A DNA stretch of 60,612 nucleotides from an uncultured Candidatus Poseidoniales archaeon (lineage in GTDB: Archaea > Thermoplasmatota > Poseidoniia > Poseidoniales > CAYMED01). This document shows positions 1 to 60,612 of the stretch, piece after piece. Numbering within the stretch: position 1 is the first letter of the stretch; each line of letters begins with the position of its first letter. Under the pieces are notes generated by a model, which was not told the origin of the DNA, made no database searches, and worked only from the letters and a program-made list of their open reading frames with translations. The stretch is from assembly GCA_964389655.1 (NCBI GenBank), contig CAYMED010000017.1, positions 1-60,612 on the forward strand. Direction: 5' to 3'. A program made the translations under genes and the position numbers.

Positions 1-543
1 ATGGACAAGGAGCAATTGATCAAGGCAATCGGTTTACCCTCTTGGAAACAGGATTTTATCCGCAAGAATAGGCTATTGTACGGCAATAATCGAAAGTTCA
101 TTGACAAGTGGTTGAAGAAATGGAGAGTATTGGAGGTCGAGGAAGATGGAAAACCATTCATCCCTGTTAGCAGGACCAAATATGAATGGCAAGCAGGTCC
201 AACGAGTCGAACAAATTGGGAGAATATTTTCCAATTTCGCCCATCTGGTATCCGTGTTAAGCGGGGTGACTATTTTCCCGCATTAGTTGCAATAGCGCAA
301 ATCCCAGTAGTTGGTTGGCTGAAAAGACACATCACTCCAAAAGAATGTGCCAGAATTCAAGATTTTGATGTTGATGGAGTTCATGGTGAACCCTTTGTCC
401 TTGGAGATTCAGATCAACAATCCTACAAGCAACTTGGAAACGCTGTCAACGTTAGTATGATTCGTTTAATTCAAGAGCGCATTGACATGTATCTCGCTGG
501 AACATTGGAGGCCACTGAGGATACTATTCAGGCCACTGCGTAA
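1..543 (+). CDS. DNA (cytosine-5)-methyltransferase, C-terminal part (5' end probably outside window)
   Basis: Motif IX-like RHITPKECARIQDF and motif X-like SYKQLGNAVNV; preceding QFRPSGIRVK..PALVA target-recognition segment; N-terminal motifs I/IV absent. Confidence 0.8.
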   Translation: MDKEQLIKAIGLPSWKQDFIRKNRLLYGNNRKFIDKWLKKWRVLEVEEDGKPFIPVSRTKYEWQAGPTSRTNWENIFQFRPSGIRVKRGDYFPALVAIAQIPVVGWLKRHITPKECARIQDFDVDGVHGEPFVLGDSDQQSYKQLGNAVNVSMIRLIQERIDMYLAGTLEATEDTIQATA

Positions 544-574
544 TCTATAGGACACCTTTGAAATAGGTAAAAAT

Positions 575-604
575 CCCACTGATTAAGTAGTACGAATCAG
601 TGGG
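575..604. repeat. Perfect 10-bp inverted repeat (CCCACTGATT-N10-AATCAGTGGG), possible terminator or protein-binding site
   Basis: Read directly in the intergenic gap between the MTase and the peptidase. Confidence 0.7.
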
Positions 605-661
605 TACCCTTTGCACAATTCAGGTCGCTAACCTCATCCCTGAAGCACCTCTCACACATCT

Positions 662-1885
662 ATGCGCGTATGGCTCGCTGTGCTCATTGCGGCCCTGATG
701 GGTACTCCAGGCCTTGCAATGCCCGAAGACGCACAGCCCATAGCTTGGCCGGACGGAAGCAGGGCCTACGACAACATGGCCACCATGGCCGGGTTTGGAT
801 ATCGAAAAATCGACACACAGGCCAACGAGGATGGGCGCAACTGGATCGCTTCACAACTAGAAGACATGGGCTATGACGTGGAGCGGCAACCATTCACAAG
901 TGAGGAATGCACGAATTGTGAAAACATTGTCATCACGATTAACGGATCCCTCGAAGATGACTGGATCGTGATTGGAGCACATCACGATGCAATTTGCTAT
1001 TCCCCTCCACCCCTCATCGGAGTTACGTACCCCACATGCACCTCATCTGGGGCCTATGATGACGGAACGGGAAGCGGTGCGCTGCTCGAACTTGCCCGCA
1101 CATTTGCAGAATGGAATGGAACGCCCACACATACCTGGAAATTGGGGTGGTGGGATTACGAAGAATGGCAAGGGTCTGGATCGGCGGAAGGGGGAGGAAT
1201 GGGGAGCCTGCATTTTGTCGAAGAAAAAATCCCCGAAGGCACCAATGTAACCTACATCAATCTCGACATGTTTGCCCTTAATTGGCCAGTCCCCACTCCA
1301 TTTGCAAGCCAAGCGACCGGTTGTGATGAGGACTATTGGACCCTGTACATGTTTACATCCCCAGTTGATGATTGGTCCTACTACGAAGGACAAGGCCTAG
1401 AGGTCAGCGATGAGATGCGAGAGGATGCGATTTGGTTGCAATCTCACTTGCGTACCATCAATGCAAACTTGAGCCATCCCGAACCATGGGTCAGCGTCAT
1501 CGATGATACAAAGGGAAATTCTGACCACTACAATTTCATCATGGCAGGATATGCATCCACGTGGCTTAGAGGACAACACCAGTACATCTTCGAAGAAGGT
1601 GATACGTGTGAACAAACGCCAAAACACGCACAAAGCGATTCCATCACGACCCTCAATACGATGGCTGGTGGACGAGAAAATGTCGAACAGGGACTCCAAA
1701 CAGGTCTTGATGTGGTTGCGACATTTGTGTGGTGGGACTGGGATCCAAATGGATCACTCAATGCAAGTCTCGAAGTACAAGCCGACAAAGGGGCAAGCAT
1801 TTGGAGTTCGGGATTCACACTCATATGCACTGGGTTAATGCTGGCAGCGGCAACTGCACTTGTTGTATTGCGGCCTCGCACATAG
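662..1885 (+). CDS. M28-family zinc peptidase, secreted, C-terminal membrane anchor
   Basis: Signal peptide; GAHHD, GAYDDGTG, YEE, INLDM, SDH motifs; hydrophobic tail ending RPRT. Confidence 0.85.
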   Translation: MRVWLAVLIAALMGTPGLAMPEDAQPIAWPDGSRAYDNMATMAGFGYRKIDTQANEDGRNWIASQLEDMGYDVERQPFTSEECTNCENIVITINGSLEDDWIVIGAHHDAICYSPPPLIGVTYPTCTSSGAYDDGTGSGALLELARTFAEWNGTPTHTWKLGWWDYEEWQGSGSAEGGGMGSLHFVEEKIPEGTNVTYINLDMFALNWPVPTPFASQATGCDEDYWTLYMFTSPVDDWSYYEGQGLEVSDEMREDAIWLQSHLRTINANLSHPEPWVSVIDDTKGNSDHYNFIMAGYASTWLRGQHQYIFEEGDTCEQTPKHAQSDSITTLNTMAGGRENVEQGLQTGLDVVATFVWWDWDPNGSLNASLEVQADKGASIWSSGFTLICTGLMLAAATALVVLRPRT

Positions 1886-1961
1886 CGGATGCAAGTGTGA
1901 TTTGAAGAGGCATGTGCATTCAATCGCAGGTCTGAAAGATGGGGATAGGTACGAGAGGTTG

Positions 1962-3389
1962 ATGACGACCCCCCTTCGGTCGCGGAGCGCCGTTTTTATC
2001 GTCGTCATTCTAGCCCCGCTAGCCGGCTGCTTCGCAGACCGCGAAGAGCCTGCAGCCCTCGATTCGTACCTTGCTCCCTGGGCTACCGATGAGCCGGTAC
2101 AGGATTGGGAAGCCCATGCCAATGTCTCACAATTCTTGACCACGGATCTGCGAACGGGAGAACACATCACCCGTCCTTGGGCTGTGTACACAAAGGAGAT
2201 GGGTGGGAATTGCTGCGAGCATTATCTTGCCACGAGCAAGGAAGGATGGATCACCAACATTGGTGGCGAGTATCCGGTATGGACGGAGGATCGCGGGCAC
2301 ACATGGCAGACATGGACGCCGGACTGGATCCAAGATTCGAGTTGTCGCACACCAATGTTTACCGTTCCAGAAAACGAAGGATTAGGGGAAGGCAGCATTG
2401 TTCAAGCAACCAATGGCGACTTGATCGCAATGTCGTGGTTCCCGTATCCGGGAATCGATGGAAAGATGGACCGATTCTATGCCATGCTCTATGACGATGC
2501 GCAGAAAGCATGGAGGTGGTGCTACAATCGAATTACAGAACCATTCTATGACCGGTCATGGCAAGTTGAAGTGGTCGGACCGATCTCTTCGTCTTATGGT
2601 TCTGGGCCATGGGCAAGCCTTGTTATCAGCAATTATTGGCATCAAGTTCGCAATGGGGGCGGCCAAATCTCAGTTGACGGCCTCAATTACTATCCTCTTG
2701 AATTTCCCGACCCTAGCGACACATCACTCGATGGAGTAACTCGGGATTTCAATTTCTCTGGCCTCGGCCAGCCTTGGGACCATACTCGCCCGCACCGCGA
2801 GATGCGGGCCATGCCGATCCCAGATGGTGGATTGTATTTCCCAGCCTACTTCAACGACGGGGCGGGCGCATTCCTCGACACAAATCTCGTCTGGAATCGC
2901 TGGGATCATCCCAGTGGCTGGACTGCAAATTCGACTTACATGACCCTTGATTCGGCAGGAAGAGTGCACAATGTCTGGTCTGAAGGTGGATCGATGTACC
3001 ATGCCCTCTCTCTTGACGGGGGATATGAATGGAGAACAATACAGATCACCCTTCCCAATGTCGATGCGGTGGAAGAATGGGATTTCGCAGCGGATGGAGA
3101 CAGGGACCTATGCGTCTTTTCGGTCCGGTTCCAAGCAACCGATGGATTCGATAAAGATCTCGTCTATCACGCATTTGGCTGTTCAGATGATCACACACCC
3201 GATATGCTCACGTGGATTGGAGAGGGCAATATCGATTCAACATCCGGTGCTGGAGAAGATATCCGATTCGATTTTGCAAGCCTTGCAGTTCTTCCCGATG
3301 GAGGCGTAGTTACGGCATTCCATGATGCAACAGATCCAGACCCATTGTTTGCACTGGAATTAGCTATGCCAGCCAACGAATCAGCTTGA
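1962..3389 (+). CDS. Putative lipoprotein with BNR/Asp-box (sialidase-like beta-propeller) repeats
   Basis: LAGC lipobox; Asp-box-like TEDRGHTW, SVDGLNY, SLDGGYEW; start moved to ATG 1962. Confidence 0.6.
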   Translation: MTTPLRSRSAVFIVVILAPLAGCFADREEPAALDSYLAPWATDEPVQDWEAHANVSQFLTTDLRTGEHITRPWAVYTKEMGGNCCEHYLATSKEGWITNIGGEYPVWTEDRGHTWQTWTPDWIQDSSCRTPMFTVPENEGLGEGSIVQATNGDLIAMSWFPYPGIDGKMDRFYAMLYDDAQKAWRWCYNRITEPFYDRSWQVEVVGPISSSYGSGPWASLVISNYWHQVRNGGGQISVDGLNYYPLEFPDPSDTSLDGVTRDFNFSGLGQPWDHTRPHREMRAMPIPDGGLYFPAYFNDGAGAFLDTNLVWNRWDHPSGWTANSTYMTLDSAGRVHNVWSEGGSMYHALSLDGGYEWRTIQITLPNVDAVEEWDFAADGDRDLCVFSVRFQATDGFDKDLVYHAFGCSDDHTPDMLTWIGEGNIDSTSGAGEDIRFDFASLAVLPDGGVVTAFHDATDPDPLFALELAMPANESA

Positions 3390-4910
3390 TCACTCAGTCT
3401 CTACAGGATCATCGAATTCGACCGCAGTGATGTCCTCAGGACCTATGAAACGCCCTGTGAGTACAGTCGCCGCAAAAGCACATGCGACCAAAATCCAGCG
3501 AACCATTTGAGAGAATGGAAGGATGTACATGATCACACAATACGCAGTAGCAATAACCAGCGTTACAATCATGATGGGAAATCCGAGCTTGAAGAAGCGA
3601 TTGAACGAGATGGGGTATCCTGCGTCTTCAGCCAACCCCGCTGTTACAACATTTGCAGAGGCACCGATGATCGTTCCATTGCCGCCCAAACAGGCCCCAA
3701 ATGCCAGTGCCCATGCAAGGGGTGCAAGTTCCAATCCCAAAGCGGGGTCAGAGGCGAGAGCAATGACCACGGGAACCATGGTTGCTGTATAGGGAATATT
3801 GTCAATAAATGCCGAAGCAATTGCAGAAACCCATAGAAGCAAGAGAACCGCTACCAGCAAGCGGCTGGTTTCAGGTGTGCTTCCGATCAAAGATGAGGTC
3901 CCATCTGCAATGGCTCGAATCAGGCCCATCGCCTCAAGAGCGTGAATCAGGACGAAAAGGCCTGCAAAAAACACAAGTGTCGTCCATTCCACATCGTCAA
4001 GGCGCTCTTCGATACGATGAGGGAATGTGATTAGGAGCATGATGACCGCACCGGTAATTGCAATGGTTGCCACTGTGAGCAAAGGATGATGGAATGTGGA
4101 ATGCGCAAAGAATGCAATGATGACGAGGGCTAGAACTGTGCCCGATTTCTTCAACAACTTCGGATCCCTGATGGGATACATGGCTTCGAGTTCAGCAATA
4201 TCTCGGTGCCTATATCCGGTTAGAGCTTCTTTCTCCATTCGACGAATCATCCACAATGCCGGAAGGCCACAAAGCAAGGCGCCTGGGGCGAGGTTAATGA
4301 AGAACTGAGCAAAGGAAAGTGCCTGAGATTCCAGCACGCTTCCTTTCAGCGCAGTGGCAGAGAGTTGCGCACCGATGATGATGTTTGGAGGGTCGCCAAT
4401 CATCGTCGCAGTTCCACCGATGTTGGAGAACAAAACTTCGGCAAGCAGAAGGGGAATTGGATCAAGGTCGAGAACTTGCGCAAGACGAATGGTTACTGGG
4501 GTGATCAGCAACATGGTTGTCACGTTATCCAAGAACGCACTCAGGACTGCAGTTACCACACAAAGCATCACCACCAACCGCCAAACACTCCCATCACTGC
4601 GCTTGTAGGCTTGAACTGCTGCGAATTCAAAGAATCCAGTGCGCTGCAGAACAGCAACCATGACCATCATCCCAAAGAGCAAACCAATCGTTTCTGCATC
4701 GACCCATGCGACAATGCGCGGCAAATCAGCTACATCACCTGCTGCCGCCAATGCACCCACAGCAACAATCGCTCCTAGACCAGCTGCAAGAGCACGATGA
4801 ACGACTTCAGTGACAATCAGCGCATAAACTCCGAAAAGAATCAATCCGGCAACGGGAAGTGCCCAGCCCGGCATTTCAACCGCAGCGGCTGCTGTCGAAG
4901 TGGAGGACAT
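3390..4910 (-). CDS. ArsB/NhaD (SLC13/P-protein-like) ion transporter
   Basis: Polytopic membrane protein; SAFLDNVTT, NIGGTATMIGDPPNI, IDNIP, GACLGGNGTIIGASANVV. Confidence 0.9.
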   Translation of the reverse strand: MSSTSTAAAAVEMPGWALPVAGLILFGVYALIVTEVVHRALAAGLGAIVAVGALAAAGDVADLPRIVAWVDAETIGLLFGMMVMVAVLQRTGFFEFAAVQAYKRSDGSVWRLVVMLCVVTAVLSAFLDNVTTMLLITPVTIRLAQVLDLDPIPLLLAEVLFSNIGGTATMIGDPPNIIIGAQLSATALKGSVLESQALSFAQFFINLAPGALLCGLPALWMIRRMEKEALTGYRHRDIAELEAMYPIRDPKLLKKSGTVLALVIIAFFAHSTFHHPLLTVATIAITGAVIMLLITFPHRIEERLDDVEWTTLVFFAGLFVLIHALEAMGLIRAIADGTSSLIGSTPETSRLLVAVLLLLWVSAIASAFIDNIPYTATMVPVVIALASDPALGLELAPLAWALAFGACLGGNGTIIGASANVVTAGLAEDAGYPISFNRFFKLGFPIMIVTLVIATAYCVIMYILPFSQMVRWILVACAFAATVLTGRFIGPEDITAVEFDDPVETE

Positions 4911-4965
4911 TATCAGAGGGGAAAGCCGTGCCCCTCATCAGGGTGGCGCTTCTTGAAGTAAAAAA

Positions 4966-6474
4966 TTACCCAGAATTTTCAAGGTCCCAAGTTGTGCCAT
5001 CTGGCCCGTCTTGTGTAAGTACTCCCATTTCTGCAAGACGATCACGTATGGCATCGGCTTGAGCCCAATCTTTGGAATCCCGGGCCTGAGACCTTTCAGC
5101 GATCAGTGTCTCTACTTCATCTCGAATAGCATCAGTTCTAGCTGCGTGCTCAAGCACTGCAGATTCCACTGTTGAGCGGGGAGGGAGAATCCCTAGAACT
5201 GCTCCTGCTGTTTCTTCAAGCCATGCAACAGCGTAGGTGCCAAAAGATGCTGTGTCTTGAACATCAAGTTCGCTACCATGGAGCAAACCCTCAATGATGC
5301 GGCGGCTGGCAATTACGGCAGTAATCGCTTCTCGTGTGTTGAGGTCATCATCCATTGCTCGGGCAAATTCTTCTCCAAATTCCTCAAGTGTTGCAAGGAC
5401 TTTGGCAAGGTCTGAGGATGATTCATTATCAGGCCTCGGCAAAGCCACTTGACGATTGATTGCGACTTGGCTAGAGGCGCGAATTGACGCCCGGTATGTC
5501 GCCTCAATGCGCTTCTGATGTGCTACGGATTCTTCGATCAGAGATTCTGAAAGATCAATTGGAGAGCGATAATGCGCATGAAGAAGTCCGAAGCGAAGAC
5601 CGAGTGCGGGTGTGCCCGCATCTAAAGCATCTCGAATGGTCCAATAATTTCCAAGAGATTTGCTCATCTTTTCGCCATCCACATTGACAAAGCCGTTGTG
5701 AAGCCACCAAGACGCGACTGGAGATACACCGGTTGAGCATTCTGATTGCATGATTTCACACTCATGATGGGGAAACCGAAGGTCATGGCCCCCACCATGA
5801 ATATCGAAAGACTCACCTAGCGCTTCAAGACTCATCGCTGAACACTCAATATGCCATCCAGGACGGCCATCCATCCATGGGCTAGGCCATGAGGGCTCAC
5901 CTATTTTGGCTGCCTTCCATAACGAGAAATCTCTGTGATCTCGTTTGCCGGAAGAGCCAATCCGGCCCGAAGCGCCCGCTTTTACATCGTCATAATTCTG
6001 ACCTGTTAACTGCCCGTATTTCTCCGATGCACTCGACACATCAAACCAAACACCATCTTCAGCAACATAGGCGTGGTTTTTTGCAACGAGTATGGAGATC
6101 AATTCAATGATCTGTGGTATTGTGTCCGTAACTCGGGGTTCCGAATCGGCACCAAGAACTTGCAATTCGGCCATATCAGAAGCATACGTGTCGATGAAAC
6201 GCTGAGCCCATTGCCCAACGTCCACGCCGTGCTCATTGGCAGAAGTGATGATTTTATCATCGATATCGGTGAAATTCCGCACATAATTGACGGTATAACC
6301 ACTCACCTCTAGCCAGCGGTGTAGAACGTCAAACACGATGTAACATCTCGCATGACCAAGATGACTAGGCCCATAGGGTGTGATGCCACACACATACATG
6401 CGCACGTGTCCCGGTTCGGCGGGCGCAAACGCATGCTTGCCGCGCCGGCGCGTATCGAACAGAACCAAGGCCAT
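4966..6474 (-). CDS. cysS: Cysteinyl-tRNA synthetase
   Basis: MYVCGITPY, HLGH, NFTDIDDKII, GRPGWHIECSAM, FPHHECE, KMSKS. Confidence 0.97.
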   Translation of the reverse strand: MALVLFDTRRRGKHAFAPAEPGHVRMYVCGITPYGPSHLGHARCYIVFDVLHRWLEVSGYTVNYVRNFTDIDDKIITSANEHGVDVGQWAQRFIDTYASDMAELQVLGADSEPRVTDTIPQIIELISILVAKNHAYVAEDGVWFDVSSASEKYGQLTGQNYDDVKAGASGRIGSSGKRDHRDFSLWKAAKIGEPSWPSPWMDGRPGWHIECSAMSLEALGESFDIHGGGHDLRFPHHECEIMQSECSTGVSPVASWWLHNGFVNVDGEKMSKSLGNYWTIRDALDAGTPALGLRFGLLHAHYRSPIDLSESLIEESVAHQKRIEATYRASIRASSQVAINRQVALPRPDNESSSDLAKVLATLEEFGEEFARAMDDDLNTREAITAVIASRRIIEGLLHGSELDVQDTASFGTYAVAWLEETAGAVLGILPPRSTVESAVLEHAARTDAIRDEVETLIAERSQARDSKDWAQADAIRDRLAEMGVLTQDGPDGTTWDLENSG

Positions 6475-6533
6475 GCCGAGTCGTCAGCGTCTTGCACCTT
6501 CAACGGCTCGGCGAAAGAGTTTGCATGAGACAG

Positions 6534-6815
6534 TCAATCAAGCCAGTCCTGCAAATCATCAAAACCACCAACAAAAGCAGGTGTTCCACTACGCAAATCA
6601 ATCATAATGGGAACCGTACGGTGCCCTGTTTCCGATTGAATCGCACGGAGGCGATCTGGTTGCGCTTGCAAATTCTCTTCCGTGAATGTCAAGTCTCTGC
6701 CGAGTAAGTAGCGCTTTGCTCCAACACAATACGGACAATACGTGGTAGAATACATCAGAAAATCGGTATCACTTGCCTTCGCATCCGCCGATACCAAAGG
6801 ACCGATTGGAGGCAT
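6534..6815 (-). CDS. Glutaredoxin
   Basis: CPYC active site, TVP, GGFDDL; start uncertain (6815-6845). Confidence 0.9.
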   Translation of the reverse strand: MPPIGPLVSADAKASDTDFLMYSTTYCPYCVGAKRYLLGRDLTFTEENLQAQPDRLRAIQSETGHRTVPIMIDLRSGTPAFVGGFDDLQDWLD

Positions 6816-6877
6816 CAAACTCCCATGAGGGGTACACATGATCAAGTCTATGCTTGTTCAATATATGCGAAATATCC

Positions 6878-7042
6878 CTAAATTAAGCCAAAAACCTTGA
6901 AAAAGATGAATATCCCAGTTACTGCTGCAATAGCTGATGTGATTGTTCGCAGCAATTCCATCTTGTGATTGTGACGATCCAACCAACGCTCGAACCCCCC
7001 ACGGGCACCCTGCGGCTCTTCAAGGTCTTCTGTATCAGGCAT
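6878..7042 (-). CDS. Small hypothetical membrane protein
   Basis: MPDTEDLEE... with one C-terminal hydrophobic helix; co-directional with neighbours. Confidence 0.55.
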   Translation of the reverse strand: MPDTEDLEEPQGARGGFERWLDRHNHKMELLRTITSAIAAVTGIFIFFKVFGLI

Positions 7043-7095
7043 CGAGTGAACTGGACTTAACCCATATTCAAGGTTCGCATAGCAGATAAGTAAAA

Positions 7096-8379
7096 TCAAG
7101 CATTTCTCGGACGTCTTGAAACGACCAACGACAATCCCAGCAGCGCGAGAGCCGCGGCAATTCCCATGGGTTCACCAACGAGCAACTCAGATGGTGCTGG
7201 ACCTGAGGCAAAGCCACGACTGACCCAAGCCGTCTCTGGAATGACGGTGTCATCCGTTCGATTTAGAGAAAACCAAATTGGATGATGGTCAGACACATCT
7301 CGGTCATCCATTCCCGAATCTACTGCCCAATCCCCCGTCCATGCTTCTGCCAAATCAGAATCAAGAACGATGCGGTCATAGGCACAGGTAGATGAAGCGA
7401 CATTCGTATCAGCATCATCAGGTACAACCCAGACATACTCGGGGCCACGGAGATCTAGGGCATCAAGTTCGGCAGTAGAGGCATAACTGCATCCTGCATT
7501 GTAATCTCCAAGAATTACTGCATCATCTTCCCATGGCCAGGTTGCCTTCATCCATTGATGGACATCGTGCAGTGCTGCAATCTCTTCAACAGCAGCATCG
7601 GGTTTGGTATGAATTGCTGCAATTACAAATGTGAGGTCATCCGTGAGAGTTGCAAAGGGAACGGCATACGGCTCACGCTGGAATTGGTCCTCAATGTCGT
7701 CATAAAGTGCTCCTGCATCGATTGGATGCATGGTTTCGGTATCATAGTAAAATCCGTACTGTTCACGACTCCAGCGGTCATCCGGGTTTAGGCCCGTTCT
7801 AGGGCTGAGGACAAGGCCATAAGATGAGCCATCTGAATTAATTTCTGAGAGAAAATCCCAAGGCACATTTTCTTTCGAATCCTTGATTTCTTGCACGACG
7901 ACCAAATCATATTCACGAATAATCGTTGCCAATTCAGCCATGATATCGGCCTTTCCTGCTTTTGAAGGACCAAAGATTCGGATGTTGAAACTTGCAATTC
8001 GTATGGGATCGGTAGGGGGTTCAACCACTGAGTCGAAGAGAGATGTGTCATTCTGCTCAGGGAGAGTTTCTGAGACATTTGATGCCGGTGCCGAGGGCTC
8101 TTCCTCTGTTTGCGAAGGCGAGTCCGATGTTTCTTGCTGAGATGCGTCGGTTTGAGACGATGATGAACTTGGTGAACTTTCTTCTTGTGGTGCAGGTGCA
8201 GATGGTGTTGTTTCCGCCGTACTGCTCGATGGTTCAGACACATCAGTAGCGGATGTTTTTACGTCACCTGTGGACTCCCCCACACAACCTGCTGCAAGTA
8301 GCGCAGCGCATAGAATCCACGCCCTAACAGCATCGCCCACAACGCGTGGTTCACGTGGACCATCATGTTGCTTTCGCAT
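7096..8379 (-). CDS. DNase I-like (EEP superfamily) extracellular nuclease with lipobox, Ser/Thr-rich stalk and C-terminal TM
   Basis: IASFNIRIFG, VVQEIKD, FQREP, IHTKP, LGDYNAGCSY, CAYDRIV, SDHHPI; LAAGC lipobox. Confidence 0.88.
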   Translation of the reverse strand: MRKQHDGPREPRVVGDAVRAWILCAALLAAGCVGESTGDVKTSATDVSEPSSSTAETTPSAPAPQEESSPSSSSSQTDASQQETSDSPSQTEEEPSAPASNVSETLPEQNDTSLFDSVVEPPTDPIRIASFNIRIFGPSKAGKADIMAELATIIREYDLVVVQEIKDSKENVPWDFLSEINSDGSSYGLVLSPRTGLNPDDRWSREQYGFYYDTETMHPIDAGALYDDIEDQFQREPYAVPFATLTDDLTFVIAAIHTKPDAAVEEIAALHDVHQWMKATWPWEDDAVILGDYNAGCSYASTAELDALDLRGPEYVWVVPDDADTNVASSTCAYDRIVLDSDLAEAWTGDWAVDSGMDDRDVSDHHPIWFSLNRTDDTVIPETAWVSRGFASGPAPSELLVGEPMGIAAALALLGLSLVVSRRPRNA

Positions 8380-8406
8380 GAACATCAAGGATTATCCACA
8401 CTACAT

Positions 8407-8730
8407 TCATCCATAATTGTAGGTGATTCCGAATCCACCGCGCGGATGATTCCAACTGACAGCACCTTGGTCACACATGATGAAACAAGTTCCACACTCA
8501 ATACAATCTTCATAGACAAACTTCATCTTCTCTAATCCTTGATCTCGGAAGTTGTAGCACTGTGCTGGACATCCCCAAACACACATCATGTGGCTGCAAT
8601 CATCGCACTTCTCAGTCTCCACAATGATGTGTGCATGCTCGTGCTCATCGACATTATAGTTGATCAGGCCTAATCCATTCTTCACGTCATAGGTGAATAC
8701 ACCCATCTCAATTTGCTTAATTTCAGTCAT
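8407..8730 (-). CDS. fixX: FixX-like ferredoxin
   Basis: CxxC..C..CPAQCY and YEDCIECGTC..C..W.HPRGGFG; GGAGGT SD; directly after fixC. Confidence 0.85.
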   Translation of the reverse strand: MTEIKQIEMGVFTYDVKNGLGLINYNVDEHEHAHIIVETEKCDDCSHMMCVWGCPAQCYNFRDQGLEKMKFVYEDCIECGTCFIMCDQGAVSWNHPRGGFGITYNYG

Positions 8731-8741
8731 GCATCAACCTC

Positions 8742-10316
8742 CTAGAGATGGCGCCCCTTCAGCGCTAATGACAGCAATTTCCCCAGTGTAGGACCTTTTC
8801 TTCCAACTTCTTTTTCTGCTTTGATGATGTCTTTACGTGTTTGACGTAGAACTTTTTGCACCGGTACTTTGGGCTCACCTATTTCACGGACAACTCGGTT
8901 GAAAACTGTGCCTGCCATCTTAGGAATCCAAGTATAATTGGCGTCATCCGTTAAGAAATTCGGAACTTTACTGAAGTTTCTCAGGTCACGCATCACATAA
9001 GATGAGGCAAGCTCATCAGAATAAGCCTCCAGCGCATGCTCGCTACACCCGCTTTCTCGAAGCGCTGAGGCAATTGCAGTTGCAGCGAGTTTGGCCGAAT
9101 GAATTGCATAATTTTGGCCTTGTATGACGGCACCATTTGAGTACACTAGACCAGCGGCATCTCCAATCACAACAGCCCCATCACGAATCAGTCGCTTTGG
9201 AATGCGGTGTAAGCCAAACTCAGGAACAAGATGGCCCCCATACTCTACAACATCCCCACCTCGGGTCAATCCATCGATGTAGGGATGCGATTTGAAAGCC
9301 GCAAATAGATCATAGGTATGGATTCCTTGAGGGAGGCTATCGAGTTGAACAACAATACCTACTGACAACGTATCTCGGTTCGTGTAAACCCAACCTCCAC
9401 ATCGTGGCATCTTTCCTGCTGTGTCGGGGTATTCTTGCCATGCTTTCTGCGCCATTGGACCATAAATGCCCAGCGCTGCTTCCATAGCCATTCCGGAGGG
9501 AGGTCGATTTTCGTCTCCTGCGAATCCTCCAAAGCGTGAATCAATCACGTCTTTTCCTAAATGAATGACTTCTTTTACACCCAACATCATGCTGTGCTTG
9601 CTTTGTGCTTTCAGGCGATTATCGAATTCATAAGAGCGAGTTAGAACGGAGTTGCTTCCCTCAGCGATCACAACACATGCAGAAGTCATGGCCTCGCCAT
9701 CTTGAACAATACCTGCAATTCGGCCATGCCGAATTTTCTCTAAGATTTCGGGTTTATCCTCGATGGCCCAACGCTGGGCTGCACCTTTACCACTTTCATC
9801 TGCTGGCTTCGTTAATTCATCCGCTGTGTAAGACATAGGATCAAGCCCCTCGATGTGTAGTTGATCGATTTTCATTCCCGGCATGACCATCACGCCTGCC
9901 TCCTCAAGGCGCTCTGCCATCCATGCATCTGTTCGAGCACGAAGCACGGACCAAGCCATTCTCTGACTGGGTTCTGCCGTACCCTCTGCACCTTCCCAAG
10001 AATTGAAGCGGCCTTCAACGACGACTGCGTCATCTTCGGAAAGAAAGCCAATCCGCTTCATCGCGATGGAGCGCTCAATTCCTGGCATGCTGGTTTCCCA
10101 TGAATTACCATCTGTCGCTAGAAACTCGTCAAATGCATCGAGTTCCCTTCCCCACAGAATTCCCCCAGACATATTTTTCCCACCAATTGTCTCACCGCGG
10201 TCTAACAGCAAAATCCTCTCACCCTCAACTCCTTCTTTGAGCAATTGAAAGGCACACGCTAGGCCTGCAAAGCCCCCACCAATGATGATAACGTCGAAAT
10301 CGGTATCCTCACCCAT
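8742..10316 (-). CDS. fixC: FixC-like ETF:quinone oxidoreductase flavoprotein
   Basis: GGGFAG FAD motif, GGKNMSGG, LGVKEVI, GWVYTNRDTLSVGIV, EYGGHLVPE, GDAAG. Confidence 0.85.
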   Translation of the reverse strand: MGEDTDFDVIIIGGGFAGLACAFQLLKEGVEGERILLLDRGETIGGKNMSGGILWGRELDAFDEFLATDGNSWETSMPGIERSIAMKRIGFLSEDDAVVVEGRFNSWEGAEGTAEPSQRMAWSVLRARTDAWMAERLEEAGVMVMPGMKIDQLHIEGLDPMSYTADELTKPADESGKGAAQRWAIEDKPEILEKIRHGRIAGIVQDGEAMTSACVVIAEGSNSVLTRSYEFDNRLKAQSKHSMMLGVKEVIHLGKDVIDSRFGGFAGDENRPPSGMAMEAALGIYGPMAQKAWQEYPDTAGKMPRCGGWVYTNRDTLSVGIVVQLDSLPQGIHTYDLFAAFKSHPYIDGLTRGGDVVEYGGHLVPEFGLHRIPKRLIRDGAVVIGDAAGLVYSNGAVIQGQNYAIHSAKLAATAIASALRESGCSEHALEAYSDELASSYVMRDLRNFSKVPNFLTDDANYTWIPKMAGTVFNRVVREIGEPKVPVQKVLRQTRKDIIKAEKEVGRKGPTLGKLLSLALKGRHL

Positions 10317-10382
10317 CGAATCTTCCCAACACTTCGGTTGGTATGGTTCCCTTCAAGCCACCGCTTGACTTCCCACCACCTG

Positions 10383-11516
10383 ATGGCGGGTGAAAATCCG
10401 AGGCGGCCGCTCCTAGTTCGTGCATCTGCACCGGGAAAAGCAATCTTGTTTGGAGAGCATGCCGTCGTGCGTGGTGCACCAGCCGTTGCTGCTGCAATCG
10501 GCGAGCGCCTCACAGTAACTCTAGATCTCTCAGTGGACCGATGGATTGTGGATGGAAAGCCATTAATCCCTGCTGAATACCCCCATATCTCTGCATTGCT
10601 CATTCGAATGTTGCCAAGGCATCTTGGCCCGGGATCATTTACAATCCAATCAGAACTTCCTCGCGCATCCGGATTGGGATCTTCAGCAGCCCTAGCCGTT
10701 GCGGCTGCTGCCACATTGCGCGCATATGTTGGGCGTTGGAAGGATGAATCAGAATGGGTATCGGGTTTTGGACCGGGATTGCTTGCACTAGATGGCGATG
10801 GTCCATGGGATGATCCACCTGATGATGTCAGAATGGATGGAGCAAGGATTGTTTTCGGTGGCGATGCAATTGAACCGGAAGAAATCACACGTATTGCTCA
10901 TATCGCAGAGGCGGAATCACAAGGTGGACGAGCAAGCCCAATTGATACTGCCACTGCCACACTTGGAGGGGTCGTCGTCGTAGGGACAACCGCATCCACC
11001 AGTCTCACTCCACTTGAAGAACGCATAATTCGATCACCCGATGGGACCGAACACAGATGGAGCATAGGGACATTGGCAATACACGAGCAAGCACCCTATC
11101 TGGTATTAGCAGATACAGGGGAGCGATCATCAACTGCAAAAATGGTTGCTCATGTTGCCAATCGGATTGAGGAAAGTGACCGGGCATCTGGCGCATTTGA
11201 CTCGATAACCGAAATTTCTGAGGCCGGTATTGAAGCACTTAGTCAAGGGGATTGGCCGAGTGTCCAAAACGCAATTCTAGCGAATCAAGAAGCACTTTTG
11301 GCTCTTGACATTGTAACGGACAAAGCTCAGGAATTGATTGACATCGTGGGGCCTGAACCTGCCAAAATCACAGGTGCAGGAGGAGGTGGTTGCATTTTGG
11401 CATTGAGCCACGAACCTGAAGTTCTTGTGGAACGACTAAAGCGTCATGCATCAGGCGTCTATATTGCACAATTAGGGGCATCTGGCGTGCAGCTTAATGA
11501 TGTTGAATTTGGCTAA
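10383..11516 (+). CDS. mvk: Mevalonate kinase (GHMP family)
   Basis: SAPGKAILFGEHAVV, PRASGLGSSAA, ASPID, KITGAGGGG. Confidence 0.85.
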   Translation: MAGENPRRPLLVRASAPGKAILFGEHAVVRGAPAVAAAIGERLTVTLDLSVDRWIVDGKPLIPAEYPHISALLIRMLPRHLGPGSFTIQSELPRASGLGSSAALAVAAAATLRAYVGRWKDESEWVSGFGPGLLALDGDGPWDDPPDDVRMDGARIVFGGDAIEPEEITRIAHIAEAESQGGRASPIDTATATLGGVVVVGTTASTSLTPLEERIIRSPDGTEHRWSIGTLAIHEQAPYLVLADTGERSSTAKMVAHVANRIEESDRASGAFDSITEISEAGIEALSQGDWPSVQNAILANQEALLALDIVTDKAQELIDIVGPEPAKITGAGGGGCILALSHEPEVLVERLKRHASGVYIAQLGASGVQLNDVEFG

Positions 11517-11531
11517 AATAAGATGACGTTC

Positions 11532-11539
11532 TTTAAATA
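11532..11539 (+). promoter_or_regulatory. Putative TATA box (TTTAAATA) of tbp; spacing suggests a leaderless mRNA
   Basis: Centred about 27 nt upstream of ATG 11563. Confidence 0.55.
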
Positions 11540-11562
11540 AGCCGGGTTGTCCCGTCGCTGAC

Positions 11563-12261
11563 ATGAGTAAGGAAGAGGATCGTCTAACAGTCGTCAATGT
11601 CGTCGCCTCCACACGTGTGGCAGAAGAACTCAATCTCCCAGATATTGCAATTCAGTTGAATTGTGAATATGAGCCGGAACAATTCCCGGGTGTCGTCTAC
11701 AGGGTGAAGGATCCAAAATTGGCAATCCTGATGTTCCGGTCTGGGCGCGCCGTCTGTACTGGTGGAAAAAACTCAGAAAACATCTTTGAAGGAATTGAAC
11801 GAATGATTGCTGATCTTCGAGAAGCAGGCATCGAAACTTGGAATTTATCTGAGGAAACTCGCAAGGGCAAGACTGGAATGCGTCATGTTTGGAAAGACAG
11901 CCGGTCAGGAGATGTCGAAATTGAAGTACAGAACATGGTTGCAACCTATGCCCTTCACTATCCCGAAGATTATGATGGGAAAGCGGAGAGGGATTACCCC
12001 GATCTTAAGATCAAAGAGGGAGATGAACTTGCTGGATTGCCACGAAAATTAAATCTCAACAATCTGACATTTCACCTCCCATTCGATCGAGTTGAATACG
12101 AGCCTGAACAATTCCCTGGGCTGATTTACCGCCTTGATTATCCACGCGTCGTTTGCCTGATTTTCGGTTCAGGAAAGATGGTGATCACGGGTGCACGAGC
12201 TCTTGAGGAGATTTGGGAAGCGGTTGAAATCATCCAAGATGAATTAGCCGACCTTCTTTGA
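11563..12261 (+). CDS. tbp: TATA-box binding protein
   Basis: Two repeats: NVVAS..YEPEQFPGVVYR..MFRSGRAVCTG and QNMVAT..YEPEQFPGLIYR..IFGSGKMVITGA. Confidence 0.97.
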   Translation: MSKEEDRLTVVNVVASTRVAEELNLPDIAIQLNCEYEPEQFPGVVYRVKDPKLAILMFRSGRAVCTGGKNSENIFEGIERMIADLREAGIETWNLSEETRKGKTGMRHVWKDSRSGDVEIEVQNMVATYALHYPEDYDGKAERDYPDLKIKEGDELAGLPRKLNLNNLTFHLPFDRVEYEPEQFPGLIYRLDYPRVVCLIFGSGKMVITGARALEEIWEAVEIIQDELADLL

Positions 12262-12308
12262 GGCAAGCAACGAATCCTTTGAAGACGTCCCCGGCGGCTT
12301 CACTGCAG

Positions 12309-15300
12309 ATGGCGACACCGTCTCGGCCGCGCAGTGCCCGCACTTTCTGCATTTTTCTGCTCCTTTGTGGGCTTCTAGTCCAAATCCCTGCCACTTCTGC
12401 GGGCTCTGCTCAAGGCAGAGCCCATGACCCTGGTTCTTCGCTCGATGCCCCGGAATGGAGAGTTGGGGACTCGTGGGTCTATGCATCGCAGTTTGGTGCG
12501 ATCGGCTTGCTCGAGAATTTCGGCCTCACTGATTCAAGCCTGCGAACACTAACCGGAGATACAGCAATGGAAGTTACTGGAATCGCAGTGGAAGATATCA
12601 ATGGATCATCATGGCTCACATATACGCGGACATGGGAGGCAGACTACGATTCGGGAAACAATGGCGCAAGATTGCAAGGGACGGATGGCCGACTCTTTGT
12701 TGAAATGGATTCGGAAGAAAAAATCCGAGTCTCAGATTTTGCATCGCTCCAGCAAACTCTAGACTTCCACATTACATTCTGTGGCTATAACCTCTGCAAT
12801 ATTGGCTTTGCCGTCCGAGAGGTCGATGTGAAAATTACAACCATTTACGATCCAGGTCGTGAATTCATGGATTTCCCAATTGCAGTAGGTGAAATTCATG
12901 CGCTCAATTACACATCTGACGTCACAATCTCAGTGAATACTGCCGCGTCTGACCTTCAAGACATCGTAGGGGATACAGAATCTCCCAGTTCAACAGTGGG
13001 TGAAGTTCGAGTCGTGAGTCGTGGTGCTCCACCCATAGGATACGCTGGATGTAATGATGCCTATAATTTAACACAATATGACATAAATGGGACATCTCAG
13101 GGAATCGAATGGTGGTGCCCAGAGGCAAGGTCACAGGCTTGGTTGCATACTGACACAATGGGACTTCTTCTCGATTTCAAACTCAAATCATACACGCCTT
13201 TAGAGAGTTCAAACTCTGAGCCTTCTTCAGACTCAGGAAGAAGGAATGGGGGCGTTGAAGTTGAATTGCAATTCCCAACATTTACCCCAAACGCTGATGT
13301 TGGAGTTTGGATCAACGTAACTGACGATTCGGGAAATGCAGTTTCGGGAGCGCAAGTTCAATTTATATTTGAGGCAGAATCTGAATACAGGACACTTTCC
13401 ACTGAAGCAAATGGGTCGATCTACGAAATTATTGATCTAGGTCGCACAAGCGATTGGACTGCAACTGATTTCGATGTGGCAAGTCACGGCATTGTGGCAT
13501 TCGATGAAGCAAATATCCGGGTTGGCGTCGCTACGACCACCCTCTCTGATGACGTAGTCGATCGAGACTTAGCTTTGAGATCAGAAGGCATCGTTATGAC
13601 ACGCATACGTGGTGGTACCGATGTTGTGATCCTCAATGAGTTAGGAATTGCACCTTCTGCAATTCCAGGTGATCACATAGAACTCTCTATTCCAGTTCGA
13701 AACCTCGGACTTCTGAAGAGCCCAAAAACAGTAATGACAATCTCTTTGCCAGATGGATCAAGTACAAACGCGGAGGTGCCTGTTCTCAATAGTCAACAAG
13801 AGGTACTCATTTCAGCTGGTTTTGACATTGAGAACCGTAGTGAAGTCACTTGGACGATCGACGTCACCGCATCCATTACAATTCCATCTGGAATTTCTGA
13901 TCATAACTCAACCAATAACGGACACACAATCACATTCAGAATTGGAACGTTGCCAACACTTACATTCACAGTTCAAGATGGCGTTCTGACCTTTGAAGAT
14001 GTACGATTAGATGCCACTGCAAGTCTTGATGCAGACGGTGGAGATGTCCAATGCAAATGGGAAGCACTGCAGATGGACGATTTGGGCAATCCCGCTTGGA
14101 ATGTGATCACATATGATGAATGTCTTGCTAATGCATCATGGCCAGATAACGGTGAATGGAAAGTAAGAGTAACTGTTACCGATGATGAATTAGAAGATGT
14201 GACAAAAGAGGTTCCTGTTATTGTCCTCAACCGACCACCTACTGGAGAACTATCAGTTAATCAAACTAATTCAAGAGCACTTGAATCCCTACGGTTCGAC
14301 GTCATTAATGCAGCAGACATGGACACACCCATACCAGAAAATGAAACAATCGAGCGACCTCCAGTAGTGCGAACAGACTGGTCTGTCTCTAGTGGAAGTG
14401 GAGCGGTAAGTTATTGCAGTGAAAAGCAAGCTTTGTTTTGCAAATGGACGCCATTGGATGAAGGAGGTTTCACCGTGCATGCGAACATCAAGGATGAGGA
14501 TGATGGAGAAACGCACCTCACATTGCCAATCACCGTTGGAAATGCACTTCCAAAGAATCCATCCATCTCACTTGAATATGCAGATGGCTCGGGAACTCTT
14601 GCCCCTGATAGTGAAACGGGTGCATTAAGCGTACTGGAAGACACGCAATTGCGCCTATTAGGGACTGCTGAAGATACTCCAAATGACATCCCAAGTCTAG
14701 GATGGACTTGGACCATTACGCATAATCCGAATGGGTTCACAGAGGATGAAATCGCACCCCTAACTTTACTTGGACCATCCCCTGAGTTCAGCCTTGCAAA
14801 ATCTGGCAAATATAGTATTCAACTCACAGTGAGTGACGAAGAGGGCTCTGTAGCAAAAACAGTGCAATTAGAAATTATCAATCAAGTTCCAATTGTGAAG
14901 GCACTCACTCCAACCGCTGAAACATGGGAAGGAGAGGCCGTTACCTTGGAAGCAAGAGTAGAGGATACGGCTTCTGACCTCGAAAGCCTTGTTGTATGTT
15001 GGGATTTCAATCCAGATGGTGACAAGGATGGGGATGGCTTGTCCTACAATGACTGTGACCAAGAGGCAGTACTGGATGGAAGTGGAATGAGCCTTGCTGC
15101 CCCAATGTGGGATACGGCCCGAATTAACCAAGCAGTCATCTTCCACGCCACCGATGATGATGGAGCCATTGCATCTGTTGAAATCATTATTCAAATCTCA
15201 AATTTGCCACCCACTGTATCGATTGAAATTCAAGAAACAACGGTTGAAATCGGCTCAACAATCTCATTAAAGGCAGTAGGCATTGATTCTGCATCTGATT

Positions 15301-16007
15301 TAGAGCGGCTTCGATACTTTTGGGATCTTGAACCCTCAAAAGATGAAAATGGAGATGGAGTGGCTGATAACGACCTTGTCCTGCTGGGTCCGTCAGTTGA
15401 GATCTCTGCCGATACACTTGGCACCTTCCGAGTGCTAGTTGTCGTGAAGGATGATGATCAAGCACAAGCGGAAGCATGGTTGGAATACAACGTAACTGCA
15501 GTAGCACGTCAGGGAGTGGCTTCCTATATCTTTACCGAAGACGGACAAGTGAATTCCATTCTCGCGATCGGAATCGTCAGCATCGTTGTCGTGGCAATTC
15601 TCTTGCTACTCGTTACTGGCCGACGGAAGAGCAGTGATGGCCTGTCTCTTGACGGGGCTATGGCTTCGCCGAATATGTTCGATGCAATCGCACAAGGAAA
15701 TCCGCAAGCACCACCCTTGGGCGCACCACCAGCATTTGGTGCACCTGCTGCTACACAACCTGTCACTCATGACCCTTATGTCCAACATCAAGTCGCATCA
15801 CAATGGGCGGCTCCAGCACCCCAGCCAGTTCAACAGCCAACTCAACAACAAGCATGGCAACCCCCTGCTGCATCATATCAGCCTCAAGTCCAGCCAACTC
15901 AGCAGCCTGTCACACAACAACAATCATGGCAACCCCCTGCCACCACGGTTCAACAACCAACTGCGCAAAACCCAATCGCTGATTTAGACCTAGACGACCT
16001 TTTTTGA
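12309..16007 (+). CDS. Large type I membrane/surface protein with CARDB- and PKD/Ig-like domains and a P/Q-rich cytoplasmic tail
   Basis: Signal peptide; VRNLG..SP and NSTNN (CARDB-like); LDATASLDADG, VTVTDD, WD..DxDGDG (PKD-like); one TM near the C-terminus. Confidence 0.75.
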   Translation: MATPSRPRSARTFCIFLLLCGLLVQIPATSAGSAQGRAHDPGSSLDAPEWRVGDSWVYASQFGAIGLLENFGLTDSSLRTLTGDTAMEVTGIAVEDINGSSWLTYTRTWEADYDSGNNGARLQGTDGRLFVEMDSEEKIRVSDFASLQQTLDFHITFCGYNLCNIGFAVREVDVKITTIYDPGREFMDFPIAVGEIHALNYTSDVTISVNTAASDLQDIVGDTESPSSTVGEVRVVSRGAPPIGYAGCNDAYNLTQYDINGTSQGIEWWCPEARSQAWLHTDTMGLLLDFKLKSYTPLESSNSEPSSDSGRRNGGVEVELQFPTFTPNADVGVWINVTDDSGNAVSGAQVQFIFEAESEYRTLSTEANGSIYEIIDLGRTSDWTATDFDVASHGIVAFDEANIRVGVATTTLSDDVVDRDLALRSEGIVMTRIRGGTDVVILNELGIAPSAIPGDHIELSIPVRNLGLLKSPKTVMTISLPDGSSTNAEVPVLNSQQEVLISAGFDIENRSEVTWTIDVTASITIPSGISDHNSTNNGHTITFRIGTLPTLTFTVQDGVLTFEDVRLDATASLDADGGDVQCKWEALQMDDLGNPAWNVITYDECLANASWPDNGEWKVRVTVTDDELEDVTKEVPVIVLNRPPTGELSVNQTNSRALESLRFDVINAADMDTPIPENETIERPPVVRTDWSVSSGSGAVSYCSEKQALFCKWTPLDEGGFTVHANIKDEDDGETHLTLPITVGNALPKNPSISLEYADGSGTLAPDSETGALSVLEDTQLRLLGTAEDTPNDIPSLGWTWTITHNPNGFTEDEIAPLTLLGPSPEFSLAKSGKYSIQLTVSDEEGSVAKTVQLEIINQVPIVKALTPTAETWEGEAVTLEARVEDTASDLESLVVCWDFNPDGDKDGDGLSYNDCDQEAVLDGSGMSLAAPMWDTARINQAVIFHATDDDGAIASVEIIIQISNLPPTVSIEIQETTVEIGSTISLKAVGIDSASDLERLRYFWDLEPSKDENGDGVADNDLVLLGPSVEISADTLGTFRVLVVVKDDDQAQAEAWLEYNVTAVARQGVASYIFTEDGQVNSILAIGIVSIVVVAILLLLVTGRRKSSDGLSLDGAMASPNMFDAIAQGNPQAPPLGAPPAFGAPAATQPVTHDPYVQHQVASQWAAPAPQPVQQPTQQQAWQPPAASYQPQVQPTQQPVTQQQSWQPPATTVQQPTAQNPIADLDLDDLF
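15843..15940 (+). repeat. Intragenic 26-bp direct repeat (CAACAACAA[G/T]CATGGCAACCCCCTGC), 72-bp period, encoding QQQxWQPPA
   Basis: Copies at 15843-15868 and 15915-15940, one mismatch. Confidence 0.85.
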
Positions 16008-16016
16008 GGTTCTGAG

Positions 16017-16595
16017 ATGGGACGGATTTGGCAATTAATTGGACTCCCTGAACCAGACCCATCGGCACCACCAAATGCTCCAATAGAAAGTGCTGCGCCA
16101 GATGATGAACGTGAAGCGAATGACATCCAAGATTTCCTTCCAATCGAATATATCGACCGGTCCATTCCTCCTCCAATCTTATCTGAAGGTGAATTTCCCC
16201 ATACTGCAATCTCTGCTGGTTTCAAGGATTTAGGGGCAATTCGCTGGAATGAAGGAAAAGAAGAGGTCCCTGGAAAACGGTTAATCCGGCACGTATTGCC
16301 CGATGAAAAGCGCCACCGCCTTGATACGAATGGAATCACTAGAGCACTTGAGAGCGGATCAATTCTTTTTGTTGATTTGTCAGACCTTGTGCACCTCGAC
16401 GCTCATAGAGAAGCATGTAAAAGAGAGCTTGTTGCACTTTCTGAGAGAATTGAGACACCTGTCTTTGTCCTTGATGAAGGTGAAACCATTTTCCTAGTTC
16501 CTGGTGCTGGAATTGCCATAGATCCCGAAGATCATCACCTCGGAGTGAAGATGGAGCAAATGCCAATTGAGCATGAATTTGACATGGAACTCTGA
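16017..16595 (+). CDS. sepF: SepF-like cell division protein
   Basis: Short amphipathic N-terminus (MGRIWQLIG); ALESGSILFVDLSDL..ELVAL..IFLVP pattern resembles the archaeal SepF core. Confidence 0.55.
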   Translation: MGRIWQLIGLPEPDPSAPPNAPIESAAPDDEREANDIQDFLPIEYIDRSIPPPILSEGEFPHTAISAGFKDLGAIRWNEGKEEVPGKRLIRHVLPDEKRHRLDTNGITRALESGSILFVDLSDLVHLDAHREACKRELVALSERIETPVFVLDEGETIFLVPGAGIAIDPEDHHLGVKMEQMPIEHEFDMEL

Positions 16596-16645
16596 TGGGC
16601 CATCAACGAGAACCCGTAAACGAGTTACAATGTCCCAAATCAGCA

Positions 16646-16906
16646 TCATGCGTTACTACTCTCATCCCAACCCGTGGGCTGTGGAATAAAATTTGGATCA
16701 CCTAGGTAAGGCCACCATGAATCAAGATATCCGGCACGGGTCTCATCGATCGTTCGACGGGTGAAAGAGATGTACGTGAGCCATGGCTCAATCACTGCTT
16801 GATCATCACCCCGATCGGTTTTGCGATCAACAGAAGCTAATGCATAAGCTAAACAGGCTTCAAGAAATGAAATCACGAGTTCTTTTTCTTCGCGTGGGAC
16901 GTTCAT
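16646..16906 (-). CDS. Hypothetical protein
   Basis: ATGA overlap with the bcp stop; plausible helical 86-aa protein. Confidence 0.6.
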   Translation of the reverse strand: MNVPREEKELVISFLEACLAYALASVDRKTDRGDDQAVIEPWLTYISFTRRTIDETRAGYLDSWWPYLGDPNFIPQPTGWDESSNA

Positions 16907-17388
16907 GCTTCAACCTCAACCCCAAGATCAGTTAGCAACCTAGTAACATGACCCTCTGCACGAACGTTGTATTTGACCCACTCTAAACTGTGGTCACTAC
17001 TGATCACAAACGTTGAACGAACACAGCCCATGCTGGTTTTTCCATACATGGTTTTCTCGCGCCAGACGCCAAATGCCTTGTGCATCTCAAGTTCGGAATC
17101 GATGAGGAGTGGAAATGTCAATCCAAATTTATCCCTAAACCGCTCATGGCTCGCTTCTGAATCACGCGAAACTCCTAGAACTTGTAAACCGGCATCATGT
17201 AATCTTGAGAGATGATCTCGAAAATCGCAAGCCTGGACAGTACACCCCGGGGTATCGTCCTTCGGATAGAAATAGACCACTGTCCGTCGATCCAACTGAT
17301 CAAGACCCCAAACATTCCCTTCACTGTCAACCGCTTCAAAATCAGGAGCAGGGGCACCTGCCTCAAGTGTCACTGGAGCATCATCCAT
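16903..17388 (-). CDS. bcp: Peroxiredoxin BCP/PrxQ
   Basis: YFYPKDDTPGCTVQAC, GVSRD, VRSTFVI. Confidence 0.93.
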   Translation of the reverse strand: MDDAPVTLEAGAPAPDFEAVDSEGNVWGLDQLDRRTVVYFYPKDDTPGCTVQACDFRDHLSRLHDAGLQVLGVSRDSEASHERFRDKFGLTFPLLIDSELEMHKAFGVWREKTMYGKTSMGCVRSTFVISSDHSLEWVKYNVRAEGHVTRLLTDLGVEVEA

Positions 17389-17457
17389 GGACTCCCGGGA
17401 ACGCTCTGAATGATGATTCTTGCCTCCAGCAGATTGATGATTCAATCCCTTTTGGAG

Positions 17458-18933
17458 ATGATAATGCCAAATACATTACAGAGGCTTGAGGCGGATTCCA
17501 AGAACAAGGGTCAGGCCGACAAAAATCCTCTCTTGACAGCACTTGGCTTGGGCATAGCAGGAATTGTCATGAGTGTAACTGGAAATGATACTCAGAATGA
17601 GGTGCTTGAGGGGCTTGGCGGACTGATGTGCTGTGGCTCATTCATATTTATTGCTCTATCAATTGCTGCCTTCACAAAAGGAATAACTACGGGCGCTAGT
17701 GTAGTAACTTCAGGGGCGGGTGCAGCACATCTCGGAGCAGACCAAGCAAATATTACGGCAAAGAAAACCAAGGAGGCAGTAATGACGCAGGCCGGGATCG
17801 CAAAAGATGAACTCCCAAGATATCTAGAAAATATTGGTTTACCCGTGCAACAGATTGGTAATATCATATCTGACCCTGAAATTCAGAATTCTGAGGCCAT
17901 GGTGTCTCCAGTTGCCGTGGTTGATGCATTGAATCGAGCAGGTATTTCTGCGGAATTGGATCCATCCATGCTCCCACCAGCAACTGAAGAAAAAATCGCT
18001 GAAGGCATTGAAGAGTTTTCGGCTGAGATTGAAGAGGGGATCTCAGAGATTCAAGGACGTGTGCAGAAAGAAGTCGAAGAAACACAAGGGAAGATTTCTG
18101 AGTTGGATATCCCTGAGAAGATGGGTGATGGGGTCAATTCAAAAATCGACCATGCCGCAGAACGTGCTTTTGGGGCACTGGATGCCGTTGATAGTAAAGT
18201 ATCTGGACTCGAAAGTTCAGGGGCCATTGATGGTAAGAAGGTGGAAGGATCAACGGGTTTGGGCGAGCAAATACGGAAAGGAACCACTGCAGCTAGAGAA
18301 CACATCTCAGATACAAGCACGAGTGCCAAAGTGGCAGCTGGAGCTGCAATTGCTGGTGCCACTGGACTCGCAGCAGGAACTGCTGCTGCATCAAAAACAA
18401 CCCCTACAGGTAAGCCCTCCGAAGAACCATCAGAGAAGGATGATTCACCCGAAGAAAATCCTTCTACAAATACACATGCTGAAGCCGGAAAAACTCTTGA
18501 AAAAGGTCCAGATGCGGAATTAGAATCTGAGATTGAAGAAAGTGAAGAAGAAATGACTCCCTCTCTCTCCGATGACAGCACCCCCACAACCTCATTTGAG
18601 GCGGATGCAGACCTCGTTGCTTGGACGGGACAATTGCTAGATGCGCGGGTAACAAGTGAACGAAAAATAATCCTAGATTCTCTACCCGATAAATTCAGTG
18701 TTGTTGGTAAAGTTACTCGGAAAGATCGCTCTACAGGAAGATTACCCGCCCACCTCAACAGAGGGATGAGCGTTCACATTTCACACGATGATGGGGGAAA
18801 TGCAATCGTGCGCATCCCCCCAGGGGATGGAGAAGACATATCCATCGGGTCTAGACTTTCTGCAAACATCGATGGCATCGGTGAATGGAGCAGTATTCAT
18901 CGATGCTTGGTTCTCAATCAGGCTCAGGAATGA
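17458..18933 (+). CDS. Hypothetical membrane protein: two N-terminal TMs, acidic low-complexity middle, beta-rich (OB-fold-like) C-terminus
   Basis: Long ORF and composition only; start uncertain. Confidence 0.6.
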   Translation: MIMPNTLQRLEADSKNKGQADKNPLLTALGLGIAGIVMSVTGNDTQNEVLEGLGGLMCCGSFIFIALSIAAFTKGITTGASVVTSGAGAAHLGADQANITAKKTKEAVMTQAGIAKDELPRYLENIGLPVQQIGNIISDPEIQNSEAMVSPVAVVDALNRAGISAELDPSMLPPATEEKIAEGIEEFSAEIEEGISEIQGRVQKEVEETQGKISELDIPEKMGDGVNSKIDHAAERAFGALDAVDSKVSGLESSGAIDGKKVEGSTGLGEQIRKGTTAAREHISDTSTSAKVAAGAAIAGATGLAAGTAAASKTTPTGKPSEEPSEKDDSPEENPSTNTHAEAGKTLEKGPDAELESEIEESEEEMTPSLSDDSTPTTSFEADADLVAWTGQLLDARVTSERKIILDSLPDKFSVVGKVTRKDRSTGRLPAHLNRGMSVHISHDDGGNAIVRIPPGDGEDISIGSRLSANIDGIGEWSSIHRCLVLNQAQE

Positions 18934-19141
18934 GTTCAACATCTGTTGCTTTCATTCCAACTAAGGAGACTATGAACATCGACCCAAGTGGAATGAGATA
19001 ACAAACCAAGTAATATTGGATGGATTCCAACCCCCCCCCCTCTGGCTGTGGCTGCCCTATTACAAGCCATCCGAGATAAGCCAAAATGAGGGCAGGGGGG
19101 AGTGCGATTACCGCAAAAGCCAGTGCTTTGAGCGAGCGCAT
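18914..19141 (-). CDS. Small 2-TM hypothetical protein
   Basis: Two hydrophobic helices separated by PQPEGGG. Confidence 0.5.
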   Translation of the reverse strand: MRSLKALAFAVIALPPALILAYLGWLVIGQPQPEGGGLESIQYYLVCYLIPLGSMFIVSLVGMKATDVELIPEPD

Positions 19142-19189
19142 GGTACGCCCATAGGCCTGCACCCCATGAATCCGGCGATGGTGATGAGG

Positions 19190-21136
19190 TCATTTACGCG
19201 GGGAAAGGCCGCGCTTTGTCAACTCTTCAACAGAACATGTGTTCAAAACATCATCAACTCTCAGCCATCCCTTTCTTGCTATGGCAATACCCCAAGTCAA
19301 ATCCGCAAGACCTGCAATACTATGCGCATCTGGATTGATTGCAACAGGAACGGAAGCATTTCGTGCGCGCTTCAAATGCCGCCAATCTGTATCAAGCCGA
19401 TATGGAGAAGCATTGAGTTCGATTGCCTGAAGGCGGCCTTGAAGATTAGTACTTGACATATTTTCAATGACCAATCCAATATCAAGTGGGTATCCATCTC
19501 GTCCACCAAGAATACGCCCCGTAGGGTGTCCAAGCATTGTAACACTTGGGTGACTAAGTGCCTCCATGATCACTTCAGCATTCTCTAATTCATCTCGCCT
19601 TTGCCACCGGGATAAAGGTTGATGGACAGACACAATGACATGATCTAGAGTTGCGAGAGTCTCATCATCATAGTCGAGTGATCCATCAAAGTCTATGTCA
19701 ACTTCACTTCCATGGAAAAGACGGAAATCGGTTCCGTGGTCCTTCCATTCTTGGTTGAGCTTCGCAATCTCATTCCCTTGCTGGAGAAGATCCTCTGGTT
19801 CTGCCCCCGAAGCAATACGCAGGGATTGTGAATGGTCTGAGATCCCCAGCCATGTCCAGCCCATTCGCTGAGCGGCTTCTGCCATTTGCTCTAGTGTTGC
19901 TTGGCCATCAGAAAGTGTAGTGTGGTTGTGAAATGCACCTTGTATATCTGACATTTCAATCAGTTGAGGAAGGTCTCCTTGCTCCGCCGCTTCAATCTCC
20001 CCCATATCTTCTCTCAATTCAGGTTCAACAAAATCGAGCTGAAGAAGACGATAAATCTCAGCCTCTTCCTTGGCAGGGAGGCTATATTCTGCTGCAACTT
20101 CTCCTTTGAGATCACCCATCTTTGATTCTGGAATTAGACCGAATTCATTGAGCCGTAATCCGCGCTCAATCGCCCTTTTCCTCATTCGAATATTGTGTTC
20201 CTTTGATCCAGTAAAGTATGCAAGTGTGAATGCAAAACGCTCAGGGAGGACAATACGGATCTGGGCATCTATAGTCCCACTTGCCTCAAGATGTTCCCAT
20301 GACTCCCCCCCAATTGCCTCAAGGACGTTAGCATCGAGATGTCCAAGTTTGGGATTTGCATCAAGGATTTCAGTGGAAAGGATTAGGCTGGTTTTTGATG
20401 AGCCCGCACCTTTCACACTCGCAATGCCAGGAAACCTGAGAATTGCTTCCTGCACTGCTTCTGCGTCTTCAGGCAATGCTGCAATCACAACATCAAGGTC
20501 ACCCACAGTTTCACGACGACGGCGAGCAGAGCCCGCAAGTTGTGCTCGTTTGACCCCTTTGACATCCAAAATTCGGTCGAGAAAAGCTTGTCCATATCGC
20601 AATGCTGCATCAATGCGACGGCGCCCTCGATAACGCTCAACCAAGGCGATCCCTTCGATGATCCGATTCTGAGATTTCAAACCAAATCCATCAAGAGTCT
20701 CAATTGCTCCATCCTCGCAGGCAGATAGAAGATCCGAGATCGTGTCAATCCCCAATTCATCATAGATCTGCTTAATCCGTTTGGGACCAAGGTTGGGTAT
20801 TTCAAGCATATCAATGAGTCCAGAAGGTGTTTGCTGATGCAATTCAATCCATTCACCCCAGTCACCGTCCTCAAGTGCCATCAAAATGGCTGCAGCTAAC
20901 CCCTTTCCAATTCCCTTAACATCAGTAAGACGCCCTTCACTTGCTAGAAGCCAAAGATCTTCATTGAGGGAAGAAATAATGCGACTGCCATTTTGATACG
21001 CGCGTACTCTGAAAGGGTTGGCGCCTTTGAGTTCAAGTAATACCCCAACATGGCTCAAGGCACCCGCAATTTGTGCACGGCTAAAGAAAGGAGCCTGCTG
21101 GCGCCGGCTCTTCGGCAACCCACTAATGCCTGCCAT
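19190..21136 (-). CDS. polX: Family X DNA polymerase with C-terminal PHP 3'-5' exonuclease domain
   Basis: NPFRVRAY, HhH GIGKG and GPKR, AGSARR, GDLD, YFTGSKEHN, LNEFGL, EPELRED; PHP HNHT..SDG, SDHS, GSEVD, GHPTGR, NPDAH. Confidence 0.95.
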   Translation of the reverse strand: MAGISGLPKSRRQQAPFFSRAQIAGALSHVGVLLELKGANPFRVRAYQNGSRIISSLNEDLWLLASEGRLTDVKGIGKGLAAAILMALEDGDWGEWIELHQQTPSGLIDMLEIPNLGPKRIKQIYDELGIDTISDLLSACEDGAIETLDGFGLKSQNRIIEGIALVERYRGRRRIDAALRYGQAFLDRILDVKGVKRAQLAGSARRRRETVGDLDVVIAALPEDAEAVQEAILRFPGIASVKGAGSSKTSLILSTEILDANPKLGHLDANVLEAIGGESWEHLEASGTIDAQIRIVLPERFAFTLAYFTGSKEHNIRMRKRAIERGLRLNEFGLIPESKMGDLKGEVAAEYSLPAKEEAEIYRLLQLDFVEPELREDMGEIEAAEQGDLPQLIEMSDIQGAFHNHTTLSDGQATLEQMAEAAQRMGWTWLGISDHSQSLRIASGAEPEDLLQQGNEIAKLNQEWKDHGTDFRLFHGSEVDIDFDGSLDYDDETLATLDHVIVSVHQPLSRWQRRDELENAEVIMEALSHPSVTMLGHPTGRILGGRDGYPLDIGLVIENMSSTNLQGRLQAIELNASPYRLDTDWRHLKRARNASVPVAINPDAHSIAGLADLTWGIAIARKGWLRVDDVLNTCSVEELTKRGLSPRK

Positions 21137-21214
21137 GAAATGCGGCAAGGGTATTGACACATAGCATGCATCTATTCGGGTCAGGATTGAACAGGGAGAC
21201 GCGTACGAGGAGCC

Positions 21215-21550
21215 ATGGATCTTGGAAGCATAGCCGCAGACGCTGCTTCGCTAGGCTGCGGAATCGCTGCCATATTGTTCACCCTAATTGCCTCTGCGAG
21301 CCGGTCTGAAAAGATCGAAAAAATTGTCCAAAACTGCCTCTTCTTCTTACTTATCATCGATTCTATTCTATTGATGATCGTCTATTGGCAAGGAGTAGCA
21401 ATTTGGGGATCGACATACATTGCCAGACCACTTGCTTTGTTATGCGTGATCATCGCGATATCTAGCAAAGTAAATTTGACAGGAAAACAGATCAGTCAAG
21501 GTACGAATCCACATCAAATCAGAAAGATGCGCAAAATGGAGCAGGAATAG
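21215..21550 (+). CDS. Hypothetical 3-TM protein
   Basis: GAGGAG SD before the ATG; hydrophobic helices. Confidence 0.65.
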   Translation: MDLGSIAADAASLGCGIAAILFTLIASASRSEKIEKIVQNCLFFLLIIDSILLMIVYWQGVAIWGSTYIARPLALLCVIIAISSKVNLTGKQISQGTNPHQIRKMRKMEQE

Positions 21551-21562
21551 TGAACTGCAACC

Positions 21563-22456
21563 TTATTCTACTAAAGGCCCATAGCGCTCAAGTATCCATT
21601 GAGCTCGGCGCTGCACACCGATCAAAATGTCATAATTCAAGTTGACAACGGATGAAACCCGAGTCGAATGTCCATAAGAATCAGTGAGGACGACCAATAG
21701 CAGCACCATTCGCATAGCAGCTGCAGTCAAAGCAAAGAGGATCGCTTCAAGGGCAGGGTCATCCATGGCAATCATGAACATCAAGATCATTGCAATTAAG
21801 CCAAGAAACTCGAGGTTGATCAAGCGAAGAGGATTAAGTTTGTTTATCACTGCTGTTTGCCATGCAATCCTAGCATGCGACCATGAATGAAGACCATGCA
21901 TCAATGATTCGGTAACTGCATTGTCAAACTCATCGTGTACTCCATCGGTTGCGCCTTCGCGGATCGTTCGGACGATGAAGTCCCCCATTCGATACTCTTT
22001 TTCGGATAATTTCTCAAAATTCTCGACATCAAAATCGATTACGGTGTCAATATAATTCCCCATTGTTCGGGCAATTTTCATTTGGGTTTGTTCACCCAGC
22101 GCATGAGCAGTGGTGAGCATTGCGCCCATTGAACCTGCTAATTCATTGATAGACACTTGGACATCTCGTAATCGATTAAGTGATAGCGTCGATGCCTGAC
22201 CAACTAAAATTGCAAACATCAATCCAACCAGAGTCATAAATGAGAGGATTGCCCGGCTTGTAACTCCTGAAATCTCATCCGTTGAGTAATTGAGGCCCGC
22301 CCAATCACGCAAAGGTTGGGCAACTAATGCATGCAAAAAGAACAAGGCAATTGCATAGAGTAAAATGAAAGAAAGAAACATCGTAGAGGGTGGGATTTTA
22401 TGCAAGAAATGGCGTTGTAGAGCCCCATGAACCCCCTTGAATTCATCGTCACTCAT
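21563..22456 (-). CDS. Hypothetical membrane protein (DUF4239/bestrophin-like topology)
   Basis: 2 TM + helical loop + 2 TM; family call is weak. Confidence 0.5.
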   Translation of the reverse strand: MSDDEFKGVHGALQRHFLHKIPPSTMFLSFILLYAIALFFLHALVAQPLRDWAGLNYSTDEISGVTSRAILSFMTLVGLMFAILVGQASTLSLNRLRDVQVSINELAGSMGAMLTTAHALGEQTQMKIARTMGNYIDTVIDFDVENFEKLSEKEYRMGDFIVRTIREGATDGVHDEFDNAVTESLMHGLHSWSHARIAWQTAVINKLNPLRLINLEFLGLIAMILMFMIAMDDPALEAILFALTAAAMRMVLLLVVLTDSYGHSTRVSSVVNLNYDILIGVQRRAQWILERYGPLVE

Positions 22457-22517
22457 AGCGCATCTCAAAGCCCACCGCAACCCTTCTTGTTGTCAAGATT
22501 GCTCATGATTTGTTGTT

Positions 22518-23357
22518 TTAGAGAATGATTTCACACCAATGATCGACTAAGTCAGGTAATATTTCACCGGCTTTTCCCAAATGTACCTCATCCCACAAAA
22601 ATGGCATTTGCGGGGCTTCAAGATTGACCCAATACGTTTTCGCTCCAGCTTGCTTAGCTGCAAGCCCAAAAGATGCTGCTGGCTCAACATGCCCACTTGT
22701 CCCAATGGAGACAAAAACATCTGCTGATTGAATCGCATATTCAATGGCATCTAGGCCTATTGGCATTTCTCCAAACCATACGACATCGGGACGCATTAGC
22801 ATCTCAGGGTCGATGTCCCCAACCTCAATCAATTCTATGGATTCAGATCCTAAAGTAACTGACAAACCCCGTGTTGAATCTAGATCTTGATCCTCCAATG
22901 TGTGTAGTCGCCTGCCATCGAGAGGATGGCGGAGAGTTGCAAGAGCACCGTGCATAGCGATAATTCGGCGACTTCCTGCTCGTGCATGTAAGTCATCAAC
23001 ATTCTGAGTAATCAAAATAAATGCTTCATCTTGAATTGATGTCGCATCATGTTCTAATGAACATGTCAGCCACTTGCGTTCAACTTCACGCACGGATGCC
23101 ATGAACACTTCCTCTTCCGTGCATAATGCTGATTCAAGTTTAGCCAATGCGAGATGAGCAGCATTTGGCTTTGTATCGAGCAATTGTCTTCTCCTTTGAG
23201 TATAGAAATTCCAAACAAGAGATGGATCTCGATTCCAACCCATGGGTGTTGCAACCGCATGAATATCATGGCCTTCCCATAATCCATCAGCCCCACGAAA
23301 TGTTTGGATGCCGGATTCTGCCGAGATTCCTGCACCAGTAAGAATGACCCAATTCAT
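22518..23357 (-). CDS. cobB: NAD-dependent protein deacylase (Sir2/CobB, class III)
   Basis: LTGAGISAESG, TFRG, TQNVD, HG, RPDVVWFGE, GTSG. Confidence 0.93.
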   Translation of the reverse strand: MNWVILTGAGISAESGIQTFRGADGLWEGHDIHAVATPMGWNRDPSLVWNFYTQRRRQLLDTKPNAAHLALAKLESALCTEEEVFMASVREVERKWLTCSLEHDATSIQDEAFILITQNVDDLHARAGSRRIIAMHGALATLRHPLDGRRLHTLEDQDLDSTRGLSVTLGSESIELIEVGDIDPEMLMRPDVVWFGEMPIGLDAIEYAIQSADVFVSIGTSGHVEPAASFGLAAKQAGAKTYWVNLEAPQMPFLWDEVHLGKAGEILPDLVDHWCEIIL

Positions 23358-23421
23358 ATCTTCCGCCTCAAATACTGGCCGATCAATTCTTTGCTTATTC
23401 TTCAATCGATTACAAGGCTTG

Positions 23422-23751
23422 ATGTCCAAGAACAATCTCGCCACAAATGTGACTGTTGAAATAAATCAAGAGACTGTGCTCGAACTGATCGGACCAGTTC
23501 AAGAAATCCTAGCAGCGCATGATGGAATTGTTAATGTGGTCAGTACAGATGATGGAATCATCATGCTTGGTCTTGAGGGAGGATGCACGGGATGTTCATC
23601 GACTCCAATGACTGCGATGCAGATGTATTATTCGCTAAAACAAGTGGAAGGTGTCAAAGAAGTCATATTTGTTAATGGAGAATTACCACCATATATGCAA
23701 TCCTTCATTGATGAAAAACTTGCGATTGAAGACCCTCAAGACCCCTCATAA
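23422..23751 (+). CDS. NifU C-terminal (Nfu) Fe-S carrier protein
   Basis: HDGIV..LEGGCTGCSST. Confidence 0.8.
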   Translation: MSKNNLATNVTVEINQETVLELIGPVQEILAAHDGIVNVVSTDDGIIMLGLEGGCTGCSSTPMTAMQMYYSLKQVEGVKEVIFVNGELPPYMQSFIDEKLAIEDPQDPS

Positions 23752-23767
23752 ATAGAGGAATGATTGA

Positions 23768-25072
23768 ATGGCGACCTTGCGCATATTTTTCCTTGTCTGC
23801 ACCCTATTCGTGATGTGCCCGATTGGATATGTATCACAACTAACATCCGCAACTGACAACGCATGTGCAACTGGAAATTCAACTATTGATCGCGTGGGGT
23901 GTTTGGATACGGATGGAGATGGATGGTCAGATCCAGACACAAACTGGACTACCATTAATGGGGCAGACTCTTGCAAAGAAGTCGCGGGTAAATCCTCACT
24001 TGACCGAAATGGATGCAGTGATACTGACAATGATGGATGGTCAAATCCTGACCAAAATTGGAAGGCGCATCCTGACGGTCAAGGTGATGCATTACCCTTC
24101 GAGAGCACCCAATGGGAAGACTCTGATTTTGATGGCTGGGGAGATAATCAATCAGAAGGGGCAAAGCATATCGATTATTGGCCAGATGATCGGACCGCTC
24201 ACGCACCTGTGGCGCTGGTCGGTTGTGAACCCCCACAGCATGAGGCAAGAATTGGGGAGAAGATAGGTTTTGAATGTCAAATTCGCAATCCAATGCAATC
24301 TGTCGAACTTTCCATCTCGATTGAAGCAGTATACGATGCAAATCTAAGTGGACAATACCCTCCCTTCACGAGCCGTCTAGGGCTTGCTGGAGACGCTGGC
24401 GACAAACTAGGGATTAATGTGCAAGGAACTGCCATTTCCGAAGGATTGTCCAGCATACGGCTCTTAATTAGAACATCAGATGGGGAATTGATACGAGAGG
24501 AAAATCTCCACGTTTTAGTAACCTCACATGACGATTCAGTACTTGACGTAAATGCAGACTTATCTGAAATCAGTTCTCACCTCAACGATAAATCTCGTAA
24601 AATATTACTCCAGCAATCTTTCCTAGGAATTCTAATGATTGTGGCCTTGGGACAAGCTCTAGGGCGCATGCGTCGAGTACAAGGCAGGCGTTTGCGGTCC
24701 CGTGCCATGTACAATGCCATTAGCGGCATGGGTGCCGAATCTGGCCTCAGCGATGAAGAAGCGCCCCCTTCATCTACTGATGCAGCTAGAGATGGCAGAA
24801 TCGGAACACCTGATTCATCAGATAAGGAAAAGCCTAGTGGGCCCGCTGACCAACATATTAGCATGCCAAAGAGCATGGAGTCCATGGCAGGAATTTCCAA
24901 AGATGCACTTCACAAAGTCGATGGAAAGAACACAGATAATGTCCAATCAGACTACACGCCAAAGTCTTCATCAGAGCCTGCAGATTTCGAACCGGATATA
25001 GGCAAAGAAGATGGTGATTGGAGCCCAACGCCTGCAAAAACATCGGTGGATGATTGGGGCCCTGAATTGTAA
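23768..25072 (+). CDS. Secreted/membrane protein with thrombospondin type 3-like Ca-binding repeats
   Basis: GCLDTDGDGWSD, GCSDTDNDGWSN, DSDFDGWGDN; signal peptide, TM, disordered tail. Confidence 0.7.
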   Translation: MATLRIFFLVCTLFVMCPIGYVSQLTSATDNACATGNSTIDRVGCLDTDGDGWSDPDTNWTTINGADSCKEVAGKSSLDRNGCSDTDNDGWSNPDQNWKAHPDGQGDALPFESTQWEDSDFDGWGDNQSEGAKHIDYWPDDRTAHAPVALVGCEPPQHEARIGEKIGFECQIRNPMQSVELSISIEAVYDANLSGQYPPFTSRLGLAGDAGDKLGINVQGTAISEGLSSIRLLIRTSDGELIREENLHVLVTSHDDSVLDVNADLSEISSHLNDKSRKILLQQSFLGILMIVALGQALGRMRRVQGRRLRSRAMYNAISGMGAESGLSDEEAPPSSTDAARDGRIGTPDSSDKEKPSGPADQHISMPKSMESMAGISKDALHKVDGKNTDNVQSDYTPKSSSEPADFEPDIGKEDGDWSPTPAKTSVDDWGPEL

Positions 25073-25130
25073 TTCGGCGCAAACCGCTAAGAAAGAATCG
25101 GGGGTCGCCGCAGAGTGAGGTTGATTGAAC

Positions 25131-27242
25131 ATGGATGCTTCGATGATGACGAATCTTGCTATAGCTGCACTTGTAACTGCTGGAATTTCACTTTTAATTG
25201 CCTTCTTTCTTTATCGGAAAATAACATCACAACCAATTGAGAATGAAATTGTAGCAGGGATTACTCAGCGAATTCAAGACGGGGCAATGGCCTTTCTCAA
25301 AGCAGAATACAAAGTATTAGCTGTCTTTATTTTCATTGTCGGAGGCTTGATCGCAACCACCATTGGTTGGCAAACTTCTGCTGCGTTCTTAGCGGGGGCA
25401 CTTTGCAGCGTCTTCGCTGGTTTCTTCGGAATGCGTGCTGCCACTGCCGCAAATGGACGTACAGCCATGGCAGCCATGGAGCGTGGTGAAGCAGGAGCAC
25501 TTGAGGTATCCTATAATGGGGGTGCTGTAATGGGCCTCTCTGTTGGGGGACTCGGACTTCTTGGTGTATCTGCAATGTATCTGTGGATCGGAAAAGAGAC
25601 ATCTACTGTCGGCATGATTGCGGGCTTTGGGATGGGTGCTTCGAGCATTGCTTTATTCGCTAGAGTTGGGGGTGGAATTTACACAAAAGCTGCTGATGTA
25701 GGCGCTGATTTAGTGGGAAAAGTCGAGGCAGGAATACCCGAAGATGATCCTAGAAACCCGGGTACGATTGCAGATAATGTTGGAGATAATGTTGGAGACG
25801 TAGCAGGAATGGGCGCCGATATTTTCGAATCATTCGTTGGTTCCATGATTGCAGCCATGGTCATCGGTTCAACAATGACGCCATTAACTGGATACACGAA
25901 CGCTGAACTTGTATTATTGCCCTTGATGCTTGGATTTGTTGGACTCATTGCAAGTTTAGTGGGTGTCTTTTCGATGAGTGTTTTGAAAAGTAGTGGAAAC
26001 CCCGCATCAGCACTACGAAACACGACATTCATTGGTGCAATTCTATTTTGGGTCGGGGGTTGGGTTCTGCTCAATTTCCTTGGCCTTCCAACCGAACCAA
26101 TGTATGCTGTGATCGTTGGTTCAATTGTTGGAATTGCAATTGGTCTCGCAACTGAATACTACACAGGAATTGAGCCAGTGATGGGACTTCCCGTTCGCTC
26201 AGTACCTCACATCGGAGCAATGTCGAAGACCGGCCCCGCAACAAACGCCATTGCAGGACTTTCTGTCGGCATGATGAGTGTCTTTGTTCCAGTATTACTC
26301 ATCGCCATTGGAATTCTAATTTCAAATGATGTTGCAGGACTCTATGGTATTGCTCTAGCCGCTTTAGGAATGCTGGCCACAGTTGGTGTCACAATGACCG
26401 TCGATGCATATGGGCCCGTTGCTGATAATGCAGGCGGTATCGCAGAGATGGGTGAATTGGGGAAGGATGTCCGCAAGATCACGGATGGACTGGATTCCAT
26501 CGGCAACACAACAGCTGCAATTGGAAAGGGATTTGCAATTGGGAGTGCTGCTCTAACTGCACTTGCCCTCTTTGCAGCCTACAAATCAGCAGTCATCAAG
26601 GAAGATGCTGAATTCATGATGACACTAGATGATCCAGTTGTTGTGATCGGGCTCCTCATTGGAGGCGCACTACCATTCGTTGTTGCAGCCTTGACAATGA
26701 CAAGTGTTGGAAAAGCTGCAGGAAGCATGGTAGAAGAAATCCGCAATCAATTCGCTGCCATGCGTAAAGCGCTGAAAAAGGATAAAAATTTCGAAGGGGA
26801 TCTTGAAGATCCGACAACTTGGCCGCTTGAAATTACAGCGGATGGAAGAACGTACCCTGATTCAAGCCGTTGTGTAGACATTTCAACACGTTCTGCTCTT
26901 CGGGAAATGATACTTCCAGGCCTTATTGCAGTTGCTAGCCCAGTCATCATTGGAGTTGCATTCAACGCTGCTGCCCTCGGGGGGTTACTAGCTGGTGCCA
27001 CAGTTACGGGAGTACTGATGGCCCTCTTCATGGCCAATGCAGGTGGCGCTTGGGATAATGCGAAAAAGGCAATTGAGCAAGGACACATAGAAGGAGCAGA
27101 AAAAGGCGACGAATCACATGACGCTGCTGTCATTGGAGATACAATTGGAGATCCATTCAAGGATACATCGGGTCCTTCACTGAATATTCTCATAAAATTG
27201 ATGTCCATTGTCTCTCTCGTCATCGTGCCGATCATTGTCTGA
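25131..27242 (+). CDS. hppA: Membrane-bound ion-translocating pyrophosphatase (K+-dependent, probably Na+-pumping)
   Basis: [60 protein letters not shown]. Confidence 0.96.
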
Positions 27243-27259
27243 TGGCTGGATGAACAAAT

Positions 27260-28249
27260 ATGATGAATCGACATCCTTCACTGACCGCAATCATACTGAC
27301 CGCAGTCATTCTAGTCCCATTCGCTGGATGTGTGGGGGAAGATGAAAAATCCAGCGACCCGACAGCACCATCGAATGCCACTTCACCACCAAATTGGGCT
27401 ATTGGAGAGTGGTGGACCTACTCATTCCGGTCTGATACATATGAGGGGCACAGCACAAAATTGGTTGTCGCAGATACTGTTGCCTCAGATGCCGCACATA
27501 TGCTAGGGATATCAGCTGAAAAAGAAGCACAAAGGCACGCTGTTCTCAACCACAATCCATTTCTAGGCCGAATCACATTGGCAGAACGGGGCGTATATGA
27601 AAATGGAAGCCTGCAGTCAGTATTTCATTTTCCGATGACCTATGGGGAAACTTGGAGTTTCGACCTGTTAGGAAAAACAGGATGGAAAGCATCTGTTGAA
27701 AAGATCGAGTTGACGCCAGAGGGTGAGAAAATCACTGTGCAAGCGACAAGTTCTAGTGGTGATAAAATGACATACGTGTGGTCTCAAGGAGCAGGGTTTA
27801 TCGAATCTTTTCGAGTAGAGAATTCAGGCGGTGAACTTCTCACAGAAATGCAACTCACTGAATTTGGGACGAATCATTCAGGTGTCGTCTGGTTTCTGCG
27901 AGGTAGTGATCTCTATGAGGGTGCTTGGACATCTTCAGCAGGTGACCCTAAAATCGAAACCGAGATCACATTTCTAGATGCGGGCCATCCGCGAGATGGA
28001 GAATTTGATACGCTTGTATTCCAGATCATAGCTCAAACTGGAAGTGATGGTATTGGTACCTTGTTGCTTCAAGACCCTACAAGAGCCACAGTATTGGAAC
28101 GAAATTGGGAATTTGGAGAAAGTGAGAATGGACATGATTCAATCGAATCAACAAATGGTGACTATAACATGCAAATCACTTTGACTGGAAGCGTATACCT
28201 GAACTTCATGATATCGGGTGCTGTTTCTTATTCATGGACACTAGAGTAA
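27260..28249 (+). CDS. Putative lipoprotein (PxWxxGxxWxY family)
   Basis: FAGC lipobox; PNWAIGEWWTY; FPMTYGETW. Confidence 0.65.
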   Translation: MMNRHPSLTAIILTAVILVPFAGCVGEDEKSSDPTAPSNATSPPNWAIGEWWTYSFRSDTYEGHSTKLVVADTVASDAAHMLGISAEKEAQRHAVLNHNPFLGRITLAERGVYENGSLQSVFHFPMTYGETWSFDLLGKTGWKASVEKIELTPEGEKITVQATSSSGDKMTYVWSQGAGFIESFRVENSGGELLTEMQLTEFGTNHSGVVWFLRGSDLYEGAWTSSAGDPKIETEITFLDAGHPRDGEFDTLVFQIIAQTGSDGIGTLLLQDPTRATVLERNWEFGESENGHDSIESTNGDYNMQITLTGSVYLNFMISGAVSYSWTLE

Positions 28250-28254
28250 GCGGG

Positions 28255-28839
28255 ATGAACATGGTAGGCCGCCTTGTGATGATGCACGGGTATACAGGTA
28301 ATCCAAAATTGATTGAACCACTGACCGCCACGTTGACGCCTCCAAATTGGAAGCGAGTCTGCCCAAAGGCCCCTCACAAACATCCAGAACGTGGATGGGA
28401 GTGGTGGGCAGTTGGAACACCTACAGAAAAATTGCGGCCATCGCAAATATCAGATGTTGAGAATTCGATTCGACATCTCGAGGATAGACTTGCGGGTGAT
28501 GATCCACTAATTGTGGGTGGTTTTAGCCAAGGAGGATCCATGGCGATTGAATTACTTCATTCATCCCTTGAGCAAAGAATCCAGGGGATAATTGTGCTTA
28601 GTGGGCGCTGTATCCGTCCGGAGTTATTGCTGGACCGATTGAGGGAGATAGCAGTACGACCATTCTATTGGGCTCATGGAAACAAGGACAAAATCGTTCC
28701 ACTTGCTAACACACTGCGTGCCCAAGATATGTTCATCGAAATGGGTTGGAAAATTACCAAAGGTGAGCATTCTGGAGGGCATATGATTCCGCGTTCTGTA
28801 AGGGCGGCACTCCCTGATGTCGTCCGCTCAATGGTCTAG
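28255..28839 (+). CDS. Phospholipase/carboxylesterase (alpha/beta hydrolase)
   Basis: MHGY, GFSQGG, HGNKDKIV, GGH triad. Confidence 0.85.
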   Translation: MNMVGRLVMMHGYTGNPKLIEPLTATLTPPNWKRVCPKAPHKHPERGWEWWAVGTPTEKLRPSQISDVENSIRHLEDRLAGDDPLIVGGFSQGGSMAIELLHSSLEQRIQGIIVLSGRCIRPELLLDRLREIAVRPFYWAHGNKDKIVPLANTLRAQDMFIEMGWKITKGEHSGGHMIPRSVRAALPDVVRSMV

Positions 28840-29748
28840 TGAGGAATCATTCATTTCTTCCACTACCAGCCCATCATCATCTATCATCCAATCAATGCGA
28901 GTCCAGCCTACCTGATCAAGGGCTAATTGTAACTTCTCATCCGCACCTTCAGTGCACAATAGGCCTGCAACACCCCCACCACCTGCGCCCATTGCCTTCC
29001 ATCCCTTGATGACATCATCACTGCGTAGCGGCTCAATCAGGTCCTTGAAATGTCCATGAATTGATGGATGTAGGATATCTACTGCATCACAGATTTGGTC
29101 AAAAGCATCTAGCACTCGATCTCTCCGGTCTTGTGCAAAGGCATCTGACATCATACGTGCTGTCTCTCGGATCAAATGCAGAGCATCAACAACGTCTGAG
29201 TCACCATTTGCGTACCTTCCCCATACAAGATCTTGAACTTCTGTTGAGCGGCGACGAATACCACAATCAACCAGCCAAAGGCTCCGCTCAAGCCATTTAC
29301 GGGCACTGCGAAGGGGTTCAAATGGCATCTCAATCACTTCATCACCTGCAAAAAGAAAACGGTTGAAGCCTCCTTTGGCTGCTGCCCATTGATCTTGTTT
29401 TCCGCATATGTCGCCAAGTGCTTGTTCGACTCGCCAAGCACGTTCCGCAGCATCATTTTGGGTCACTTTTGGCCCCAGAATTGCACCTACAAGAGCAACA
29501 TTTAGTGAACTTGACGTTCCTAATCCACTTCCTGAAGGCACACCCGTTTTGCTTTTCACATGTACCAATCCGTCAGAAGAAGTCCTGTGTATGACTGTCG
29601 ATCCTGGACGGATCGCGACATTGACAACTTCACCACCATGATCTGATGCATATGGCCCAACATCTGTCCAACCTCCCGCCAAGTCGATACGAGAAGGAGC
29701 ATGGGCGTGAATGACACGCTCCGCCATATTATGTTCATTTCCAGACAT
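28828..29748 (-). CDS. GHMP sugar kinase (HddA/fucokinase-like)
   Basis: APSRIDLAGGWTD, PSGSGLGTSS, GKQDQ, GAGGGG. Confidence 0.8.
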   Translation of the reverse strand: MSGNEHNMAERVIHAHAPSRIDLAGGWTDVGPYASDHGGEVVNVAIRPGSTVIHRTSSDGLVHVKSKTGVPSGSGLGTSSSLNVALVGAILGPKVTQNDAAERAWRVEQALGDICGKQDQWAAAKGGFNRFLFAGDEVIEMPFEPLRSARKWLERSLWLVDCGIRRRSTEVQDLVWGRYANGDSDVVDALHLIRETARMMSDAFAQDRRDRVLDAFDQICDAVDILHPSIHGHFKDLIEPLRSDDVIKGWKAMGAGGGGVAGLLCTEGADEKLQLALDQVGWTRIDWMIDDDGLVVEEMNDSSLDH

Positions 29749-29809
29749 CGAATCATAGGGGACGAAGGCTGTTCATTGATAAACAGAACAGACATGGCGT
29801 TCCGATTGT

Positions 29810-31282
29810 ATGAGCGATGAAGAGGCACCCGACGAAGCGGATCTGTTTTTCAATGAGAGCATGCAGAGATTGCTCAAACAACGACTTCCAGTTATCGCGA
29901 ATGTCGCACTGCTCCTCTTCATCGTAGGATTTGTACTTCAGGCACTTGGAGGCGTATTTCAGCCATTTTTGATGGCAGTCTTGGTATATTTCGTCCTCAA
30001 ACCTGCTGCAATTCGCATCAACAAAATAACGGGAATGCGAATGGGATGGGCATATTTCTTCGTGGTGCTGATGTTTGTCAATGCGATTGTGCTAGTTTTC
30101 CTTGCAGTAGCGTGGAATGTGCAGTCATTTGCTGCAGATGATGCAACAAGGGCCATTGTAATAGCGAATTATGAAAATATGGCCGCTCAACTCAACGGCA
30201 GCGGCTTAGTTGATGTTTCAAAGTACAATGAGCCATCAACGGTATTCACACCCGCAATGCAGGCAAGTCTTGTCTCTTCTATTGCTAGCGGATTATTTGC
30301 TACCGTAACAATGGTTCTGTTCTTGGCCTTCATCATTTACGAGGTCCCATTGCTTGAGGCGCGCATTGCTCGTGCCTTTCCAGGTGGGAAATCTGCTGCG
30401 ATTGTTGACGTGTCGCGCAAGATAGAATCGAGTGTCAATGCATATCTTCTGACAAAAACGAATGTCAGTCTTGGAACAGGAATCTGCACGTCACTCCTTT
30501 GTCTCCTGCTGGGAGTCCCACTTTGGTTTGTCTGGGGGCTTTTAGCATTCTTATTCAATTATGTACCATATATCGGTTCACTGATTGCCTGTGCCCCACC
30601 AATGATTTTGGGCTTCCTAGCGCCTGGAACGATATTTTTCGTCTATGAATTAACAAATCCAATCATATCTGGACTTATTGTGGCCACTGTTCTCACCGTA
30701 AATCAACAAGTTTGGGGATCAATCATCGAGACAAAATGGACTGGGAATCAACTCGATGTCAGCCCGGTCCTTCTATTGCTGACATTTGCCTATGGAGGAT
30801 TTGTCTGGGGAATCATCGGAATGATTCTTTCAGCTCCAGTTACTGTCATCATCAAAATTGTTTTTGAGAATATCGAGCCTACTCGACCAATTGCGATATT
30901 AATGCAGGAAAAAGTAAGAAGTTTGCGGGAAATTTATACCGACGCACTAGAAGATGGGTCATTTGATCGTGCTGAGGAATTGACGATTCAGCGAATGGTT
31001 GCCGATCTTGGGATCGATGAAGGAATGGCATATGTCATTGCCGCACGAGCTGCTTTCGATGTTGCTGCTTCTGCTGGCAAAAAGAAACTTCACCCAAATG
31101 ATGTAGAAATGCGCATGATTGGGCGTGCAATGGATCACTTAGAACTAGACAATGAAGAAAGAGAGAAAATTCTGGGCTTCCTTGATGACGGGGAAATTGA
31201 CGCCGAAGAGGCTGCTTATTTGGACAACCTATTCCCCGATTCGCATGGTGAATTCAAGATCGATGAAAGTCTTGCAGCCTAA
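29810..31282 (+). CDS. AI-2E family transporter with C-terminal soluble extension
   Basis: AYLLTKT, LFNYVPYIGS, IETKWTG..LDVSP, WGIIGMILSAP. Confidence 0.85.
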   Translation: MSDEEAPDEADLFFNESMQRLLKQRLPVIANVALLLFIVGFVLQALGGVFQPFLMAVLVYFVLKPAAIRINKITGMRMGWAYFFVVLMFVNAIVLVFLAVAWNVQSFAADDATRAIVIANYENMAAQLNGSGLVDVSKYNEPSTVFTPAMQASLVSSIASGLFATVTMVLFLAFIIYEVPLLEARIARAFPGGKSAAIVDVSRKIESSVNAYLLTKTNVSLGTGICTSLLCLLLGVPLWFVWGLLAFLFNYVPYIGSLIACAPPMILGFLAPGTIFFVYELTNPIISGLIVATVLTVNQQVWGSIIETKWTGNQLDVSPVLLLLTFAYGGFVWGIIGMILSAPVTVIIKIVFENIEPTRPIAILMQEKVRSLREIYTDALEDGSFDRAEELTIQRMVADLGIDEGMAYVIAARAAFDVAASAGKKKLHPNDVEMRMIGRAMDHLELDNEEREKILGFLDDGEIDAEEAAYLDNLFPDSHGEFKIDESLAA

Positions 31283-31337
31283 ACCCTATGATTCATGAGA
31301 CCGCAGGCATCATGTTCTCGATGAAGCACGCTGCTCC

Positions 31338-31895
31338 ATGTCCAAGTTGCAGGACCTGTTGCGAAGTGGTCTTGCAGCGGGAGAATGGGCATCTACAGGG
31401 CCACCAATTCCCCCGATAGAGACCTCTGGCACAGCATATACGATCGTTGAAGAAAAAACAACGGAAGGTGAGGTTTTAATTGATGATGACACATTATCGT
31501 CGGGTGAAGTTGCAGAAATTGTGCATTCACCTGATGCCACACTTGAGCGAATGGCTGGATTTTCGGCCGGCAATCTCGATCCTAAAATTCTAGCATCGAG
31601 ACTGATTGCTGCAGACCGACTTCGCCCAGACCATAGCCCATTGGCTGCGCATTTGCTGGAGACCGAAGAAAAAGTAGCAACTTTCACAGCTACAGATTCA
31701 ATGAGGAAAATGGCAAGTGCAAAAGAAAACCGAGAATTACGACCGAATACACCTGCACGATCAACACCTGTAAAAGAAAAAGAAACAATGGGGTGGAAAC
31801 TTGAAAGATCACCTCGAGCAAAGCGAGGATCAAGTTCCGGATACACTCTTAACAAAGATTCACAAACAAAATGGGTCAAAGAACGAAAAATCTAG
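31338..31895 (+). CDS. Hypothetical protein
   Basis: Fills the gap; acidic N-half and basic C-tail. Confidence 0.55.
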   Translation: MSKLQDLLRSGLAAGEWASTGPPIPPIETSGTAYTIVEEKTTEGEVLIDDDTLSSGEVAEIVHSPDATLERMAGFSAGNLDPKILASRLIAADRLRPDHSPLAAHLLETEEKVATFTATDSMRKMASAKENRELRPNTPARSTPVKEKETMGWKLERSPRAKRGSSSGYTLNKDSQTKWVKERKI

Positions 31896-31902
31896 ATTCA
31901 TC

Positions 31903-32961
31903 TCATTCATCCTCTAAGCGCCATCTCAAAAGACCAATGGCTCCACCAAACCCAAGAACCTGTGCACCAGCATCATGATCACCAGCCATTTGCAAAATCT
32001 CACCACCACTTTGGCGTACTTTTGTGCAAATCAGTGATAAAACATGACCTTCTTCCCGTAGAAGGTCGGCATCGACGAGCAAACATTCAATCGCTCCTTT
32101 TTCAGATGCACGTTGTAAATCGGAAATCCCCCATGCAACTGCTCCATCTTTTGCAATCCGTTCTAAGGCCTCATTGAGGAATTGTGATTGGAGAACAATG
32201 GCATGATCTTGGATGACCGTATTGAGATCATTCCGAACAAGTATTTCATTCAATGCTGAACGCCCACCAGTTGAAGTACCAATTGATTCTATCGGATTCT
32301 TACCCCCAACATCTCTGATCAATGTTGCTAATTGGTCTCTAGTTTGACCAGGGCCACATAGCACAAGAGGACGTTCATCTGGAATTGTTTCAACAATGGA
32401 TGCTGCTGCTGCCTGAAGGAAACCCTTCTGTACAGATTCGGAGCCACGTTCTCGCTTACCTCCTCCACGCATTGTACGCTGATCAACATCTCGTACCCCC
32501 CCACGGGCAAGTGCGTAAATAGAGACTTCATCATGCTCAACAACTACAATCAGTGCCTGTGTTGAACCTGTATCTGCTAATGCCTCATCAAGTAGAGATT
32601 TATCATCTTCATTCAACCCCCCTTCAACGATCAAAGTTAGTTCAGAGGGTGGCTGGAGTAAATGGGTATGATGCTGTCCCACGTCAAAGTCTGCTTTTGT
32701 GATCAATCCATGGACTCGCAATCTATCTGAGAAGGGCTGATGCTCAACGGTCTCGATCTTTATCTCGATGCGCATTTTCCTCCGTTCAGCCGCCTTTGCT
32801 CTGCCGTCATCCTCAACAGTGCGGCGTGTTGTAGGATCCCTTCGCTCTCCAAGCATGGATAGTCGATACCCACGTCTTGCTATTCGCGCCAAAACCCATA
32901 GGTCATCTGCATCATTAATTCGTAAAGAGATACGTTCGTGATCCCTCCCTTTTCGACGCAT
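31903..32961 (-). CDS. pelA: Pelota/Dom34 ribosome rescue factor
   Basis: DDLWVL, RLRVHG, GQHHT, GPG, GAIECLLV, FGGAIGLLRW; GAGGTGA SD after the fhs stop. Confidence 0.88.
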   Translation of the reverse strand: MRRKGRDHERISLRINDADDLWVLARIARRGYRLSMLGERRDPTTRRTVEDDGRAKAAERRKMRIEIKIETVEHQPFSDRLRVHGLITKADFDVGQHHTHLLQPPSELTLIVEGGLNEDDKSLLDEALADTGSTQALIVVVEHDEVSIYALARGGVRDVDQRTMRGGGKRERGSESVQKGFLQAAAASIVETIPDERPLVLCGPGQTRDQLATLIRDVGGKNPIESIGTSTGGRSALNEILVRNDLNTVIQDHAIVLQSQFLNEALERIAKDGAVAWGISDLQRASEKGAIECLLVDADLLREEGHVLSLICTKVRQSGGEILQMAGDHDAGAQVLGFGGAIGLLRWRLEDE

Positions 32962-32973
32962 TTTGTCACCTCA

Positions 32974-34689
32974 TCAGCCAAATAAGCCCGTGAGATCTCC
33001 ATTTGCATCAATATCCATGTCCATGGCGGCTGGACGAGAAGGAAGGCCAGGCATCGTCATCATTGATCCGCACACTGCCACAACAAACCCCGCACCTGCA
33101 TTCAGGCGAAATTCATTAATCGGCAATTCAAATCCGTTGGGAGTACCCCCCAGTGTAGCATCATGGCTAAATGAATACTGAGTTTTTGCCATGCACACGG
33201 GGACATTTGCAAAACCCCAAGACCGTATTCTAGAGAGATTACGTTCTGCTGCTGGAGAGAAATTAATGGAGGATGCACCATAAACCCTAGTTGCTAACGT
33301 ATGCACTTTTTCGGCTATATCTGCATCTTGGTCAACGACTGGTTTGAATGGGCGGCCATCAGCGATATGGTCCTCACAGCCAGCAACCACTGCTCGAGCA
33401 AGTTCGCGGCCACCCTCTCCACCAAGTGCGTGAACCTCACTCAAAACGGCATCCTTTGCTCCCGCAATGAAGGCTTCTTCCTTGAGTGCTGCAATCTCGG
33501 ATTGGGAGTCGGATGCAAAAGTGTTGATACTGACAACCACAGGGGGGCCGTAAGAGCGAAGATGCGCAATATGCCGAGCCAAATTAGTTCGAGCCCCTGC
33601 TCGTACTGCATCTACATTTTCAGATTCCACTTCTTCAGTTGGTGGGCTGCGGGTAGGTGGTGTGCTGAATCCTCCCCCATGGAGTTTCATACTCCGAACG
33701 GTAACATTCAGCACAATACAATCTGGGGGTCGCTCAGATACTGGTGTTTTGATATGCATGAATTTCTCAGCACCCATATCTGATCCAAAGCCCGCTTCAG
33801 TAATTACGAAATCAGCACTTGCTAGGGCAACTCGGTCTGAGATTATCGATGAATTTCCATGAGCAATATTTGCGAATGGGCCCGTGTGTATGAAAGCGGG
33901 ATCACCTTCCAAAGTCTGTACCAAATTGGGGAGGAAAGCCTCTCTAAGCAAGAGGGCCATAGAACCAGCAACCCCGAGGTCTTCAGTTGTTACTGGATCG
34001 CCGATCCGAGTTTCGGCAACGATAATTGAACCCAAACGTCTGCGAAGGTCATCTCGGTCGCGGGCCAACGCAAGAATGGCCATCACTTCACTAGCAGCTG
34101 TGATATCAAAGCGGTCTTGTCGAGGCACTCCATTCCCATAGCCGCCAAGGCCGATTGCAGCCATTCGTAAAGACCGATCATTCATGTCAACCACACGCGG
34201 CCAGCCAATGCGATCAGAGTGAATTTGGTGTGTATCATTGTGATGGAGACTGTTATCCAATACTGCCGAACACAAATTATGTGCTGCAGATACTGCATGA
34301 ATATCCCCCGTGAAATGAAGATTTATTTCTTCCATCGGAAGAACTTGGGATTTTCCACCACCTGCTGCACCCCCTTTAATCCCAAATACAGGTCCCATCG
34401 ACGGTTCCCTGAGCGTGCAAGTTGCTTTACGACCAAGGCGGTTGAGTGCTTGAGTAAGTCCAATTGTGGTAACTGTTTTCCCTTCACCCAGAGGAGTTGG
34501 GTTCACAGATGTCACTAAAACCAATGCACCGGAAGGGCGATCAAAACGCTCTAGGAGAGCATCATGCGTGATTTTTGCAGTAAAGTCACCATATCGTCGA
34601 AGATCTTCCACACCTATTGAGAGTTTCCAAGCAACTTCTTCGATCGGTAGCATCGAAGCACTCTGCGCAATCTCAAGGTCGGTACTCAT
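32974..34689 (-). CDS. fhs: Formate--tetrahydrofolate ligase
   Basis: PTPLGEGKT, GIKGGAAGGG, NLHFTGD, GPFANIAHG, TEAGFG, CMAKTQYS, MPGLP. Confidence 0.97.
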   Translation of the reverse strand: MSTDLEIAQSASMLPIEEVAWKLSIGVEDLRRYGDFTAKITHDALLERFDRPSGALVLVTSVNPTPLGEGKTVTTIGLTQALNRLGRKATCTLREPSMGPVFGIKGGAAGGGKSQVLPMEEINLHFTGDIHAVSAAHNLCSAVLDNSLHHNDTHQIHSDRIGWPRVVDMNDRSLRMAAIGLGGYGNGVPRQDRFDITAASEVMAILALARDRDDLRRRLGSIIVAETRIGDPVTTEDLGVAGSMALLLREAFLPNLVQTLEGDPAFIHTGPFANIAHGNSSIISDRVALASADFVITEAGFGSDMGAEKFMHIKTPVSERPPDCIVLNVTVRSMKLHGGGFSTPPTRSPPTEEVESENVDAVRAGARTNLARHIAHLRSYGPPVVVSINTFASDSQSEIAALKEEAFIAGAKDAVLSEVHALGGEGGRELARAVVAGCEDHIADGRPFKPVVDQDADIAEKVHTLATRVYGASSINFSPAAERNLSRIRSWGFANVPVCMAKTQYSFSHDATLGGTPNGFELPINEFRLNAGAGFVVAVCGSMMTMPGLPSRPAAMDMDIDANGDLTGLFG

Positions 34690-34808
34690 ACCCCCTCGTT
34701 CTCGTTCCGCTCTTGAAGGATTGCGGCGAAAATTACAGTTACGTGTTCATTCAACTTGCATTGACGCTTGCGCGAGTCTCATGTGCAAAACCCCATCTCG
34801 AGGAGTCA

Positions 34809-35816
34809 ATGAAGCGATGGCTCGACGCGCCCACCCTTGCGATGCTTCTCTTGCTCACCTCATTATCTCCAGCTGTAAAAGCGCTTGACGTAGGTCGGCC
34901 ATCACTATCAGTAGGAGATTGGATGGAATACGATGGCTACACACCTTTCGTCTTAGGTACATTTGAGAATATGACGCCAACAAACATGTCGCTTGAGGCA
35001 ATACAGCTCAATTCATCATCTCGTCTTCATGTTGAAGTCACAAGTATCGGTTCATGTGACATTGGTCCCTGGTTTGGCCCTTGTCGGACCGAAGCCGGCA
35101 CCCATGAGGCAATTGTCAGTCTCGTTTGGTCTGAAGGTGAATCAGGATTTACAGATGATCGAGCGGAAGCTGTTATCACAACTCAACAAGAAATCAAACT
35201 AGGAGAAACTAGTGAAGCAGGACGAAAAGTTGATCGGTCGATAAGAGTTAACATTACTGGCATCGTTGATGATGCCTCTTGGAGCCATGAAACCGAATTA
35301 ATTGAAACTTGGACAGAAGCATGGGTCGGTCCATGGCCTTCAACAATACGTGCTGGAATGCGTTGGACGGTAGAAGAACAAATATCTGGTGATCGAACAA
35401 TACGTGTGCGAGCTAATGCAGGATCTTGGGAAGAAAATTCCAGTCCAATTGGTGAAGTAAGACATGTCGAATGGGCCGCTCTTGGTGAAGCATTGGTGCC
35501 TTCTACTTCATCTCAAATGGATGGCCCAAAATGCTTGGAGATTGAACGACGAACTACTGAATTAAATCATACTGTTGTTGAATGTCGCTCGACACAAGGC
35601 TATATTCTGCGTTCAAGTTTCTCGGAAAATGAAACTTTAACAGGAGTTCTCACATTACGGGAAGCCTATATTGAAGCAATCGAGATAACTGAAGACCAAA
35701 CAGACAGCACTCCCTTTAGCGGGATTCTAATTGCAAGTTTCGCCCTAGCCCTAGGTGCGCTCAAATCCGCGCCCCATCAATCAAGATCCGGTTCGAAAGC
35801 GCTGCTTCGCCAATGA
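34809..35816 (+). CDS. Secreted hypothetical protein with C-terminal anchor (PxLxVGDxxxY)
   Basis: GAGGAG SD, signal peptide, beta-rich, hydrophobic tail. Confidence 0.65.
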   Translation: MKRWLDAPTLAMLLLLTSLSPAVKALDVGRPSLSVGDWMEYDGYTPFVLGTFENMTPTNMSLEAIQLNSSSRLHVEVTSIGSCDIGPWFGPCRTEAGTHEAIVSLVWSEGESGFTDDRAEAVITTQQEIKLGETSEAGRKVDRSIRVNITGIVDDASWSHETELIETWTEAWVGPWPSTIRAGMRWTVEEQISGDRTIRVRANAGSWEENSSPIGEVRHVEWAALGEALVPSTSSQMDGPKCLEIERRTTELNHTVVECRSTQGYILRSSFSENETLTGVLTLREAYIEAIEITEDQTDSTPFSGILIASFALALGALKSAPHQSRSGSKALLRQ

Positions 35817-37071
35817 GTAAACGACCCGTAGCCATGATCGTAGCCAGTGCTTTGGGCTCAAGGGCCAAGCCCTCAACTTCTAAAGAGGATACGATGCATG
35901 AATATGGCATATCCGATGGCCCAATGCATACAACAACACCATCGGAGAACCATTCATCAGCATCTCCACTTGAATCTGGATCCCCTGTATCCTCAATCCA
36001 TTTCGTGTAGGGCTGAGATGCAGCCAACGTAACTGATTCACTTGAGCCTGCCCACCAAAGAACCACATCTACACGCTCAGGTACATCGAGGGTAATGTTC
36101 CACCCACTTAACCGTTCAATTGGGGCGGAAGGATCACTTGATATTGAGATTAGTTTGCCATTCCAAGGGTCACTGGCTGGGTTGAATTCTTTCAACACGA
36201 AATGGCCATCAACTCCAGATAGTGCCGCATCATCACTCCACCACTCAACTGAGGATCGCACACTTGGACACCACGCTCTCCACTCGATTATGGTCCCGCT
36301 AGAATCCGTAGCCGAAGAATTACCTGCCAAGGGACATAAGCCTGCTACATTTGAGGATAAATTGGCGACTTCATCGGTATGGTCGAGGGGGATTATCTCA
36401 TTTTCATCATCAGGAATCGGGATGAAATCACTCTCACCACTCCAAGTCCGAATTCGATTTGATTCTGTGTGCCATGTTTCATTGTGGCGTAGTGGAGGGT
36501 CATGAAATTCCAATGGGGGATACCAATGGGTTTCCATATCAATTGAGGCAAGGGTTAGGCTTCCAACGGCCCAGTCAAAGACAAGTGTGATATTTTGACT
36601 CATTGATATTTTTGCGCCATCAGAAATTCGGAAGGTCTCATATGCATCAAGATCTGCTACAAGAACACCTGAAATGGTTCCAACCACGGGTACAGGGAAT
36701 ACACCTACCCCTGAAAATGTCCCAATTGTATGTCGTCTAGCAACTGGTACGAGATTTGGAGATTGACCGTCGATACGAATTTCGTCAAGCACGGTCGTTG
36801 CTGTCCCAGTCATAAGATTCAATTCAGCACCATCGAGACCAGATTCCGAAACTAATGAGACTGCGTCAAGTGTAACGTCCCAAATCCATTGGTCACCAAC
36901 ACGCCATTCACCTACATCCACAATAATCTCACCTATAGCAGAGGCATTAGGCGCATTCTCTGATGAGCGTGCTACAACTGGGATATCGGCAAATGAGCCT
37001 GATGCACTAAGAGGATATACGAACATGAGGACCAAAAATGCGGGTGCTAGGGCACCCCGAGACTGGGCCAT
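35761..37071 (-). CDS. Secreted hypothetical protein, paralog of the N-terminal region of 12309..16007
   Basis: EWRVGDQW, RISDGA, YPPLEF.D.P, WCPSVRS correspond to motifs in the 12309 protein. Confidence 0.7.
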   Translation of the reverse strand: MAQSRGALAPAFLVLMFVYPLSASGSFADIPVVARSSENAPNASAIGEIIVDVGEWRVGDQWIWDVTLDAVSLVSESGLDGAELNLMTGTATTVLDEIRIDGQSPNLVPVARRHTIGTFSGVGVFPVPVVGTISGVLVADLDAYETFRISDGAKISMSQNITLVFDWAVGSLTLASIDMETHWYPPLEFHDPPLRHNETWHTESNRIRTWSGESDFIPIPDDENEIIPLDHTDEVANLSSNVAGLCPLAGNSSATDSSGTIIEWRAWCPSVRSSVEWWSDDAALSGVDGHFVLKEFNPASDPWNGKLISISSDPSAPIERLSGWNITLDVPERVDVVLWWAGSSESVTLAASQPYTKWIEDTGDPDSSGDADEWFSDGVVVCIGPSDMPYSCIVSSLEVEGLALEPKALATIMATGRLLIGEAALSNRILIDGARI

Positions 37072-37157
37072 AATGGGCCCTTAACGTGTTGCCACATGAT
37101 CCCTCCGACGATCATGTAGCCGGGAGTTTGAACAATAATCACTCTATTTCGTAAATA

Positions 37158-39680
37158 ATGGGGAAGAGAAATGCTGTGCTGGGGCCTAGCGCAGCGCTGA
37201 CCCTATTGCTCCTTTTTCCATCTATTTATGTATCACCAAATGTGATCGGCGAGGAGCCAGAATCAGGTGCACAGTTACTCGAATTTGAGGCAGAAAATAA
37301 GGGAAGGTCATTTGACATCCATGCATTCTTTCCAAAGGCAGGGGACCTAGATAATCAGAGTTGGTTCATCCATCTTGCCGATAATGGGCGCACTGGAAGT
37401 GACTATACATGGCTAACTAAATCCCTCGCAGAACAAGGCCACATCGCAATGTCATTCAATTGGGAGAATCCGAACAGTGCCCGTCCGGCCCAGCGCATGG
37501 TCCAAGATGTTACTGCAATCCGCAAAGAATTTGCACAAAGAATTGGGGTCTCGGAACCCGCTGAGGCGTGGGTCATATCTGGGCATGGGATAGGGTCTGG
37601 GCAAGCCGCCGCTGCACTCAATTCTTGGTCTACCCACGAGGTGGAAGATCAAGCACCCATGGGCTATGTTGCACTAGGATATGCAGATGATGATTCAATG
37701 GATCCATCTGTACTTATCGAAGATGGGATAGGACGCCTAGGACTTTATCTCACTGGAACTGCAGATGAAGTTGCACCCATAACGGAAGACCTCAAAGACC
37801 ACAAAGACGCATCGACTATCGGCTACCACATTGCAGAAGTCATTGGTGCCAATCACCTTCAATACCTTAACTCAGACACGATTTTTGATCGTGCATTTGA
37901 TGGTACTCCAACTCTTACGCGTGAACAGCAGCAAATCCATGCACTAGAGAGAATCTCACCTTACATTTCCCTAATTTGCGAGCATGTACCCACAGAATGG
38001 GAAAATGCAACTGCGCGAAATGATCCTTGGGATAAAGTAAGCAGCGATGCAAATGCCTACGTAACCGAATATCTTGATCCTGTTCGTTTGGCATCTTTCC
38101 AAGGAATTCAGCATTCCCCTGAACTTTCGGCGAGTGACCAATTTGAGATCAATGGGTCATTGAGGCACCTAAATGGAAATATTCCGATGCAGGTGGAAAC
38201 AGAATTAACCTGGGTGGGAAATGGAACAACCCATTCAATCAAGGGAAAAGAAGGTTTGAGCCCGGACATGTTCATTCTTGAAACAAGTGCCGTGGATTTC
38301 CCACCAGGGCAACATGCATTGGTGCTAAAGGCGAGGGTGGATGGATTACCAACTATTGAAAAAGTGACCATAAATCGAACTGATGAAGTTGCTGTTCCCC
38401 GAACCAATATTGTGCGAAACCTTGCTCAAAACCAATCATTATTGCTTTCACCATATGACCTTGTGGATGACCCTGACCACCAGCCCTTGCAAGTTAAATC
38501 GGCAACGAGCACGGATGAAAACTCATCTGAAATTGAGATGAGTGAAGACGGTAATTCGCTAAGAATTCGGCATGTTGGATCTGAGATATGGACGGGTATC
38601 ATCTCAATCGAGGTTCAGGTATCTGAAGCACCTTCAAATCGCATCATTAATGTTGAGATGAAGATCAACATCACTGAACGAGATGCACCCGTCTATCTAA
38701 ATCAGGAACCACCAGGCTTGATCGAATTGATCGAAGATGGAGCACGATATGACCTTGACCTAGCAGACTATGTTTCTGACCCCGAAAATAGACCCCTATC
38801 TATCGAAATAATCTCATATCCAACTGGCCTAGAAGCGGCAATATATGGAACAAAAGTTTCACTAGAGCCAACACCAAATTGGAATGGCAATTCGTCAATT
38901 GTGATCAGCGCCTCTGATGGGGTTACCGCAGCTCTAGTAATTTCAATCTCAATTCAAGTTGAGCCAGTAGATGATAGACCTGTACTCATTGGTAATCCAA
39001 CATTCGAACTTCTTGAACTGGGATCTAGCTCTTGGGACATCTCAGGATTCATCGAAGATCCTGATGGAGACATCCTAAATCTGTCATTGATCCAAGGAAA
39101 TTCAAGTATCAATGCGACATTAAATGGCACAAACCTGACAATTATTTCATTGACAAGAACCTCTGGACCTGTGAAAGGATGGGCAATTATTGCACGCGGT
39201 GCAAATCTCAGTTTAGAAGTCCCCCTTGAAATCTCAATTACAGCAATCAATGACCCGCCTGTCTTGCATAGTGCTACTGGTCGCCCAACACCTGTCGGCC
39301 TGCGTTTTGACGTCTCATTTACTGATCTTGATGGACCGAGCCCTTGGTCAATAGAAATTCTCAACGGATCAATTATTCTTCAATCAGTTACATTAGCCTG
39401 TGCAGAACCCACAGAAAATGGGAGTTTGGTGTGTTTGGCTGAGGTTTCAGGAGTGCCTGCTGTCGAAGTGGATGCGATTAGGTTACGTGATGCTGATGGA
39501 AATGCGTCTGAAAAAATGATGATAAACATTGAAGATGAAGGTACTGCTTCAAGCACAATTTCATCCGCAACGAATCCCCTGATTACAGAGCGTGCAATGA
39601 TGGGCGCAGGACTCATCGCATTGCTAGCTACTGCTGCTTTGATTACCCTATTACGAAGGGATGCTGAAGAGGGATTATAG
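37158..39680 (+). CDS. Alpha/beta-hydrolase-fold domain plus cadherin/Ig-like repeats, C-terminal TM
   Basis: LAEQGH, SGHGIG, GTADEV, GANH; repeats DPD/DPE..VDDRP/INDPP. Confidence 0.65.
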   Translation: MGKRNAVLGPSAALTLLLLFPSIYVSPNVIGEEPESGAQLLEFEAENKGRSFDIHAFFPKAGDLDNQSWFIHLADNGRTGSDYTWLTKSLAEQGHIAMSFNWENPNSARPAQRMVQDVTAIRKEFAQRIGVSEPAEAWVISGHGIGSGQAAAALNSWSTHEVEDQAPMGYVALGYADDDSMDPSVLIEDGIGRLGLYLTGTADEVAPITEDLKDHKDASTIGYHIAEVIGANHLQYLNSDTIFDRAFDGTPTLTREQQQIHALERISPYISLICEHVPTEWENATARNDPWDKVSSDANAYVTEYLDPVRLASFQGIQHSPELSASDQFEINGSLRHLNGNIPMQVETELTWVGNGTTHSIKGKEGLSPDMFILETSAVDFPPGQHALVLKARVDGLPTIEKVTINRTDEVAVPRTNIVRNLAQNQSLLLSPYDLVDDPDHQPLQVKSATSTDENSSEIEMSEDGNSLRIRHVGSEIWTGIISIEVQVSEAPSNRIINVEMKINITERDAPVYLNQEPPGLIELIEDGARYDLDLADYVSDPENRPLSIEIISYPTGLEAAIYGTKVSLEPTPNWNGNSSIVISASDGVTAALVISISIQVEPVDDRPVLIGNPTFELLELGSSSWDISGFIEDPDGDILNLSLIQGNSSINATLNGTNLTIISLTRTSGPVKGWAIIARGANLSLEVPLEISITAINDPPVLHSATGRPTPVGLRFDVSFTDLDGPSPWSIEILNGSIILQSVTLACAEPTENGSLVCLAEVSGVPAVEVDAIRLRDADGNASEKMMINIEDEGTASSTISSATNPLITERAMMGAGLIALLATAALITLLRRDAEEGL

Positions 39681-39682
39681 GA

Positions 39683-41242
39683 TCAGAGAGGGATATTTCC
39701 ATGTTTACGCGGAGGTTGCCATTCGCGCTTCCCCTCAAGAAGAGAAAGATGCCGAATTAGAATCGACCGAGTCTCAGATGGCTCAATGACATCATCAAGC
39801 CATCCATGCTTAGCAGCCACATACGGGTCACCAAACTTCTTTCGGTAATCTTCGACTAACTTCGTACGCACATCCTCTCGTGCGGATTCGTCAGTTGCGG
39901 CTATTTCTCTGCGATGAATTATATTGACGGCACCTTCGGCACCCATGACTGCAAGTTCGGCCGTTGGCCAAGCCACATTGAGGTCAGCTTGCAAGTGCTT
40001 GCAAGCCATAGCAAGATAGGCGCCCCCGTATGCCTTGCGAGTTACTACTGTTAATTTAGGCGTACTAGTTTCGGCATATGCATACAGAAGTTTGGCGCCA
40101 TGCCTGATGATCCCACCCCATTCCTGAACTGTACCGGGAAGAAAGCCAGGTACATCTTCAAGCGTAATTATCGGGAGATTAAAGGCGTCACAAGTTCGAA
40201 TAAATCGGGCTGCCTTTACAGATCCATCAATATCGAGACAACCTGCAAGAACTTTTGGCTGGTTCCCCACAATCCCCACACTATATCCGGCAATATGGGC
40301 AAATCCAATCACAATATTTTCAGCATATGTTGGAAATAATTCAGTGAAAGATCCCTCATCCACAATTCGGTCAATGATTTCAACCATGTCATAGGGCATA
40401 TTTGGATGATCAGGAATGAGCGAATTGAGTTCTAGATTGACATCTTCTCTTTCAAGCGGAATATCTGCTCTTGGAGGAACTGCATCACAGTGATCGGGAA
40501 GATGAGATAAGATTAATCGAACAAGATCAGCTGCGTCTTCATCATCTTCTGCTACAAGGTCAGCGATTCCGGAACGACTTGCGTGCATGTCCGCCCCCCC
40601 TACTTCTGAAGGAATTAAATCACCTTCAGCAATTTCGGGAGTTTCAAGTGGACTGGACATGAACAACTGCCCATGAGTTGCACCAAGTATTGCAATATCG
40701 GCCAACCCAACGGCTAGTGCCGAAGAACCTGCAACTGGGCCAAGAACAACTGCGATTGTCGGAATGCGGCCACTACACTGAACAAGTCGATCAAGCATTA
40801 TGCCTGTGCCACCTAATGCTTGAACACCGTCGTGTGCTCTTTGCCCTCCACCATCGTAGAACCCAATAAGGGGAATACGAGCCCTTTCAGCCATCTCAAT
40901 TGTTTTAGAGATCTTTAATCCATGCATTTCCCCAATACTTCCCCCATGCACGCTAAAATCCTGTGCGAAAACGAACACGCGGCGGCCATTAATGGTCCCA
41001 TGTCCACAGACAACACCATCACCCGGAATTGGGTGTTGATGCATCCCATGTTCAAGCGTTCTGTGCTCGACATGTGCATCTATTTCCAAGAACGAATCCT
41101 CATCTAACAAGGTATCAATTCGCTCTCTTGCAGTACTCCTACCTGCAATGCGCATTGCATCTATTTTCTGACGTCCGCCTCCTTTGATGATGACTTGACG
41201 ACGGCGTTTGAGTTCGTCCATTCCGTCTGTCATGAAGTCCAC
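39683..41242 (-). CDS. Acyl-CoA carboxylase carboxyltransferase (beta) subunit, PccB-like
   Basis: TARERID.LLD, GDGVVCG, AQDFSV.GGS, KAARFIRTCDAF, DVPGFLPG, RKAYGGAY, KHGNIPL. Confidence 0.9.
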   Translation of the reverse strand: MDFMTDGMDELKRRRQVIIKGGGRQKIDAMRIAGRSTARERIDTLLDEDSFLEIDAHVEHRTLEHGMHQHPIPGDGVVCGHGTINGRRVFVFAQDFSVHGGSIGEMHGLKISKTIEMAERARIPLIGFYDGGGQRAHDGVQALGGTGIMLDRLVQCSGRIPTIAVVLGPVAGSSALAVGLADIAILGATHGQLFMSSPLETPEIAEGDLIPSEVGGADMHASRSGIADLVAEDDEDAADLVRLILSHLPDHCDAVPPRADIPLEREDVNLELNSLIPDHPNMPYDMVEIIDRIVDEGSFTELFPTYAENIVIGFAHIAGYSVGIVGNQPKVLAGCLDIDGSVKAARFIRTCDAFNLPIITLEDVPGFLPGTVQEWGGIIRHGAKLLYAYAETSTPKLTVVTRKAYGGAYLAMACKHLQADLNVAWPTAELAVMGAEGAVNIIHRREIAATDESAREDVRTKLVEDYRKKFGDPYVAAKHGWLDDVIEPSETRSILIRHLSLLEGKREWQPPRKHGNIPL

Positions 41243-42612
41243 TCCTTTAAGCCACGGACAAGGGTTGCAGAGCGCTCACCAGAAAGATTACTAGACATCG
41301 CTTCAGAAAAATTAGCACCTCTTAGGCCGCGACCCAACAGGTAAGCTGCTTTCACGCCAATAACATCAGGAGATGTCGCATCCAGTGCAGGCTTAATCCC
41401 CATTCCTTGCTGATGCCGGCCTTTGCTATAGACATGGAGATCTACTGGACCACGAATGCACTGGGTTGTCATGATGACTGGTATATCCATGGAAATTATT
41501 GACGAAAAAGCACTCTCAAGTTCAATATTTTCAGGAGCATCCCCCTCAGGGTCTTCGATGGGTATGTGCCCTAGACCAGTTCCATGAACCACTACGGCAT
41601 CGAATGTGGAGGGATCACCTAAATCAGAGGCACGGAGCCAAGGACCCGCGATGACCTGTCGAATTCGGATGCTTGGGTCGAAAAGTTCCGGTATGGAATG
41701 AATCGGCCTTGCGTTTTTTGCTGGAGGTGAAGGAATATGAAATTCAACAGAATCTCGCAAAACCTCTATCTTTGCAAGTGGTTGACGGTTAATTGCTTCA
41801 AATGCATCACGCGCACTACTGTGCATTTTTCGAGTTGACACGCCTGAATGCACGGCAAGAATTCCATCACTAGATCCGGCATGCATGACAATGACACACG
41901 CATCAGCCTCGCCAGATGGCTCGGGGCCATTTGCCGCCCAAGCAACAGCACCAATCAAATTTTCAACAGCATCTGTTGATCCTCGATCCGAAGATCGCTG
42001 GGAACCAGTAACTACAATTCGGCCCGGTGGTCTCCCTCCAGTTCCAGCCCACCCAAAGTTCAAAGCTGCCGCAGTAATATGCATTGTATCAGTACCATGG
42101 CCAATTACAACACCAACTGATCCTGACTCAAAGGCTTGACGAGTAGCCTCAAGGATGCGGTTCCAATGCTGTGGGCGTACATCATCGGACCACATATTTC
42201 CCAATTTTACTGCCTCAATATTGGCAATCTCTGCAAGTCTGGGGACTGTTTCAATCAGGGCCTCGGGCTCATATTTTGCAACCACAGCACCTGTCGAATA
42301 ATCAACACTACTTGCTATAGTTCCACCCGTATGAATCACAGTAACTAGTGGTAGATCCGAATCTTTGCGATCTGACGCACTCAAAAGTGAAGCTTCATTT
42401 CCGTCTTCCGAACTACTTGTACTCGGGCCACTTACCACTTGAATGTTAGAAATTCGCCCATGAAGAATAGGAACATTGTACCCATTCGCTAATTTCAGAA
42501 TTTCGAGACCATCATCTGCACTTTCAAGGGCTATTCCAATGTGCTCAACATCCCCATCTAGGGTGGAGTGAGTCACGCGGACCGTGCTGCCGATTGGCCA
42601 CTCGAAATTCAT
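41230..42612 (-). CDS. gatD: Glu-tRNA(Gln) amidotransferase subunit D
   Basis: LKLANGYN, TGGTIAS.VDY.TG, HGTDTM, GSQRSSDR, RKMHSSARDAF, GTGLGH. Confidence 0.92.
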   Translation of the reverse strand: MNFEWPIGSTVRVTHSTLDGDVEHIGIALESADDGLEILKLANGYNVPILHGRISNIQVVSGPSTSSSEDGNEASLLSASDRKDSDLPLVTVIHTGGTIASSVDYSTGAVVAKYEPEALIETVPRLAEIANIEAVKLGNMWSDDVRPQHWNRILEATRQAFESGSVGVVIGHGTDTMHITAAALNFGWAGTGGRPPGRIVVTGSQRSSDRGSTDAVENLIGAVAWAANGPEPSGEADACVIVMHAGSSDGILAVHSGVSTRKMHSSARDAFEAINRQPLAKIEVLRDSVEFHIPSPPAKNARPIHSIPELFDPSIRIRQVIAGPWLRASDLGDPSTFDAVVVHGTGLGHIPIEDPEGDAPENIELESAFSSIISMDIPVIMTTQCIRGPVDLHVYSKGRHQQGMGIKPALDATSPDVIGVKAAYLLGRGLRGANFSEAMSSNLSGERSATLVRGLKEWTS

Positions 42613-42708
42613 GTCCCCAATGGCGTCGGAAATCTATGCATCCATGAAGGCTGCGCGGGAAAAGACAACCAATCATTCAAAGTGGAGAGGTTTGCGTCGT
42701 CGCCACAA

Positions 42709-42840
42709 GCCGGGGTGGCGTAGTTGGTAGCGCGCCGGACTCATAGGGCTCCTCTTCGGAGAGGAAGCGCGTTGACTGAGCCCCTCTGGGATGCCTGAGA
42801 CATCCGGAGGTCGCGGGTTCGAGCCCCGCTCCCGGCACCA
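42709..42840 (+). tRNA. tRNA-Met(CAT), elongator type, with a 56-nt intron at 37/38 (42746-42801) and encoded CCA
   Basis: Acceptor GCCGGGG/TCCCGGC, anticodon stem CCGGA/TCCGG, TTCGA T-loop; bulge-helix-bulge CTCA/TGAG with TAG and ACA bulges. Confidence 0.93.
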
Positions 42841-42983
42841 CATATATTGGAAAACTTGGGTAACAAATCGGTATAATCAACCCAAATAGACTAATTTTAT
42901 CGGTGATTGATTCTTCACCCACCAACCGTTGGTTTCAACCACGGACCCGGAGTCGGACTCCTGTGGTTGATCTATCCACTGCA

Positions 42984-43859
42984 ATGAGTGCCGCGCAGGG
43001 CAGTGGTGGCCGTGGTGGAAAAAGTGAGAGGCCAAAATCACTTCCAGCACACAAGGCGCTGGAACCTTTTGACCCTGTCAAACATGCTGCAAAAGAGAAA
43101 GCAGATACTGTCTCGATGTGGATTGTCCTTTCATTTGCGACTATCGTTGCCTTGCTTGAACGATTTCTCTTAATGCCGAGCATGGGACCTGGAGAAGCAG
43201 AAATCCTCTGGATTGGCCCAATTCTTCTTGCTTTTGCTTTGCCAAGTTTACATCGATCAATCCTTCCAGAAATATTCACAGAACACTATACAAAAGGTAC
43301 TTGGTTTCGAGCGACCTTCCTTCACATATTCACTTGGCTTGCCATTTCTTTTCTCATGGTCAATCCCCCTTTCGGAGACATTTCAGCACCAGGAATGCCA
43401 GACGGGGATGGAGTAGATGGTTGGGCGATTGCCAAAATCAACACCACTGGGGAAGTTGTCCAGCTTGAAGGCCTTGACATAAGCCGTTCAGGAGCCACGA
43501 TTGAGATTAGTAATATCACACTTTCAGAAAATGAACGCCTGATCATGCTTGTCGGGATCAGAGATAATTCAGATGCTCAACTTGTTTCAGTTAATGCAAG
43601 TATTCGCACAGTCGATGGCGAACTATTTCTTGAAGCTCTAGATGAAGCGGCACTTGAAAATGCAACTTCAACCCCGTTTCTGAGAACGATGACCATGTCA
43701 GATTCTCAAATTGAAACCATGCAGGGATTTGAAATCCCTCATATTGGAATCGGTGCCTACGATATCTCAATCACATTTACTGACCAAGGGGAGCCATGGA
43801 TCAATTCAGCAACTGTTGAACTTGCCTTTAATGTGGATGCAGGAAATCAGGCATCTTGA
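42984..43859 (+). CDS. Hypothetical membrane protein (3 TM + Ig-like C-terminus)
   Basis: TM helices ending in VNPPFGD.SAP, followed by a beta-rich domain. Confidence 0.65.
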   Translation: MSAAQGSGGRGGKSERPKSLPAHKALEPFDPVKHAAKEKADTVSMWIVLSFATIVALLERFLLMPSMGPGEAEILWIGPILLAFALPSLHRSILPEIFTEHYTKGTWFRATFLHIFTWLAISFLMVNPPFGDISAPGMPDGDGVDGWAIAKINTTGEVVQLEGLDISRSGATIEISNITLSENERLIMLVGIRDNSDAQLVSVNASIRTVDGELFLEALDEAALENATSTPFLRTMTMSDSQIETMQGFEIPHIGIGAYDISITFTDQGEPWINSATVELAFNVDAGNQAS

Positions 43860-44203
43860 TCCCATGGAGGAAGGAACAGTTCGGGGACTTTATGCAAGAT
43901 TGATCTGCAAATATGCTCACAGCGCCTCTTTACTGCCAAATTTTTCGATCGTTTCATGTAGCGGATGTTGCGCTTCTTACGGAGAATATTGCCTATGGCA
44001 GTCCATGCTAAAATAGACTCGATTTGACCAATACAGCGAGAGGGCCGGGCTAAATCAGTAACTCCGGCCCAACTCGCAATATATGATCGAGAATTTGGAA
44101 GCGCATGCTGGCTACACCAGTCCAATCCCATCAGTTTGCTGCGAGGGTGTACATAGACCTGATTATGCAAAACCCACCCCAAATTGAAAGTGAATGTGTT
44201 CAT
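43847..44203 (-). CDS. Possible small basic hypothetical protein
   Basis: ATGA overlap with the rfcS stop; only long ORF filling the gap; no motif. Confidence 0.35.
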   Translation of the reverse strand: MNTFTFNLGWVLHNQVYVHPRSKLMGLDWCSQHALPNSRSYIASWAGVTDLARPSRCIGQIESILAWTAIGNILRKKRNIRYMKRSKNLAVKRRCEHICRSILHKVPELFLPPWDQDA

Positions 44204-45150
44204 CCGGTCAATCGTTGCACCAAGGCGGCTGTGAGAGCATCCAACTGAACTTGTTCGGACCCCCCTTCAACAAGCCGATAATCAATCTCAGCCATGACTT
44301 CTGTGAGGTCCAATTTATCACTTTCAGACAAAAATTCTGCTGCGTAGATTGATCGATGTAACTGCATAACGAAATCTGTACCAGCAAGCCCAAATTCATC
44401 TAGAATCCCCCGCATGCGGCGCCTAGCAGCGTGAAATCCATCCACCTTACAAGCTTCGATGAATGCGTGAAGGGACTCCGGTGGGGCTGTTGCAGTAGTG
44501 TCATAGACTTTGGCTCTCGTAACATGGCGATCAACAGCTGCCGCAACCTGCAGTGTTGTAATTGCCCTACGTAAATCTCCATGACTAACTCTGACAATAG
44601 CCTCAGTAGCCTCTTGGTCAATTGAAACATCCTCGATTTTAGCAATCTCTGTTATTTGAATTTGAACTTCATTATCGGGTAAAGGCCGAAAGCGAAAGAC
44701 TGCACAACGGCTCTGAATTGGTTCAATGATTTTTGACGAGTAATTGCATGACATAATGAAACGACATGTTTCGGCATGTTGCTCCATGATTCGCCTAAGT
44801 GCACCCTGCGCATCAGCAGTCAATGCATCTGCCTCGTCGAGAAATACAACCTTGAATGGCTGCTGATTACGAGGCTGAGTGCGAGCAAATTCCTTGACCT
44901 TTTTTCGCACTGACTCAAGTTTCCGCTCATCACTCGCATTCATTTCCAAAATATTTGCGTTATCACCTAGCACATCTCGGCACAAGGCCATGGCCGCTGT
45001 TGTTTTACCAGTCCCAGGAGGTCCTGCAAGCAAGAGATGAGGGAATGTGCCTGAATTTGCATGACTCCTCAACCGATCAATGACTGACGGTTGACCACGC
45101 ATATCATGGACCGATCGGGGCCGGTGCTTCTCAACCCACAACTCCGTCAT
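44200..45150 (-). CDS. rfcS: Replication factor C small subunit
   Basis: WVEKHRP, GPPGTGKTT, EMNASDER, LDEAD, AQGALRR, SRC. Confidence 0.96.
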   Translation of the reverse strand: MTELWVEKHRPRSVHDMRGQPSVIDRLRSHANSGTFPHLLLAGPPGTGKTTAAMALCRDVLGDNANILEMNASDERKLESVRKKVKEFARTQPRNQQPFKVVFLDEADALTADAQGALRRIMEQHAETCRFIMSCNYSSKIIEPIQSRCAVFRFRPLPDNEVQIQITEIAKIEDVSIDQEATEAIVRVSHGDLRRAITTLQVAAAVDRHVTRAKVYDTTATAPPESLHAFIEACKVDGFHAARRRMRGILDEFGLAGTDFVMQLHRSIYAAEFLSESDKLDLTEVMAEIDYRLVEGGSEQVQLDALTAALVQRLTG

Positions 45151-45256
45151 GAAAAGGCTCCGAATTTCGGGGCGGATAGATATTGCGACACTCTGATAAA
45201 CTCAAACAACCCATAGGGATGTTCAAGACCTGCTCTGCTCTCGTCAACCGAGGAAG

Positions 45257-47680
45257 ATGCAATTTGGCCGTGGGATGTGTGCCATCTTACTAGTTCTGCC
45301 ACTTTTCATGCTTGTTCCCCAACCAGCATCCCCTTTCGCTGTTGGGGCAAACTCAGGGAATTTCCAAGTTGATCCCGCTGATTGTTCATCTACAGTTGGC
45401 GTTGATGCAATTCGGATCTCGCCCACTGGACATCGATCAATCACAAGTGACCAAACAATTGATTTTAATGCAATTCTCTTTGATGCAGGAGGTGGTGATG
45501 TTGAAGGAAAAGTCTACTGGTCATCGTCCTCAGGCTTAATTGATCGTGAAACTGGTTTTTTTGTACCTGCTGAAACTGGTTCTGTAACTGTTGCTGCATG
45601 TGCTGGAAATGAAGTCGAAATGACAACAGTTACTGTTCGGCAGGGTGCAACGATTTCTCTTGAAATCGAGAGTGAAATTCACTCGATCACAACAGACGAA
45701 ACACTTGATTTAGTACTCTGGGCAGTAGATAGCAAAGGGAACCGGGAGTTAGCTCTTATTCCAATGATGAATTGGGAGGTCGAAGGAGGCCTTCAGCCCA
45801 GTTGGAAAGCAACCTATTACCAATTCACACCTCGCTTTGTCGGAAATTGGAGCATCGTTGCAAAGTCTGCTGATTCGGCTGCCACAGCAACGTGGTGGGT
45901 CGATGTGTCGCCAGGCATAGCGCGAAGTGCTGTACTTCGGACAGATAGTGTTGAAATGACGACAGATGATTCAATTCGGCTTTGGATCGAACTTTCCGAT
46001 GCAAAAGGGAACATTTGGCCCGCAGAGGGCCGAATTACTGCAGTTGATTCAATTGCGCGAACTTGGGTCTCAAATGATGGAGACAACTGGATATTCTCAC
46101 CTACTCGAATCGGCTCTTGGATTCTTGAAGCAGTCTATGATGGATCTGCTGCTAGCAATGCACTTTTGGATACTGAAACGATCACAGTAGCCGCAGGGGA
46201 TCTTGCGAACCTTGCTATCGATGGAGAAGGAGAAATAGTGACTGTGGATCAGAAATTATCGCTAAACCCTGTGTTTACAGACCAGCATGGAAACGAGGTT
46301 GTACCCCGGAATGTGTTATGGATCGTAGATGGGGCTGACATGTCCTCCGAACTTAATGCCAATGCGTGGAGATTAGCGCAAAGTTCTGCAGGAGCGCACA
46401 CCGTGATTGCCTCTGCAGAAGGCCGTGTTGCAAGAATTAGTTATGAGGTGACTCCAGGTACATGTGCCGATATTGATACATCACTCGACCGTGTTCTGAG
46501 AATAGAAGCAGGAATGGATGTACCTTTCATTGTAAGTTGCACTGATACTCATGGAAACAAGTATCCTGTAGAAGTTAATTGGGAAGGTTCGCCAAATGCG
46601 GTAGAGATCACACCAGATGAGGCTGGAGGCTTAGGTGCATTCCAACTCCGTGGAATCAAGGTTGGGGAACATCAACTTACTATGATTGCTGATGACCGTG
46701 AAGAAACGTTTTTTGTTACTGTTCTCGCTTCTAGCCTTGCCAAGCTCAATGTCGTCCATGACACAGACGCGAATCAAGGAGATCAATTCACATTTACAGT
46801 ACATGGAGAAGATGCATGGGGGAACTCAGTCCCTGTGAACGAATCATCCCTTGTGGTCGAGACTTCAATTGGGGAGGTCAGTGCACCGAATGAAGGGGAA
46901 TTTACAGTACTTGCAGAGTATGATGGAACACAACAACTCATCGTGGTCCAGTCAGGTGATATCACAGAACTAATCTATGTAGATATACGACCAAACCTCT
47001 TCGAAGGGAAATTTGGTTCCTCTGAGAATGTTCTCGTTGGTGTCATAGGAGGGAATTCATTTTTGCTCCTAGGTGCACTTCTTGTTCTTCTCTATGTAAG
47101 CCGGCTTGCTCCTGTGCGGATCGAAGATCTAGAAGCGGAAGACGAAATAAGTGCAGCCATATCCTCGAACCAGAACAACCAATATAGCAATATAGCCGGA
47201 AATGAGTATGTTGGACCACCTAGTCCGCCTGTATCCCCACCGCCATCTTTGCCAGCAGCATGGAAAGCAGCTGTTGACCCATACGCTTGGTCTGCTGCTG
47301 CACCCGAAAATTCACCTACCGATCTCGCAATTGCTTCCGCATCATTGCTCGGAGAAAAACAACAGTCAGACCCCTACGGAGCTGCTGCTGCTGCAAGTTT
47401 GTTGGTTCCAACTACTTCGAATATAGTTGACACTCCTGCCGCTCAAAGTGTTCAAAATCAGGTGACATCACCACCTCTCGAGGAAAAGCAGCCGCCAATA
47501 TCTGAAACAAAGCCTCCTGCTGGAAATGTAACAACCAACCCGCTCCCAACAGACCCAACAGGAGCGGCAATGAGGGCAGTTCCTGGAACTGTAGCCGGGA
47601 AAACGGGATGGTACCTAGGCACAGATGGAATGCCGAAATACATGGCGTGGGAATCTGGCGAATGGAAACTCCGTTCATGA
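45257..47680 (+). CDS. Ig-like repeat surface protein, single TM, Pro-rich cytoplasmic tail
   Basis: Recurring D.xGN motif (DSKGN, DAKGN, DQHGN, DTHGN, DAWGN); signal peptide. Confidence 0.7.
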   Translation: MQFGRGMCAILLVLPLFMLVPQPASPFAVGANSGNFQVDPADCSSTVGVDAIRISPTGHRSITSDQTIDFNAILFDAGGGDVEGKVYWSSSSGLIDRETGFFVPAETGSVTVAACAGNEVEMTTVTVRQGATISLEIESEIHSITTDETLDLVLWAVDSKGNRELALIPMMNWEVEGGLQPSWKATYYQFTPRFVGNWSIVAKSADSAATATWWVDVSPGIARSAVLRTDSVEMTTDDSIRLWIELSDAKGNIWPAEGRITAVDSIARTWVSNDGDNWIFSPTRIGSWILEAVYDGSAASNALLDTETITVAAGDLANLAIDGEGEIVTVDQKLSLNPVFTDQHGNEVVPRNVLWIVDGADMSSELNANAWRLAQSSAGAHTVIASAEGRVARISYEVTPGTCADIDTSLDRVLRIEAGMDVPFIVSCTDTHGNKYPVEVNWEGSPNAVEITPDEAGGLGAFQLRGIKVGEHQLTMIADDREETFFVTVLASSLAKLNVVHDTDANQGDQFTFTVHGEDAWGNSVPVNESSLVVETSIGEVSAPNEGEFTVLAEYDGTQQLIVVQSGDITELIYVDIRPNLFEGKFGSSENVLVGVIGGNSFLLLGALLVLLYVSRLAPVRIEDLEAEDEISAAISSNQNNQYSNIAGNEYVGPPSPPVSPPPSLPAAWKAAVDPYAWSAAAPENSPTDLAIASASLLGEKQQSDPYGAAAAASLLVPTTSNIVDTPAAQSVQNQVTSPPLEEKQPPISETKPPAGNVTTNPLPTDPTGAAMRAVPGTVAGKTGWYLGTDGMPKYMAWESGEWKLRS

Positions 47681-47731
47681 GCACCTCCTAAAGCGATGTA
47701 ATTGAAGTCAGCATGTTAGGGCGGTGAGGGT

Positions 47732-49456
47732 GTGGAGGTAGTTGAAGAAGGCGACGAGCCCGTAGAAACAGCCGCTTCGAGAGATTTCCCTTCGATACCT
47801 CCACGTATTCTCTGGGCCATGTTAATTCTTGGAATTCTTCTCCGCCTCATCTCATTCGCATTTGCGACAATCGGCGTCGATGCTCATGTTCACATTGCAT
47901 ATGCATCAAGCCTTGCGCATGAAGGGAATACGGAGTTAGAATGGGGACCAATCAATAACTATTGGAATCACTCAGCATCACATCCAAATTCAACTTCAGA
48001 AGGAGTAGGTAATCGATACATATTGTGGCACGCATATCTTGCCACGCTGGGTTCATTAGGTGGTTGGAATGAAACCACTTTCAAAGTTGCGAGCTTGTTC
48101 CATTCGGCACTCTTCCTAGGCACTGTGTGGGTAGCAACTCAGCGGCGATATGGCCGCAATGCAGCATTGCAAGTCACCGCAATTGCGAGTTGCCATCAAT
48201 TGCTAATTCTAGTCGCTGTTCAATCCTATCAAGAAGAGATCTTAGCCACGATAATGGTGGGAGCTGTCTGGTCATTTTTAGCTGCGGAGGAGCAGCGAAA
48301 AGAGGGCACACGACCGACTTGGATTCTAGTTACTTCCCTTTGTACTATTGCATTTATTTTTATCAAAGGGATGGGAATTTACTTGTTGCTCGCATTGGCC
48401 TTAATTGGACTAATATGGTTCTTTGTCATCACCAAACCAAATTCAAGGGCGTTGGATTTTCTTCGGCGGCGAAAATGGATTGCTATTGGATACGCAGTCC
48501 TGCTTTTGTGGGGGGCAATGCTTGTTGCTGGGTTCTTTGATATCACACCTGTATGGCATCGATTGAAGATGAATCCCACGATGTTTGTGCTAGCATTCTT
48601 TCTCTCAATAATTGCTTACATGTTGTGGTGGGGACTGATGTCATTCATTCTTCTCCCTCACTTACCAGAGATGCTACGTAGGCTGACAAAAACGCACAGC
48701 CCAATATCGGTGATTCATCTGAGTATGATCACAATCATCCCCTTAGCATTCATCATTCTGACAAACGCAGGATTATGGACACATGAAGCGGGGATTTTGG
48801 ATGTGGGGTTGTTCGTATTCGATGACCCACGCACTGAACGGCCTTTCGGGGGATGGTCAAATGGCCGATATCTGACAATCATGCTAGTGCCCGCTTGGTG
48901 GCTTCTATTGGAATGCCGAAAGTATGCAATTGAAGGAGATGATGATGATATCGAGAAATTAGTTCAGCCGTTCAAGAGCATTGCTAAGTCCAACCAAAAT
49001 GGTGCTTTTTGGGTTGGTTCAATGTGGGTCCTTGTCATTGCTACAATGCTAACGGCATTGATTCCACCTGCTTTTTTCATTGCGCATCACCATCCTGTTG
49101 AAGCATCTAAGGCTATGGGAGAAGTTCTAGAAGATGGAGAAGAATTTCTTGTGATTACTTACCCAAGACAGAACCACCACCGCTTGTATCAACTCCGACT
49201 AGGTATCGACCCTGATGACTCACGAAACATCATGGGCCATTGGAGAGACAATGAAGCACCGTGGGCATCTGAAATTGAAGACTGTCTAATTCCTGAATAT
49301 GCAGGAGACATACGTAGCGTAGATTGGATTGCAATTTGGAAAGATGTTCCTGCGCTAAATGTCAGTGGATATGTAATCCGAGATATAGGCATGCCAGAAG
49401 GATGGACTGTAATGGAACGAACAGGAAGTCCTACGTGTCCTCCAATCTCGAGTTAG
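47732..49456 (+). CDS. GT-C fold (ArnT/PMT-like) membrane glycosyltransferase
   Basis: N-terminal TM + acidic loop (VDAHVH), many TMs, GRYL..LVP, soluble C-terminal domain. Confidence 0.55.
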   Translation: MEVVEEGDEPVETAASRDFPSIPPRILWAMLILGILLRLISFAFATIGVDAHVHIAYASSLAHEGNTELEWGPINNYWNHSASHPNSTSEGVGNRYILWHAYLATLGSLGGWNETTFKVASLFHSALFLGTVWVATQRRYGRNAALQVTAIASCHQLLILVAVQSYQEEILATIMVGAVWSFLAAEEQRKEGTRPTWILVTSLCTIAFIFIKGMGIYLLLALALIGLIWFFVITKPNSRALDFLRRRKWIAIGYAVLLLWGAMLVAGFFDITPVWHRLKMNPTMFVLAFFLSIIAYMLWWGLMSFILLPHLPEMLRRLTKTHSPISVIHLSMITIIPLAFIILTNAGLWTHEAGILDVGLFVFDDPRTERPFGGWSNGRYLTIMLVPAWWLLLECRKYAIEGDDDDIEKLVQPFKSIAKSNQNGAFWVGSMWVLVIATMLTALIPPAFFIAHHHPVEASKAMGEVLEDGEEFLVITYPRQNHHRLYQLRLGIDPDDSRNIMGHWRDNEAPWASEIEDCLIPEYAGDIRSVDWIAIWKDVPALNVSGYVIRDIGMPEGWTVMERTGSPTCPPISS

Positions 49457-50826
49457 AGAGGGCGCTTTGCGAGAACTTTCAGTTCAACTGCAATCGGGGT
49501 GGGTAGGGCTCCAACTTCGATCGTCGTTCTAGTAGGGGCAATCGCGCCCAACCTTTTGCCATAGACTTCATTGAATCCAGAGAAATCACGATCCATATCA
49601 ACAAGGAATGCTGTGATATCAACGACATCACCTAAACTGGCACCTGCTGATTCAAGAATGTGTTGCACATTGTCAATGCAAGCATCTGTTTGAGCACGTA
49701 TATCGTAATTTCCAGCACGACCATCTGGGCCCCATCGAGGCCCCCCCGGAATAGTATCTGAACCTGATTGACGAGGACCTACGCCTGAAAGAAGAATTAG
49801 GTCCCCAAAATGGCGAGCATGCGGGTAGGCACCCACAGGTACTGGTGCTGCATCTGAATGGACAACATCTCCATTTTTAGATTCTAAAGAGAGAGGAGGG
49901 TTTTGTTCAGTAGAGTCAGCCTCAGCAAGGACTTCTCGGTCGCCCGACCACACCTCAATTTCATCTTCATCATATTCCTTCATTCCAGTGCCTGCTTCAG
50001 ATGGCCAGAGGCTAACTACTGCGGCGCCAGTTCCGTGAATAGGGGCATAAGCATGGACATGACCTTCATACGAATTAGTAGCGCCACATAACGCCGATAA
50101 GAACCAAGCCGGTTTGAAGTTGACAACTTTGGGAACTCGGACTTGTTTGTGTATCTCTCGTGAGAGTTGTGCTACATCTTCAAGGCGACCATCTGCTAGA
50201 AATTCAAGGATTTTCTGATTCCATTCCTCATCTTTCGCCGAGTGAATGCGGTCATCTATGGCATTGATCGGGTCTGTAAAAAAGCGATTTGAGAGAGACA
50301 TTACAGCAACCCCTACTGCCGTTTTCCCCTGAGATTTCAATGTATCAAGACAAGACTTCGCTAGTACTGTTGTCTCTGCGCGATCAGCATATATGTTCGA
50401 AGAGACGATGACTGCGGGAATCTCCTTGTTAGGAGTCAGTAATTCCAGTGCGATTACAGAACCAGTATCAATTGGAAAGCCATGGTAGTCAACTGTTCGA
50501 GAGATTAAACCCCGGCCTTTTGCAGCAAGATGCCAAGCATGAGCAAAATCAGCATCAATACGGAGCTTGTATGGAACTGAACCGAGTGCGTGGAAGTCTG
50601 GGTCAACGAGTACCCAGTCCGGTTCTGGTCTTGCTTGAATTTGATGGCCAATAATTGAGGGCCACAGGGTGCTGTAAATGATGAGGATATCTGGAGAGGA
50701 AGCATGTATTCTTTCTGCTGCTTCAGCATATCCATCCGCTAGAGATTTCCATCCAGGATTCTCACTGGGACACAAGACAAGATGAGGGTGGGGGGGGGCA
50801 ATAAGGCCACCGAGAATGTTACTCAT
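49453..50826 (-). CDS. amnA: Fusion: 2-aminophenol 1,6-dioxygenase alpha subunit + RidA-family 2-aminomuconate deaminase-like domain
   Basis: YSTLW, VDYHGFPIDTG, DRI..KDEEWN, GTGAAV (alpha subunit); acidic linker; PVGAYPHA, SGVGP, FNEVY, PTRTT, LPTPIAVELK (RidA). Confidence 0.85.
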   Translation of the reverse strand: MSNILGGLIAPPHPHLVLCPSENPGWKSLADGYAEAAERIHASSPDILIIYSTLWPSIIGHQIQARPEPDWVLVDPDFHALGSVPYKLRIDADFAHAWHLAAKGRGLISRTVDYHGFPIDTGSVIALELLTPNKEIPAVIVSSNIYADRAETTVLAKSCLDTLKSQGKTAVGVAVMSLSNRFFTDPINAIDDRIHSAKDEEWNQKILEFLADGRLEDVAQLSREIHKQVRVPKVVNFKPAWFLSALCGATNSYEGHVHAYAPIHGTGAAVVSLWPSEAGTGMKEYDEDEIEVWSGDREVLAEADSTEQNPPLSLESKNGDVVHSDAAPVPVGAYPHARHFGDLILLSGVGPRQSGSDTIPGGPRWGPDGRAGNYDIRAQTDACIDNVQHILESAGASLGDVVDITAFLVDMDRDFSGFNEVYGKRLGAIAPTRTTIEVGALPTPIAVELKVLAKRPL

Positions 50827-51713
50827 TCAGACACCTCAAGGTCCCAACTAACTACTGCATTTCCAGTTCCAATAACCGTCCCATATGCGTGCAGTTCTCC
50901 AGGGATAGTTGGCATCCCCATTGCACCCATCAACCAAGTCATGGCACCTCCATCTGTTTCTGCAACTGCATGGTCTGTAAATTCAGGCATGATATCAACT
51001 ATCTCTTGTGATTTCCCACCTTTGATTAATTCGATCATGCGCATGTCCCAAAGGTATTGATGATGATTATTGATGAATTCATGGCTCATATCCTCAGGTA
51101 TGGGGGGTTCAGTTACAAAATGACGATGCGAAAGGGAATTTGAAGCAAGTAATAATGCTCTTTTACCCGACTTTTGGATGGCCCTAGTCGTTGCACGGCC
51201 TAGAGCCAGCATCTGTTCTTGCATTACTTCAACTGAATAATAGGCTGCCGAGCGAAAACTCGAGAGACAGACGATAGGTATGTCCCACTCTGGATTCACA
51301 AGATGGCAAGAGGTAATAGTCCCATAATCGACGCGAAATTCGGGATTTTTCATCAATTGTGTAACAAGCCCATCAGAACCCGCCTCTGCGTGGATCGATT
51401 CTGCAAGGCCCACATCAACTTCAAGGTCATAGTGAAAGCGAAATAAATTCGGAAAAATCGGATCCACCGAAAGGGATTGAAACCGTTCACAAGCAAGGAT
51501 GTGAGTCCCAACATATGTTTGCCAGTGAGGGGACAAGATTACGATGACATCAATTCCTTTTCCTTCCAATTGCTTTCGAAGACGTTCATACCCCCAGCGG
51601 AGAACTTCCCATCCACATTCTGCTGTAGGTTCATTTTGGGGGGGATTTTCAGCATAAACGAGGTGAGGGGGGTGAGGTGCAAGTGCGCCCATCACAACGC
51701 TACCTTGACCCAC
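50823..51713 (-). CDS. amnB: 2-aminophenol 1,6-dioxygenase beta (catalytic) subunit, LigB superfamily
   Basis: LAPHPPHLVY.ENPPQNEP, GWEVLRW.YER, SPHW, SVDPIFP, FRVDYGTIT, ASN.LSH, PEDMS.E, YGTVIGTGNAV; start GTG 51713 or ATG 51692. Confidence 0.92.
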   Translation of the reverse strand: MGQGSVVMGALAPHPPHLVYAENPPQNEPTAECGWEVLRWGYERLRKQLEGKGIDVIVILSPHWQTYVGTHILACERFQSLSVDPIFPNLFRFHYDLEVDVGLAESIHAEAGSDGLVTQLMKNPEFRVDYGTITSCHLVNPEWDIPIVCLSSFRSAAYYSVEVMQEQMLALGRATTRAIQKSGKRALLLASNSLSHRHFVTEPPIPEDMSHEFINNHHQYLWDMRMIELIKGGKSQEIVDIMPEFTDHAVAETDGGAMTWLMGAMGMPTIPGELHAYGTVIGTGNAVVSWDLEVSE

Positions 51714-51794
51714 ATGAGGGGGTACGCCTTCTATCGATTGAAGTCTTCGGCTACTAGAGATAGGAATGATGTGCAAGCCCGAAGTCGCCCATTT

Positions 51795-52247
51795 ATGGAG
51801 GAGAGCGAAGGGCCTGTGATCCCACCTCCTGTGGAAGTCGGTCGCTTTCGCCCAGTTGCCATTCCATCCCTCATAGGGATTGGTGCTGGAATCACAGCAT
51901 CCATAGCAATCCAGAATGGATTTGCAATCGGCCTCGGCACACTAGATGAACTCATTATTGGTATTTTTCTTTGTGCAGCAGGCCTCTCATTAGCCGCATT
52001 ATGGGAAGTTGGAAGAAGTCGGAGCTGGGAAATTTGGCTCGGTCTCATACCACCATTTGTTTTGCTCTTATCTGCCATTTACGTGATTCCAATATGTGGG
52101 ATCTCATTAGCAGTCACTGTTTGGGCAGGGCTATCTTTGGCATGGGCTGAGCAACGACTTCCCCCCTTCCGGCTCGGAATTTGGTGGGGTATGGGAGGAA
52201 CTTGTGGGGTTATTTCGGGGTCAGTTTTAGCTGCATTGATCACCTAA
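51795..52247 (+). CDS. Hypothetical membrane protein
   Basis: About 5 hydrophobic helices; start ATG 51795. Confidence 0.6.
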   Translation: MEESEGPVIPPPVEVGRFRPVAIPSLIGIGAGITASIAIQNGFAIGLGTLDELIIGIFLCAAGLSLAALWEVGRSRSWEIWLGLIPPFVLLLSAIYVIPICGISLAVTVWAGLSLAWAEQRLPPFRLGIWWGMGGTCGVISGSVLAALIT

Positions 52248-52469
52248 TCAAGTGCCACCCATTTCATCTGCGACGAGAGCTAAAGAGACTTCATGACGAT
52301 GAAATGCCTCGTGACCGGCTAGAAAACCACCCGCCTCGCGTTTGGTACCTAGCATCTCTTCACCACATATTGCACAACATACTCGAACAATCTCAGCTTC
52401 GAGTTCCAATACCCCCTGTCGTTCAACTCGAACAATGGAGCCTTCTGCGATCTCATCATCTAAGGCCAT
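52248..52469 (-). CDS. Small putative Zn-finger protein
   Basis: CCAICG..GHEAFH (C2H2-like); co-directional with the ALDH. Confidence 0.55.
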   Translation of the reverse strand: MALDDEIAEGSIVRVERQGVLELEAEIVRVCCAICGEEMLGTKREAGGFLAGHEAFHRHEVSLALVADEMGGT

Positions 52470-52507
52470 GGACCCGGCGGTTGGACTCTAGAGTTGAAAC
52501 CATCGGA

Positions 52508-53968
52508 TCAAAATTGCTCATCGACTTGACAGATTGAGCGCACTTCGGAAAAGAATTCAAGTGCCCAACGTCCACCTTCTCGCCCCACGCCAGAGGCTTT
52601 TAGTCCTCCAAATGGAACTCGTAAATCTCGTTTCAGCCAGCCATTTATCCAAACGGTCCCAGAATGAAGAGAAATTGCAATTCGATTCGCTTTTTCAATA
52701 TCAGCAGACCAAACCCCCCCTGAAAGACCATATTGGGTTGCATTTGCTATCGAAATTACTTCTTCTTCAGAAGTAAATGGTGCCATGACGACAACGGGCC
52801 CAAATATTTCTTCCATATGGCAGCGATGATCAAGCGGAAGGGAATCAATTACAGTGGGTTCAAGAAAAGAACCCTCGTCAAAGGGTGCAGGAAGACTAGG
52901 TCGAGAGCCACCAGTTAGAATCCTTCCACCTGCTGATTTGGCGAGAGCAATATAATCCTCCACTTTAGCACGATGGTCTTGATTGATAAGGGCGCCAAGT
53001 TGTGTGTTAGAATTCAATGGATCACCAATCTTCATTTTTGAAACACGTTCACTGAATGCTAGAACAAGTAGATCATATGCATTTGATTCAATGAGCAAGC
53101 GGCTCCCGCAAAGGCATATTTGTCCTTGATTAAGGAAACTAGAGCGCACTAAACCATCTAGTGTATTTTCTATGCGCTCCGGTGTACAAGCATCTGCAAA
53201 AACAATGGTGGAATTTTTACCTCCAAGTTCCAAACTGGTTTTGGCAAATCGTCTTGCTGTGGCTGAGGCTACTCTCTTTCCAGTTTCAGTTCCACCAGTA
53301 AATGAAATGGCACCTACATCTTTGTGTTCGGTCAAAGCTTGTCCTGCTTGAGAACCTAACCCATGCACCATATTCAGCACACCTGCTGGCAAGATAGCTG
53401 AGCTTATTTCAGCAAGCAGGTTTGCAGTCATTGGAGTCAGTTCACTGGGTTTACAAACAACGGTATTTCCCATCGCCAAGGCTGGAGCGACTTTCCATGA
53501 AAGGAGGTAAAGCGGGAGATTCCAAGGACTGATCAGACCACAAATACCTACCGGGTCATAGACGGTTCGAGTACTTGCTCCTTCGATTTCAAATACTTGT
53601 CCACTAAATTCCCGTACCTGGTCTGCAAAGAATCGAAAATTTGCAACAGAGCGGGCAGCATCAACACTACGTGCTAGAGCAATTGGCTTTCCAGTATCTC
53701 GAGATTCAAGTTCTGCAATTTCTTCAGATCTATGCTCTAGTGCATCTGCTATTGCTTCAAGCATGTCTGCTCGTTCCGCAGGGGAACAAGCACCCCAACT
53801 TGGTTGAACGGCTTTCGCTTCCTCGACTGCGGCATCCACATCTACCTTTGTTGATGATGGAATTCTAGCAAGAAGATCACCCGTAGCGGGGTTATGATTT
53901 TCGAGCATCTCCCCGCTTTCGGAAGGGGCCCATCGGCCCCCGATGAAGTTGTATAGTTCCCGGCTCAT
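52508..53968 (-). CDS. Aldehyde dehydrogenase, 2-aminomuconate/hydroxymuconate semialdehyde dehydrogenase type (AmnC/ALDH8-like)
   Basis: ISPWNLPLYLLSWKVAPA, KPSELTP, FTGG, LELGGKN, NQGQICLCGSR, EEIFGP, RDLRVPFGG. Confidence 0.85.
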   Translation of the reverse strand: MSRELYNFIGGRWAPSESGEMLENHNPATGDLLARIPSSTKVDVDAAVEEAKAVQPSWGACSPAERADMLEAIADALEHRSEEIAELESRDTGKPIALARSVDAARSVANFRFFADQVREFSGQVFEIEGASTRTVYDPVGICGLISPWNLPLYLLSWKVAPALAMGNTVVCKPSELTPMTANLLAEISSAILPAGVLNMVHGLGSQAGQALTEHKDVGAISFTGGTETGKRVASATARRFAKTSLELGGKNSTIVFADACTPERIENTLDGLVRSSFLNQGQICLCGSRLLIESNAYDLLVLAFSERVSKMKIGDPLNSNTQLGALINQDHRAKVEDYIALAKSAGGRILTGGSRPSLPAPFDEGSFLEPTVIDSLPLDHRCHMEEIFGPVVVMAPFTSEEEVISIANATQYGLSGGVWSADIEKANRIAISLHSGTVWINGWLKRDLRVPFGGLKASGVGREGGRWALEFFSEVRSICQVDEQF

Positions 53969-54047
53969 GACGACTGATGACGCTCTTCGCGTTTCACCGC
54001 TTCGGCTACACGACAAGTTGACGAACATCTTTCCCCTCCCGCACCTT

Positions 54048-55259
54048 ATGAGCGGACGTGAGTTGAGACGCGAAACTGTGGCAATCCATTCTGGACTTGA
54101 GCCAGAAGTGACGACGGGGGCAATTCAGCCACCTATTTTTCAAACATCAACATATGCACAAAGCGGATTTGCTGAGCATAAGGGATACGAATACGCTCGC
54201 ACCTCAAATCCAACTCGAGAAGCACTTGAAACCGCACTCGCAGCGATAGAAGCGCCCGATGAAGAAAGGACTACTGAAGCGATTTGTTTCTCATCAGGCA
54301 TGGCTGCAATAAGCGCAATTGTAGATCTTCTCGATAGTGGGGATTCAATACTAACTGTAGATGACTTATACGGTGGAACGGTTCGATTCCTAAGGGATGT
54401 TGTCTCACGACGCGGGATTACAACACAATATAATCCAATGACTGAAGTCAACCAATGCACAAGCAAAGATGTGCTCGGTGAAGCTGTCAAGTTGTTTGAC
54501 CGCATTGGAACCGCTGCGACTAAAATGCTATGGGTTGAGACACCCACCAACCCACTATTGCGGATACATGACCTAGAAGCACTGTGCAATGCTGCAAAAA
54601 AACGGGGATGGACAACAGTCGTAGATAACACGTTTGCATCACCCATCTTACAGAACCCGCTTTCCTGTGGAGCTGACCTTGTTGTTCATTCAACGACAAA
54701 ATATGTTGGAGGACATTCGGATGTAATTGGTGGCGCTGTCATTACCGCTAATCCGGTGCTCGCTGAAAGAATTCGGTTCCTACAGAAAACAGTGGGGGCA
54801 ATTCCCGGCCCATGGGATTGCTTCCTTCTGCTTCGTGGTTTGCGAACCCTTCCTCTACGAATGGAGCGCCACTGCGAAAATGCATCTGAATTGGCACGGC
54901 GCTTAGAAGCGCATCCGAAAGTAACTTCGGTGATTTATCCGGGCCTCTCTTCCCACCCAGGACACGAAATAGCCACTCGCCAAATGAAAGGTTTTGGTGG
55001 AATGATCTCCGTTGAAGTCGAAGGGGGAGTGGAAGGTGCTCGGCGTTTTGCTAATAAATTGCGAATTTGGACGATTGCTGAGAGTCTTGGAGGGTTTGAA
55101 AGTTTACTCAACCATCCATGGACAATGACACATGCAAGCATTTCTGAAGAACAACGCATCAAGAATGGCCTCAAACCAGGACTTATGCGTTTTTCAGTTG
55201 GACTTGAACATGTGGATGACCTATGGAATGATTTGAATCAGGCCTTGGAGGCAATCTGA
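54048..55259 (+). CDS. Cystathionine gamma-lyase/synthase family PLP enzyme
   Basis: PPIFQTSTY, YARTSNPT, SSGMAA, ETPTNP, DNTFA, HSTTKYVGGHSD, ESLGG. Confidence 0.92.
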   Translation: MSGRELRRETVAIHSGLEPEVTTGAIQPPIFQTSTYAQSGFAEHKGYEYARTSNPTREALETALAAIEAPDEERTTEAICFSSGMAAISAIVDLLDSGDSILTVDDLYGGTVRFLRDVVSRRGITTQYNPMTEVNQCTSKDVLGEAVKLFDRIGTAATKMLWVETPTNPLLRIHDLEALCNAAKKRGWTTVVDNTFASPILQNPLSCGADLVVHSTTKYVGGHSDVIGGAVITANPVLAERIRFLQKTVGAIPGPWDCFLLLRGLRTLPLRMERHCENASELARRLEAHPKVTSVIYPGLSSHPGHEIATRQMKGFGGMISVEVEGGVEGARRFANKLRIWTIAESLGGFESLLNHPWTMTHASISEEQRIKNGLKPGLMRFSVGLEHVDDLWNDLNQALEAI

Positions 55260-56351
55260 TTAAGATCCATCTTTTGAATTCCATTCATCAACGTCGAAGT
55301 CATTCTCACGCAACCAATCATCATCGAAGATTTTGCCAAGGTAAAGCGTTCCTGCGTCTGGAAGAATCGCTACAACTCGTGCAATTTCCCCACGTGAATC
55401 GGATTCCTCTGCCAACTTAACAGCAATTGCAACAGCGCCACCACAAGATCCTCCAACTAACATCCCTTCTTCTCTTGCCAGTCGGCGCGTCCATCGAAAA
55501 CAGACCGCATCATTCACGCGACGAATTTCTGAGATTCGGCTGAAATCTGTAGCTGGAGGTATGAAGTCTTCACCGAATCCTTCAACTTTGTAAGTATGTG
55601 GCACACCTATCTTTCCTTCGTCAAACCACTGTTTGAGAATCGATCCTTCAGGATCAACTCCAACGATCATAGGCATATTCTTGCCATCACGTTTGGACAA
55701 TTCAGCAAACGATTCTGCACAACCTGAAATTGTACCACCAGTCCCCATTGTTGCGACAAAATGTGTAAGTTCTCCACATGTTTGTTGCCAAATTTCAGGA
55801 CCTGTTTGCACAATATGTGCCCTAGGGTTTGCTAGATTGCTATATTGATCAGGGTACCAAGCATTTGGAATGTCACGGGCCAAGCGAGATGCCACCTCGT
55901 AATATGAGCGAGGGTCTTCCTTCTCGACAGCAGTAGGGCAAACTTCGACTTGTGCACCCAATGCGCGCAATTGATTGATTTTGTCTTGGCTCATTTTATC
56001 GGGCATCGTAAATATACAACGATATCCGCGTTGAGCGGCTACCATCGCAAGCCCCATCCCTGTGTTTCCACTTGTTGCCTCGATGATTGTGCCCCCAGGC
56101 TTTAGCAAACCTTCACGTTCTGCTTCCAATACCATTTCAAGTCCAATTCGGTCCTTGATCGAGCCTCCGGGATTGCATCGTTCATATTTCACCCAAACTT
56201 CCGATTTTCTGAGGTGGGCAGTTAGGCGATTTAAGCGGATCAATGGGGTATTGCCAATTGCATCAACAATATCCGGATAGACCCCCACGTCACGACTCCA
56301 AACCATCAAACCGCCTGAAGCACAAGCAGCCCTTGATGGCTTCGTAGACAA
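55260..56351 (-). CDS. cbs: Cystathionine beta-synthase (short form, no regulatory domains) / cysteine synthase family
   Basis: NPGGSIKDR, EATSGNTGMGLA, PDKMS..K, CPT.V..EDPRSY, DQY.N..NP, YKVEG.GEDF. Confidence 0.85.
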   Translation of the reverse strand: MSTKPSRAACASGGLMVWSRDVGVYPDIVDAIGNTPLIRLNRLTAHLRKSEVWVKYERCNPGGSIKDRIGLEMVLEAEREGLLKPGGTIIEATSGNTGMGLAMVAAQRGYRCIFTMPDKMSQDKINQLRALGAQVEVCPTAVEKEDPRSYYEVASRLARDIPNAWYPDQYSNLANPRAHIVQTGPEIWQQTCGELTHFVATMGTGGTISGCAESFAELSKRDGKNMPMIVGVDPEGSILKQWFDEGKIGVPHTYKVEGFGEDFIPPATDFSRISEIRRVNDAVCFRWTRRLAREEGMLVGGSCGGAVAIAVKLAEESDSRGEIARVVAILPDAGTLYLGKIFDDDWLRENDFDVDEWNSKDGS

Positions 56352-56358
56352 TTATGGA

Positions 56359-57498
56359 TTATCTTGGGAGAGCATATTGCTCAACATCCCAAAGCCATCT
56401 GTCCGTATCAGGATCCCATTCATCCCAAGTTGGTATTGATTCAAGGTTCTCAAGAAGACTTTCAGGAACAACTCCTGGAACGATGAAGGCTTTTTGTCGA
56501 TGTGTACGATAGGGGTTACGCAATTCAATGCCAAGTACACCTAGACACGCACGTGCAACATGCCAAGTCGCTTGAGGATTCCATCCATGCGCAATCTTGA
56601 CAACAATGCCAAGCCCTTTGGGAAACTGTGGATGTTGTGCTGAAATACCTAGAAGGCCGTCAGCACCTTCCTTCGCAATTGCAACACCATTTGCTGCTTT
56701 AAGGATCGTCGAGTCTAGGCGGTTGAAGCCGCCAATCAGATCAGGATAAGCAAGCATCGAAGACCAAATCCAATCTTCATCCTTCTCGCACGCTAGCACC
56801 GCAAACAAACGAGCAAGCTCATTCACGCTGTTAGATACGGTTGGCAGGCCACAACCATCACGCGCAACGCGAAGGGGTTTCCAATCCGATCCCAAAGTTC
56901 GACGAAGCACGTCAAGATACGCTGAAAATAACGGATGACTAGGCAATGTATACCCAATCCGAGACCATCCCTTAACTCGACAAGCGGCAAGAATTGCTGC
57001 ATGTTCTCCAGAGCATGTGTGATACCAGCGACGTGGACGGCGTACTTGTCGCCCAAACTGGATCAATGGAACATCCAATGGCGTTCGCATAAGGGATTGT
57101 TCTGATTCATCGAGCAAGGACATGGCTGCTTCAACATGTTCAGTATCACCATTGTGGCTTGACAATGCAATCGCTCGCTGCTCATCACTACAATCTGCGA
57201 GTTCATTGATGAAGATTTTCATCAGAAAAGGCTTCATCATGCTACGCCCATAACAAAGGACATTCCCTCCAAAGGAATGGAAGATTTCATCGCCGTGTGC
57301 CCAAGCCACGGCGCCATGGATCGTTGTTTCAGAAACTCCATTTCTGCGATAATCAACCAATGGTTGCCACTCCACATCGCGACCTGTCGGAATCCCATCG
57401 ACATCCTCCCCAAGTGGTGAAGATGGATACGTCGCACTGCCAGGTCTTCCCGGTGAAACTGCAGATGCGTTCCAAGCATCCCCAAGCCTATTGGCCAT
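56359..57498 (-). CDS. L-asparaginase II (Rhizobium AnsA-type, class 3) family protein
   Basis: RSMMKP, SSHNG, TCSGEH, DGCGLP, AKEGADG. Confidence 0.8.
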   Translation of the reverse strand: MANRLGDAWNASAVSPGRPGSATYPSSPLGEDVDGIPTGRDVEWQPLVDYRRNGVSETTIHGAVAWAHGDEIFHSFGGNVLCYGRSMMKPFLMKIFINELADCSDEQRAIALSSHNGDTEHVEAAMSLLDESEQSLMRTPLDVPLIQFGRQVRRPRRWYHTCSGEHAAILAACRVKGWSRIGYTLPSHPLFSAYLDVLRRTLGSDWKPLRVARDGCGLPTVSNSVNELARLFAVLACEKDEDWIWSSMLAYPDLIGGFNRLDSTILKAANGVAIAKEGADGLLGISAQHPQFPKGLGIVVKIAHGWNPQATWHVARACLGVLGIELRNPYRTHRQKAFIVPGVVPESLLENLESIPTWDEWDPDTDRWLWDVEQYALPR

Positions 57499-57586
57499 GG
57501 CCCTCGGAAATCAACTTCAGGCATGGAGTTGTCGCATTCACAAGTGAACCGTATCTTTCATCATCCAACCACCTAAGGGTTGGGTA

Positions 57587-58792
57587 ATGGTTCACTCAGC
57601 GGAGGATGGCCCGGCACGCACGGCTTGCTATGAGGAACATGTCCGTCTTGGTGCGAGATTGGTGGATTTTCACGGATTCGAATTGCCAATCCAATATGCT
57701 GGCATTACAGCAGAACACAAAGCAACTCGAACTACTGCTGGTTTATTTGATGTATCACACATGGGGTTTTTTCTCATTTCGGGAAAAAATGCACTAAGGT
57801 GGCTCGAGAGATTAGCAACTCAGAACGTTTTGGCGATCGAGGCGGGGAGATGTGCTTATACTCATTTTCTTGATCACCACGGACGCATCATAGATGACAT
57901 GATTTTTGCAGTGACCAATCGAGAAGAAATACTCAATACGGGATTTATGGCGCAAAAGGCCACATCAGAGGTATCGGTATTTGGAGTTCCAAATGCTAGC
58001 ATGATCAATGTCATGTGGTCTTGGTTTCAAACACATTTGCCTAATGATGGCTCAGTCCATATTGAAAACCTTTCTTCAGGAACATCGATTCTAGCCTTGC
58101 AAGGCCCAAATTCAGCGACCATACTCTCTAGAGTTCTCGGGGATGAAAACGTAGTTGCACCATTCCGAGCACAATCGATCAAGGCGAATGATTTGGAAGT
58201 AAAGGGTTGGATACAGGGGACCGGATATACTGGTGAAAGAGGATTTGAAATCATGATTCAGAATAATCAGGCACCTATTTTATGGCGGGCTCTGATGGAA
58301 GATGGAGCCGTAGACGGATTACATCCTGTTGGTCTTGGTGCACGAGATACACTCAGGTTAGAGAAAGGATATCTTCTATCAGGCCAGGATTTTGTCTGGC
58401 CAGAACTGGCAATTGAATACAAAGGAATGGTGCCGGCAGAGCAACTGGGAATTTCTACTTGGCAAGCAAATATTCCATTTGGGTTGGATTTGGGCCATGA
58501 ATTCATTGGCCGTGATGCACTATTGGCAGATCGTGATGCCAATGCGAGGCGGTTGTGGGGGCTAAAGGCAATCGAGAGGGGAGCGCCTCCTCGTGCAGGA
58601 CATGCAATACGATCTCTAGATGGTGAAAATGAGATTGGAATTGTTACAAGTGGTGCACCTGCGCCTTCTCTGAATTCTACCGGGATTGCTCTGGCTCTTC
58701 TCGACCATGCAGAAATTGGAGATCGAGTTCAAATCGTCTCATCGCCACGACGACCTGTGGTTGCAGAAGTTGTTTCACCTCCTTTTTTGTAA
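57587..58792 (+). CDS. gcvT: Glycine cleavage system T protein (aminomethyltransferase)
   Basis: LVDFHGFELPIQY, EH..TR..AGLFDVSHMG, LALQGP, TGYTGE.GFE, GLGARDTLRLEKG. Confidence 0.92.
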   Translation: MVHSAEDGPARTACYEEHVRLGARLVDFHGFELPIQYAGITAEHKATRTTAGLFDVSHMGFFLISGKNALRWLERLATQNVLAIEAGRCAYTHFLDHHGRIIDDMIFAVTNREEILNTGFMAQKATSEVSVFGVPNASMINVMWSWFQTHLPNDGSVHIENLSSGTSILALQGPNSATILSRVLGDENVVAPFRAQSIKANDLEVKGWIQGTGYTGERGFEIMIQNNQAPILWRALMEDGAVDGLHPVGLGARDTLRLEKGYLLSGQDFVWPELAIEYKGMVPAEQLGISTWQANIPFGLDLGHEFIGRDALLADRDANARRLWGLKAIERGAPPRAGHAIRSLDGENEIGIVTSGAPAPSLNSTGIALALLDHAEIGDRVQIVSSPRRPVVAEVVSPPFL

Positions 58793-58807
58793 TTGAATTA
58801 TTTGTAG

Positions 58808-60571
58808 ATGCCTTGTGTTGAATGGTTTGGGGCTAGAATGTGGATTAAAGATAGGGCACTGCAACTTGCTGCTCGTTTGAAGGAAATAATTCATTGGCTA
58901 AGTTCACAGCGAAAAAATGATGCTAAAAAACCGATTTTTTCGAGTATTGAATGCACTATTTGTTTTGTATTACTCACTTTATTTTGCTGGCTCCTTCTAA
59001 AATCAACGATGGGTCCATGGGGTTACGGATTAACACCAGATGCGATAAATTATGTAAAAGCAGCAATGAATCTAGTTGATGAGAAAGAAATTCTCAATCA
59101 TGATTATTCGAAATTTACCGCTCATCCAGCATATACATTAGCCATCGCTGTATTCTACAAAATAGGATTTGATGCCTATGCTTCTGCATTATTTCTTAAT
59201 GCATGTGGATTATCCCTAACTGTGTTCTATTCAGTACTCCTTCTTCGAGCATTTGAAGTCCGCTGGACCTATGCTTGTGGAGCAGGTATTGTAATTTTAT
59301 TCAGCGAACCAATGACTTCGATAGGGCGTATGCTGCTAACAGAATCTCTCTTTACTGGACTTTCTGCGGGTTTTACCTATCATGTGGTTCGTTTATCACA
59401 AGGGGGAAAAAAATGGCATCTGATTCCACTTCTCTTGTTTGGCTCATGGGCGCCAATTCAGAGAAAGAATGCTGTTGCATTCATCCCAATTGTGGGGATT
59501 GTCACATATTTCCTGTATGGGGGCATTCATTGGTTTAGACGGCTAATCAGCTCATTGATCATGATGGCCATATGCTTCCTGCCAAGTTACCGATGGGATC
59601 TTCATAACCGTGAAGTGAAGGGGGGTGTATTAACAACCAATTCTGCGTCTGATGAGAAATTTAGCGACTTGGTGCTTGATTTTTTTTACGGATTCGCAGA
59701 GTGGTTTTTCCCTTTCGTGGATGGGGGGTTGGGCACATGGTCTGATAGTCCAGAATGGCTTGCATGGTTAATGGCTGCAGGCACAATCTGTGTGGCGATT
59801 TATCTCACGACCTGTTCAATAAAATGGGCCAAAATATATCTTGATTCAGATACCAAATACACACTCCTTCAGGCAATTAAACACATATACCCATTATCGA
59901 TAATATTACTTGTGATCGCTTCTCAGATTGGAGTTGTTATTTTTGTGAAAATGCTTTGGACAGTAACTCTGATTGAAGCAAGGACATTGGTTGTTTTTTA
60001 TCCTCAAGTAATTGTTTTGATTACACTTTTTCTTGATCGTTCATCCCTGCATTGGAAAAACCACTCCCGCCTTCTTCAAGGAACTGACATTCTTGCATGT
60101 TGCATGGCCTCATTGATTATTATTGGAGGGGGATTTTCGAGTATGAGTTCAGCGCAAAATGGCCCTGGTGGTTATGCAAAAGAAGAGATCATGAACTCTG
60201 AACTTCATCATTGGTTGGTCGATCATGGGTCTGAAATTGCCTGTGGTTCAAACATCAAGTCAAATGGACCTGCATTGGTCCATATATTCACCAATGCTCA
60301 CGTCAAATTTCTTCCATCCAAAACGACTGATCTCGAGGATTGGATAGGGTCATTACATAGAGACCGGGATCATTATTTCGTTTTTCCAAATTGGGAATCA
60401 CGTCTAGATATGATTTCTGCATCTTCCTTGCTAGAAATCGATGGTATGGAGAAGTTAGTTGAATTGGATGGTGGCCAAATCATCGTATTCAGTGCCAATG
60501 AGCCACATATATGTGGGGGTAGGGCCCCAGTCACATCATCGGTCATAGGAACTGTTCCGAGTGCAATCTGA
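58808..60571 (+). CDS. GT-C fold (ArnT/PMT-like) membrane glycosyltransferase
   Basis: LTPDAINY..AA.NL, HPAY, LLTESLF, many TMs; visibly more AT-rich than its neighbours. Confidence 0.65.
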   Translation: MPCVEWFGARMWIKDRALQLAARLKEIIHWLSSQRKNDAKKPIFSSIECTICFVLLTLFCWLLLKSTMGPWGYGLTPDAINYVKAAMNLVDEKEILNHDYSKFTAHPAYTLAIAVFYKIGFDAYASALFLNACGLSLTVFYSVLLLRAFEVRWTYACGAGIVILFSEPMTSIGRMLLTESLFTGLSAGFTYHVVRLSQGGKKWHLIPLLLFGSWAPIQRKNAVAFIPIVGIVTYFLYGGIHWFRRLISSLIMMAICFLPSYRWDLHNREVKGGVLTTNSASDEKFSDLVLDFFYGFAEWFFPFVDGGLGTWSDSPEWLAWLMAAGTICVAIYLTTCSIKWAKIYLDSDTKYTLLQAIKHIYPLSIILLVIASQIGVVIFVKMLWTVTLIEARTLVVFYPQVIVLITLFLDRSSLHWKNHSRLLQGTDILACCMASLIIIGGGFSSMSSAQNGPGGYAKEEIMNSELHHWLVDHGSEIACGSNIKSNGPALVHIFTNAHVKFLPSKTTDLEDWIGSLHRDRDHYFVFPNWESRLDMISASSLLEIDGMEKLVELDGGQIIVFSANEPHICGGRAPVTSSVIGTVPSAI

Positions 60572-60612
60572 TCTATGCTGCTAATTGCCTGTACTTTTCT
60601 TTGAGGATTTTA

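Follow-up and report, generated by a model that had tools for sequence, protein, structure and literature searches.

The window, i.e. the whole stretch of DNA analysed in this study (60,612 nucleotides), is archaeal: it encodes an RFC small subunit (44200-45150), and its relatives are MAGs of the order Poseidoniales. The host is a marine archaeon of this order (Marine Group II), whose genome is 93% complete. The genes for AmnB, AmnA::RidA and a dehydrogenase (ALDH), described in an earlier note on this DNA, were all confirmed at their positions on the minus strand. The locus comprises the following features:

49453-49875, minus strand: predicted RidA domain of the type seen in 2-aminomuconate deaminase, comprising residues about 318-457 of the fusion protein plus the stop codon (PF01042, 73.6 bits)
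49876-50001, minus strand: acidic linker (KEYDEDE...) between the alpha and RidA domains, of varying length in relatives
50002-50826, minus strand: non-catalytic alpha domain of the AmnA/CnbCa type, covering residues 1 to about 275 of the fusion protein (E 5.6e-41 to 7TXY_A)
50823-51776, minus strand: predicted AmnB/CnbCb-type catalytic beta subunit of 2-aminophenol 1,6-dioxygenase (assigned from the LigB Pfam domain, homology and Fe ligands)
51795-52247, plus strand: membrane protein of about 150 aa with several transmembrane passes (matches cluster 5 weakly, but at the corresponding position)
52248-52469, minus strand: 73-aa ORF between the ALDH and membrane-protein genes, conserved in the sister genome G006
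52508-54028, minus strand: predicted 2-aminomuconate 6-semialdehyde dehydrogenase (AMSDH)-type ALDH (AmnC/NbaE-like), 506 aa (best PDB matches AMSDH, 439 bits)
56359-57498, minus strand: Ser-Lys hydrolase resembling asparaginase II, conserved together with the module (PF06089, 167 bits)

The longest ORF of the beta subunit gene starts from TTG and encodes 317 aa; the real start is likely the GTG at position 51713, giving a protein of 296 aa. The LigB domain (PF02900) was recognized with 87 bits, and phmmer comparisons yielded E values of 2.7e-107 to CnbCb (3VSG_B) and 1.3e-105 to AmnB (8IHG_A), while the next family, HpaD, was far weaker (4e-11). The identity to cnbCb of plasmid pCNB1 is 54.5% (tblastn). 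The LigB-type motifs said to be intact in AmnB (HPPH, SPHW, VDYG, LSH and AVAE) were all found, together with the Fe ligands. In the alignment, His35, His84, Glu273, Tyr151 and His217 correspond to CnbCb His13, His62, Glu251, Tyr129 and His195, so that the full CnbCb active site is kept; the first three of these CnbCb residues are the Fe(II) ligands and the last two are catalytic. A LigB phylogeny, proposed earlier as a check, placed the beta subunit in a clade sister to classical AmnB. Judging from the 52-55% identity to characterised enzymes, the substrate of AmnBA would be 2-aminophenol.

The stop codon of the beta gene overlaps the ATG of the next ORF (49453-50826, minus strand; 457 aa), the two sharing the letters ATGA, as had been claimed. 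This ORF encodes an AmnA-type domain fused to a RidA domain, and both halves of the earlier assignment are borne out by homology. Residues 1-272 match AmnA/CnbCa with E values of 6e-41 to 6e-38; the alpha domain is devoid of metal ligands, the ligand positions reading Pro/Leu/Lys in the alignment. The span of the linker between conserved anchor motifs varies from 21 to 49 residues among relatives. The best solved relative of the RidA domain is the 2-aminomuconate deaminase 6IZH (E 2.8e-23, end-to-end alignment), with which it shares an insertion that is missing from the generic RidA protein 2CSL. All of the 80 fused sequences examined carry the arginine of the P-T-R-T-T motif (77 as PTRTT and 3 as ATRTT). 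The domain scores below the cut-off of TIGR00004 (77 bits vs 106). As a Rosetta-stone case, the fusion of AmnA to a deaminase independently supports assigning the 2-aminomuconate deaminase step of the pathway to RidA-type proteins.

The ALDH gene was placed by the earlier note about 0.8 kb upstream on the same strand; a distance of 732-795 nt separates its end from the beta start further downstream, and its true start lies probably downstream of 54028. With E values from 1.9e-130 to 7e-123, the five solved proteins closest to the ALDH are without exception AMSDH enzymes. Alignment to 4I1W revealed counterparts of Arg120, Asn169, Glu268, Cys302 and Arg464 (P. fluorescens numbering), of which Cys302, Glu268 and Asn169 are catalytic and Arg120 and Arg464 bind the substrate carboxylate in the P. 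fluorescens enzyme. The protein passes no curated equivalog cut-off, the best NCBIfam score being 523.5 bits against the 693 set for TIGR03216 (2-hydroxymuconic semialdehyde dehydrogenase), and in the tree it sits on a long basal branch of the AmnC/AMSDH clade. Identity and catalytic residues are thereby defined for the four ring-cleavage domains.

2-Aminophenol dioxygenases are textbook enzymes recruited for the degradation of man-made nitroaromatics. The predicted enzymes indicate that the archaeon carries a genuine 2-aminophenol ring-opening set, which to our knowledge was hitherto known from pollutant-degrading bacteria. As the earlier note had maintained, no nitroreductase, mutase or transposase gene was seen among the neighbours scanned in the window, and a non-xenobiotic context of the ring-cleavage genes is supported.

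The archaeal set has several features in common with the amn/cnb/nbz clusters of nitroarene- and aniline-degrading proteobacteria (e.g. cnbCaCb of pCNB1 of Comamonas testosteroni CNB-1; structures 3VSG and 8IHG): (i) a two-subunit LigB-type dioxygenase with a catalytic beta and a ligand-less alpha subunit, (ii) an AMSDH-type ALDH, (iii) a RidA-family deaminase and (iv) the tightly coupled beta-then-alpha gene order. It differs in that the archaeal-type betas constitute a separate sister clade (52-55% identical to the classical amn/cnb betas), and in that RidA is fused to alpha, whereas the classical clusters contain separate RidA genes. The decarboxylase, hydratase, tautomerase and aldolase genes of the lower pathway, all of which occur in classical amn/cnb clusters, are absent from the archaeal set, as are nitroreductase genes and mobile elements. 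Instead, the partners of the module are a luciferase-like flavin monooxygenase (LLM), the asparaginase-II-like hydrolase, an SDR, tryptophan 2,3-dioxygenase (TDO) and kynurenine formamidase (KynB), and, unlike the amn/cnb/nbz genes, the archaeal module is chromosomal and vertically conserved across the order.

The beta gene is present in 143 of the 151 sampled genomes of the order (57/58 among the high-quality ones), and the AmnA::RidA fusion was detected in at least 505 species genomes, mostly of Poseidoniales. The ring-cleavage module is thus a core trait of the whole order and no peculiarity of a single genome, nor is it special to 'an archaeon', the wording of the earlier note. The conserved gene string of Poseidoniales reads SDR, TPR, LLM, asparaginase-II-like, ALDH, ..., AmnB, AmnA::RidA, amino-acid permease, and the corresponding bacterial operons read TDO, SDR, LLM, asparaginase-II-like, ALDH, ..., AmnB, AmnA::RidA, cyclase/KynB. 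The membrane-protein gene also occupies a conserved place in Poseidoniales, just upstream of amnB on the opposite strand; its product is 39% identical to the copy in G006. The 73-aa ORF, located at the same position in that genome (59% identity over 73 aa), gave no family match. In the host genome the gene set is split among contigs C17, C23 and C3, with two unrelated PLP genes inside, and in some Poseidoniales MAGs the SDR-LLM-hydrolase-ALDH genes are present with AmnBA undetected.

Three conserved partners of the module, the LLM, the hydrolase and the SDR, are uncharacterised. The LLM, encoded on contig C23, is a divergent luciferase-like (group C) protein that belongs to no named family. 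Its predicted structure (pLDDT 85.5) shows the TIM barrel of the luciferases, the fold of monooxygenases that form a peroxyflavin; the fold search returned the generic LLM fold only, with no sign of Baeyer-Villiger specificity. The hydrolase is 74% identical to the copy of a Poseidoniales cluster, and across 58 members its motifs GRSMMKP, CSGEH, DGCGLPT and KEGADG show little or no variation. It has the fold family, the Ser-Lys pairs and the cysteines of the Rhizobium etli-type L-asparaginase (PF06089; 7OS3, 8CLY), retaining the Ser-x-x-Lys, Ser, Cys, Cys and Lys sites of the R. etli enzyme. It differs from this type in its scores of about 55-67 bits to the solved enzymes and in the zinc-binding Lys (C-S-G-K-H), which is replaced by Glu in all 58 members examined. 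The constant encoding of the hydrolase beside the LLM and the ALDH (in the host, the LLM lies on C23) suggests an N4- or O-substituted aspartyl substrate. The SDR might act as a 4-oxalocrotonate reductase or else support the monooxygenase.

It is conceivable that the ring-cleavage enzymes act on their own, scavenging or detoxifying 2-aminophenol or further o-aminophenols that occur free in the organic matter of seawater; there would then be no link to tryptophan, and the LLM, the hydrolase and the SDR would be neighbours with another purpose. Classical 2-aminophenol dioxygenases do act on free aminophenols, the cluster of the relatives adjoins an amino-acid permease gene and has no clear regulator, and the TDO gene of Poseidoniales, including the host, is unlinked to the cluster. 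This explanation is nevertheless unlikely in view of the bacterial data. We sampled 91 genomes of the class that holds one operon-bearing Myxococcota MAG, in which the trait is patchy: AmnB and the LLM occur together in 48 of them, AmnB alone in 1, the LLM alone in 5 and neither in 37, although such counts overstate the evidence, since genomes of a single clade are not independent. TDO was found in 48 of the 49 AmnB-positive genomes and in 22 of the 42 AmnB-negative ones, its frequency in the latter weakening the link to the module; in at least 17 of the 91 it is encoded on the contig of the module and near it, often within about 15 kb. Furthermore, the same five to seven genes are kept together from archaea to Myxococcota, and TDO and KynB share the operon of the module in several bacterial phyla.

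The host genome itself encodes TDO (C3:55879-56889, 189 bits), which is present in 59 of the 61 genomes of the order sampled for it. The natural, tryptophan-derived substrate suggested earlier is thus supported by the TDO of the host and by the bacterial operons with TDO and cyclase-type KynB; we consider it probable that 2-aminophenol originates from tryptophan. The window would represent the ring-cleavage half of 2-aminophenol catabolism, the 2-aminophenol being most likely tryptophan-derived (estimated probability about 0.6).

The kynurenine pathway of bacteria and animals leads to 2-aminomuconate through TDO, KynB, KMO, kynureninase, 3-HAO, ACMSD, AMSDH/NbaE and a deaminase (NbaF). The archaeal set shares with it the first enzyme (TDO) and the last two (an AMSDH-type dehydrogenase and a RidA-type 2-aminomuconate deaminase), while, of the four enzymes in between, KMO, kynureninase and ACMSD were not found in the host genome. 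There was no match to the kynureninase profile TIGR01814 in this genome, and only 1 of 41 sampled Poseidoniales and 0 of the 91 bacterial genomes scored over its cut-off. No ACMSD match (PF04909) was obtained, the control having worked. The 3-HAO profile (PF06052) gave zero matches in the host genome and likewise in the control genomes. The best FAD_binding_3 protein of the host, considered as a KMO candidate, was rejected as a geranylgeranyl reductase. Kynurenine formamidase was not detected in the host genome either by PF04199 or by tblastn with the cyclase and alpha/beta-hydrolase types, a result that fits the scavenging of free aminophenols; the clusters of relatives include a cyclase or an alpha/beta hydrolase.

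The route through 3-hydroxyanthranilate put forward in the earlier note lacks its expected signature, kmo and kynU without 3-HAO, as neither kynureninase nor KMO was found. A variant of it would have the LLM replace KMO, converting kynurenine to 3-hydroxykynurenine, and AmnBA cleave 3-hydroxykynurenine or 3-hydroxyanthranilate directly. Both compounds are o-aminophenols, hydroxylation of an aromatic ring is possible for an LLM, and the failure to find KMO and the empty 3-HAO search (empty in the controls as well) agree with such a scheme. It is improbable, however, because no kynureninase was found that would form 3-hydroxyanthranilate and no ACMSD to decarboxylate its cleavage product. Moreover, two arginines that bind the lone carboxylate group of 2-aminomuconate semialdehyde are retained in the ALDH, the CnbCb active site is unaltered in the beta subunit, and the invariant asparaginase-like hydrolase is left with no role.

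We propose instead that two conserved partners of the module, the LLM and the asparaginase-II-like hydrolase, bridge the gap left by KMO and kynureninase. The pathway would proceed as follows: (i) TDO would convert tryptophan to N-formylkynurenine, (ii) a formamidase would release kynurenine, (iii) the LLM would insert oxygen, in a Baeyer-Villiger reaction, between the ring and the side-chain carbonyl of kynurenine (or, alternatively, of N-formylkynurenine), giving a beta-aspartyl 2-aminophenyl ester or, after an O-to-N acyl shift, N4-(2-hydroxyphenyl)asparagine, (iv) the hydrolase would split this product into L-aspartate and 2-aminophenol, (v) AmnB, which would form a heteromer with the catalytically inactive AmnA domain, would convert 2-aminophenol and O2 into 2-aminomuconate 6-semialdehyde, (vi) the ALDH would oxidize the latter to 2-aminomuconate using NAD(P)+, and (vii) the RidA domain would yield 4-oxalocrotonate (2-hydroxymuconate) and ammonia. 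The semialdehyde would thus derive from 2-aminophenol and not, as in the kynurenine pathway, from 3-hydroxyanthranilate. A similar logic operates in aryl-ketone catabolism, where a Baeyer-Villiger monooxygenase and an esterase convert 4-hydroxyacetophenone via 4-hydroxyphenyl acetate to hydroquinone: oxygen is placed beside the ring, hydrolysis gives a phenol and an acid, and ring cleavage follows. Here, in contrast, the proposed Baeyer-Villiger role falls to a group C protein, and the hydrolase is not an alpha/beta-fold esterase. The Baeyer-Villiger and hydrolase chemistry is tentative, with chances somewhat short of even, and slightly lower still are those of the complete scheme, a previously undescribed kynureninase-free tryptophan route (LLM, hydrolase, AmnB/AmnA::RidA and AMSDH) in Poseidoniales and many uncultured bacteria. 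We found no publication describing the operon or this hypothesis.

We also searched the host genome for the lower meta-pathway, which consists of 4-oxalocrotonate decarboxylase and 2-oxopent-4-enoate hydratase (FAA_hydrolase), tautomerase and 4-hydroxy-2-oxovalerate aldolase. No matches to PF01557 (FAA_hydrolase) or PF01361 and nothing over the cut-off of TIGR03217 were obtained, while the controls matched. This result, the universal presence of the set in a streamlined lineage and the spontaneous cyclisation known for aminomuconate semialdehydes would also suit a biosynthetic function, in which the semialdehyde cyclises to picolinate, quinolinate (for NAD) or another pyridine. Such a function is very unlikely: both a dehydrogenase dedicated to the semialdehyde and the deaminase joined to the dioxygenase would divert the flux from cyclisation, and quinolinate would require a carboxylated substrate, of which no source was seen.

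As a core module of Marine Group II, coupled in bacteria to the genes for the first two steps of tryptophan degradation, the set points to the natural function of 2-aminophenol dioxygenases and to a branch missing from the known catabolism of tryptophan. If the proposed route is correct, these "xenobiotic" enzymes would have a natural and ancient job in an archaeal group that ranks among the most abundant of the surface ocean, and two new enzyme activities would be added: Baeyer-Villiger oxygenation of kynurenine and hydrolysis of a beta-aspartyl aminophenol. The route would also explain the use of kynurenine by organisms that have TDO and lack kynureninase, and would bear on the recycling of amino acids and nitrogen by abundant ocean heterotrophs.

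The enzymes encoded by the feature belong to known families, and the feature is real. It combines an extradiol dioxygenase beta subunit (AmnB), an alpha subunit fused to a RidA domain (AmnA::RidA) and an aldehyde dehydrogenase (ALDH) of the 2-aminomuconate 6-semialdehyde dehydrogenase (AMSDH) type. These genes, a hydrolase gene and two inserted genes are arranged as follows:

56359-57498, minus strand: asparaginase-II-like hydrolase
55260-56351, minus strand: cystathionine-beta-synthase/cysteine-synthase-like PLP enzyme, between the hydrolase and ALDH genes
53943-55259, plus strand: cystathionine-gamma-lyase/synthase-family PLP enzyme, between the hydrolase and ALDH genes
52508-54028, minus strand: ALDH
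50823-51776, minus strand: LigB-type gene (AmnB/CnbCb-type beta subunit)
49453-50826, minus strand: LigB-like::RidA fusion, joined to the LigB-type gene by an ATGA overlap

The gene calls and identities of the earlier note, which had described an o-aminophenol meta-cleavage set, were confirmed in every detail, and all of the motifs quoted there for the beta subunit are present. In phmmer searches this subunit matched the beta subunit of 2-amino-5-chlorophenol 1,6-dioxygenase (3VSG_B; E-value 2.7e-107) and AmnB (8IHG_A; 1.3e-105); the next non-Amn family, HpaD, reached just 4e-11. The beta subunit shares 54.5% identity with cnbCb of pCNB1 (tblastn). In an alignment with CnbCb translated from pCNB1, its residues (i) His35, His84 and Glu273 and (ii) Tyr151 and His217 correspond to CnbCb (i) His13, His62 and Glu251 and (ii) Tyr129 and His195, which we take, from the work on 3VSG, to be the Fe(II) ligands and the catalytic residues, respectively. 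Judged by its sequence, the protein is an AmnB/CnbCb. Since the alignment starts at residue 24 and a GTG codon occurs at 51713, the real protein is probably composed of 296 aa.

Residues 1-272 of the fusion match AmnA/CnbCa (E-value 6e-41 to 6e-38). At the positions of the iron ligands of the beta subunit, this alpha domain carries Pro, Leu and Lys, as does CnbCa. An acidic linker separates it from the RidA domain (residues about 318-457), which can be aligned over its full length with 6IZH, a 2-aminomuconate deaminase of solved structure (2.8e-23), including an insertion absent from ordinary RidA proteins. The arginine of the RidA motif P-T-R-T-T was found in all 80 fused sequences collected.

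The best five solved relatives of the ALDH are all 2-aminomuconate 6-semialdehyde dehydrogenases (439-414 bits, versus about 350 for betaine-aldehyde dehydrogenases), and counterparts of Arg120, Asn169, Glu268, Cys302 and Arg464 of the P. fluorescens AMSDH are retained. The protein scores under the NCBIfam equivalog cut-off and takes a basal, long-branched position in the AmnC/AMSDH clade. We also considered it as a displaced paralogue, its identity to the ALDHs of the related clusters being 49-55%, yet it groups with the AmnC/AMSDH clade and is well separated from the other ALDHs of the genome.

The window's own genome has a size of 2.1 Mb, a completeness of 93% and a contamination of 5.7%. 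It represents a small third family of the order, and in it the gene set is spread over several contigs. Within the window lie the genes for the hydrolase, ALDH, AmnB and AmnA::RidA; genes for an SDR and a luciferase-like monooxygenase (LLM; region of C23:19948-21168), 63% identical to other Poseidoniales copies, are adjacent on contig C23; the gene for tryptophan 2,3-dioxygenase (TDO) is located on C3, beside unrelated genes; and a permease and PanB are encoded on C21 and C35, respectively. The insertion of two PLP-enzyme genes is absent from the sister genome G006 and from all 80 related loci. The order in G006 is hydrolase, ALDH, a 73-aa ORF, a membrane protein (opposite strand), AmnB and AmnA::RidA. 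The 73-aa ORF has the same position in the window (52248-52469, minus strand; 59% identity); it contains a C-C-x-x-C ... H-x-x-x-H-x-H pattern and gave no family match.

Relatives of the fused protein are numerous: more than 3000, at about 60% identity, were found in metagenomic protein collections. They occur in at least 505 species-level genomes, the majority from Poseidoniales (Marine Group II) and a few from bacteria (Myxococcota, Eiseniibacteriota and others). When the order was sampled evenly, AmnB was detected in 143 of 151 genomes, including 57 of the 58 of high quality, and in all 22 genera. The beta subunits of fusion-bearing genomes (the window, bacteria and Poseidoniales) form one clade (SH-aLRT 81), whose sister is the classical proteobacterial AmnB/CnbCb group (99).

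To define the conserved partners of the module, the ORFs of 80 related loci were clustered and their representatives annotated. The Poseidoniales loci contain (i) an alpha/beta hydrolase, an SDR, a TPR protein, the LLM, the asparaginase-II-like hydrolase and the ALDH, (ii) an optional middle part encoding a LON-substrate-domain protein, PanB and a small membrane protein (opposite strand), and (iii) AmnB, AmnA::RidA and an amino-acid permease. This permease, encoded directly downstream of AmnA::RidA, bears two EF hands at its C-terminus, an unusual feature among APC transporters (e.g. L008:11476-13143, a Poseidoniales locus). Proteins of 807 and 574 aa that are also encoded in the window (45257-47680 and 47732-49456, both plus strand) matched nothing in Pfam or NCBIfam; in most Poseidoniales loci, relatives of the former are encoded downstream of the module, adjoining a 1700-1900-aa paralogue.

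The bacterial loci share this core and have tryptophan genes on its flanks. On a 439-kb bacterial contig the order is TDO, SDR, LLM, asparaginase-II-like hydrolase, ALDH, an inserted gene, AmnB, AmnA::RidA and a cyclase-type kynurenine formamidase, all co-directional except for one small gene. The arrangement is similar in two Myxococcales MAGs and another bacterium. The gene inserted between those for ALDH and AmnB in the bacterial operon (L092:7179-8759) codes for 526 aa, and its product weakly matches a parallel beta-helix. Classical amn/cnb clusters, in contrast, lack the LLM, asparaginase-II-like, SDR, TDO and formamidase partners and contain a lower meta-pathway, plus a nitroreductase in one case. 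Full-text literature searches, on ring-cleavage and kynurenine terms in Marine Group II/Poseidoniales and on kynurenine or 2-aminophenol combined with the fusion or the proposed oxygenation, gave no description of the fusion, the partner set or the inferred pathway.

Co-occurrence was analyzed in 91 genomes of the bacterial class that includes one operon-bearing Myxococcota MAG, in which the trait is patchy; the counts are descriptive and not statistics, because related genomes are not independent. AmnB and LLM were both present in 48 genomes and both missing from 37; one genome had AmnB only and five LLM only. TDO was detected in 48 of the 49 AmnB-positive and 22 of the 42 AmnB-negative genomes, and in at least 17 genomes its gene shares a contig with LLM and/or AmnB, at a distance of no more than about 15 kb. 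No kynureninase exceeded the cut-off in any of the 91 genomes (one match, at 235 bits, fell just below). These data show a tie between LLM and AmnB and place the module in TDO-positive, kynureninase-negative genomes; complementarity between kynureninase and the module is uninformative in this class, since the enzyme is missing from the whole sample. The bacterial TDO/formamidase operons and these counts support, in outline, the link to tryptophan suggested in the earlier note.

AmnB was not found in eight sampled Poseidoniales MAGs; all eight encode TDO and the hydrolase, and seven the LLM. As a test of joint loss, this pattern speaks neither for nor against the link. Two of the eight have alpha::RidA at the edge of a contig, so AmnB was probably lost to assembly. 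Two genomes of one genus (G135:C8, locus L099; G067:C8, locus L100; MAGs 83-87% complete) have an intact SDR-LLM-hydrolase-ALDH string in mid-contig, with no AmnB or AmnA::RidA in the following about 10 kb or elsewhere; the ring-cleavage step may truly have been lost there.

Absences were assessed by family searches of the whole window genome, with controls that gave matches elsewhere. No kynureninase, cyclase-type formamidase, Amidohydro_2/ACMSD, FAA_hydrolase (which covers 4-oxalocrotonate decarboxylase and 2-oxopent-4-enoate hydratase) or tautomerase was found in this genome, nor any 4-hydroxy-2-oxovalerate aldolase over the cut-off; 3-HAO, searched without a positive control, also gave no match. 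A FAD_binding_3 protein of roughly 410 aa, present in every sampled genome, was considered as a KMO and rejected: the best such protein of the window's genome exceeds the cut-off for TIGR02032, with 3OZ2 as its best PDB match, and is thus a geranylgeranyl reductase. TDO was found in 59 of 61 sampled genomes of the order, and kynureninase over the cut-off in one of 41 sampled Poseidoniales (G039:C29:6106-7323; 425 bits), possibly through acquisition or contamination. The 3-hydroxyanthranilate route that had been proposed is thus not supported, as kynureninase and ACMSD were not found and the FAD_binding_3 protein is not a KMO. On C23, directly upstream of the SDR and LLM genes and on the same strand, a divergent 250-aa formyltransferase-family protein is encoded (L085:12104-12856, minus strand; PF00551, 48 bits), where other Poseidoniales have the alpha/beta hydrolase, a possible formamidase. 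This protein could be a candidate for handling the formyl group of N-formylkynurenine.

Family membership and the conserved residues of AmnBA, ALDH and RidA imply three steps: AmnBA would cleave 2-aminophenol to 2-aminomuconate semialdehyde, the ALDH would oxidize this to 2-aminomuconate, and the RidA domain would release 4-oxalocrotonate and ammonia. The SDR may be a flavin reductase partner, or may act on 4-oxalocrotonate or 2-aminomuconate towards 2-oxoadipate.

As the source of 2-aminophenol, we infer kynurenine, processed by the LLM and the hydrolase. In kynurenine, an aryl ketone, oxygen could be placed between ring and carbonyl by a peroxyflavin enzyme, yielding the 2-aminophenyl beta-ester of aspartate, which could rearrange to N4-(2-hydroxyphenyl)asparagine; an asparaginase-like hydrolase would then free aspartate and 2-aminophenol. 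The LLM gave no match in the PDB (phmmer) or NCBIfam, and its Atlas matches were 'hypothetical protein' clusters only. Its predicted model, which is of high confidence (pLDDT 85.5, pTM 0.86), has the luciferase TIM-barrel fold, with only generic luciferase, SsuD/MsuD and F420-type matches in Foldseek (13-17% identity). The hydrolase shares Ser-x-x-Lys, a Ser, two Cys and a Lys with the R. etli asparaginase, but invariably has C-S-G-E-H where the latter has a zinc-binding Lys; the Glu would fit a changed substrate. The LLM model and the hydrolase residues are supporting but not decisive evidence for oxygenation and hydrolysis. Such oxygen insertion and hydrolysis would give roles to both uncharacterised partners, and would explain the apparent absence of KMO, kynureninase and ACMSD as well as the 2-aminophenol type of the ring-cleaving enzyme.

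Follow-up and report, generated by a model that had tools for sequence, protein, structure and literature searches.

The alpha-RidA gene occupies positions 49453-50826 on the minus strand of the window, i.e., the whole 60,612-nucleotide stretch of Candidatus Poseidoniales DNA analysed here. An ORF and translation check of the window has shown a single 457-aa ORF with zero internal stops, ending in a stop codon at 49453-49455. The uninterrupted ORF claimed by an earlier sequence-only reading is thus real, and its two supposed parts do share one frame: Pfam detects a LigB domain (residues 16-270, E 2.3e-10) and a Ribonuc_L-PSP domain (PF01042; residues 326-453, E 1.8e-20), each of which exceeds its curated cut-off. 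The AF2 model of the fused chain shows two domains predicted with confidence and joined by a disordered connector. The product is one polypeptide composed of a non-catalytic alpha subunit, a tail with a spacer, and a RidA-type deaminase.

The source genome is metagenome-assembled (2.1 Mb, 93% complete, 5.7% estimated contamination), and one relative (L055) has a frame change in the linker, perhaps a sequencing error. Both points would fit an assembly or binning artefact, e.g., a collapsed frameshift or a chimeric contig, as the source of the single frame. However, the fusion gene is covered, with only two substitutions and no insertions or deletions, by contigs of four further marine metagenome runs belonging to two studies. 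The linker region 49852-50010 is fully spanned by two of these records (X2 record 1, 49300-50503, and X4 record 10, 49844-50289). Neither is there a stop or frameshift in the genome of the same genus (G001), where the gene is one 458-aa open frame, and the identical frame recurs in dozens of independent genomes. We consider an artefact extremely improbable.

The alpha domain (residues 1-272, positions 50011-50826, minus strand) is AmnA/CnbCa-like. Its top solved relatives are the alpha chains 7txy_A, 8ihg_B and 3vsg_A, to which it is closer (E 6e-41 to 6e-38) than to beta chains (about 1e-23), and Foldseek comparison of its AF2 model with the same three alpha chains gave TM 0.85-0.88. The lack of a metal-binding His had been suggested from a YSTLW motif standing in place of SPHW of the beta subunit. 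This motif is indeed found at residue 51 of the fused ORF, and the other ligands are replaced as well: in the alpha/beta alignment the beta iron ligands His13, His63 and Glu253 (motifs APH, SPHW and VAE, numbered from the GTG start of beta) correspond to Pro12, Leu54 and Lys232. The catalytic His is also gone from alpha, SHRHF of beta being changed to SNRFF. Having lost the catalytic His and every one of the three iron ligands, the domain is predicted to be an iron-free, non-catalytic helper subunit of the AmnA type.

The connector had been described as an acidic linker, with the string EYDEDEIEVWSGDREVLAEADSTE (residues 284-307, positions 49906-49977) quoted for it. The connector is made of two parts, the first of which is a conserved acidic C-terminal tail of this alpha clade (residues 273-300, positions 49927-50010, minus strand; core GMKEYDEDEIEVWSGDREVL) which is retained in unfused forms. 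The mean column conservation of the tail is 0.75 in 55 fused sequences, and G281, E284, D286, E287, G295, R297, V299 and L300 are invariant among 40 homologues. The corresponding motif of about 25 aa, G.KE[YF]DE[DE]DVE.[YF].G[DE]R.VL, also terminates the alpha subunit in the unfused cases L052, L054, L056, L062, L072 and L073 and in the split forms of MGIIb; the solved AmnA/CnbCa chains (271-279 aa) end short of it. The following spacer (residues 301-322, positions 49861-49926, minus strand) is of low complexity and variable, with a mean column conservation of 0.44. In relatives the whole stretch between the two domains takes 42-118 aa. AF2 pLDDT is below 50 at residues 286-318; given these low values in the tail, the monomer model gives no clue to its binding partner.

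The RidA-family domain (residues 323-457, positions 49456-49860, minus strand) is a putative 2-aminomuconate deaminase similar to AmnE/AmnD. Its top solved relative is AmnE (6izh, E 2.8e-23), followed by generic RidAs at 1e-18; Foldseek superposition on 6izh gave TM 0.88 at 37% identity. The catalytic Arg is retained, as proposed earlier: it belongs to the PTRTT motif at residue 431 and, being R433, aligns with the essential Arg117 of AmnE (Arg105 of RidA) and is invariant in 40 homologues. Met96 of AmnE has its equivalent in M411, and, as in AmnE, there is a conserved hydrophobic Lp3 motif, ALPTPIAVE. The long Lp2 loop of the AmnE type is also present, since alignment to 6izh needs just 3 gap positions, compared to a 13-14-residue gap for generic RidAs. 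AmnE is a homohexamer held by Arg56 through an Arg56-Met96 contact (PMC6742747). R370 occupies the Arg56 position in the window, but in the fused homologues this column is mostly E, N, Q, A or K, so we rejected an AmnE-like hexamer as a general feature of the family. A second, stand-alone RidA is encoded elsewhere in the source genome. Since seven unfused bacterial operons (L052, L054, L073, L076, L077, L079 and L080) contain a separate in-cluster RidA with 51-62% identity to the fused domain, the latter appears to be the deaminase of the cluster itself and not a housekeeping RidA.

Directly upstream, a beta stop/alpha start overlap (ATGA) joins the fusion gene to the gene for an AmnB/CnbCb-like catalytic beta subunit (50823-51713, minus strand; 296 aa when counted from a GTG within a 317-aa ORF that starts with TTG). 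Beta matches 3vsg_B (CnbCb, E 2.7e-107) and 8ihg_A (E 1.3e-105) over the full length and has intact APHPPH, SPHW, SHRHF and VAETD motifs, including the His/His/Glu iron site. Further upstream lies an AmnC/NbaE-like aldehyde dehydrogenase (ALDH) gene (52508-53968, minus strand; Pfam Aldedh, E 3e-160) with the probable start at Met21 of a 506-aa ORF. Its product has 2-aminomuconate 6-semialdehyde dehydrogenases as its seven best solved relatives (E 2e-130 to 2e-122), with hydroxymuconic semialdehyde dehydrogenases being weaker (about 1e-113). An ALDH of the 2-aminomuconate-semialdehyde-dehydrogenase type is located near the dioxygenase genes in 52 out of 83 loci. By homology, all genes of the amn-type upper pathway (dioxygenase, aminomuconate semialdehyde dehydrogenase and deaminase) are therefore found within 49453-53968.

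The gene at 56359-57498 (minus strand) codes for an Asparaginase_II-family protein (PF06089, E 5e-49), the sole match to this family in the source genome. It is a conserved companion of the module: PF06089 genes lie no more than 6 kb from the dioxygenase genes in 42/83 loci and also occur inside compact bacterial operons. The conserved operon includes genes for an SDR, a luciferase-like monooxygenase, the Asparaginase_II-like protein, ALDH, beta, alpha-RidA and an arylformamidase-like protein, the last being located in bacterial versions of the operon.

In the characterised pathway the dioxygenase is followed by the dehydrogenase and then by the deaminase (PMC3790839). By analogy with this bacterial amn pathway, beta and the alpha domain would open the ring of an o-aminophenol, yielding a 2-aminomuconate-semialdehyde-type product. 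The separate ALDH would oxidise this product to a 2-aminomuconate-type acid, and the tethered RidA domain would hydrolyse the enamine/imine of the acid to ammonia and a 2-oxo-dicarboxylate. 2-Aminomuconate itself is unstable and must be made enzymatically (PMC6742747). The assembly implied by the fusion had been suggested to hold together enzymes handling an unstable intermediate, with reference to the cyclisation of 2-aminomuconate semialdehyde to picolinate. This part of the sequence-only reading needs to be corrected: the semialdehyde, which gives picolinate in a side reaction, is consumed by the ALDH, a separate protein (PMC3790839), whereas the fusion unites steps one and three and so does not channel the semialdehyde by itself. 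That the fused enzymes would catalyse non-consecutive steps speaks against the explanation which we favour below.

The fusion would cover consecutive steps if RidA acted not on the acid but on the direct product of ring cleavage (the imine tautomer of 2-aminomuconate semialdehyde), pre-empting picolinate, while the ALDH oxidised a hydroxymuconate-type semialdehyde. Such a scheme offers a direct chemical rationale for the fusion and agrees with the general ability of RidA enzymes to hydrolyse enamine/imine species (PMC4433059). The best NCBIfam model for the ALDH is also that of 2-hydroxymuconic semialdehyde dehydrogenase (TIGR03216), although its 523 bits are under the cut-off of the model. 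However, the ALDH stands closer to solved 2-aminomuconate semialdehyde dehydrogenases than to the hydroxymuconic ones, the nearest solved relative of the RidA domain is the 2-aminomuconate deaminase AmnE, and the characterised order of reactions is different. We therefore regard this alternative as very unlikely and retain the order dioxygenase, dehydrogenase, deaminase.

The fusion is neither rare nor peculiar to this genome. The alpha/RidA pair was found in 193 of the 201 sampled genomes of the order (about 96%) and is thus nearly universal there, the best 120 database clusters all contain both Pfam domains in 440-504 aa, and the frame is single and uninterrupted at 54/80 genome loci. Fused genes characterise one large family (MGIIa-like), the small family to which the window belongs and several bacterial lineages and phyla. 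Several bacterial labels of close hits are probably binning errors: L015 ('Verrucomicrobiales') and L034 ('Salinimicrobium'), which nest within the MGIIa clade on branches of almost zero length, were left out of the bacterial count. In most of the MGIIb-like family, which has both fused and split members, the gene is split at the same junction. There the two genes are adjacent and overlapping, and RidA often has a conserved N-terminal extension. The junction takes different forms: L064 has a stop/start overlap TAATG, L049 has one in-frame TAG with a TTG start right after it, and in the unfused bacterial operons L076, L079 and L080 the RidA gene comes one gene later, after that of the Asparaginase_II-like protein. 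Since many MGIIb relatives encode two separate overlapping genes, the covalent link between alpha and RidA is dispensable.

Could the fusion be a near-neutral accident of gene order, in which adjacent overlapping alpha and RidA genes lost one stop, the enzymes performing equally well joined or separate, with no special assembly or channelling involved? The ease with which the junction flips, as in L049 and L064, the at least six changes between the fused and split states on the alpha tree, and a spacer free to vary in sequence and length would all agree with this. Against it, the fused frame is kept across a whole large family, the family of the window and several bacterial phyla, and the conservation of the acidic tail speaks for an interaction surface that has been retained. 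The continued adjacency and overlap of the split MGIIb genes and the conserved extension of their RidA suggest that alpha and RidA still associate where they are split. Near-neutrality seems unlikely to us.

As to the architecture of such an association, the earlier reading gave the dioxygenase as alpha2beta2 and RidA proteins as trimers. Alpha2beta2 dimerises via beta (PMC10470539). The stand-alone deaminase AmnE is a hexamer and not a trimer, and trimerisation is required for a deaminase of the RidA type (PMC6742747). With RidA active sites located between trimer subunits and alpha-beta units pairing through beta, the fused chain would have both a three-fold and a two-fold association surface, so that an assembly larger than alpha2beta2 would be expected. 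Three alpha2beta2 units bridging two RidA trimers is one possible geometry. The assembly would hold the first and third enzymes together, possibly recruiting the ALDH via the acidic tail. A higher-order assembly is plausible.

The conserved neighbourhoods of the dioxygenase loci contain no PF01557 (FAA_hydrolase) genes, nor was this family detected anywhere in the 2.1-Mb, 93% complete genome, while the control was positive in 11 of 14 reference genomes. Lack of the family means that 4-oxalocrotonate decarboxylase and 2-keto-4-pentenoate hydratase, which belong to the lower part of the complete amn-type pathway (amnBACD plus amnEFGH), are missing from the genome. Tryptophan 2,3-dioxygenase is encoded on another contig (PF03301 at G000:C3:55879-56889, E 7.6e-56) among unrelated flanking genes and is present in 195/201 genomes of the order. 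As both it and the alpha/RidA pair (193/201) are near-universal, their phyletic correlation is uninformative. The canonical kynurenine route was rejected as a source of substrate, since kynureninase (TIGR01814) and the PF04199 arylformamidase had no match in the source genome in spite of the presence of tryptophan 2,3-dioxygenase. The pollutant 2-aminophenol is probably not the physiological substrate; a natural o-aminophenol processed by the conserved operon is more likely. The conserved partners in the operon suggest a pathway not yet described, which may be derived from tryptophan.

Overall, an alpha-RidA fusion that performs amn-type steps within an assembly larger than alpha2beta2 and acts on a natural o-aminophenol is, in our opinion, the likely explanation of the locus. 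A bolder version is put forward as a doubtful speculation. In it, a natural, probably tryptophan-derived o-aminophenol (e.g., hydroxylated kynurenine) would be degraded by an undescribed catabolic route built of the beta/alpha-RidA/ALDH core and the operon partners. The route would bypass kynureninase and the classical lower enzymes and would occur almost universally in Marine Group II archaea, with alpha-RidA and its acidic tail scaffolding a multi-enzyme particle against cyclisation to pyridine carboxylates.

Marine Group II archaea, which are uncultured, rank among the most abundant surface-ocean heterotrophs. Judging by homology, the gene set would enable them to open aromatic amine rings and release ammonia. 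Our literature searches yielded no description or characterisation of a LigB-RidA or AmnA-RidA fusion, in agreement with the earlier claim that no characterised fusion of this kind is known, and nothing relevant on aminophenol or kynurenine metabolism in MGII. Nor is the alpha-RidA gene set mentioned in the main text of those leading genomic and transcriptomic papers on Marine Group II that were consulted. Public databases do annotate the fusion automatically, and its building blocks are well known. The fused/split polymorphism may be viewed as a natural experiment suggesting physical cooperation between the inactive alpha subunit and the deaminase. It also provides a tractable system for asking whether tethering of non-consecutive enzymes cuts the loss of an unstable intermediate.

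2-Aminophenol 1,6-dioxygenase AmnAB and 2-amino-5-chlorophenol 1,6-dioxygenase CnbCaCb are among the nearest known systems. Like them (8IHG, 3VSG-3VSJ, 7TXY), the archaeal enzyme is a two-subunit LigB-type dioxygenase with a catalytic beta and a paralogous iron-free alpha encoded by adjacent genes. It differs from them in that a conserved acidic tail and an entire RidA domain are appended to its alpha, which in the solved structures is a chain of 271-279 aa, and in having an archaeal host, whose genome yielded no classical lower pathway. The RidA domain shares with AmnE of Pseudomonas sp. AP-3 (6IZH; AmnD in other strains) the Lp2 loop, the equivalents of Met96 and Arg117 and the Lp3 motif, and is likewise encoded together with an aminophenol dioxygenase and an aminomuconate semialdehyde dehydrogenase. 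However, AmnE is a free 142-aa protein (PMC6742747), while here the domain forms the C-terminus of the alpha subunit. The split alpha and RidA of MGIIb Thalassarchaeaceae and of Bdellovibrionota/Myxococcota operons are orthologous (51-65% identity) and have the same acidic tail and operon partners, but there a stop follows the tail and RidA is translated from an overlapping or adjacent start or from the next gene on. A survey of the Rid family does not mention a LigB-Rid fusion (PMC4433059). It does describe tandem fusions (3x-RidA), in which the covalent linkage of RidA domains was read as fixing the oligomeric unit; there Rid is joined to Rid, whereas in the present case a single Rid is joined to a subunit of an enzyme of the same pathway.

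The alpha-RidA gene (49453-50826, minus strand) is an open reading frame of 457 aa without interruption. Its product carries two Pfam domains scoring above the curated cut-offs, LigB at residues 16-270 and Ribonuc_L-PSP (RidA) at residues 326-453. Among solved structures, the N-terminal part is matched best by 7txy_A, 8ihg_B and 3vsg_A (E 6e-41 to 6e-38), all alpha subunits of 2-aminophenol or 2-amino-5-chlorophenol 1,6-dioxygenase, with the beta subunits ranking behind (about 1e-23). The C-terminal part taken alone finds 2-aminomuconate deaminase AmnE (6izh, E 2.8e-23) ahead of generic RidA proteins. In the AlphaFold2 model (40 homologues) both domains are predicted confidently and the connector between them (residues 286-318) is of low confidence, and a Foldseek search with this predicted model retrieved the same two families. 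As the sequence-only reading had proposed, the alpha part lacks the metal His and the RidA domain keeps its catalytic arginine (R433 within PTRTT). In alpha, Pro12, Leu54 (in YSTLW) and Lys232 occupy the positions of the three iron ligands of beta, whose catalytic motif SHRHF is replaced by SNRFF.

It is very unlikely that the single frame is an assembly artefact, since over this region the Logan contigs of four further marine metagenome runs (two studies) show two substitutions and zero indels, and a 458-aa open frame (64% identity) is present in the sole congeneric genome sampled. Two of these contigs span the entire linker, for which a read-level check had been suggested, without insertion or deletion.

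The gene coding for the catalytic beta subunit (50823-51713, minus strand; E 2.7e-107 to CnbCb) is located directly upstream of alpha-RidA and has all its ligand motifs intact. Its start is most likely the GTG matching the CnbCb N-terminus, and its stop codon shares the sequence ATGA with the alpha start. Upstream of beta, at a distance of about 0.8 kb, lies the aldehyde dehydrogenase (ALDH) gene (52508-53968, minus strand); the seven solved structures closest to its product are without exception 2-aminomuconate 6-semialdehyde dehydrogenases. Judging by these matches, all three enzymes of the upper 2-aminophenol pathway (the predicted dioxygenase, semialdehyde dehydrogenase and deaminase) have their genes clustered here. 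A stand-alone RidA is encoded on another contig of the genome, so the fused domain is a second, specialised copy.

Several other genes adjoin the module. An ORF on the opposite strand between ALDH and beta (51792-52247, plus) codes for about 150 aa that include several hydrophobic segments and match no Pfam family; by position, it can be likened to a small opposite-strand ORF, also without a Pfam match, located just upstream of beta in Poseidoniaceae (MGIIa) loci (a cluster of 23 loci, e.g., L005:3551-4042). Two large plus-strand ORFs without Pfam matches, 45257-47680 (807 aa) and 47732-49456 (574 aa), converge on alpha-RidA, the second terminating 4 nt inside its stop region; relatives of their products adjoin the module in 35 loci. 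Between ALDH and an Asparaginase_II-like gene are located a cystathionine gamma-synthase/lyase-family gene (53943-55259, plus) and a cystathionine beta-synthase/cysteine synthase-family gene (55260-56351, minus). A Cys_Met_Meta_PP gene occurs near the module in seven loci, mostly of Thalassarchaeaceae (MGIIb).

In a large protein collection, all of the best 120 protein clusters (440-504 aa) contain both Pfam domains; metagenomes of Poseidoniales (Marine Group II) are the source of most of them. Part of the clusters bear automatic names such as "2-aminomuconate deaminase", "2-aminophenol ... dioxygenase alpha subunit" or "Rid family hydrolase". The architecture is visible in public databases; nonetheless, the statement that no fusion of this kind has been characterised agrees with our literature search, which found no publication describing it. 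The Rid family survey mentions fusions in general terms only, this one is absent from the papers on AmnE and on the ARO microcompartment, and the main text of the three main MGII papers does not mention the module genes.

Of 80 related loci in species-representative genomes, 54 have alpha and RidA in one unbroken frame. The alpha/RidA pair is present in 193 of the 201 sampled genomes of the order (60 of the 61 high-quality ones). Open frames measure about 457-540 aa in one family (genome size about 1.8-2.2 Mb); the second large family (1.3-1.9 Mb) is mostly split, with an alpha frame of about 310 aa and a fused minority. They correspond to MGIIa and MGIIb, respectively. A third family, represented by just two genomes in the sample, includes the window. 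Long bacterial contigs, from Planctomycetota (540 kb) and Myxococcota as well as one of 6.9 Mb, carry fused genes too. Two further loci of bacterial MAGs, L015 (NZEQ01000011, "Verrucomicrobiales") and L034 (CAXRAI010000064, "Salinimicrobium sp."), have alpha-RidA nested in MGIIa on near-zero branches and MGIIa-type gene order, and are probably misbinned archaeal contigs.

The sequence-only reading had taken a stop in close relatives as evidence against the fusion. Stops are found in the more distant MGIIb relatives only, and there they belong to a real overlapping gene pair, not to a broken gene. The split alpha gene of MGIIb ends just past the tail of the alpha domain (…VLDKGM[I/N]). In locus L064 the RidA ATG overlaps the TAA stop (TAATG), and in L049 a lone in-frame TAG is immediately followed by a TTG start, one point mutation short of fusion. 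Fused and split forms interconvert at one junction. In Bdellovibrionota RidA is found one gene further on, behind an Asparaginase_II-like gene, and in some Myxococcota it is located upstream.

A maximum likelihood tree of the alpha domain (quick method, 81 rows, rooted on the unfused Bdellovibrionota) requires at least six changes of fused/split state. The window forms a long branch within the archaeal grouping (support 89), all MGIIa members are fused (support 99), MGIIb includes 13 split and 4 fused members (support 100), and bacterial relatives are fused for the most part. The split in MGIIb looks like secondary fission, a reading that depends on the root choice and on weakly supported deep branches. 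Of the MGIIa loci among the 80, only L055 (CASICQ010000001, Poseidoniaceae; 6914-7002) changes frame within the linker. L009, to which it is most closely related, is fused, and the change probably reflects an indel from sequencing, not a genuine split.

The inter-domain stretch (42-118 aa in relatives), described as an acidic linker, has two parts, of which only the second is a freely varying spacer. In the alignment of fused proteins the alpha domain is followed by some 25 residues with a conserved motif, G.KE[YF]DE[DE]DVE.[YF].G[DE]R.VL (GMKEYDEDEIEVWSGDREVL in the window), with a column conservation of 0.75 against 0.78 and 0.80 in the enzymatic domains and 0.44 in the spacer. All unfused relatives that were examined have an alpha subunit ending in the same motif, whereas characterised alpha subunits end at 271-279 aa without it, so it is a C-terminal tail of this alpha clade. 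Most simply, the acidic tail may be regarded as a putative docking element.

In many MGIIb genomes (L057-L060, L064-L066, L068, L071, L074) the separate RidA is extended at its N-terminus, ahead of the RidA match, by about 80 conserved residues. The extension combines an acidic run with a W.[SN]P.EVIDDLYDEYG motif and with a hydrophobic stretch rich in Gly and Ala (…GAAAGAVVGGPVG.VAGSIVGKK…), the latter resembling a glycine-zipper or membrane-associating segment. L061 and L070 have the same segment in frame, as the linker (110-118 aa) of a fused protein.

In the classical route, deamination is followed by 4-oxalocrotonate decarboxylase and then a hydratase (FAA_hydrolase family). No FAA_hydrolase-family decarboxylase or hydratase was found in the genome (93% complete) or in the conserved neighbourhoods. 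Among 83 loci, the module is accompanied by an Asparaginase_II-family gene (42 loci; 56359-57498, minus strand, in the window), an amino-acid permease (41), a luciferase-like monooxygenase (17), a PF04199 protein scoring as arylformamidase/kynurenine formamidase just below the NCBIfam cut-off (11) and an SDR (10). Planctomycetota and Myxococcota have one compact operon of SDR, monooxygenase, Asparaginase_II-like, ALDH, beta, alpha-RidA and formamidase-like genes. Tryptophan 2,3-dioxygenase is encoded in this genome (G000:C3:55879-56889; L092:8859-9956) and in 195 of the 201 sampled genomes of the order; being as universal there as the fusion, its co-occurrence is uninformative. Given this enzyme and the formamidase-like companions, tryptophan-derived o-aminophenol is a reasonable guess for the substrate, though neither kynureninase nor PF04199 formamidase was found in this genome.

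With the parts identified and conserved, a reaction order can be proposed from characterised bacterial enzymes (PMC3790839, PMC6742747, PMC10470539). Beta and the alpha domain would cleave the ring, the separate ALDH would oxidise the semialdehyde, which otherwise cyclises to picolinate, and the tethered RidA domain would hydrolyse the resulting enamine/imine, releasing ammonia. The fusion was suggested to hold together enzymes that handle an unstable intermediate, but it joins steps 1 and 3 and alone cannot protect the step-1 product unless ALDH is also recruited; the conserved acidic tail would be the obvious candidate for such recruitment.

RidA proteins form trimers with the active sites at the subunit interfaces, and alpha-beta units associate in twos via beta (PMC6742747, PMC10470539). 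As the fused chain would combine three-fold and two-fold contacts, its assembly should exceed alpha2beta2. We infer that a closed particle, with three alpha2beta2 units bridging two RidA trimers, would be geometrically possible with a 50-residue flexible connector. Moderate in itself, the importance of the fusion would rise if the conserved operon turned out to be an undescribed aromatic-amine pathway core to Marine Group II archaea.

As a free protein, AmnE forms a hexamer that Arg56 holds together (PMC6742747). The window has an arginine at the aligned position, but this column is not conserved across the fused family, so a hexameric core cannot be assumed. Overall, the fusion combines two well-understood families and most likely works as those do.
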